The notes: generated by a model not told the origin, from the letters alone. DNA of 32,000 bases from Nostoc sp. PCC 7120 = FACHB-418 (GCF_000009705.1 NC_003272.1:6180001-6212000); one strand, 5' to 3'; positions 1 to 32,000 are shown, counted from the first letter of the stretch. Program-made: numbers and translations.

Positions 1-101
1 ATTTATTCTGAATTTTCTTTGATGTCTGCCAACGGAGAGATGATTGCGTCCTCAGCAGTTGCTATATCTAGTAAGGAACATTTAAAGAAAAAAGATAGCT
101 T

Positions 102-359
102 ATGTCATCCCTAAAACCATTGCAAGGCACAGAATTAGTAGATTGTGCTAGAGCAAATGCCAAGCAGGGAATTGAAACTGCTGCTTACCAATGTGGCTAT
201 GGTGATGATTTGAATAGATTTGCAGGAGAACTGAGAAAAGCGTGTGAGGAAATGAATTTGCAAGTTAAAGAATTGAATGAATTGATTACCGACCAAGATA
301 TGATTCTTAACTTGGGAACTGGGGAAATTATTGCACCTGATACAGCGTCGGAATTGTAA
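102..359 (+). CDS. small hypothetical protein (85 aa)
   Basis: Complete ATG-to-stop ORF in an otherwise unoccupied interval, convergent with mgtE. No recognisable motif. Confidence 0.45.
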   Translation: MSSLKPLQGTELVDCARANAKQGIETAAYQCGYGDDLNRFAGELRKACEEMNLQVKELNELITDQDMILNLGTGEIIAPDTASEL

Positions 360-370
360 ATATCAATAAT

Positions 371-1771
371 TCACAATCTTAAAATTACTCTTGCCAAATT
401 GAAGTAAATTAGAACTCCAAGTACGTCAACGGCTGTAGTAATAAAAGGTGCTGACATTAAAGCTGGGTCTAAACGTAGGTAGCGAAACAAAAATGGCAGT
501 GCTGAACCAGATATAGAAGCCAGAACAGAGATAGCGATTAAACTAGCACCAACAGCGATCGCCACTTCTATCCTACCTTGGAGAAAGTAAGCCCATATAG
601 TGGCGATACTACCTAACATACCTCCTAACAATGCACCGGCGATCGCTTCTCGTCCAATTACCTGCAATGGGCCGAGTGAGCGAATTTCGTCTGTATTCAT
701 CCCGCGAATCACGACTGTGGAAGACTGAGCGCCTACGTTACCACCAGTACCAGTCAACAAGGGGATAAAAGCAGTAAGGGTGACTACTTTTGTCAAGATA
801 TCTTCTTGGGACTTAATAATTGTGCCGGTGACGGTATTGGTGATTAAGAGAACAAATAACCATAAAACCCGCTTGCGAGCTACTTCCCATAAATCCATTT
901 GAAAGTAATTGTCGCCACTGGACTGCACACCACCACCTAAAGCGTAGATATCTTTGGTGGTTTCCTCTTCCAGAATATCAATCACGTCATCAACAGTGAC
1001 AATCCCCACTAAAAGCTGTTGTCTATCTACCACCGGCACAGCCAGGAAATCATACCTTTGAATTAATCTGGCTACTTCTTCCTGGTGAGTATCTGTATTG
1101 ACAAAAATCACGTCACGGGTCATCACCTCACCAATCGTCTGTTCTGGCTGGGATGTCACCAACTCACGCAGTGAGACAATGCCGGTTAAGCGTCTGGCTT
1201 GATCTGTGACATAAAGATAGTAGATCATCTCACTAGCATTAGCGAGGCTGCGAATCCGTTCTAAAGCTTGCCCTATGGTCATATTTTCTTTCAGGGCAAT
1301 AAACTCTAGAGTCATGATGCGCCCGGCTGTATCAGCTTCATAACCCAACATTAGGGCTGTGGCTTGGCGTTCTGTCGGGCTGAGTTGTTCTAGCAGGTGA
1401 TTGACAACTTTGGCAGGCAATTCATCAAATAATCTAGCTCGGTCATCCGAAGACATTTGATCAACGATATCGCGGACTTCCTGGCTTTTCAGTTCTTCAA
1501 TTAATCTTTCTTGAACACTGTAATCAAGATATTCATAAACTTCAATGGCTTCATCTTTAGAAAGCAAGCGAAAAGCTAAAGCGTGCATTGTTTCGGGCAA
1601 ACCTTCAATCGCTTCGGCTATGTCCGCAGGCTGTACAGGTACAAGAATGGCTTTTGCTCCCTGTAAATCTCCTGCTTCCAATAGCATTCGCATCTGTGTC
1701 CGCACTAAGTCACGCAATTCCCTACGTGACACATCCTGAAGGGTAGAGTTTAAATTGTTCGTCTCTGTCAC
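371..1771 (-). CDS. mgtE: magnesium transporter MgtE
   Basis: 466 aa. Has an N-terminal MgtE_N-like acidic helical region, a tandem CBS pair (..VMTRDVIFV.., ..LAVPVVD..LLVGIVTVDDVIDIL) and a C-terminal 5-TM MgtE channel domain (..IPLLTGTGGNVGAQSS..APFITTAVDVLGVLIYF). Confidence 0.9.
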   Translation of the reverse strand: MTETNNLNSTLQDVSRRELRDLVRTQMRMLLEAGDLQGAKAILVPVQPADIAEAIEGLPETMHALAFRLLSKDEAIEVYEYLDYSVQERLIEELKSQEVRDIVDQMSSDDRARLFDELPAKVVNHLLEQLSPTERQATALMLGYEADTAGRIMTLEFIALKENMTIGQALERIRSLANASEMIYYLYVTDQARRLTGIVSLRELVTSQPEQTIGEVMTRDVIFVNTDTHQEEVARLIQRYDFLAVPVVDRQQLLVGIVTVDDVIDILEEETTKDIYALGGGVQSSGDNYFQMDLWEVARKRVLWLFVLLITNTVTGTIIKSQEDILTKVVTLTAFIPLLTGTGGNVGAQSSTVVIRGMNTDEIRSLGPLQVIGREAIAGALLGGMLGSIATIWAYFLQGRIEVAIAVGASLIAISVLASISGSALPFLFRYLRLDPALMSAPFITTAVDVLGVLIYFNLARVILRL

Positions 1772-1874
1772 TTTCCACTTTCCTCGACCAGTCTGAACAA
1801 GGTTGCTGCCCCTAGTCTAAGGGATAGCGGAAGGTGTAAGGTTAAACTTACCGTGATTTTTTCTGCTTTGATGT

Positions 1875-1902
1875 GTTGTCAGTTGTCAGTTGACAGTTGT
1901 CA
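1875..1902. repeat. tandem heptamer repeat GTTGTCA x4 (one GTTGACA variant), STRR-like
   Basis: Read directly: gttgtca gttgtca gttgaca gttgtca followed by a T6 run, in the spacer between the mgtE start and the oxidoreductase stop. Confidence 0.85.
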
Positions 1903-1910
1903 GTTTTTTC

Positions 1911-3440
1911 TTAAGAAAATTTGGTTAAAAATCCCAATAGTTTTTTTGTTCTTGGTGTGAGAAGGGTGCGGCGATAGGTATCTGCGGCTTTTTTGATGGC
2001 TTCGGCTTGGGTGGGGTAGGGATGAATCACGTTACTGAGTTTGTTTAAACCGATTTTATTGACTATCGCTGTTGTGACTTCCGAAATCATCTCGCCGGCG
2101 TGACTTGCCACAATGGTTGCACCGACAATTTCATCTGAGCCTTTTTTGTGGTGAATTTTCAGAAAACCATCTTCTTGTCCGTCGGCGATCGCTCGGTCTA
2201 CACTACTAAAAGGGATTTTAATTGTCTCTACGTCTTGACTTTCGTACAGTCCCACATGGGCAACTTCTGGGTCAGTATAAGTCACCCAAGGCATGACTAA
2301 GCTACTTAGTCTCGACCTGCCTAAACCAAAGGGAGAAAACAGGGTATTTTTAATCACAATGCGCGCGGCTGCATCGGCGGCGTGGGTAAATTTCCAGTCC
2401 ATGCAGATATCGCCAGCAGCATAAATCTTGGGGTTGGTGGTTTGTAGGTAATCATTCACTTCCACACCCCGACGCTTGTCGTATTTTACCCCGACAGCTT
2501 CTAAATTCAACCCTTCCACATTAGGCGATCGCCCTGCACCCACTAATATTTCATCTACCGTCACCGAATCACGATGACCGTTGGTAGAAAAATACAACCG
2601 TTTACCCTCGGTTACCGTCACTACTTCTTCTACCTTGGCATTTAAAACTAAGCGAATCCCTTCTTTAATTAAAGTCTGTTGGACAATTTGCGCCGCGTCG
2701 TTATCTTCTTTGTTGAGGACATGGGAACCGCTATGAATCAGCACCACCTCACTCCCCAAACGTCGGAAGGCTTGGGCTAATTCGCAACCAATGGGGCCAC
2801 CACCAATTACTGCTAACTTTTCCGGTCTTTGAATTAAGGAAAAAACCGTCTCATTGGTGAGATATCCAGCTTGTTCAATGCCGATAATTGCTGGTTTTGT
2901 AGCCCTAGCACCAGTAGCAATCACCGCTTTTTTAAATTTAAGGGTTTTACCAGCTACTTCTACGGTGTTGCTGCTAGCAAATCTACCACTACCTAAAAAT
3001 ACATCAACTCCCAGGGATGCAAAGCGTTCCGCCGAATCATTGTGGCTAATTCCTGCCCTCACTCGTCGCATTCGTGCCATAACTGCGGGAAAATCAATAT
3101 CAATCTGGCTGGGAATATTCACCCCCAAATTTTTCCCATTCCAGATTTCCCCCACCACCCGCGAAGACCGAATAATAGTTTTAGAAGGTACACAACCCAC
3201 ATTCAAGCAATCTCCACCCATGAGATGCTTTTCGATTAGCGCCACTTTTAAACCCAAACCCAGACCAGCCGCACCCGCCGCCACGACTAAGCCAGCAGTC
3301 CCCGCACCAATGACCACCAAGTCATAATTATCAGCCGGTTGGGGGTTCACCCAATCGGGCGGATGCACATAAGCCACCAATTTCTGATTATACTCATCCA
3401 CTGGGCGGACGATGACTCTATCTAATTCTGAATTGGACAT
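1911..3440 (-). CDS. class I pyridine nucleotide-disulfide oxidoreductase (MerA-like / dihydrolipoamide dehydrogenase family)
   Basis: 509 aa. Has the FAD GxGxxG motif (VVIGAGTAG), the redox-active disulfide motif GGDCLNVGCVPSK, a second NAD(P) Rossmann motif (AVIGGGPIGCE) and a C-terminal dimerisation domain with HPYPT. There is no NmerA domain and no C-terminal Cys-Cys pair. Confidence 0.85.
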   Translation of the reverse strand: MSNSELDRVIVRPVDEYNQKLVAYVHPPDWVNPQPADNYDLVVIGAGTAGLVVAAGAAGLGLGLKVALIEKHLMGGDCLNVGCVPSKTIIRSSRVVGEIWNGKNLGVNIPSQIDIDFPAVMARMRRVRAGISHNDSAERFASLGVDVFLGSGRFASSNTVEVAGKTLKFKKAVIATGARATKPAIIGIEQAGYLTNETVFSLIQRPEKLAVIGGGPIGCELAQAFRRLGSEVVLIHSGSHVLNKEDNDAAQIVQQTLIKEGIRLVLNAKVEEVVTVTEGKRLYFSTNGHRDSVTVDEILVGAGRSPNVEGLNLEAVGVKYDKRRGVEVNDYLQTTNPKIYAAGDICMDWKFTHAADAAARIVIKNTLFSPFGLGRSRLSSLVMPWVTYTDPEVAHVGLYESQDVETIKIPFSSVDRAIADGQEDGFLKIHHKKGSDEIVGATIVASHAGEMISEVTTAIVNKIGLNKLSNVIHPYPTQAEAIKKAADTYRRTLLTPRTKKLLGFLTKFS

Positions 3441-3623
3441 TGGGTGTAACCTCTCTCAGCAATGGGAATTATTCTATTGTAAGCAAGCTACAAAATTCGC
3501 AATTCAAAATCAGGTCTGATGAAAAGTGATGATAAAAGCAAGATCAGGAATCTTTTGCCTTTTGGCTGTTGTATGACATTATCCTTAACTACTTAAAGTA
3601 ACGCTGAAAACTGAGGTAATTTA

Positions 3624-4376
3624 ATGATTCCCAAAGAGCAGACTAGATTCAATAGGAAACATAGACTATTACTTATAGGTTTGACAATAGCCATTTTGAT
3701 AATTGTGGCACGACAATTTAATATTCAGGCACTTTTACAAACATTAATATTATGGGTGCAAAGCCTGGGATTTTTTGGGCCGATCGCCTACATGATTATT
3801 TACAATCTGGCGACATTATTATTTATTCCCGGCTCTATATTGACCTTAAAAAGTGGTTGTTTATTTGGTGTATTTTGGGGTTCAGTTTATGTACTAATAG
3901 CAGCAACTGTGGGCGCAATATTAGCTTTCTTTATCGGACGCTATCTGTCACGGGATTGGGTTGTGCGGCAGATAGATAAGTATCCAAAGTTTAAAATGAT
4001 TGATCAGTCTGTGGCAAAGGAAGGATGGAAAATCGTGCTTTTAACTCGACTTTCGCCGGTTTTTCCTTTTAATTTATTAAACTATGCTTTTGGTGTCACC
4101 TGTATATCTTTAAAAGACTATATATTAGGTTCTTTGGGCATTATCCCTGGGACTATAATGTATGTTTATATTGGTTCTTTAGCAGGGGATTTGGCTCTGG
4201 CGGGTACGAATCATCAACCAGTTACGCCGGAAACACAAATTTGGCAGTGGATAATGCAAGGATTGGGATTGATGGCAACTGTGGGTGTGACTGTATATAT
4301 CACTAAAATTGCTCAAAAAGCTTTATCTCAAAAGGTGGTAACAGAGGGAATTATCAAGAGTCAGGATGCGGAATGA
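3624..4376 (+). CDS. TVP38/TMEM64 (DedA/SNARE-associated) family membrane protein
   Basis: 250 aa multi-TM protein with the typical core ..FIPGSILTL..G.LFG...G......IGA.LAFFIGRYL.R.. and ..LTRLSPVFPFNLLNYAFGVT... Divergent from the oxidoreductase. Confidence 0.8.
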   Translation: MIPKEQTRFNRKHRLLLIGLTIAILIIVARQFNIQALLQTLILWVQSLGFFGPIAYMIIYNLATLLFIPGSILTLKSGCLFGVFWGSVYVLIAATVGAILAFFIGRYLSRDWVVRQIDKYPKFKMIDQSVAKEGWKIVLLTRLSPVFPFNLLNYAFGVTCISLKDYILGSLGIIPGTIMYVYIGSLAGDLALAGTNHQPVTPETQIWQWIMQGLGLMATVGVTVYITKIAQKALSQKVVTEGIIKSQDAE

Positions 4377-4538
4377 ATCAATTCAAAATTTAAAATACTC
4401 AATAGTGAATGTTAACGACCACTGACAAAATTAAGCATCCCTTTTTAGGTGTAAATCATGAAGAAAAGGTATTCTGGGAACAGACTCTACTTTTACAGTT
4501 GTCTCTATCCTTAGAAATACCGAAAGAGGTTGCATCGG

Positions 4539-5207
4539 ATGAATCGCATTCTCATAGCTGAAGATGAACCCCGCATAGCGGCTTTTATTGAGAAGGGACT
4601 GCGTTCTCAAGGTTTTACAACGGCTGTGGCTACTGATGCCTACTCGGCGACTAACATGGCATTAAGTAGCGGTTTTGATTTGATGATTTTGGATTTAGGG
4701 CTTCCTGGTAAAGATGGCTTGGATGTGTTAGAAGAATTACGGGGACAAGGGGAAAATATCCCAGTGATTATTTTGACTGCTCGTGATGACATTCAAGATA
4801 AGGTTGCAGGGTTTGAAGCAGGAGCAGATGACTATTTAACCAAGCCGTTCCGATTTGAAGAATTGTTAGTACGGGTAAAAGCTAGGCTGCGTCAGAGTGG
4901 TGGTAGCCAGGCAATGGAAGAGACGGTAATTAAGTCGGGAAATATAGTTTTAGATTTGCGATCGCGCAAGGTTAAAATCGGTCAAGACACGATAGAACTC
5001 CCAGCCAGGGAATTTACTCTCGCAGAAACTTTCTTTCGCCATCCTGGGCAAGTTTTGAGTCGTGAGCAATTATTAGATAGGGTATGGGGTTACGACTATG
5101 ACCCAGGCTCGAATATTGTTGATGTTTACGTTGGTTATTTACGCAAAAAATTAGGTAATGACTTAATTGAAACTGTCCGAGGCATGGGTTATCGTCTGCG
5201 AACATGA
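4539..5207 (+). CDS. OmpR/PhoB-family response regulator
   Basis: Receiver domain (MNRILIAEDEP.., phosphoacceptor context LMILDLGLPGKDG, ..LTKPF) plus a winged-helix trans_reg_C domain (..LTLAEFTF...VLSREQLLDRVWGYDYDPGSNIVDVYVGYLRKKL..IETVRGMGYRL). The ATG at 4539 lies about 10 nt after AAAGAGG. The track start at 4530 is a TTG directly abutting that SD and is less likely. Confidence 0.9.
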   Translation: MNRILIAEDEPRIAAFIEKGLRSQGFTTAVATDAYSATNMALSSGFDLMILDLGLPGKDGLDVLEELRGQGENIPVIILTARDDIQDKVAGFEAGADDYLTKPFRFEELLVRVKARLRQSGGSQAMEETVIKSGNIVLDLRSRKVKIGQDTIELPAREFTLAETFFRHPGQVLSREQLLDRVWGYDYDPGSNIVDVYVGYLRKKLGNDLIETVRGMGYRLRT

Positions 5208-5241
5208 GAATCTTCTCATCAAAACTTCATGATTCTTTCAT
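5204..5241 (+). promoter_or_regulatory. candidate response-regulator binding site: palindrome ATGAGAA-TC-TTCTCAT followed by TYTCAT direct repeats at 11-nt phase
   Basis: ATGAGAA (5204-5210) and TTCTCAT (5213-5219) are exact reverse complements. TCTCAT, CTTCAT and TTTCAT end at 5219, 5230 and 5241, giving an 11-nt period. The site overlaps the RR stop codon and lies upstream of the kinase gene. A near-identical copy is at 16841-16867. Confidence 0.35.
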
Positions 5242-5433
5242 CGGAGAGTTAGAAACTAATCAACATAGGTTTCGATTACAGCCTTTCTTCTTTACCGACA
5301 GAAGATAAATACTGTCGCAAGATGCTTGTGTTCCCTATGTGACCGGAATTTTGGATGCAGGGTTTTGGATTTTGGATGTTAGATCCAAAGTTCAAAACTT
5401 TAGCAGTTATCATACATAAAAATTTATAGTTAT

Positions 5434-7047
5434 ATGGGGCAACAAGCCAAGAAAGAGAAATCTCAAGTTATTCTATTTCATCCCGATACTCAGAAATCAG
5501 TGAAGAACCAGCAAAATACCATAGCTGGAACATTTCTCAAGCATCGTCGAGGCTTCTTTTGGTCTACGCGTACAAGGATTTTATCCTGGTATGGGATAAT
5601 TTTATTTTTTATTTTTCTGGTTTTTATTCCGACGATTCGTCAGGCTTTGTATGCACGAGTTAATCAACGTGTAAATGAGGAAGCAATAGAAAAGATAGAA
5701 ATATTTGAGCAACTACTTGGCACAAGTAACATTCCTAAGCATCAATTAGATGAAGAAAGTATTGAAGCTATTGATAAACTTAAACAAACTGATAACCGTC
5801 TACTAAAGCCACCAACTACGAAGCAACAGCTAAGAGAGTTTTTTGATGCTTTCTTAGGTAATCAACTGCCAGAAGATGATACTTTTTTGATTGCCCTGAT
5901 GGACGAAAAATTTTATAAATCAAGTCCCAGAGCTAGACCAAAAGAAATGGATAGAGATGCAAAACTTATTCGAGATTGGGCCAAATTAACACAACCAAAG
6001 CAAGAAGAAGTTGTAATACCTAATAGTCAGGTTGATAGCATCGTTTATCTAGCTCGACCTGTGGAAATTCAGGGCGAAATCATGGGAGTTATAGTCATTG
6101 CTCACACCACTGCTGGGGAACGTGGAGAAGTTTTGGAAACTTTAGCCGTGATTGTTCAGGTGAGTACATTTGTTTTAATATTTGCTTTAGTTTTGGCTTG
6201 GCTTGCTTCGGGAAAAATTTTGGCTCCTTTGCGCTTACTAACTCAAACGGCTCGTAAAATTAGTGAGACTGATTTAAATCAACGCATCACTATAGATGGT
6301 AATGGAGAACTAGCAGAATTAGGCACTACTTTTAATGACATGATGGATAGATTACAAAATGCGTTTATCAGTCAACGCAACTTTATTAATGATGCTGGAC
6401 ACGAACTGCGAACACCTATTACCATTATTCGTGGTCATTTAGAATTGATGGGTAATGACCCAAAAGAAATACAAGAAACTCTGACTATAGTGATAGATGA
6501 GTTAGAACGAATGAACCGTTTTGTCAATGATTTGATGTTACTAGCAAAGGCGGAGCGTCCAGATTTTCTGCTGCTAGAAACATTTGATGTTTGCACTTTC
6601 ACCGAGGAATTATTTGCTAAAGTCAAAGGTCTTGGCGATCGCGTCTGGCAACTAGAAGCGGTTGCTAGAGGTAAAATTGTTGGCGATCGTCAACGTCTAA
6701 CTCAGGCTGTGATGAATTTGGCTCAAAATGCCACTCAACATACAAACAACACCGATACAATTGCTCTGGGTTCAATGATTCACAGAGATAAAATCAGCTT
6801 TTGGGTACGTGACACAGGTACAGGTATTGCATCAGCTGACCAATACAGAATTTTCCAACGTTTTGCTCGTGCGACAAACAGTCGCCGTCTTTCTGAAGGT
6901 GCTGGACTAGGTTTATCTATTGTCCAAGCCATTGCAGAAGCCCACAAAGGACGAGTTACCTTACAAAGTGAACTAGGGGAAGGATCTGTATTCACGATTA
7001 TCCTACCTTTGGAACCACCCCAAGAAGCAACATTCATTCAAAACTAA
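5434..7047 (+). CDS. sensor histidine kinase (2 TM, extracytoplasmic loop, HAMP, HisKA, HATPase_c)
   Basis: 537 aa. Has TM1 (~aa 50-70), a ~170-aa loop and TM2 (..VSTFVLIFALVLAWLASG..). HAMP is followed by the H-box NDAGHELRTPITIIRGHLE, the N-box NLAQNATQHT, G1 VRDTGTGI and G2 GAGLGLSIV. Confidence 0.9.
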   Translation: MGQQAKKEKSQVILFHPDTQKSVKNQQNTIAGTFLKHRRGFFWSTRTRILSWYGIILFFIFLVFIPTIRQALYARVNQRVNEEAIEKIEIFEQLLGTSNIPKHQLDEESIEAIDKLKQTDNRLLKPPTTKQQLREFFDAFLGNQLPEDDTFLIALMDEKFYKSSPRARPKEMDRDAKLIRDWAKLTQPKQEEVVIPNSQVDSIVYLARPVEIQGEIMGVIVIAHTTAGERGEVLETLAVIVQVSTFVLIFALVLAWLASGKILAPLRLLTQTARKISETDLNQRITIDGNGELAELGTTFNDMMDRLQNAFISQRNFINDAGHELRTPITIIRGHLELMGNDPKEIQETLTIVIDELERMNRFVNDLMLLAKAERPDFLLLETFDVCTFTEELFAKVKGLGDRVWQLEAVARGKIVGDRQRLTQAVMNLAQNATQHTNNTDTIALGSMIHRDKISFWVRDTGTGIASADQYRIFQRFARATNSRRLSEGAGLGLSIVQAIAEAHKGRVTLQSELGEGSVFTIILPLEPPQEATFIQN

Positions 7048-7059
7048 TTATGTAAATAG

Positions 7060-7527
7060 GTGAAAAGTATACCAATTGCATCAATCTTGTTTGTGGTTAG
7101 TGGTGCATATCTAATAGCATTGTTATTGGCTTGTTATCATCCCCCCAATCAGAAACAAAGTGTCATAGTTCCCCCCTCCGTTAAAGCAGCTTTCCAAGCT
7201 AAATATCCTGATATTCCTCATACCTGGCAAAGACATGATTACGGTTATGAGGCAGTTTTTACTCAAAATAATATTCAATATGAGGCGGAATTTTCAGATA
7301 GCGGGGAATGGCTAGAGACTGAATACTATGTGACAGAAAAAGATTTCCCTCCTATTGTATTAAAACGTATCAATCAAGAACGTCCTGGATATATCATCAC
7401 AAAATATGAAATTGAAATTACGCCTAATGGTATGTTTTATGAGGTAGATATTACTGACGGAGAACTTGAGGAAGAATTATATCTTGATAGTCAGGGGAAC
7501 CTGCAAACTGATTTATATGAGGATTAA
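7060..7527 (+). CDS. PepSY-like (DUF2874-type) putative lipoprotein
   Basis: GTG start 13 nt after the kinase stop. The signal peptide ends in a lipobox-like LLAC. Two PepSY-like half-repeats are present (..VKAAFQAKYPD....YGYEAVF.....YEAEFSDSGEWLE.. and ..PPIVLKRINQERPGYIITKYEIEITPNGMFYEVDI..). Confidence 0.6.
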   Translation: MKSIPIASILFVVSGAYLIALLLACYHPPNQKQSVIVPPSVKAAFQAKYPDIPHTWQRHDYGYEAVFTQNNIQYEAEFSDSGEWLETEYYVTEKDFPPIVLKRINQERPGYIITKYEIEITPNGMFYEVDITDGELEEELYLDSQGNLQTDLYED

Positions 7528-7672
7528 TGGGAGTGATGAGTGATCTATCTCGACTCCCCGGACTTCTTCTACTTACCGATACTTATACCAAATTAATATG
7601 AAGCTGTATAGAATAGTTGAACGCAGATGCACGCAGCGAAAAGTTCTGTAGGAGGGTTTCCCTCCGTAGGAA

Positions 7673-7725
7673 CGCCACTTTGCACAACGGGGGGAACCCC
7701 CGCAAGCAAGTGGCTCAACTTTTCA
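7673..7725. terminator. GC-rich imperfect hairpin between convergent genes (possible bidirectional terminator, part of a dispersed repeat module)
   Basis: GCCACTT(T)GC..CGGGGGG-AA-CCCCCG..GCAAGTGGC forms a long imperfect stem at 7673-7715, followed by CTTTT. It sits between the PepSY gene (+) and the porin gene (-). Confidence 0.3.
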
Positions 7726-7789
7726 AGACAGATAAACGCGGATAAATCAACAGATTTTCTATTATGTGCAACCTCATATAAAATTGCTA

Positions 7790-9316
7790 TTAGAAGGTAA
7801 AAGTTGTTCGAACTGTGCCAATATAAATTTTGTCGTTATTATTATTATGCTCTGGGTTGGTGATCAGAAATAACCCCGGAGTTATCGCCAGATTATCTGT
7901 AATTTGCAGGTGATAAAAAGCTTCTAAATGTAAAGATGTATCCTGATCTTCAAAGGCATCACCAAAACTATTATGAGTTATTTTAGGCGGTTGACCTACC
8001 ACAAAGCCCGCAAAGCTATTTTCTTTACCAATATCGTTGAGAGTTAGTAGTAACGCCCATGTGGAAATAGTAGCATTTGGAGTTGCGGGTAAGTCTTCTG
8101 CTGTTGCATGAATTAAACCAACTCGTCCACCGAGAGTAATAGTTGGGTTAATTTGCCAAGAAGCTTCTGCACCAAAGGAATTAGCTGTAATTGCATCTGC
8201 TTGATTATTAAAGGGGTTGTTGGTTAATTCGCTGCCAGTGCCGGTATTTACATTATTGTAAGAGTGGATATAGGTGACGCTAAGTGCTGTATTTTTGGTG
8301 GGTTCAAGGGTGAATTGAGCGATCGCGCCATAGGGACTAGCAAAAATACCCTTCTCTGGATTAGCTGCATTGTTGGTGACGTATCCTAATGAAAAATTGA
8401 GAGAATCATTGAAATTATGAGAAATCCCGATACCTGCACCGCCACCTTGTCGGCGAATCGGATTTTCTCGCCCAAATGTGGAAATTGAACCGTCTCCACT
8501 ACCACTAAAAAGAGGATTGACACTAGGAACAAAATCCCCTAATCCTCCTCCCAAAGCGTACAAAGTGACGCGAGTTTGTTTACCCAGACGGAATCTATAA
8601 TCTAACTCATCTACTTCCACCTCATTGTCATCGTCACCATCAAAGCCCAAATTAGCCATTTTAGTGCCGGTAACATCTGCTAATTCTGGTGTGTTGCGTC
8701 CTTGTAGACGGATTTGTAATTTGTCCTCACCAGTAAAACTTGCTTCTAAGCTGAGACGGAGGCGATCGCTCAAAACAAAATTATCATTGATTGGCTTAGT
8801 TCTACTGTTGGCTTTTTTCCCGCCAGCAACTCCAGTTACAGCAAAGATAACTTCTCCCGCTAACTCAACTTGGGGCGAAAACTGTTGTGTTTCTAATGTA
8901 GCTACCTTTTGTTCTAATAAATCGACGCGGTTGTGAAAAGTTGCTAATTCCGCAGAAAATTCTGTTTGTAGTTTTTGGATTGTAGTTAATGTTTCTCGAT
9001 TAAAATTTTCAAAGTTACTATTATTTATCTTGAGAATACAAGCATTTAATTTAGTGGCAAATTCATATCTAGTCATGGTTTGATTGTCAGTAGTCTCCTG
9101 ACTAACACAATCATATTGCTCAGTTAATGCTTGTAGTGCCTGAAATGCCCAACTATCATGGGTAATATCCGCTAATTGAGAAACTGATATAATTTTATTT
9201 AATTTACTATTTTCTTCTACTGGAATATTTGTTGCACTAACTTTAGCTATGCTACTCAAAACAAATAAAATGATTAGACTAATCAGGCGTATTTCCTGAC
9301 CAAAAATTGAACCCAT
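7790..9316 (-). CDS. SLH-domain / OprB-family outer-membrane porin (cyanobacterial iron-uptake-porin type)
   Basis: 508 aa. Has a signal peptide, an N-terminal SLH-like segment (..DSWAFQALQAL...TRYEFATKLNA..), a coiled-coil linker (..QKLQTEFSAELATFHNRVDLLEQKVATLE..) and a Gly/Asn/Thr-rich beta-barrel region ending in the OMP signature ..RTTFTF. Confidence 0.85.
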   Translation of the reverse strand: MGSIFGQEIRLISLIILFVLSSIAKVSATNIPVEENSKLNKIISVSQLADITHDSWAFQALQALTEQYDCVSQETTDNQTMTRYEFATKLNACILKINNSNFENFNRETLTTIQKLQTEFSAELATFHNRVDLLEQKVATLETQQFSPQVELAGEVIFAVTGVAGGKKANSRTKPINDNFVLSDRLRLSLEASFTGEDKLQIRLQGRNTPELADVTGTKMANLGFDGDDDNEVEVDELDYRFRLGKQTRVTLYALGGGLGDFVPSVNPLFSGSGDGSISTFGRENPIRRQGGGAGIGISHNFNDSLNFSLGYVTNNAANPEKGIFASPYGAIAQFTLEPTKNTALSVTYIHSYNNVNTGTGSELTNNPFNNQADAITANSFGAEASWQINPTITLGGRVGLIHATAEDLPATPNATISTWALLLTLNDIGKENSFAGFVVGQPPKITHNSFGDAFEDQDTSLHLEAFYHLQITDNLAITPGLFLITNPEHNNNNDKIYIGTVRTTFTF

Positions 9317-9337
9317 TAATTATATCTCCTGAAAATT

Positions 9338-9380
9338 AAACGCAGAGGGGCGCAGAGGAAAACGCAGAGGGGCGCGGAGG
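9338..9380. repeat. tandem duplication of a ~22-nt GC-rich unit containing CGCAGAGG/CGCGGAGG octamers
   Basis: aaacgcagaggggcgcagagg a aaacgcagaggggcgcggagg read directly. The same octamer family recurs at 10546-10580 (reverse complement) and 21933-21980. Confidence 0.8.
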
Positions 9381-9394
9381 TTGCCCAATTTTAT

Positions 9395-9510
9395 TAGACC
9401 TCTTGCAAAAGTTATAATTACAGCGTCCTTCTTTGCGTCTTTGCGCCTACCGCAAGCGGAACGCCAAGGGCGAATGCGCGAAACAAAAAAATATTTATGC
9501 AAGAGGTCTA
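9395..9510. mobile_element. MITE-like element or long hairpin with 13-bp perfect terminal inverted repeats TAGACCTCTTGCA
   Basis: Left arm 9395-9407 tagacctcttgca; right arm 9498-9510 tgcaagaggtcta, the exact reverse complement. The ~90-bp interior carries modules (ctttgcgtctttgcgc, ggaacgccaagggcgaa) that recur at 13580-13735. Confidence 0.4.
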
Positions 9511-9556
9511 TTAGTGGTGTAGTAAGTACCTCAGCAGATTAAGAAACGCTATATAA

Positions 9557-10537
9557 TTACGAATTACGAGTTATATTGAGTTGCTGTTCGCAGAGATTTA
9601 ATAATGGTTCGGTAAAAAGACGACGTTCTGGAAATAGGGTGCTGATGTGAATATGGCGGACTAAAGTTAGGGTAGTATAGGCTTGAATTGCGGGGAAAAA
9701 TTCGTTACCTGTAAGCTGAAGAAATCTTTTCGTGAGAATATTTTCATACTCTTGCAATGCTTGGCTATTACCAAAATTACGTAAGCTATATTCTTGTAGA
9801 TGAGCGATGAAATTACCGATATCAACTGCCGGATTACCTGCACAATATAAATCCAGATCAATCAGATACAAACGGGAATTATTAATAATCACTTGATCAG
9901 GATAAAAATCACGATGGATACCACAGGGTTTTGGTTCTGGTGTGTTTGCTCCTAAATCATCACTTGCTGCTAATATGCGTTCTAAACGTGATTGCCATTG
10001 TGGATATTGTTCCATAACTAATGGAATCCGTTCATGCAAAATTCGTAATTCATCTGACATCCTATGAGAACGACGAGGAATAATATTAGCTTGGTGCAAT
10101 TTATGAGCAGCTTCAGCAATAAGTTTTGCAGGTAAAATACCGTTAGTTTGTGAAAGCAGTTGAGTAGCAGTCACCCCCTCAACCTTACGCTGTAACCACA
10201 TTTGCCATTCAGGAATTATCCCTACAGGTTCAGGGACAGAAATCCCATCAGGACTATCATCACCAAATCCAGATTCCCAGAGAGATTTCTGTAACTCATA
10301 ACTATGGAAATCAGTTCCCTTAGCCCTCACCTTCCCAATTAAGGTAATGATTTCCCCAGCATCATCAATCAACTCATATTCAATCAAACAACGCCGCCCC
10401 AACTTATGACGAATCACCCGGACATTCTGCACACGACAATTTTTAGCTATTACCAAACACCCCTCAAAACACTCCTCCACCCGCACCCGATCAACCACAT
10501 CCGCCAAAAAAGGCATCTTCCCATCACTAAAATCCAT
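9557..10537 (-). CDS. aminoglycoside phosphotransferase (APH) / WaaP-like protein-kinase-fold kinase
   Basis: Kinase-fold catalytic segment ..CGIHRDFYPDQVIINNSRLYLIDLDLYCAGNPAVDIGNFIAHL.. (HRD-type catalytic loop plus a DLD metal-binding motif). The start is placed at ATG 10537 (MDFSDGKMPF..). The 7 extra codons of the track ORF (to 10558) are encoded by the CGCGGAGG repeat. Confidence 0.7.
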   Translation of the reverse strand: MDFSDGKMPFLADVVDRVRVEECFEGCLVIAKNCRVQNVRVIRHKLGRRCLIEYELIDDAGEIITLIGKVRAKGTDFHSYELQKSLWESGFGDDSPDGISVPEPVGIIPEWQMWLQRKVEGVTATQLLSQTNGILPAKLIAEAAHKLHQANIIPRRSHRMSDELRILHERIPLVMEQYPQWQSRLERILAASDDLGANTPEPKPCGIHRDFYPDQVIINNSRLYLIDLDLYCAGNPAVDIGNFIAHLQEYSLRNFGNSQALQEYENILTKRFLQLTGNEFFPAIQAYTTLTLVRHIHISTLFPERRLFTEPLLNLCEQQLNITRNS

Positions 10538-10545
10538 ACTCAGCG

Positions 10546-10580
10546 TACCTCCGCGCATACCTCCGCGCCCCTCCGCGTTA
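10546..10580. repeat. three CCTCCGCG octamers (reverse complement of CGCGGAGG) at 10-12 nt spacing
   Basis: cctccgcg at 10548, 10560 and 10570, in the spacer between the ABC stop and the kinase start. Confidence 0.8.
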
Positions 10581-10591
10581 AAAAACTCTCT

Positions 10592-12394
10592 CTAAACCCT
10601 CAAAGAAGCCTGCACCTCATACAAAGCCGCATAACGCCCATGTTTCCGCATCAACTCCAGATGAGAACCTTGTTCAGCTATCCGCCCATTTTCCAGATAA
10701 ATAATCATATCTGCGCGAGTAGCAAAATCAAGATCATGAGTAATCAAAAAAGTCGTGCGATTTGCTGACAACCTTTGCAAAGCATCAATTACAGCCTTCT
10801 CACTTTCCTTATCTAACCCCGTAGTAGGTTCATCTAAAATCAAGATAGGAGCTTGACGAATCGCCGCACGAGCGATCGCAATCCGTTGTCTTTGTCCCCC
10901 AGAAAGAGTCGAGCCTCTTTCCCCCACCAGGGTGTCATATCCTTGCGGTAAAGCTTGGATAAAATCATGAGCATGAGCTAAACGCGCCGCCTCTTCAATT
11001 TCCGCATCAGACACCCCAGCAATCCCGTAGGCAATATTTTCTTTAATACTGGCAGCAAACAAGAGACTATCTTGCAAAACTACACTAATTTGGGAACGGA
11101 ATGATGCCAATGTATACTCTCGAATATCCCGCCCATCAATCATCACCCGCCCAGATGTGGGATCATAAAGCCGTAATAAAAGACTGACTAACGTCGATTT
11201 ACCACCACCAGAAGTCCCTACTATCGCTACTTGCTGTCCCGATTGAATGTTTAAATTGATGTCTTCTAGTAGCACTCGTCCTGAGTTATATGCAAAGTGG
11301 ACGCGATCAAAACGCACCGCACCCCGGAAAATTGGGGCGGGGAAGGCTTCAGGTGAATCACTGATATCTGGTTTCTGATTTAACACATCTAAGATACGCT
11401 CACCAGAAGCCGCCGCTTTAGCGAGTCGTCCCGTGTATTTAGCCAAGTTCTGCACTGGCTTAAAGGCGTTCTTGAGGTAGGTAAGGAATACCAGCACATC
11501 CCCAGGGGTTAAAGCATCTCGCAGAGCCAACCAAGAGCCATACCATAAAATAATTGCTGTTCCCATTGCAATCACCCCATCTACAGTACGTTCCAAGTGA
11601 GCCGCCAGCCGTTGGGTTTTGACGCTTTCTTTCAGACTACTTTGATTTTGTTGAGCAAATACTCGCGCAAAAGCATCCTGTAGGGAGAGGGCTTTGACTA
11701 ATTTAATCGCCGCAATCGATTCAGCCGCCGTTGCTGCTACAGCCCCCTCTTGTTGACGTTGCTTTAATGAGGAATCTTTGATGCGCTGGCTGAGTCGGTT
11801 AGTGACTAACCAAAAGAACGGTAGTGTGATTAATGACAGCAGGGTGAGGCTACGATTCATCCAGAACATCACCCCAATCATGCCAAATAGAGAGAGAATG
11901 CTGACTACTAGCGGTAATGCTGCCGTAATCATGATTTCTTGAAGACGACTAGCATCGCTACTGACACGGATAATTAAATCACCGCTACGGGCTTTGGTGT
12001 GATAAGCCAAAGATAAATTTTGCAGATGACAATATAAACGATTCCGCACCTTCGCCATGACTCGGCTACCGACTATAGCTAATCCTACAGTACTCCCATA
12101 GGCAGCCAGGGCGCGTAAGCCTGTAATAATTAAGACTGCAACGGCTGAGAATGTCAGTAATGTGATTGGTTCTAGATTAGCTATGAGGGGAACAGTATTG
12201 AGCCTTTCGCCGCGCAGCAGAACGTAATCAAAGACAAACTTGAGTGGCCAAGGTTCTAATACTCTCAGTCCGACATCTGCAATTAAAGCGATCGCCGAAA
12301 CTAAAAGTAATCCATACTGGGGACGAATATCAGGCCAGAAATAAGCCAGCACTCCCCACAAACCGGGAACAGCTGATTTTTTGGGTTTTAGCAT
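10592..12394 (-). CDS. MsbA/PglK-type ABC exporter, fused 6-TM permease + ATPase (half transporter)
   Basis: 600 aa with an N-terminal ABC_membrane domain. Walker A GTSGGGKST, Q-loop, signature LSGGQRQRIAIARA, Walker B ILILDEPTTGLD and H-loop TFLITHDL are all present. The start ATG directly abuts the TAA stop of the upstream GT4. Confidence 0.9.
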   Translation of the reverse strand: MLKPKKSAVPGLWGVLAYFWPDIRPQYGLLLVSAIALIADVGLRVLEPWPLKFVFDYVLLRGERLNTVPLIANLEPITLLTFSAVAVLIITGLRALAAYGSTVGLAIVGSRVMAKVRNRLYCHLQNLSLAYHTKARSGDLIIRVSSDASRLQEIMITAALPLVVSILSLFGMIGVMFWMNRSLTLLSLITLPFFWLVTNRLSQRIKDSSLKQRQQEGAVAATAAESIAAIKLVKALSLQDAFARVFAQQNQSSLKESVKTQRLAAHLERTVDGVIAMGTAIILWYGSWLALRDALTPGDVLVFLTYLKNAFKPVQNLAKYTGRLAKAAASGERILDVLNQKPDISDSPEAFPAPIFRGAVRFDRVHFAYNSGRVLLEDINLNIQSGQQVAIVGTSGGGKSTLVSLLLRLYDPTSGRVMIDGRDIREYTLASFRSQISVVLQDSLLFAASIKENIAYGIAGVSDAEIEEAARLAHAHDFIQALPQGYDTLVGERGSTLSGGQRQRIAIARAAIRQAPILILDEPTTGLDKESEKAVIDALQRLSANRTTFLITHDLDFATRADMIIYLENGRIAEQGSHLELMRKHGRYAALYEVQASLRV

Positions 12395-13555
12395 TTATAG
12401 TTTCACCTCCACTGGTAATGGAGACGCTAGATGCAGAATTTGCCCTGCGATCGCATCCCAAGTATGATGAGCTATCACGGTTTCTCGCGCCGCTTGTCCT
12501 AAACTGTGACGCAGATTAGGCGATCGCCATAATTGTTCTAATGTGTCAGCTAAGGCGATCGCATCACCAGGAGGGCAAAGCATACCATTCACCCCCGGAT
12601 CAATTAAGTCTGCCAATTGTCCAATCTGACTAACAACTACAGGTAAACCAGCCGCCATATATTCATACACCTTCAACGGCGAGAAGTAAAAATCAGATTG
12701 TGCGGCGTAGGGTGCAACAGCCACATCCATTGCAGCTAATAACTGAGGAATTTCATCAGGATTCACCGCACCAGTGAATTGAGTATGAGCATCTAGTCCC
12801 CGTGCAGCTAATTCAGCTTCCAGATTTTCCCGTTCAGGGCCATCACCAACGATCAAAAGTTTGGCATGGGGAACACGTTGATGCAGTAAACTAAAAGCTT
12901 CCGTCAGGATGGGCAATCCATGCCAAGGTTTCAGAGTACCGACAAAACCCACCGTAAAACTATCTGATTGACTTGCAGAACGCCGATGAGAAAAGCGGTG
13001 AGGATTCACACCATTAGGAATCACATGAACCTTGCTACCATCCACATAATCCAGCAAGTAACTTTTCACCGCATCGGAAACAGCAATCAATCCTGTAGCG
13101 GCGGAAAACACCCGACGCGCCACCGCTTCCGCGCCTTCACGATCAATTAAACCCCGATGCTGTGCCTGTTCGATAATCAGAGGCGAATTCACCTCCAACA
13201 AACCAGGAATTCCCCTATCTTGGGCATATTCCATCGCGCCATAACTCCAAAGAGAATAACGCTCATAAATCAAATCAAAAGAGCCAAACTTCTCCAAACT
13301 CAACCGTAAATCAGGATTCATTCCCAAAGCAACCTGCTCTCGCTGCGATCGTTCTAACTTAGGAACAGGTGGAAGTTGATGCACCACCACATCAGCCAAA
13401 TCCGCCGGTAACTCTCCCCCAATCCGAGTAGCAAACAGTGTAACTTGTCCACCTTGTCCTTTTAAAGCCCGGATCACCTCCTGCACATGAATAGAGCAAC
13501 CCTTCTGCCCAAAAACAGGAATCCCCGCATCAGCACAAATATAAGCAACTCTCAC
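12395..13555 (-). CDS. GT4-family (GT-B fold) glycosyltransferase
   Basis: 386 aa. N-terminus MRVAYICADAGIPVFGQKGCSIHVQE (Glyco_trans_4-like). C-terminal Glycos_transf_1 with ..LLIVGDGPE..F.G.V......L..MDVAVAPY....FYFSPLKVYEYMAAGLPVVVS..G....I..G.NG.. (EX7E-type motif). Confidence 0.9.
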   Translation of the reverse strand: MRVAYICADAGIPVFGQKGCSIHVQEVIRALKGQGGQVTLFATRIGGELPADLADVVVHQLPPVPKLERSQREQVALGMNPDLRLSLEKFGSFDLIYERYSLWSYGAMEYAQDRGIPGLLEVNSPLIIEQAQHRGLIDREGAEAVARRVFSAATGLIAVSDAVKSYLLDYVDGSKVHVIPNGVNPHRFSHRRSASQSDSFTVGFVGTLKPWHGLPILTEAFSLLHQRVPHAKLLIVGDGPERENLEAELAARGLDAHTQFTGAVNPDEIPQLLAAMDVAVAPYAAQSDFYFSPLKVYEYMAAGLPVVVSQIGQLADLIDPGVNGMLCPPGDAIALADTLEQLWRSPNLRHSLGQAARETVIAHHTWDAIAGQILHLASPLPVEVKL

Positions 13556-13579
13556 CCTTCACACCTCCTAAAATCAATT

Positions 13580-13735
13580 CAAAATACCCTACGGGAACGC
13601 CAAGGGCGAACAAAATTCAAAATTTAAGCAGCCTGATATCACAAGGGTTTGAGGACGTGTATCGATAGCATTCTTTTTTCAACTGGTATAAACCTTTGCC
13701 TTTTCCTTTGCGTCTTTGCGCGACGGACACTTTGC
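13580..13735. repeat. dispersed GC-rich intergenic repeat modules shared with 9421-9480 and 7650-7720
   Basis: ggaacgccaagggcgaa (13586-13602) and ctttgcgtctttgcgc (~13701-13716) are identical to modules at 9459-9475 and 9431-9446 but in the opposite order. The module ggaacgcca also occurs at ~7668. Confidence 0.6.
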
Positions 13736-14998
13736 TCAAGTCGGGAGACCCGCCCACGCAAGTGTCCTCCTCTGCGTGAGAAATAACTCCCTCAAAACTC
13801 GCGTATTACGACAAATATCAAACTCAGACTCAATCAAACTCCTAGCCTGAGTAGACAACCTCACTCGCAAAGCTGGATCTTTCAGAAGTTTTCCAAGCGC
13901 AGTGGCTAATTCTTCCGCATCATATTGTGGGACAATCAACCCAGTTTCCCCATCACACACAACTTCAGGGATACCCGTCACCACCGTACTTACACAGGGA
14001 GTTCCCAGAGCCATCGCTTCCAGTAAAACCGTAGGTAATCCATCCCGATTACCATCTTTCCCAATCACATAAGGCGCAGCAAACACAGCCGATTGTTGTA
14101 CTAATTGAAACACCTCATTTTGAGGACGAGGGCCGATAATTTCCACACAAGATTGCAATCCCAAATCTATAATTTGCCGACGCAAGGGAAACTCTAAAGA
14201 ACCAGTACCCACAATTTGACACTGAAACTCATAATTTCTCTGCTTGAGAATTGCACAAGCATCAATGAGAACAGATAGCCCTTTCTTCTCAATTAACCGA
14301 CCAACTGAAATAATTAATGGTGGACGTTCCGCCGGAGAAGAATATTGTAATTGTCGTAAATCTAAACCGTTATAGATGCGTTGGACTTGGTTTGCAGCTA
14401 GGTTATATGTTTTTTGCAGATATTTGACATTGTAGTTACTGACAGTCACCACACTAGCCGCATCTTTTAGCTTACGTTCCATGTCCGCAAATTCCACGCT
14501 TTCATGAAAGATATCTTTAGCGTGAGCAGTGAAAGTATAGGGAACGCCTGTAAAGTGCGATGCTAGGCGAGCTACACTAGTGGCTACAGTGCCAAAATGA
14601 GCGTGTAAATGGGTGATACCTTTGAGCTTGACTTCTCGTGCTAACCATGCGGCTTGGTAGACAGTGCTGGCTTTTTCCCCTTGAGCAAATGCCAATTTTG
14701 ACCAAAAATCAGGGATAGCTTTACTGGCTTCTTGTAATTCTGCCCAGAAATAACTAGCGGCTGTTGGTGCAAGACTATTGAGGGAATCGCTCACCCGTCC
14801 TTGGAGTGGCTTGCGAATGTAAGTGACAGGTGCGCGCACTTGGGAAATAATATTTTGAAAGTGTGTGTCTGATGGTGGTCTTAAAGCGAAAATTTTTATA
14901 TCTAAGCCAGCCGCTTCATGAGCTAAAATTTCATTGACGACAAAGGTTTCAGAATAGCGGGGATAACGTTTGAGGACGTAAGCGACGGACATGGGCAT
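13736..14998 (-). CDS. GT4-family (GT-B fold) glycosyltransferase
   Basis: 420 aa. N-terminus ..VAYVLKRYPRYSETFVVNEI.. Glycos_transf_1 C-domain ..IISVGRLIEKKG......A...L........C.IVGTG.......I.DLGL...VEI.G.........QQSAVFAAPYV.G.DGNRDGLPTVLLEAMALGTPCVST...GIPEVV..GETGLIV.. The last ~12 codons run into the dispersed repeat. Confidence 0.85.
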   Translation of the reverse strand: MPMSVAYVLKRYPRYSETFVVNEILAHEAAGLDIKIFALRPPSDTHFQNIISQVRAPVTYIRKPLQGRVSDSLNSLAPTAASYFWAELQEASKAIPDFWSKLAFAQGEKASTVYQAAWLAREVKLKGITHLHAHFGTVATSVARLASHFTGVPYTFTAHAKDIFHESVEFADMERKLKDAASVVTVSNYNVKYLQKTYNLAANQVQRIYNGLDLRQLQYSSPAERPPLIISVGRLIEKKGLSVLIDACAILKQRNYEFQCQIVGTGSLEFPLRRQIIDLGLQSCVEIIGPRPQNEVFQLVQQSAVFAAPYVIGKDGNRDGLPTVLLEAMALGTPCVSTVVTGIPEVVCDGETGLIVPQYDAEELATALGKLLKDPALRVRLSTQARSLIESEFDICRNTRVLRELFLTQRRTLAWAGLPT

Positions 14999-15001
14999 AT
15001 T

Positions 15002-15029
15002 TGTTAACTGTTGACTTATGACTGTTGAT
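15002..15029. repeat. degenerate heptamer tandem repeat (TGTTAAC TGTTGAC TTATGAC TGTTGAT)
   Basis: Read directly in the 34-nt spacer between two minus-strand GT genes. It shares the GTTGAC/GTCAAC core with the repeats at 1875 and 24645. Confidence 0.7.
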
Positions 15030-15032
15030 TAT

Positions 15033-16304
15033 TTAAGAAGCTTTTGCGTGTGGGGGTTCTTGATGAGCAGACATGAGGATTTCATGGACGAATTGGGGAA
15101 TGCGGGTTAGTCCTTTGAGATCGACGTATTTACGGACTGGTGGTGGTTCAATGTCAAGCTTTAGCCAGTCGGTTAATGCAGCCGATGTTAATTTATCTGG
15201 GTGTAGAAAATCAATTAAGCCTAGTTTTTTTAATCGTTCAGCCCGAATTAATTGTTCTTTTCGGGGTTTGACGCGGGGTAAAATAAGCGATCGCTTACCA
15301 AATGACAACAATTCACAAGTGGTATTGTAACCACCCATTGCAATCACGCGTTCGGCTTGATGGAGTAACATTGTCGGCTCGGCTAAATATTCCAACACGC
15401 GCAAATTATCACGTTGCGCTGCATAGTTCTGGAGTTTTTGCCTGACTTCTCGCGGCATGAAGGGGCCTGTTAGGATTATACCATTCATCCCTGGTGGTAG
15501 TTCCGCATGGGCAAAGGTTTCTGCTAACTGCGCTCCGTCTTGTCCACCACCTACTAGGCATAATACTAGGCGTTCAGATGGTAGATTGAGGGATTTAAAT
15601 GATTGAACGGTGTCTAAATTTAGATATTTGAGGCGGTTGCGTTGGTCAAGATAGCCTGTGTAGCGGAATTTGGCGGCGGTTTTTGGCTGGAAGTGATATT
15701 CTTTGGCTAGGTCATAGATGTTGCGATCGCCATACACCCAAACTTGATCATAATAGGTTTGAATCGCTTCTTCATTGGCTGCTCGTTTCCAATCTCGACG
15801 CACGGAAGCGGGTTCATCTAAGATATCGCGCAAACCCAGTATGCAATGGGTTCTACCTTCCCTACGCAAGTATTCTAAGGTGGGATCTAGTTCTCTGACT
15901 GCGCCCCGTGGGACATTATCCACAATCAAGATATCCGGTTTAAAGGTTTTTATCGTTGCGAGGATAACTTGCGATCGCAATGCAATAATTTCCTGCAATG
16001 ATAGATCCAGTTTCCTGGCTTGATATTGCCCATCAATGTTTTTATGCAGAGATGGAAGAGTCAAACAATCTACCCCTGGTGGTGTTGGTAAATTGCTGGC
16101 ATCTGGAATGCCACTAATCATTAAAATATCAGTTTGTAGGGGTGAAAATCCTAAAGTTTGGGCAATCAATAAATTACGGCGTTTGTGTCCTAAACCCATT
16201 GTGTCGTGGGAATACAACGCAATACGGCATTTGCAAGCCTCATGAGACGTGATTCTAGCCGATGTTCTGGCGATGATTCTAGAGTGGGGTAACAATTTGT
16301 TCAT
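15033..16304 (-). CDS. MurG-like GT-B glycosyltransferase (Glyco_tran_28_C / COG4671-type predicted glycosyltransferase)
   Basis: 423 aa. The N-terminal motif IALYSHDTMGLGHKRRNLLIAQ is shared by the two downstream paralogs. C-terminal ..LVGGGQDG......F......(P)....ILTGP.MP.........A......V.EY......LL..AE.VI.MGGYNTTCE.LS..K..L..PR..PR.EQLIRA.RL..LGL resembles the MurG C-domain. The family assignment is from memory of this motif pattern. Confidence 0.7.
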   Translation of the reverse strand: MNKLLPHSRIIARTSARITSHEACKCRIALYSHDTMGLGHKRRNLLIAQTLGFSPLQTDILMISGIPDASNLPTPPGVDCLTLPSLHKNIDGQYQARKLDLSLQEIIALRSQVILATIKTFKPDILIVDNVPRGAVRELDPTLEYLRREGRTHCILGLRDILDEPASVRRDWKRAANEEAIQTYYDQVWVYGDRNIYDLAKEYHFQPKTAAKFRYTGYLDQRNRLKYLNLDTVQSFKSLNLPSERLVLCLVGGGQDGAQLAETFAHAELPPGMNGIILTGPFMPREVRQKLQNYAAQRDNLRVLEYLAEPTMLLHQAERVIAMGGYNTTCELLSFGKRSLILPRVKPRKEQLIRAERLKKLGLIDFLHPDKLTSAALTDWLKLDIEPPPVRKYVDLKGLTRIPQFVHEILMSAHQEPPHAKAS

Positions 16305-16718
16305 TTGTACTCCTGACTAATTTTTAACACGGTATCTAATCTAGTTTTTATCTAGCAATCCGCAATGATTCATGGGAACACACTACATAGATGACATTGA
16401 GGACAGTCAACTACCCTTATACATATAAAAAGTCAGCCATTAAGTAGAGATACTGAGGTACTAGTTTAACAAGTTAAAAATAGTACTAACAATAATTTAT
16501 TTGCCAATCAGCTTGGGGAGCAGAAATATAACAAATCTCGATGAATTGCAAGTAGAATATTGGTAGATTTATCTCTGCCTACAAACTACTTGATTCCTGA
16601 TCTTTCTGCTCTTTAAATTGGCTGGTTTCTCTACATAAGTAAATTCCTACTGAGTCGTACTTAACCTTGAATTAATGTTAGTTTAACCCGCAGTTTATGA
16701 AATCTTAATGAATAAAAG

Positions 16719-16740
16719 ATGAGAAAATTCTTATGAAAAC
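16719..16740 (+). promoter_or_regulatory. degenerate third copy of the ATGAGAA-NN-TTCTYAT-GAAAA motif
   Basis: atgagaaaattcttatgaaaac, about 120 nt upstream of the better copy at 16841. Confidence 0.25.
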
Positions 16741-16840
16741 ATCTGTGGATTTCAAATATTGCCTGTTCGTTTCATCTAAAAATATTGATATATGCCTTAT
16801 CTGGGCGGTAAAAATACTTGCGTATCAGCCTAACAGCTTG

Positions 16841-16867
16841 ATGAGAACCTTCTCATGAAAATTTCAT
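16841..16867 (+). promoter_or_regulatory. candidate response-regulator binding site in the divergent glyco-cluster promoter region (ATGAGAA-CC-TTCTCAT-GAAAA-TTTCAT)
   Basis: 25 of 29 positions are identical to 5204-5232. The palindrome is the same and TCTCAT/TTTCAT have the same 11-nt phasing. It lies about 95 nt upstream of the ATG at 16963. Confidence 0.35.
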
Positions 16868-16962
16868 AAGGGATTAATATAATTCAGTAATTATGTGTAT
16901 TAGCAAGGAAACATCAAACAAATGTTTCTGCCATACATATCCCAACTTAATTGGTAACAATT

Positions 16963-18183
16963 ATGCGAATGCTGGTGTATTCCCATGACGCATACGGGCT
17001 TGGTAATATCCGCAGAATGTTAGCTATTTGCGAACATTTGCTGCAAGAAATTCCTGAACTCTCAATTTTATTGCTTTCAGGTTCACCCATGTTACAGGGA
17101 TTTCGCTTACCTAAAGGTCTAGATTATATCAAATTGCCTTGTTTGAATAGAGGCTCAAGTGGTGAAGTTGCGGTAAAGTATTTGGGGATGGGGGTGGAAG
17201 AGACGGTAAGATTGCGATCGCAATTGATTCTCTCTGCGGCGATTAACTTTCAACCAGACTTATTCCTGGTAGATAAGAAACCTTATGGTCTTAAAAATGA
17301 ATTAGCTGACACGATTCATTATTTCCATCACAAACTTCCTCAAAGCAAGCTGGTGCTTTTACTGCGCGATATTCTCGACTCACCAGAAGTAACCATCGCT
17401 GATTGGCGCAAAAACGGCTACTATACAGCTATAGAAAGATTTTACCATCAAGTTTTAATAGTTGGAACACCAGAAGTTTTTGATCCGGTAACAGAATATC
17501 AGTTCTGTCATGTCATCAACCGCAAAACTCGTTATTGCGGCTATATGGGACGTAAACCAGGACTAAAATCACCTAAACAGATTCGAGACGAATTGCAAGT
17601 ATCACCAGAGGAGAAGTTGATTTTAGTAACTCCCGGTGGCGGTGAAGATGGCTATGAATTAGTTGCTACTTATCTTGCTGCTATTAACTTATTAGCAGAA
17701 GCAAATCGCTACAAAAGTTTGATTATTTCTGGCCCCGAAATGCCTATCACTCAAAAACAACAGATTCTTGATGTAGCAGAAAAGAATCCTCAAGTGCAGG
17801 TGAGAGAATTTACAGACGATTTAATGAGTTATATCCAAGCAGCAGATACTATAGTTTCGATGGCTGGTTATAACACAGTTTGCGAGATTATATGTGCCAA
17901 TAAACCTGCGGTCATCATCCCCCGTTCGCACCCATCTAAGGAGCAGTTAATTCGCGCTCAACGCATGGCTGAGTTAGATTTGTTTTCAGTAATTACTCCA
18001 GAGAATTTACAGCCATCAACATTGCAAAAAGCTCTCGTTAATCATTTACCTGTGTCTCCAGTCAAACTGAATATGGAGGGTTTGGATAAACTCAAATCTT
18101 ACATTGCTTTGCTGTTAACTCAAACAAGTTGTGAACGGCTATTTAACTATGAAAAAGATCATGTTTTATTGCCAGTACCTTAG
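16963..18183 (+). CDS. MurG-like GT-B glycosyltransferase (COG4671-type), paralog 2
   Basis: MRMLVYSHDAYGLGNIRRMLAICEHL.. N-motif. ..VTPGGGEDG... and ..VSMAGYNTVCEI....PAVIIPR..P..EQLIRAQRM.. C-motifs match the divergently encoded paralog. The ATG at 16963 is preferred over the TTG at 16951. Confidence 0.75.
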   Translation: MRMLVYSHDAYGLGNIRRMLAICEHLLQEIPELSILLLSGSPMLQGFRLPKGLDYIKLPCLNRGSSGEVAVKYLGMGVEETVRLRSQLILSAAINFQPDLFLVDKKPYGLKNELADTIHYFHHKLPQSKLVLLLRDILDSPEVTIADWRKNGYYTAIERFYHQVLIVGTPEVFDPVTEYQFCHVINRKTRYCGYMGRKPGLKSPKQIRDELQVSPEEKLILVTPGGGEDGYELVATYLAAINLLAEANRYKSLIISGPEMPITQKQQILDVAEKNPQVQVREFTDDLMSYIQAADTIVSMAGYNTVCEIICANKPAVIIPRSHPSKEQLIRAQRMAELDLFSVITPENLQPSTLQKALVNHLPVSPVKLNMEGLDKLKSYIALLLTQTSCERLFNYEKDHVLLPVP

Positions 18184-19312
18184 CGGTATTGGGCATTTAG
18201 TCAGAAGCACAGAAATAGTGAGGAGTTTAGTTAAGGATTTTCAGGTTTATTTCATTAATGGTGGGCCTGTAATTACCGATTTTGAAATGCCGCTACAAGT
18301 AGAGTTAATTAGATTACCTGCACTTTGGTTAGAAGATGGTAATTTTAGAGTTGAGGATACTTGTAATGATGTGGCAGCAGTTAAGGAGAAGCGAAAAAAT
18401 CTCTTGATTTCTGAATTTGATAGAATTAAACCAGATTATTTAATCACTGAATTTTTTCCCTTTGGTAGACATAAGTTATTGTTTGAATTACTGCCTTTAA
18501 TGGAGCATATCAAAACTACCAGTCCCAGAACGAAACTCATTTCTAGTTTACGTGATGTGATTGGTAAGGAGGGTGATACGGAAGAAACGGCAGTTATTTG
18601 CCATTTAATGAATCGTTATTTTGATCTGTTGCTATTCCATGCTGACCCTAATTTCCAAAAATTTTCTGAGAGCTTTAGTGACTATCAATATATCAAAAGC
18701 GAAGTTGTTCATACGGGATTTGTCACCCAATCCCCAACAGTTAATATCAATGATGCCCATCAATTATGGGGTGACGTAAACGTAGAAACAGCAAAAATTA
18801 TAGTCAGCGTTGGTGGTGGCAGAATTGGCTATGAGCTTTTAGAAACAGCGATAGCAGCAAGCTCAATTTTAGCTCCATTAAGACCGCATATCATCAAAAT
18901 ATTTACTGGCCCTTTTATGCCAGAAGCACAGGTAAATCAATTAAGACAAATAGCAGGCGATCGCGGTCATATTCACATCGCTACATATACGTTACAATTG
19001 TTGGAATACATGAAAACGGCAGATATTTCTTTAAGCTTAAGTGGCTATAACACCACCATGAATATTCTGAGTACAGGTGTGCGTGCCATTGTTGTTCCCA
19101 TTGGGCATGAACACCAAGATAAAGAACAGTTATTGCGGACTCAAAAATTAGAGAAACTAGGAATTGTTGATTCTATTCTTCCACAAAATTTAACAGCATC
19201 TAATTTAGCTGAAAGAATCATCATCTGTTTAAACAAAAATAGACCTGTACATCAATCTCAATTTAACCTGAATGGTGCAGAAGCCACTGCTAATTATCTC
19301 AAAACTTTTTAA
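18149..19312 (+). CDS. MurG-like GT-B glycosyltransferase (COG4671-type), divergent paralog 3
   Basis: MKKIMFYCQYLSGIGHLVRSTEIVRSL.. then ..VSVGGGRIGYEL.. and ..LSLSGYNTTMNIL.....IVVP.......EQLLRTQKLEKLGI. The ATG at 18149 overlaps the upstream stop (18183) by 35 nt. The track GTG start at 18131 is less likely. Confidence 0.7.
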   Translation: MKKIMFYCQYLSGIGHLVRSTEIVRSLVKDFQVYFINGGPVITDFEMPLQVELIRLPALWLEDGNFRVEDTCNDVAAVKEKRKNLLISEFDRIKPDYLITEFFPFGRHKLLFELLPLMEHIKTTSPRTKLISSLRDVIGKEGDTEETAVICHLMNRYFDLLLFHADPNFQKFSESFSDYQYIKSEVVHTGFVTQSPTVNINDAHQLWGDVNVETAKIIVSVGGGRIGYELLETAIAASSILAPLRPHIIKIFTGPFMPEAQVNQLRQIAGDRGHIHIATYTLQLLEYMKTADISLSLSGYNTTMNILSTGVRAIVVPIGHEHQDKEQLLRTQKLEKLGIVDSILPQNLTASNLAERIIICLNKNRPVHQSQFNLNGAEATANYLKTF

Positions 19313-19402
19313 AAACAAACGAAAAAGCCACAAATTTGCAGCTTGATAGAAGCTGGGGATTTAAACCCCCTAAATTTTGTTAACCAAGGAGAGAGATAAT
19401 TA

Positions 19403-21250
19403 ATGGGTCAGCGAGCCAAAGAAAAGGAATTAAAGGGTGTTATTCCGGGAATCTTGCGGATATTAGATAAATTCTTGCCTTATATTCGTCAACAAAAACT
19501 TTTAATAGCTGGTTCTTTTTTGGCACTCTTATTGGAAACTGGCTTACGTTTGCTTGAACCTTGGCCTTTAAAATATGTTTTTGATTACATCCTTATCCCT
19601 GCTCACAATAACAATACAAATCTTACTCACAGTTATGGATTGAGTCCAGTTGTATTATTAACTATCTCAACTGTGGCTATTGTAGTTATTTCTGGGGTGG
19701 GTAGCATTGCTGCATATATCAGCACCTATGGAATGTCTTTGGCTGTGGTGCGGGTGTTGTCCACAGTACGGGCTAATGTTTTTCATCATTTACAGCATCT
19801 TTCTTTATCTTTTCACCAAAAATCTAAGAGTGGGGATTTAATCACCCGTGTCACCGCCGATATTGAAAAGATGCGGACTGTAACGGTGAAAACAGCCTTA
19901 CCTTTATTTACCAATACATTCTCGTTGGTGGGGATGTTGGGGATTATGTTTTGGCTAAATTGGGAACTGGCGTTAGTCGTGACGGCGATTTTCCCATTGT
20001 TATTTTTGTTGACTAGTCAGATGATTAGCCGCATTCGTAAGTTTGCCAAAAAACATCGTGATTCTGAAGGTGTTTTAGCCGCAACCACTGGCGAAACTAT
20101 GGGTGCTATTAAGGTGGTACAAGTCTTATCTCTTCAGGAAATGCTACACAGCGTTTTCTCAACTCAAAATCAAAAGAGTTTAGATGAAGCCATCGAATCT
20201 CTGAGACTTTCAGCCGCACTAGAAAGGGCTGTACAAATTTTAATGGCAATTATCATTGCTGTGGTGTTGTGGCGTGGTTCTTATGTGGTGCTACACAAGG
20301 AACTTACACCAGGGGAACTGTTGGTATTTATGACATATCTGCGAAACGCTTTTGAACCGATGCGGAAACTCTCCAATCAAATCGGCCAAATCGCTAAAGC
20401 CACCGCTTCCGGTGAACGAGTAGTAGAAATTCTGGATTATGAACCCAATGTACAAGATTTACCAGGGGCAAAACCAGCCCATCCTTTCTTCGGTGCAGTG
20501 CGGTTTGAAAATGTTTTCTTTGGCTATGATACAGGGAAAGATATTTTAAAAAATATTAGCTTGACTGTGCAACCGGGACAGCAAATTGCTTTAGTAGGGG
20601 CTTCCGGTGGCGGTAAATCAACGCTTCTCAGTTTAATATTACGGCTTTATGACCCAGAAGCTGGGCGGATTTTAATCGATGGTCAAGACATCCGCGAATA
20701 TACTCTCAATTCTCTACGCCAGCAAATCAGCGTGGTTTTACAAGAGAGTGTGTTATTTGCAGTTAGTGTCAGGGAAAATATCGCCTATGGGAAATTGGGC
20801 GCTACTGATAAGGAAGTGGAAAAAGCTGCACGTCTGGCTAATGCCCACGAATTTATCATGAATTTGCCCCAAGGTTACGATACTATTTTGGGCGATCGCG
20901 GTGGTACACTATCAGGAGGACAAAGACAAAGAATTGCGATCGCTCGTGCTGCAATACGACAAGCACCGATAGTCATTCTTGATGAACCCACCACAGGTTT
21001 AGATAAAAAGAGTGAATATATAGTCAATTCTGCACTCGCCAAATTAACCGAGGGGCGGACAACGTTTATTATTTCCCACAACCTCAAAGCGGTAGAAAAC
21101 GCAGACATAATTCTCTACGTCGAGGGTGGAAGCATTTTAGAACAGGGTACTCACCCAGAATTGATGCGTTTGGGTGGTTACTACGCCACTTTATATCAAA
21201 TACAAGGCATTGTCGAACCAGAAGGAGATATCTATGCAGTTGAGGCTTGA
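19403..21250 (+). CDS. MsbA/PglK-type ABC exporter, fused permease + ATPase (paralog of 10592-12394)
   Basis: 615 aa. It shares the N-terminal LRLLEPWPLKYVFDYIL motif with the other exporter (LRVLEPWPLKFVFDYVL). Walker A GASGGGKST, LSGGQRQRIAIARA, Walker B IVILDEPTTGLD and H-loop TFIISHNL are present. Confidence 0.9.
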   Translation: MGQRAKEKELKGVIPGILRILDKFLPYIRQQKLLIAGSFLALLLETGLRLLEPWPLKYVFDYILIPAHNNNTNLTHSYGLSPVVLLTISTVAIVVISGVGSIAAYISTYGMSLAVVRVLSTVRANVFHHLQHLSLSFHQKSKSGDLITRVTADIEKMRTVTVKTALPLFTNTFSLVGMLGIMFWLNWELALVVTAIFPLLFLLTSQMISRIRKFAKKHRDSEGVLAATTGETMGAIKVVQVLSLQEMLHSVFSTQNQKSLDEAIESLRLSAALERAVQILMAIIIAVVLWRGSYVVLHKELTPGELLVFMTYLRNAFEPMRKLSNQIGQIAKATASGERVVEILDYEPNVQDLPGAKPAHPFFGAVRFENVFFGYDTGKDILKNISLTVQPGQQIALVGASGGGKSTLLSLILRLYDPEAGRILIDGQDIREYTLNSLRQQISVVLQESVLFAVSVRENIAYGKLGATDKEVEKAARLANAHEFIMNLPQGYDTILGDRGGTLSGGQRQRIAIARAAIRQAPIVILDEPTTGLDKKSEYIVNSALAKLTEGRTTFIISHNLKAVENADIILYVEGGSILEQGTHPELMRLGGYYATLYQIQGIVEPEGDIYAVEA

Positions 21251-21986
21251 AGAATCTGTAGGAACTCGCGTGATTTTGTTACGCCACGGAGAGAGTACGT
21301 TTAATGCTTTGGGATTATATCAAGGTAGTAGTGATGAGTCAGTATTAACAGAAGTTGGGCGTAGGGATGCGCGAATTACAGGGGAATTTCTCCAGGGAAT
21401 ATGTTTTGATGCTGTTTATGTTAGTTCACTCAAGCGGGCGCAGGAAACCGCTAAGGAAATTTTAGAGGTAATTAATTTTCCCCAAAATGCAGTTTTTATC
21501 GATGAAAAATTAAGAGAAAATGATATGCCTGCTTGGGAAGGATTAGCATTTCAATATGTGCGGGAAATATTCCCTGAAGCATATCAACTTTGGAAACAGC
21601 GCCCGCATGAATTTTGGATGCAGATAGATAATAAAACACGGTTTTATCCGGCGCTGAATTTATATCAACGGGTACAACAATTTTGGCGAGAAGTACTACC
21701 AAACAACGTAGGTAAAACTGTGTTGGTAGTTGCACATGGGGGGACAAATCGGGCTTTGATTGGGACTGCTTTGGGGATAAGTCCTGAGTTTTATCATTCT
21801 CTTCAACAGTCAAATTGTGGGATTAGTATTCTTAATTTTCCTGATGGTTATTTGGCTTCGGGGCAGTTAGAGGTGATGAATTTGAATTATCATTTGGATT
21901 TTTTGAGAAATGAGAAGAAAGGCAAAATTTTTAAACGCAAAGTATCGCGGAGGTTTACGCGGAGTGACGCGGAGGTTTTACTATGA
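21234..21986 (+). CDS. histidine phosphatase family protein (phosphoglycerate-mutase-like)
   Basis: RHG motif VILLRHGESTFN. Has a second catalytic His context, VVAHGGTNRAL. The start is set at ATG 21234, 7 nt after GAAGGAG, overlapping the ABC gene end by 17 nt. The last ~15 codons (..KVSRRFTRSDAEVLL) are encoded by the CGCGGAGG repeat. Confidence 0.85.
   Translation: MQLRLEESVGTRVILLRHGESTFNALGLYQGSSDESVLTEVGRRDARITGEFLQGICFDAVYVSSLKRAQETAKEILEVINFPQNAVFIDEKLRENDMPAWEGLAFQYVREIFPEAYQLWKQRPHEFWMQIDNKTRFYPALNLYQRVQQFWREVLPNNVGKTVLVVAHGGTNRALIGTALGISPEFYHSLQQSNCGISILNFPDGYLASGQLEVMNLNYHLDFLRNEKKGKIFKRKVSRRFTRSDAEVLL
21933..21980. repeat. CGCGGAGG-family GC-rich repeat embedded in the 3' end of the phosphatase gene
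   Basis: cgcggagg at 21946 and 21968 and cgcggag at 21958. Same family as 9338-9380 and 10546-10580. Confidence 0.8.
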
Positions 21987-23275
21987 AGGTGGCTTTTATT
22001 GTTTGGCGGTTTCCGGTTTTATCTGAGGCTTTTATTCTTAACCAAATTACGGGTTTAATTGATAGGGGGCATGAAGTTTGTATTCATCCTGTGAATGGTT
22101 TACCGAAGGATTATACAGGGAAGTTACATCCGGTTGTGGAAGAATATCGGCTGATGGAACGTGTATGTTTCCCTCCTCATGTTCCTAACAATCTTATTTG
22201 GCGCTTTTTTAAAGGTGTTGGCTTATTCATTAGGAATATTCATCAGGGTTCTTGCAAAACTTGGCGATTTTTTATTCCGGGAAGATATGGCAAGGAAGTA
22301 GCTACTTTAAAAACATTCTACAGAATTGTAGGGTTACTGAAAGATGGCTCTTATGATATTATTCACTGTCAATTCGGAACTTTAGCGCCTATTGCTTTAG
22401 CCTATCGGGAAGTGGGGATAATTTCTGGTAAATTAATCACGACTTTTCGCGGGATTGATATTAGTAAATATGTCGAGGAAAATGGCATTGATGTTTATGA
22501 GCAACTCTTTCAGGAAGGGGAGTTTTTCTTGGCAAATTGTCAATTTTTTGGCGATCGCGCGATTAATTTAGGCTGCAATCCTGATAAACTGATAATTCAT
22601 GGTTCTGGTTTAGATTGTAATAAGTTCACCTTCAAACCTCGCTATTTTCCTGCTGATGGGAAAGTACAAGTGGCGACCACAGGAAGATTGGTAGAAAAAA
22701 AGGGGATTGAATACGCTATTCGTGCAGTTGCTAAAGTAGCTGAACTTTACCCCAATATTGAGTATCAAGTTATCGGCGATGGCGATTTAAAGGAAGATTT
22801 AGAACAATTAATCACAGAATTGAATATTGGTCATATCGTCAAATTATTGGGATGGAAGCAGCAAAAAGAAATTGTGGAGATTCTGGAAAATACCCACATT
22901 TTTATCGCGCCTAGTGTGACGGCTGCGGATGGTAATCAAGATGCACCAGTCAACACCTTAAAAGAAGCGATGGCGATGGGTTTACCTGTGATTAGTACCA
23001 GACATGGGGGGATTCCTGAATTAGTCACAGACGGGGTTTCTGGGTTTTTAGTCCCTGAACGAGATGCAGAGGCGATCGCTCATAAGTTAACCTATCTTAT
23101 AGAGCATCCAGAATTGTGGGAAGAAATGGGTAAAGCTGGACGTGGACGTGTTGCAGAAAAATACGACATGAACAAGCTAAATGATGAATTGGTGGAAATT
23201 TATCAACAAATGCTCAAGTCAGCATCACCCCAACAAGATTTGCAGCATCTACCAAAAGAATTAACCGCTATTTAA
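21983..23275 (+). CDS. GT4-family glycosyltransferase (tandem copy 1)
   Basis: 430 aa. ATGA start/stop overlap with the phosphatase gene. MKVAFIVWRFPVLSEAFILNQI.. N-domain. ..ATTGRLVEKKGIEYAI.. and ..DGNQDAPVNTLKEAMAMGLPVISTRHGGIPELVTDGVSGFLVPE.. Glycos_transf_1 domain. Confidence 0.9.
   Translation: MKVAFIVWRFPVLSEAFILNQITGLIDRGHEVCIHPVNGLPKDYTGKLHPVVEEYRLMERVCFPPHVPNNLIWRFFKGVGLFIRNIHQGSCKTWRFFIPGRYGKEVATLKTFYRIVGLLKDGSYDIIHCQFGTLAPIALAYREVGIISGKLITTFRGIDISKYVEENGIDVYEQLFQEGEFFLANCQFFGDRAINLGCNPDKLIIHGSGLDCNKFTFKPRYFPADGKVQVATTGRLVEKKGIEYAIRAVAKVAELYPNIEYQVIGDGDLKEDLEQLITELNIGHIVKLLGWKQQKEIVEILENTHIFIAPSVTAADGNQDAPVNTLKEAMAMGLPVISTRHGGIPELVTDGVSGFLVPERDAEAIAHKLTYLIEHPELWEEMGKAGRGRVAEKYDMNKLNDELVEIYQQMLKSASPQQDLQHLPKELTAI
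22928..23275 (+). repeat. 348-nt near-identical tract, copy A (partner at 24227-24574)
   Basis: Manual alignment at a constant offset of 1299 nt gives about 11 mismatches and no indels. There is only 1 mismatch in the first ~175 nt. Identity drops sharply immediately upstream of 22928/24227. Confidence 0.9.
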
Positions 23276-23284
23276 CTACGAAAT

Positions 23285-24574
23285 ATGAAAGTAGCATTTT
23301 TTGTTGCCCATTTTCCTGTGCTATCTGAACCCTTCATTTTAAATCAAATTGTCGGTACGATAGAACGCGGACATGAAGTTGATATCTACTCCCTTGATGG
23401 TATTCCCCAAGATACATCTAAATTGCATCCCTTGGTCGAACAATATCACCTCATGGAACGCACAATTTACGCTCCCACTAGACCAGATAATGAGTTATGG
23501 CGTTGGATAAAAGGCTTGAGTCTACTGTTAATCAATTTTCATAAAAACCCTAGCGTCTGTCTGCAATTACTCAATACTTCGTGCTATGTTAGTCAGGCGA
23601 AATCCTTGAAAATGCTTTATCGAGCATTACCATTTTTAAAAACAAAATCTTACGATATTATCCACTGTCAATTTAGCACCTTGGGCGTGTTCGGTGTGTG
23701 GTTTCGCCAACTTGGTTTAATTGAGGGTAAATTAATTTCCACCTTCCGGGGTTCAGATATTAGTAAATTTTTACCCAAATGGGGAGAACAGGTTTATCAA
23801 GAACTATTCCAGGAAACAGACTTTTTCTTAGCTAACTGCGAATTTTTTAAAGATAAAGCCGTGGCGTTGGGATGTGATGCTGATAAAATTCATGTCCACG
23901 GTTCAGGAATTGATAGTAACAGTTTCTTTTTTCAAGAACGCTCTTATCCTCATGATGGTATTATCCGCATTGCTACTACTGGGCGTTTGGTAGAGAAAAA
24001 AGGGATTGAGTATGTAATTAAAGCTGTTGCTCAAGTCATAAAAAATTATCCCGATATTGAGTATAACATTATTGGTGATGGAGAACTGAAAACACATTTT
24101 GAAAAACTAATTTTTGAATTAAATCTTAGTCAAAATGTGAAATTATTAGGCTGGAAACAACAAAAAGAGATTGTTGATATTTTGGATAAATGTCATATTT
24201 TTGTGGCTCCTAGTGTAACTGGTAAAGATGGTAATCAAGATGCACCAGTCAACACCTTAAAAGAAGCGATGGCGATGGGTTTACCTGTGATTAGTACCAG
24301 ACACGGGGGGATTCCTGAATTAGTCACAGACGGGGTTTCTGGGTTTTTAGTCCCTGAACGAGATGCAGAGGCGATCGCTCATAAGTTAACCTATCTCATA
24401 GAACATCCAGAATTGTGGAAAAAAATGGGTAAAGCTGGACGTGGACGTGTTGAAGAAAAATACGACATGAACAAGCTAAATGATGAATTGGTGGAAATTT
24501 ATCAACAAATGCTCAATTCAGCATCACCCCAACAAGATTTTCAACATCTACCAAAAGAATTGACGGCTATTTAA
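23285..24574 (+). CDS. GT4-family glycosyltransferase (tandem copy 2)
   Basis: 429 aa, collinear with copy 1. The N-terminal ~310 aa are clearly diverged and the C-terminal ~115 aa are nearly identical. Confidence 0.9.
   Translation: MKVAFFVAHFPVLSEPFILNQIVGTIERGHEVDIYSLDGIPQDTSKLHPLVEQYHLMERTIYAPTRPDNELWRWIKGLSLLLINFHKNPSVCLQLLNTSCYVSQAKSLKMLYRALPFLKTKSYDIIHCQFSTLGVFGVWFRQLGLIEGKLISTFRGSDISKFLPKWGEQVYQELFQETDFFLANCEFFKDKAVALGCDADKIHVHGSGIDSNSFFFQERSYPHDGIIRIATTGRLVEKKGIEYVIKAVAQVIKNYPDIEYNIIGDGELKTHFEKLIFELNLSQNVKLLGWKQQKEIVDILDKCHIFVAPSVTGKDGNQDAPVNTLKEAMAMGLPVISTRHGGIPELVTDGVSGFLVPERDAEAIAHKLTYLIEHPELWKKMGKAGRGRVEEKYDMNKLNDELVEIYQQMLNSASPQQDFQHLPKELTAI
24227..24574 (+). repeat. 348-nt near-identical tract, copy B
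   Basis: See 22928-23275. Confidence 0.9.
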
Positions 24575-24644
24575 GTAGCCCTAGCCAGATATATTAGGAC
24601 ATCAAGCTAAGATAAAACCCCGACAACTCAGGGCTTTCCATTCT

Positions 24645-24665
24645 GTCAACCGTCAACCGTCAACA
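24645..24665. repeat. tandem heptamer repeat GTCAACC GTCAACC GTCAACA
   Basis: Read directly in the spacer upstream of the GT2 gene. Confidence 0.85.
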
Positions 24666-24691
24666 GCTATAACTAATAGGAATTATCAACC

Positions 24692-25735
24692 ATGTCAGAA
24701 GCAATTGTGACAATTGTCGTTGTTCCCCGTGAACGCTTTAGCTGTACTCAAGCATCATTAGAAAGTATTTACGAACATACGAAGATACCTTTTAAGCTAA
24801 TTTATGTAGATGGTAATTCTCCAACTAAAGTCCGAAAATATCTGCAAAAACAAGCCCAAGAAAAGAACTTTCAACTAATTCGGACAGATTACTATCTTTC
24901 TCCCAACCACGCCCGGAATATTGGCTTGAGTCACGTTGATACTAAATATTTAGTATTCCTTGATAACGACGTTATAGTTTCCCCTGGTTGGTTACAAGCT
25001 TTAGTAAATTGTGCAGAAACAACAGGTGCAACTGTAGTCGGGCCTTTGATGTGTGAAAAAGAACCCATACACGAAAGAATCCACTTTGCAGGTGGAGAAA
25101 GCCACATCGTGATTGATGTCAAAGGCAGACGACATCTACGAGAAAAAATGTACAAACAAGGTCATCAAGTATCAGAATTGCGTTCTCAACTCCAGCAAAC
25201 TGAGACAGAATTAGCAGAGTTTCATTGTACCCTAATACGGAGGGAAATATTTGAGCAAATTGGCTATTTAGATGAAGAAATGCTCAACACCAAAGAACAT
25301 CTAGATTTTTGCATGAATGTCATACAAGCAGGCGGTAAAGTTTATTTTGAACCTGATAGTTTAGTTACTTATGTACCAGGGCCTCCTTTAGAATGGAGCG
25401 ATTTACATTTTTATATGCTGCGTTGGAGTGATGCTTGGACTTTAGCCAGTTTACAACGTATCCGTGCTAAATGGAATTTATCTGAGGATGGTTATTTTCA
25501 AACTAAATACAAAAAATTGGGTGTGAGACGAGTAGCAACAATTATTAAACCTTTTGTACGTCAAGTTAGCTTTGGGAATGAAAATAAGCCATTAAAAAGA
25601 TTTCTGAAAAACCTAGATAGAAAACTCAACCGTTTTCTGACCGATAGGTATACAGAAATGCTCCCACAACGCAAACTCGAATTACCAATTATTAAGAAAG
25701 AAATATCATCAGTTAAAGAATTTACCCAGGTTTGA
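24692..25735 (+). CDS. GT2-family (GT-A fold) glycosyltransferase
   Basis: 347 aa. ..TIVVVPRERFS......LESIY.HT..PF.LIYVDGNSP.. and DxD context YLVFLDNDVIVSPGWL are typical of Glycos_transf_2. Confidence 0.8.
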   Translation: MSEAIVTIVVVPRERFSCTQASLESIYEHTKIPFKLIYVDGNSPTKVRKYLQKQAQEKNFQLIRTDYYLSPNHARNIGLSHVDTKYLVFLDNDVIVSPGWLQALVNCAETTGATVVGPLMCEKEPIHERIHFAGGESHIVIDVKGRRHLREKMYKQGHQVSELRSQLQQTETELAEFHCTLIRREIFEQIGYLDEEMLNTKEHLDFCMNVIQAGGKVYFEPDSLVTYVPGPPLEWSDLHFYMLRWSDAWTLASLQRIRAKWNLSEDGYFQTKYKKLGVRRVATIIKPFVRQVSFGNENKPLKRFLKNLDRKLNRFLTDRYTEMLPQRKLELPIIKKEISSVKEFTQV

Positions 25736-25909
25736 TAACCTGGAGATAAGATTTATAAAATAAAATTACCTGGAGGTGCATTAAATATTAGGATACTATT
25801 TGCTGCAGAAGTGTTGAATGTTAAGAAAAAGATGAGAAAAATAGCCCAAAATATGTTAATTTTGGGCTAGATATTACAATATTTTGATTTCACAGTGATT
25901 ATAAATTAA

Positions 25910-26362
25910 TTTCCCAAAATTGTCAAAGATATCCTGAAAGGATTGCCAAAAAATGATTATCCAGTATTGAACAGTCGTCTGTTATTTGAGTTCTGGCTAT
26001 CTTACGTCTTGGATAATAGCTTAACAAGTATGCGAGGTTTATTTGCCAGGCTAAATAATACAGGATTTGAGTTAGATATTTCTACTTTTTCTAAAGCAAA
26101 TTTGCATCGAAGCCAAAAACCCTTTCAAGCAATTTACCAAAAATTAAATAAATTAGTCCAAAATAAAGCTGAGAATAAACTCCATAATAAATATGCAATA
26201 TACTCGATTGATTCCACAGTTATTACATTAACTAGTAAGTTGTTATGGGTGCTGGGTCATCCAGAGCGTAAAACTTTTTTAGATAAATTCCGCTATTTAC
26301 AATCCTGTATGTGTCAGAAAATCAGTTATTTTCATTGGTTTGAAGAGATGATGTTATGTTGA
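25910..26362 (+). pseudogene. truncated IS4-like (DDE) transposase N-terminal fragment
   Basis: The open frame FPKIVKDILKGLPKNDYPVLNSRLLFEFWLSYVLDNSLTSMRGLFARLNNTGFELDISTFSKANLHRSQKPF...YSIDSTVITLTSKLLW resembles the N-terminus of cyanobacterial IS4-family transposases. It has no ATG (a stop lies at 25907). Transposase-like sequence ends after ~105 aa, and no DDE core or terminal repeats were seen. Confidence 0.5.
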
Positions 26363-26588
26363 ATATTTTGGGCTTAATGGAGTTAGTGTAACTAACTATG
26401 TAAAATTTTGTATCAGCTTTCAACATTTTTGGCTATCTACATGAGAAATGGCTGAGAGAACGTCTGTGAAGTATGCAGTCACAAATATTTCTGAGCAGAT
26501 GATCCTGATCACATACTGAATTAGTTAATACCAGCTATACTTAACTCTTAAGATTATCTATAAAAATACTCAATTGGGAAGCTGAGTT

Positions 26589-27287
26589 ATGGGAATGCGG
26601 AGAGCGGATCGTCGAGATTCTAATCATGACAATTCAGTTAATAATCCTCGCACACCTCGAAAAGAACCAGCTCCACCCCATGAGCTTAAGCAGCTACTGA
26701 TGACGGTTCGCGCCCAACGTGATGAATGGCAAGAAATTGCTAAACAAAATGAGGAAGCAGCATCTCAACTGGTTCATGTTCAGCAAACACTTCAAACCTA
26801 TCAAGTTGAAGCTAATGATCTCAAAGAGCGCGTGACCCAAAATTACCAGCTTTATCTCGACGAACAACAAAGATATCAGCAGACTCTCTGCCTCTACAAC
26901 GAAGAAAAAATTAGAGCAAATGAATTATTTACCCAATATGAGACAACAAACTCTGAACGAGAAATGTATTTGACTCTATACAATGAAGCCAAAGCGGAAC
27001 TCAAGTATGAGCGACGTTCTAAAGCTAGTATTAAAGGATGGGAAACTCGTCGTAAAGCCGAGAACGAAAAACTAAAGCGAGAAATCGCTGAAATGGTTGT
27101 GCTATTGCGTGAATCTTTGGCTGGTAAGGAAGAAGCTGTCAACAGCCTCTACGTTGTAGCAGAGCGTATGGATCGGATTCAATCTTTAGTTGATTTGGCT
27201 GATGAAGAAACAACAAGCAATCCTGTAGGCCTGGTACAAAAATTTAGACGCATCTGGCTTGCTATTAAAGAGATACTTTCTGATTGA
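26589..27287 (+). CDS. hypothetical coiled-coil protein (232 aa)
   Basis: Long ORF with a basic N-terminus followed by Gln/Glu/Lys-rich heptad-like sequence. No recognisable enzymatic motif. Its stop codon abuts the predicted 3' end of the group II intron on the opposite strand. Confidence 0.5.
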   Translation: MGMRRADRRDSNHDNSVNNPRTPRKEPAPPHELKQLLMTVRAQRDEWQEIAKQNEEAASQLVHVQQTLQTYQVEANDLKERVTQNYQLYLDEQQRYQQTLCLYNEEKIRANELFTQYETTNSEREMYLTLYNEAKAELKYERRSKASIKGWETRRKAENEKLKREIAEMVVLLRESLAGKEEAVNSLYVVAERMDRIQSLVDLADEETTSNPVGLVQKFRRIWLAIKEILSD

Positions 27288-27329
27288 TTAGAGTCGATAC
27301 CTAAATTACTCTAGGACACCTCTCCTTCA

Positions 27330-27363
27330 GAACCGTGCGTGCAACTTTCACTGCACACGGCTC
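27330..27363 (-). ncRNA. group II intron domain V
   Basis: The minus strand reads GAGCCGUGUGCAGUGAAAGUUGCACGCACGGUUC. This is a 34-nt hairpin with the AGC catalytic triad, a 2-nt bulge geometry and a GAAA tetraloop. It lies 26 nt downstream of the IEP stop, after a closing DIV stem CCUAGU/ACUAGG. Confidence 0.9.
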
Positions 27364-27389
27364 CTAGTTTGATACCTACTAGGTTGGGG

Positions 27390-28967
27390 TTAACCCACCG
27401 TTCGGACTCTCACCTGACCATGAATAGTCTGATGCTGGTGACATTCTCGGTGTAGAACTTCCAGATTGTTAGGCTTCCAATTATCATGGTTGCCATCAAT
27501 GTGGTGTAATTCTGCAATATCCCCAGAGATGAACGATAGGTTACATTCTGTACATTTATGATTCTGTTTCTTGAGAAGTCTTGCCGTTACCCCGTCGTAG
27601 TTTACATTTTCCCGTTTTGACCAGTAAACAAAGTCGCCATCGTATGGGGATTTATCCTCCGTTACGTTATTGAATCTGCAAGCTGCCCATTTTACGGCGG
27701 GAAATGCTCTATGTATAACCTGATTGGTTTGGTCGCGGTTGTATCTTCCTTGTTTGCGAATGAACTTCCATGTCCAATAGGCTATAGCCCATAGGTTATG
27801 TTGGCTCATATCACAGAATCGATGATAGTTTCTCCACCCTCGAACTATCGCACCGCATTTGTCGATACGTTCCTCTAGAGTGAAACAACTGTCTTTCATC
27901 ACTTCTTTGACTTTTGCCTTGATGCTACTTGTAGCCTTTTGACTTGGTGTTGAAATGAATTTACCATTGGGTTTAACTACAAAGTTCCACCCAAGGAAGT
28001 CGAAACTATCTGTACTATGTACAATTTTAGTTTTGGCTTCTTTGACTTTTAATCCTCTTGCTTCCAAGAAGGTATCAATATTTTGTCTGAGAGCTTCTGG
28101 GTTGTCTTCAGGTTTCAGTAAGAACACCACATCATCCGCATAACGGAATCCCTTGATGGTGTCTATTTGTCTGCCCCCACTTCTAACTTTGTATCTTAGT
28201 TCGTGACCAACATTTTCTAGTCCGTGTAGAACTATATTTGCCAGTAACGGACTGATTACGCCGCCTTGCGGTGTGCCGGATTCTGATGAAGGAAATTCCC
28301 CCCTGACTCCGGCTTTAATAGCCCAAAATATTCCCTGTTTTGCTGCCTTTGGTAGTTGGACAGATTGCATTAAAAATTTATGGTCAATCTTGTCGAAACA
28401 CCTTTCGATATCCAGTTCTAATATTCTTTTACTTAATCCGTTGGCTTGCCCACCGTTTAAGTTGCTGAATAATAATTTTTGTACATCGTGGCAACTTCTG
28501 CCAGGTCTAAACCCGTATGAACGGGCATTGAACATAGCTTCTGCTGCTGGTTCCAAGGCATATTTGATTAGACATTGATATGCTCTATCGCTGATGGTTG
28601 GTATCCCTAATCCCCTTCTAGTTCCGTCTGCCTTGGGAATGTACACTCGCTTTAAGGGCTGGTGCTTCCATTGTTTCCAGTTCTTGACTAGCACTTCGTA
28701 GAGTGCCAATCTTTGAGAGGGTTCGAGGGCTTTCTTTCCGTCCACCCCTGCGGTTTTCCGTCCAGTATTTAGCTGCGTTACCTGCCGGATAGCGAGTAAT
28801 TTAGCTGCTTTAGAGCTTAATAAAAGTTTCTGAAGTTTGCGTACTAGGCGCGTGTTACCGTTCTTTTGAGCCTTGAATATTCTCACTTGTAGGCGAAATA
28901 CGATTTTCCGCAGCTTGCGCCACGGTATCGATTTCCATTTATCAACTGGATTTAACTCCGTTGTCAT
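27390..28967 (-). CDS. group II intron reverse transcriptase/maturase with C-terminal HNH endonuclease domain
   Basis: MTTELNPVDKWKSIPWRKLRKIVFRLQVRIFKAQ.. is a typical IEP N-terminus. RT motifs include ..GIPTISDRAYQ.., ..GTPQGGVISPLLANI.. and ..FRYADDVVF.. (YADD). The X/maturase region contains ..IVRGWRNYHRFC... HNH motif: ..CTECN......ELHHIDGNHDNWKPNNLEVLHRECHQ... The track ORF begins at an upstream GTG (29009); the ATG at 28967 is preferred. Confidence 0.9.
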   Translation of the reverse strand: MTTELNPVDKWKSIPWRKLRKIVFRLQVRIFKAQKNGNTRLVRKLQKLLLSSKAAKLLAIRQVTQLNTGRKTAGVDGKKALEPSQRLALYEVLVKNWKQWKHQPLKRVYIPKADGTRRGLGIPTISDRAYQCLIKYALEPAAEAMFNARSYGFRPGRSCHDVQKLLFSNLNGGQANGLSKRILELDIERCFDKIDHKFLMQSVQLPKAAKQGIFWAIKAGVRGEFPSSESGTPQGGVISPLLANIVLHGLENVGHELRYKVRSGGRQIDTIKGFRYADDVVFLLKPEDNPEALRQNIDTFLEARGLKVKEAKTKIVHSTDSFDFLGWNFVVKPNGKFISTPSQKATSSIKAKVKEVMKDSCFTLEERIDKCGAIVRGWRNYHRFCDMSQHNLWAIAYWTWKFIRKQGRYNRDQTNQVIHRAFPAVKWAACRFNNVTEDKSPYDGDFVYWSKRENVNYDGVTARLLKKQNHKCTECNLSFISGDIAELHHIDGNHDNWKPNNLEVLHRECHQHQTIHGQVRVRTVG

Positions 28968-29592
28968 AACGTTCTCTACGCCTTTGAATATTTTCTGTAC
29001 AAACCGCACCCAGTCGTCTAAGAGTCCTTATTTCTTAGATTTTCGAGTACATCTTACCAACTCTACCCGCTAAACCTTATTTAAGGGTTCCACAGCTTAA
29101 TTGCTGGAGGTTGAAAGAGCCGTTTTATTCGTTCCTCAGTTTAGTTGGTTTGTAGTTTTAGGTTCTCTCACTTCGCCCACGATTTCCCAGAAAAGCATCT
29201 ATCGAATGTAAGATGATGCGGGTATTTTCACACTTTTGGTGCTATCTTGTGTCGTTGTTCGTCTTTGAGTTCAGACGATGCGGGTTGGACGCTTTTTCTG
29301 AGAGTTCAACTGCTGTTTAACCATGACTACCTGCCTGTACGAGTTACCCCCATCTCAGGTTTGTTATCCTCGTTTTGCTCCCAGCTTCATTTTCAGAGTT
29401 TGTTCTCTGTCCATGTGGGCAAATTTTGGCTTCACGTCTTTCCTAACGGGTGAGACTTGTCCTGCGACGCACTCACACTATACTGAAGTTATCCTTGCTT
29501 TCTTTGAGGTTAAATTATTTCTAATTGACCAAGGCGGTGCAAGGACTCTATTCCCCACAGCTTTCGCTATGTTTCATAGAAACGAACCGCAC

Positions 29593-29790
29593 ACATCCTC
29601 CCACCGCTAATCAGGAGTACCTGATATAGCGGGGGATTCCAAAGATCGCTCTTTGGGCTTCCTCTTTCCACGAGTTGATTTGCTTGAAGGAGTTTTCTCA
29701 CTCAAGTATTGATCAGTCTCTCCAGAGGCGTTGGTTCCGACGTGACCCGCCGTACTTAATGCTTTTTCTAATATGTTCCGCGCCGCGTTC
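29593..29790 (-). ncRNA. predicted TnpB omega-RNA (reRNA) scaffold region
   Basis: By analogy with characterised TnpB systems, the guide RNA scaffold overlaps the tnpB 3' end and RE and ends at the transposon boundary. No covariance model could be run and the extent is a guess. Confidence 0.3.
29604..29632 (-). other. IS right-end (RE) subterminal hairpin, spans the tnpB stop codon
   Basis: Minus strand: CCGCUA[U]AUCAGG-UACU-CCUGAUUAGCGG. This is a 12-bp stem with one extrahelical U on the 5' arm. A lower extension CCC/GGG follows a 1-nt 3' bulge. Confidence 0.75.
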
Positions 29791-30848
29791 CAGTCCCGGT
29801 CTTGGGTATGCCCACAACGAGGACAAACATGGGTTCTAGTGCTAAGAGTCTTTTTGACAATCTCGCCACAATTAGAGCAATTTTGCGAAGTGTAGTGAGG
29901 CAGAACTGCAACAGTTACCACGCCAAAAACCTTACCAAAATACTCAACCCACTCCCGGAACAGCGACCACGACACATCACTAATCGACTTAGCCAAGCGG
30001 TGATTTTTCACCATATTCCGCACCTGCAAATCCTCATACGCCACAAGGTCGTTAGACTTCACTACGCACCTTGCTGTCTTGACAGCAAAGTCTTTACGCT
30101 GGCGACTTACTTTGAGATGCTTACGAGCAAGTTTATTTCTAAACTTAATTCTGTTTTGAGAACCCTTTTTGGTCTTAGACATCCGGCGTTGCAATCGTCT
30201 CAAAGACTTTTCACTTTTGCGAAGATGTCTAGGATTGGCGACTGTTTCCCCGTTACTATCTGTATAAAAGTGGTTCAATCCCACATCAATGCCAATAGTT
30301 TTACCCGTTGGTTTTCGCTTTTCTACTCGTTCATGGTCAATGCAAAACCGGCAATAATAGCCATCCGCACGACGCACAACCCGCACCCTTTTAAACTGTT
30401 TAAGTTGGTAGAAATGCAGGTCACGGGTTCCCCAAAGCTTGAAAGTTCCTGCTTTAAATCCATCGGAGAAAGTGATGTACCTGCGGTCATCAGAAAGTCG
30501 CCATCCACAAGTTTTGTACTCTACAGAACCGTGCGTTTGCTCTTTCTTGAACTTTGGGAATCCCTTTTTTCCTGGTTTCTTTTTCTTGCAGTTATCAAAA
30601 AACCGAGCAATAGCAGACCACGCTCTTTCTGCACTGGCTTGACGAGCCATCGAGTTGAGATTTTTCGCAAACTCAAACTGTTGTGCTAACACAGCACAAT
30701 ATGCGGAAAGCTCATATCTGCCTATATCTTTATTGTCCATCCAGTATCTCAGACAGCTATTACGAACAAAACGAGCAGTTCTAATCGCCTCATCTAGCGA
30801 TTGATACTGCTCATCCAGTCCCTCAAGTTTTGCCTCAAATACCAGCAT
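29607..30848 (-). CDS. tnpB: TnpB (OrfB) RNA-guided endonuclease, IS200/IS605 family
   Basis: MLVFEAKLEG.. is a typical TnpB N-terminus. The RuvC triad is intact: D in TIGIDVGLNHF, E in LVAYEDLQVRNM, D in HTQDRDWNAARNI. The zinc-finger insertion CSNCG...CPRCGH is present. The 30 extra N-terminal codons in the track ORF (to 30938) lie in the LE and are not credible. Confidence 0.9.
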   Translation of the reverse strand: MLVFEAKLEGLDEQYQSLDEAIRTARFVRNSCLRYWMDNKDIGRYELSAYCAVLAQQFEFAKNLNSMARQASAERAWSAIARFFDNCKKKKPGKKGFPKFKKEQTHGSVEYKTCGWRLSDDRRYITFSDGFKAGTFKLWGTRDLHFYQLKQFKRVRVVRRADGYYCRFCIDHERVEKRKPTGKTIGIDVGLNHFYTDSNGETVANPRHLRKSEKSLRRLQRRMSKTKKGSQNRIKFRNKLARKHLKVSRQRKDFAVKTARCVVKSNDLVAYEDLQVRNMVKNHRLAKSISDVSWSLFREWVEYFGKVFGVVTVAVLPHYTSQNCSNCGEIVKKTLSTRTHVCPRCGHTQDRDWNAARNILEKALSTAGHVGTNASGETDQYLSEKTPSSKSTRGKRKPKERSLESPAISGTPD

Positions 30849-30999
30849 ATTTACGTCGCATTTGCTAATGTAAATTATGACGTAGATTTGCAAAAAACTC
30901 AACGGTTCCCTCTCCCTTACTGGCTTGTAGCCAGTCATGGTCGGAGAACGTCTCGTTTTTTGCCCTGTCTACGACACGCTACGCGAACGATTCATCTCG

Positions 31000-31023
31000 C
31001 CGCCAAATCAAAGATTATGGCGG
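31000..31023 (-). other. IS left-end (LE) subterminal hairpin
   Basis: Minus strand: CCGCCA[U]AAUC-UUU-GAUUUGGCGG. This is a 10-bp stem with an extrahelical U at the same position (after 6 bp) as in the RE hairpin. A lower extension CUC/GAG follows a 1-nt 3' bulge. Confidence 0.7.
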
Positions 31024-31059
31024 GAGCCTTCTCTCCGAATAAGGTAAAGCTGTATCCTT

Positions 31060-31578
31060 ATGGGTAAAAAATCAGTACCAGTCACACAAAGCAAAGCAAC
31101 ATTGGGAAATCAAATTCGTAGTATTGCCGATCGCCTCAAACAAGAAACTGAGGTACAAATAAAAGCAACCTCCCGTATTTTAGACGCTGCTGCTCAAATT
31201 TCGCAAAATCATGAGCGACTAATTAACGAAGTAGTTGAGATGGTTGAAGAAGACCTTGAGCAAGAAAGCCAGATTTATAACGTTGATATTCTGAAACAAC
31301 AGTTTAAAACATTACGTGAAGCCAAAGGTCACTTTAATTTGAAAGTCAATAGTTGGGAAGCTCTGGCTAACAAATTAAATGAACCGTCTTTGCAAGAGTG
31401 TTTCTTGGAGCAGAAACATCCGTCAGACGCTATCAGGAAAGAGGAACATGGACACAAGAAGATAGAAAAGATTACCGTTGGTTTACAGCCTGATGTTGCA
31501 GAAATTTTTCCTACTGAGGAAGCAGTAAATGAAGCTCTGCGTTTTTTAATCAGAATTACAAATAAACATCTTGATTAA
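31060..31578 (+). CDS. hypothetical protein (172 aa), helical/charged
   Basis: Complete ORF starting 16 nt beyond the inferred IS left boundary. No recognisable motif. Confidence 0.45.
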   Translation: MGKKSVPVTQSKATLGNQIRSIADRLKQETEVQIKATSRILDAAAQISQNHERLINEVVEMVEEDLEQESQIYNVDILKQQFKTLREAKGHFNLKVNSWEALANKLNEPSLQECFLEQKHPSDAIRKEEHGHKKIEKITVGLQPDVAEIFPTEEAVNEALRFLIRITNKHLD

Positions 31579-31798
31579 TATCTTGAACTTTTGCTACTGG
31601 TTGAACTGTAACAGACACAGAAGTTTTCGCAAGTATATTGGCTTTGATTTGACCTTTAACAGAAGCGAGAGCAGGTTGTTGATTGAGTGAGACGCACTGC
31701 ATGAGCTTGATAAATAATACTTATGTCATGTTTGCCAACATTCTGCACATCAGCAGCTCTATGATAAATTGATGTGATTTAACAAAGACGGCTGTTTT

Positions 31799-32000
31799 AT
31801 GTCTGAAGTCAATTATCAACAGCCCATTAGTACAGTAGCTACTCTCATCGAGATGTACACTGCGGGAAGGCGTGATTTTAACCGCGCTGAATTGGGTGAT
31901 GCTAATTTACAAAATGTAGATATCAAAGGCTCTGACCTTAGCTACGCTGATTTAAGTACAGCTAATCTTAGAGGAGCCAACCTGAGGGGAACTGACTTAA
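31799..32000 (+). CDS. pentapeptide-repeat protein, 5' partial (runs off the window)
   Basis: ATG at 31799. Translation is MSEVNYQQPISTVATLIEMYTAGRRDFNRAELGDANLQNVDIKGSDLSYADLSTANLRGANLRGTDL, with clear A(D/N)LxX pentapeptide periodicity. The frame is open to the window end. Confidence 0.75.
   Translation, partial: MSEVNYQQPISTVATLIEMYTAGRRDFNRAELGDANLQNVDIKGSDLSYADLSTANLRGANLRGTDL

Follow-up and report, generated by a model that had tools for sequence, protein, structure and literature searches.

The tnpB gene of an IS200/IS605 element in Nostoc/Anabaena sp. PCC 7120 is followed closely by a group II intron in the same orientation. This raises the question of where exactly the intron lies relative to the right end (RE) of the insertion sequence (IS), which is also the region from which the TnpB guide RNA is expected, and how it came to be there. 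According to a preliminary description, the intron either splits the 3' end of the omega-RNA scaffold or occupies the guide position. Here, the locus is analyzed within a 32,000-nt stretch of DNA (the window). All positions refer to this window and all features lie on the minus strand.

The IS element and the structured RNA at its right end

The element contains tnpB only (IS1341-type). The gene (29607..30848) encodes a full-length protein of 413 aa, which was confirmed by matches to Pfam (OrfB_IS605, 5.8e-32; Cas12f1-like_TNB, 1.2e-20) and to the NCBIfam model guided_TnpB (NF040570; 280.8 bits, cut-off 100). Both the RuvC-like domain, with the motif DRDWNAA, and the zinc ribbon that characterize TnpB were found with these databases. 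The protein is 76-92% identical to 80 relatives across residues 1-413. The Y1 transposase TnpA is not encoded in the element, where tnpB and the intron ORF are the sole ORFs between the left end (LE) and RE. The IS is non-autonomous, as is usual for the IS1341-type subgroup.

The LE (30996..31043) includes a hairpin at 31026-30996. Position 31043, previously given as the end of the whole feature, stood as the first LE base, at which homology to relatives starts. Directly 5' of it lies the target TTAC (TAM; 31044..31047), which is present in 29 of the 31 relatives that share its LE subtype; the sequence upstream of TTAC differs among these 31. Intron-less copies, which the preliminary description had proposed to search for, could be identified and define the other end. 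Of 80 intron-less relatives, 78 share an RE that runs ...GGGAGGATGTCAA and diverge only past CAA, with RE ending in ...ATGTCAA and a variable next base (T 41, A 15, G 12, C 7). The RE tail is the longest invariant and most conserved stretch of the IS. The subterminal hairpins in LE and RE, the insertion 3' of a short target, and the precise, conserved ends with variable flanks are those of an IS200/IS605 element.

At the 3' end of tnpB, and overlapping it, covariation identified a structured RNA (about 29593..29752) with helices H1-H6 and the tail GGAUGU. In an alignment of 48 sequences its 34 pairs were 98.8% paired, compared to 41-54% in slid controls, and 21 pairs had changes on both sides, a number reached in 0 of 500 shuffles. 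No Rfam family matched the scaffold RNA. A conserved structured RNA ending at the RE boundary corresponds to what defines a TnpB guide RNA (omega RNA or reRNA), and judged by covariation the region is a putative scaffold of this kind. Its terminal hairpin, H6, is the RE subterminal hairpin (29599..29636; -26 kcal/mol, z = -3.3). The helix is kept across the 48 relatives, with sequence changes between subfamilies that preserve pairing, and contains the tnpB stop codon TAG (29609-29607). That tnpB ends in a strong RE hairpin was therefore correct as first described. The hairpin of 29604-29632 given at that time is the core of a longer conserved helix (29636-29599). Likewise, the distance of 11 nt between hairpin and intron applies to the shorter core, and from the covariation-supported foot (A 29599) it is 6 nt (GGAUGU).

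The intron and its position within RE

Rfam, splice-end and EBS/IBS evidence all identified a complete group II intron of type IIB (27287..29592; 2306 nt), co-oriented with tnpB. Read from 29592, its 5' end is GUGCGGUUCG, in which GUGCG fits the consensus GUGYG, and its 3' end is ...CGACUCUAAU; both ends are as in relatives. When the window was scanned with Rfam, the only match was Intron_gpII (RF00029, domains V/VI) at 27365-27287, with 65.1 bits at a gathering score of 40. Domain V was placed at 27330..27363 by this match and by folding, and domain VI at 27287..27325. Folding of 27400-27287 yielded both helices and, in domain VI, a bulged GA; its A is located 8 nt upstream of the 3' splice site, within the 7-8 nt that are usual for group II introns. 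The intron-encoded protein (IEP; 27390..28967, 525 aa) has reverse transcriptase and maturase domains (RVT_N, RVT_1 and GIIM in Pfam), as expected of a protein encoded in domain IV of a bacterial group II intron, reaches 318 bits with TIGR04416 (cut-off 300), and has as its closest solved relative the maturase reverse transcriptase in PDB 6ME0 chain C (E = 4e-73). The C-terminus is HNH-like: a CxxC...HH...N...H...CH pattern is seen, and the match to HNH (PF01844) is weak (E = 0.0031; 18.1 bits, under the cut-off of 21.4). From its 5' GUGCG, domains V and VI, bulged A and full IEP ORF the intron looks intact. The preliminary description of a complete, co-oriented intron with IEP and domains V and VI thus held, except that the intron ends at 27287 and not at 27288.

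In the window, the order is ...GGGAGGATGT, the intron, and CAA plus flank. The CAA (27284..27286) immediately 3' of the intron represents the last three bases of RE, moved by 2.3 kb. Comparison with the intron-less relatives (...GGGAGGATGTCAA) confirmed that the intron sits within RE, 3 nt before its end, and neither at the scaffold/guide junction nor in the guide. Since the final RE bases are found beyond the intron, the intron entered RE, and it was not the IS that landed beside an existing intron. Three earlier proposals can be judged from this. RE had been taken to end at the 5' end of the intron, which overlooked the CAA. A position in the guide, or exactly at the junction, is contradicted by the RE boundary of the intron-less relatives. 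The alternative that the intron splits the 3' end of the scaffold was borne out, 3 nt upstream of the junction. Removal of the intron joins ...GGAUGU to CAA and the original flank, the canonical RE/flank junction of intron-less copies; as had been suggested, splicing would thus restore a conventional junction.

Exon recognition and related introns at other sites

The preliminary description had asked for a search for complementarity between the exon-binding sites EBS1 and EBS2 and the 5' exon, and 11 of 11 positions were found to pair. EBS2 (CCCGC, 29280..29284) forms 5/5 pairs, one of them G-U, with IBS2 (GUGGG, exon -12..-8, 29600..29604), which is part of the RE hairpin's 3' strand. EBS1 (ACAUUC, 29204..29209), the final six loop bases of the hairpin GCAUCAUC...GAUAGAUGC, forms 6/6 pairs, again with one G-U, with IBS1 (GGAUGU, exon -6..-1, 29593..29598) in the conserved RE tail. 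EBS3 (G 29171, within GCGAAGUGAGAG) pairs 1/1 with IBS3, the C at 27286, which is the first base of the 3' exon and part of CAA. The assignments are supported by covariation in 14 related introns: EBS2 forms 5/5 pairs with exon -12..-8 in all 14, compared to 3.0 on the exons of other introns, and EBS1 forms on average 5.6/6 pairs with its own exon -6..-1 and 2.5 with other exons. For EBS3, 9 of 10 relatives show complementarity to the base that opens the 3' exon, and all 10 do so when G-U is counted. EBS1 and EBS2 of the window intron together form 3-8 pairs on the exons of 13 related introns, compared to the 11 on their own, a match that exceeds chance.

With EBS2, EBS1 and EBS3, the intron RNA recognizes 12 bases (GUGGG-A-GGAUGU and, past the insertion point, C), all of which are in RE. 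As the paired bases all belong to the conserved RE tail, every copy of the IS could potentially receive the intron, irrespective of the flanking sequence. The predicted target sequence in RE is GTGGGAGGATGTCAA, and the exact target, G[C/T]GGGAGGATGT followed across the insertion point by C, is present in 36 of 78 related IS copies with a conserved tail.

Among the 80 genome loci with related IS copies, none contained the intron, and exact-protein look-up in the assemblies examined found no second locus with the same TnpB or the same IEP. The junction is single-copy by this measure, and the exact combination of this IS family and intron was not found to recur in genomes. Homing into this IS family therefore appears to be rare or confined to genomes that hold the intron.

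In metagenomes, introns 87-95% identical at the nucleotide level occupy the same RE site in contigs L186, L187 and L189. The L189 junction reads ...GCGGGAGGATGT, intron, CAAT, and the element is a tnpB-less miniature. In L186 it reads ...GCGGGAGTATGT, intron, CAAT, with EBS1 altered to the matching ACAUAC; L187 carries the same intron with another flank past CAAT. A second TnpB family is occupied in L191, L192 and L193, which encode a TnpB of 398 aa that is only 30% identical to that of the window. Here the intron lies 1 nt from the RE end (...TCGGGTAGTTCA, intron, C), with matching EBS1 UGAACU and EBS2 CCCGA. L093 has an intron at the same second TnpB family. L191 and L192 are 99.9% identical over 3756 nt, comprising IS, intron and C, and differ in both flanks. 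Contigs from metagenomes may, however, be chimeras joined at the repeated 2.3-kb intron, and for L190 and L179/L180 the 5' flanks mismatch the introns' own EBS sequences, so that differing 3' flanks are weaker evidence than 5' junctions. Another related intron (L172) is found in a hairpin tail of LE type, and many are nested in the domain V/VI regions of other introns (twintrons). A site within an IS and independently occupied copies (the window, L186, L187 and L189; L191, L192 and L093 for the second family) are the marks of an intron that homes into IS elements. Together, the junctions show that the window intron belongs to a cyanobacterial lineage in which the pairings have been retargeted to several kinds of repeated mobile DNA, namely this RE tail, that of a second TnpB family, an LE tail and other introns.

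Explanation of the locus and comparison with known systems

Boundaries and pairings argue that, very probably, a mobile IIB intron retrohomed into RE of a tnpB-only IS200/IS605 element and belongs to a lineage that homes into the ends of such elements. This favors the earlier suggestion of a parasite of a parasite, with an intron family that homes into the conserved RE, since EBS1, EBS2 and EBS3 pair only with RE bases and relatives occupy the same and second-family sites. Overall, the initial observation was confirmed and its interpretation is partly supported.

For the guide RNA, the proposed consequences are as follows. The intron would be transcribed by read-through from tnpB, and in the unspliced transcript 2.3 kb would lie between the scaffold on one side and its final CAA and the guide on the other, so that a conventional guide RNA should arise only via splicing. 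Given where RE ends and how published TnpB guide RNAs are built (PMC10055086), the flank directly beyond RE, UCAGAAAGUAUCUCUUUAAU (27264..27283), is predicted to serve as the guide once the RNA is spliced and would direct TnpB to TTAC followed by TCAGAAAGTATCTC.... The same 20 nt are also antisense to the 3' end of an ORF of 232 aa. Because IBS2 forms part of the terminal hairpin (its 3' strand), formation of this hairpin, and binding of TnpB, should compete with intron-exon pairing. At the DNA level, TnpA cutting at the true end of an IS200/IS605 element needs the RE hairpin near the terminal cleavage motif, as in the IS608 model. The intron splits the two, and this copy of the IS should consequently resist excision by TnpA and have lost its mobility.

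Other origins of the locus were weighed against retrohoming. A chance or decayed juxtaposition, in which the IS landed by an old intron or a dead intron remnant is unrelated to RE, would agree with a junction that is unique in the genomes searched. The boundaries and the covariation, however, already contradict it, and it is extremely improbable: the final three RE bases are on the far side of the intron, all 11 EBS/IBS positions and EBS3-IBS3 pair with RE, ORF and ribozyme domains are intact, and diverged relatives hold the same site. It is also improbable, though less so, that IS and intron transpose together as one element. The near-identity of L191 and L192 between different flanks on both sides is what such a unit would produce, but one intron homing independently into two recent IS copies fits the same data. 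Moreover, in the IS family of the window the combination exists at one genomic locus only, and with the RE hairpin cut off from the terminal cleavage motif, TnpA should fail at the true end by the IS608 model (PMC10055086).

More plausible, but still doubtful, is that the locus has been co-opted for regulation as a group II version of the IStrons, a module in which the position at the scaffold end was selected and IS and intron share a control circuit, with splicing gating guide-RNA maturation or TnpB and the hairpin gating splicing. The short distances between insertion and RE end, 3 nt in one TnpB family and 1 nt in another, with a canonical scaffold plus guide predicted from both spliced products, would fit this, as would the mutually exclusive structures of IBS2 and the terminal hairpin and the group I precedent for an interplay of splicing and guide RNA (PMC10690162). 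On the other hand, the status of the RE tail as the longest invariant stretch of the IS suffices to explain the site, relatives reside in an LE tail, a tnpB-less miniature element (L189) and other introns without involvement of a guide RNA, and the intron is absent from most IS copies.

Retrohoming into an IS end has precedents. Group II introns homing into IS elements and their ends are already known in general from Sinorhizobium meliloti, where RmInt1 resides in ISRm2011-2 and RmInt2 in the inverted repeats of ISRm17 (PMC4615759). As in the window, the natural homing sites of both lie within insertion sequences, the RmInt2 sites in terminal repeats turn multicopy IS ends into landing sites, and related introns differ in EBS/IBS specificity (PMC4615759). 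Their host IS elements, however, are not of the IS200/IS605 type and lack a guide RNA, whereas the target here is the tail of the subterminal hairpin of an IS200/IS605 element and also the 3' end of a TnpB scaffold. Recognition by EBS1, EBS2 and EBS3 is that of cyanobacterial IIB introns, including twintrons. A literature search found no description of a group II intron in IS200/IS605 ends, nor of cyanobacterial IIB introns that target them.

IStrons combine a group I intron with an IS605/IS607 element carrying TnpB (PMC10690162, PMC4227781) and, like the locus studied here, have intron and TnpB guide RNA on one transcript at RE, where the ratio of splicing to guide-RNA formation is expected to depend on RNA structure. 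In IStrons, however, the ribozyme is of group I, the intron encloses the entire IS, both are mobilized jointly as a single DNA transposon, and splicing and guide-RNA formation are mutually exclusive, whereas in the window guide RNA would require splicing. The window intron belongs to group II, is a retroelement in its own right that lies within RE at 3 nt from the end, and is missing from most IS copies. Its identity as an IStron was rejected on the group II-only Rfam match, the nested position and the 0/80 IS relatives with intron.

Class C (IIC) introns, which have been linked with integrons (PMC7923331), are similar to the window intron in that its insertion is just 3' of a stable stem-loop. 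Membership in class C was likewise rejected, as EBS2 is present and covaries in 14/14 relatives. IIC introns insert after terminator or attC stem-loops, are not known to have an EBS2 and recognize the stem-loop itself. In the window intron, by contrast, EBS2 takes the stem's 3' strand as its partner, and the hairpin must therefore open.

The tnpB element and its group II intron

The tnpB open reading frame (30848-29607, minus strand, 413 aa) matched the Pfam families OrfB_IS605 (5.8e-32) and Cas12f1-like_TNB (1.2e-20) and scored 281 bits against the NCBIfam model guided_TnpB (cut-off 100). TnpB and its flanking proteins are found under the accessions BAB76904/06/07 (Nostoc/Anabaena sp. PCC 7120). 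On the same strand, 15 bases past the tnpB stop codon, a group II intron starts at 29592 with GUGCGGUUCG. It encodes a protein of 525 aa (28967-27390, minus strand) with RVT_N, RVT_1 and GIIM domains, which reached 318 bits against the equivalog TIGR04416 (cut-off 300) and carries a weak HNH match at its C-terminus (E = 0.003). The closest solved relative of this protein is chain C of PDB entry 6ME0, a "maturase reverse transcriptase" (E = 4e-73). Domains V and VI were identified by Rfam at 27365-27287 on the minus strand (65.1 bits, gathering score 40) and folded as expected, with a bulged A 8 nt from the 3' end of the intron. At the sequence level, the intron was shown to be complete and co-oriented with tnpB.

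Because no empty site of this IS was obtained (L177 and L178, the two further loci, come from the same strain and both carry the intron), its boundaries rest on 80 loci with TnpB relatives that are 76-92% identical to the window TnpB. The intron was present in none of the 80. A common 3' end, ...GA(G/A/T)(G/A/T)AT(G/T)TCAA, was observed in 78 of them, and the base after CAA is variable (T 41, A 15, G 12, C 7). TTAC directly precedes the start of the 5' homology in 29 of the 31 relatives of the same left end (LE) subtype. In the window this places the TTAC target at 31047-31044 and the start of the IS at 31043, from where it continues on the minus strand to ...GGGAGGATGT at 29593. The last intron base, 27287, is directly followed by the final bases of the right end (RE), CAA (27286-27284), and the flank, which begins with TCAGAAAGTATCTC..., starts at 27283 as the first base outside the RE. 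Judged by these relatives, the intron lies within the RE, with only 3 nt of the RE beyond it.

The preliminary description had placed the intron at the RE end of a tnpB element, which is confirmed here with slightly corrected coordinates. It had considered that the intron either splits the guide-RNA scaffold or occupies the position of the guide. Since the three terminal RE bases are found past the intron, the former holds and the latter does not. For the same reason the intron must have entered the IS and not the reverse, and landing of the IS beside a pre-existing intron is ruled out. As had been proposed, the RE end could be defined from intron-less elements, here the related IS; the match to a known guide-RNA family that had been sought along with it was not obtained, as Rfam searches at permissive E-values with the tnpB 3' end/RE and with the intron-less relative L013 gave chance matches only.

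With its borders at 27284-27290 and 31044-31062, the IS lies exactly between two co-oriented plus-strand ORFs of 232 and 172 aa, and their genes are now parted by 3.76 kb of antisense mobile DNA. When TTAC is joined to the flank, the 232-aa ORF would have ended in GAG TAA before the insertion, which was probably swapped for GAT TGA. Nearby, in a gene-poor gap beside a glycosyltransferase cluster, a 139-aa ORF (25943-26362, plus strand) had no Pfam match and by eye resembles a transposase fragment. A direct repeat (22405-22792 and 23704-24091, 65-71% identical, spacing 1299 nt) corresponds to two adjacent paralogous ORFs of 430 and 429 aa in the glycosyltransferase cluster.

Structured RNA at the tnpB 3' end and exon pairing

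The last 230 nt of 48 elements were aligned, with the window entered in its spliced form. Six helices were identified between ~29752 and 29599, with standard pairs in 98.8% of cells. Changes on both sides were found in 21 of 34 pairs, a number reached by 0 of 500 shuffles, and when the partners were slid by 1-3 columns as a control, 41-54% remained paired. The last helix is the RE hairpin (29636-29599, minus strand, -26 kcal/mol, z = -3.3), which is directly followed by an invariant 9-nt tail, GGAUGUCAA. In the TnpB guide RNA, the scaffold consists of the tnpB 3' end and the RE, and the guide comes from the flanking sequence that borders the transposon (PMC10055086). The layout of the window RNA, a putative guide RNA, matches this published arrangement.

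Domain I of the window intron was aligned with that of 13 relatives with known 5' exons, and three short segments covary with the exons in these 14 introns. EBS1, the last six bases of its loop, matched exon positions -6 to -1 with a mean of 5.6/6 for the intron's own exon and 2.5 for other exons. EBS2 matched positions -12 to -8 at 5/5 in all 14 introns, compared to 3.0 on other exons, and EBS3, a single base in GCGAAGUGAGAG, complements the first base of the 3' exon in 9/10. In the window, all on the minus strand, EBS2 CCCGC (29284-29280) pairs with GUGGG (29604-29600), EBS1 ACAUUC (29209-29204) with GGAUGU (29598-29593) and EBS3 G (29171) with C 27286. A test of the complementarity of EBS1 and EBS2 to the 5' exon on the tnpB side had been suggested, and the pairing partner is the RE tail. 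The intron RNA reads no base outside the conserved RE, as even the +1 C is part of the terminal CAA. Among the 78 related IS copies with a conserved tail, 36 have the exact target, G[C/T]GGGAGGATGT before and C after the intron site, and all 36 are unoccupied. An early EBS2 candidate chosen by eye (CACCGCC near 29535) was dropped, as the covarying column is the CCCGC at 29284-29280. Recognition of a stem-loop as in class C introns is ruled out, because EBS2 pairs with the stem. As IBS2, the exon partner of EBS2, is located in the 3' strand of the terminal hairpin, formation of the hairpin and intron-exon pairing are mutually exclusive.

Sites occupied by related introns

In look-ups, the exact TnpB and the exact intron-encoded protein were found at this locus only (in many assemblies of one strain), but proteins 81-92% identical to the latter are common in metagenomes, where contigs may be chimeric across the repeated intron, a caveat for the flanks of the relatives. 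Recurrence of the junction, which the preliminary description had considered, is therefore not seen for the exact proteins, but it is seen for the intron lineage (L186, L187, L189 and a second TnpB family). L189 reads ...TAGTGGCGGGAGGATGT, intron, CAATCTG; its RE tail is the same as in the window, and tnpB is absent within 850 nt upstream. L186 reads ...TCAGTGGCGGGAGTATGT, intron, CAATGAC, and its EBS1, altered to ACAUAC, pairs perfectly with GUAUGU. In L187 an intron identical to that of L186 is followed by CAAT and a different flank.

The arrangement also recurs in the second TnpB family. L191, L192 and L193 encode a TnpB of 398 aa that is 30% identical to that of the window, and their RE, ...GGAAGCCCGCTCTCTATCCGTAGGATGAGAGTCGGGTAGTTCA, is followed by the intron and C. 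EBS1 UGAACU and EBS2 CCCGA match this RE perfectly. Between L191 and L192 the IS, the intron and the C are 99.9% identical, while both flanks differ. L093, of the same family, reads ...GGTAGTTGA, intron, CGTTG behind a truncated tnpB. Intron-less REs of this family read GGGTAGTTCAC followed by A (L054) and GGTAGTTGAC followed by T (L056), and from these two examples the intron appears to lie 1 nt from the RE end. Introns that home into IS ends, a "parasite of a parasite", had been suggested as an alternative, and this is now the better-supported reading, with the same behavior recurring in the relatives.

In L172 the intron follows a hairpin tail, ...GAGCGACGGGATGAAAG, that resembles the LE of L093 and L191; this locus was dropped as an RE junction after that comparison. 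Other members form twintrons, inserted within or shortly after domain V of another intron (L094-L097, L165, L175/L176), or occupy unrelated sites (L091, L092, L098, L099). By a rough count, IS200/IS605 ends represent five to seven of ~13 distinct sites in the intron clade. L179/L180 and L190 were left out of this count because pairing of their EBS with their own 5' flanks is absent. EBS1 and EBS2 of these loci (L179:1-130, L180, L190:1-20) predict an RE-tail target, and the mismatched flanks may reflect ectopic insertions or chimeric metagenome assemblies. Neither junction sequence was found in the viral contigs scanned. The plasmid search gave intron-less RE fragments and only an ORF-deleted derivative in another intron (H1/L195). 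This derivative (NZ_CP117772.1 117201-124905) is located on a 1-Mb plasmid of Nostoc sp. UHCC 0926; intron positions 100-927 are joined to 1457-2306, with 83% identity, and it is apparently nested in the other intron.

L186 (417-513) carries two different group II introns in one RE. The second one (Rfam, 47 bits) terminates within the RE hairpin with the 3' end ...CUCGACUCAAC, which leaves 18-19 nt between it and the RE-tail intron downstream. Introns of this second type also terminate ~30 nt ahead of tnpB or within its 5' part (L065:220-300, L111:1823-1920), so that introns hit TnpB elements at several positions. In L191 (1-128) the LE of the second family directly adjoins a group II intron 5' end in reverse complement, which shares 78% identity with the window intron over 126 nt.

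Predicted consequences for the guide RNA

Retrohoming into the RE probably brought the intron here. Its preference for this site is most simply explained by conservation: no other invariant stretch of the IS is as long as the tail, and the intron thereby gains as many landing sites as possible. The site may also have been selected for a regulatory role, but the data do not call for one. Since the intron begins only 15 nt after the stop codon, read-through from tnpB is the likely source of its transcript. The scaffold in this precursor RNA would be separated by 2.3 kb from its own last three bases and from the guide. A conventional guide RNA would exist only in the spliced RNA, with the predicted junction ...GGGAGGAUGU joined to CAAUCAGAAAG; it would be aimed at TTAC followed by TCAGAAAGTATCTC..., which is the empty site (predicted target TTAC+TCAGAAAGTATCTCTT). 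The IBS2-EBS2 pairing would face competition from the hairpin and probably also from TnpB binding. At the DNA level, insertion has parted the RE hairpin from the terminal cleavage motif, and by the IS608 model TnpA should therefore not excise this IS copy.

Homing of group II introns into IS is known for RmInt1, which targets ISRm2011-2, and for RmInt2, which targets the inverted repeats of ISRm17 (PMC4615759). Group I IStrons are an established case of interplay between self-splicing and a TnpB guide RNA: the intron encloses the complete IS, and splicing and formation of the guide are mutually exclusive (PMC10690162; PMC4227781). In contrast, in the window a group II retroelement lies between scaffold and guide, and thus splicing should be needed for the guide RNA. 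This link is a reasonable, predicted consequence of the arrangement. Full-text literature searches gave no account of a group II intron located in a TnpB guide RNA or in the end of an IS200/IS605 element, and the aim at the end of a guide-RNA scaffold is, as far as found, new. To our knowledge, the group I IStron is so far the only self-splicing intron described as entangled with a TnpB guide RNA.

The full model, in which a cyanobacterial intron lineage has specialized on the last bases of TnpB guide-RNA scaffolds from at least two TnpB families, group II splicing is required for a functional guide RNA in occupied copies, IBS2-EBS2 pairing is opposed by the terminal hairpin and TnpB binding, and the host IS is locked against TnpA excision, is a tentative and, taken as a whole, rather unlikely proposal. 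If true, it would describe an RNA-guided nuclease gated by splicing, with a logic opposite to that of IStrons, in elements that are the ancestors of Cas12, and an IS locked in place by its intron. The locus offers a natural system for the interaction of three selfish activities, namely transposition, RNA-guided cleavage and retrohoming, and the use of IS200/IS605 ends as landing sites for group II introns bears on the proliferation of both kinds of element in cyanobacterial genomes. As PCC 7120 is a model strain amenable to genetics, the predictions are directly testable.

Two further nested arrangements were observed. In L175 (153-6008) and L176, the twintron lies directly upstream of an IscB-like gene (RRXRR and HNH), and the protein of the inner intron is 86% identical to that of the window intron. 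As IscB guide RNAs are encoded upstream of iscB, this case is possibly analogous to that of TnpB. In L163 (2521-2579), the match to the intron-encoded protein breaks off at residue 203, and a hairpin and an RE-like GGTAGTTGAC motif follow; here an IS200/IS605 element may have inserted inside an intron.
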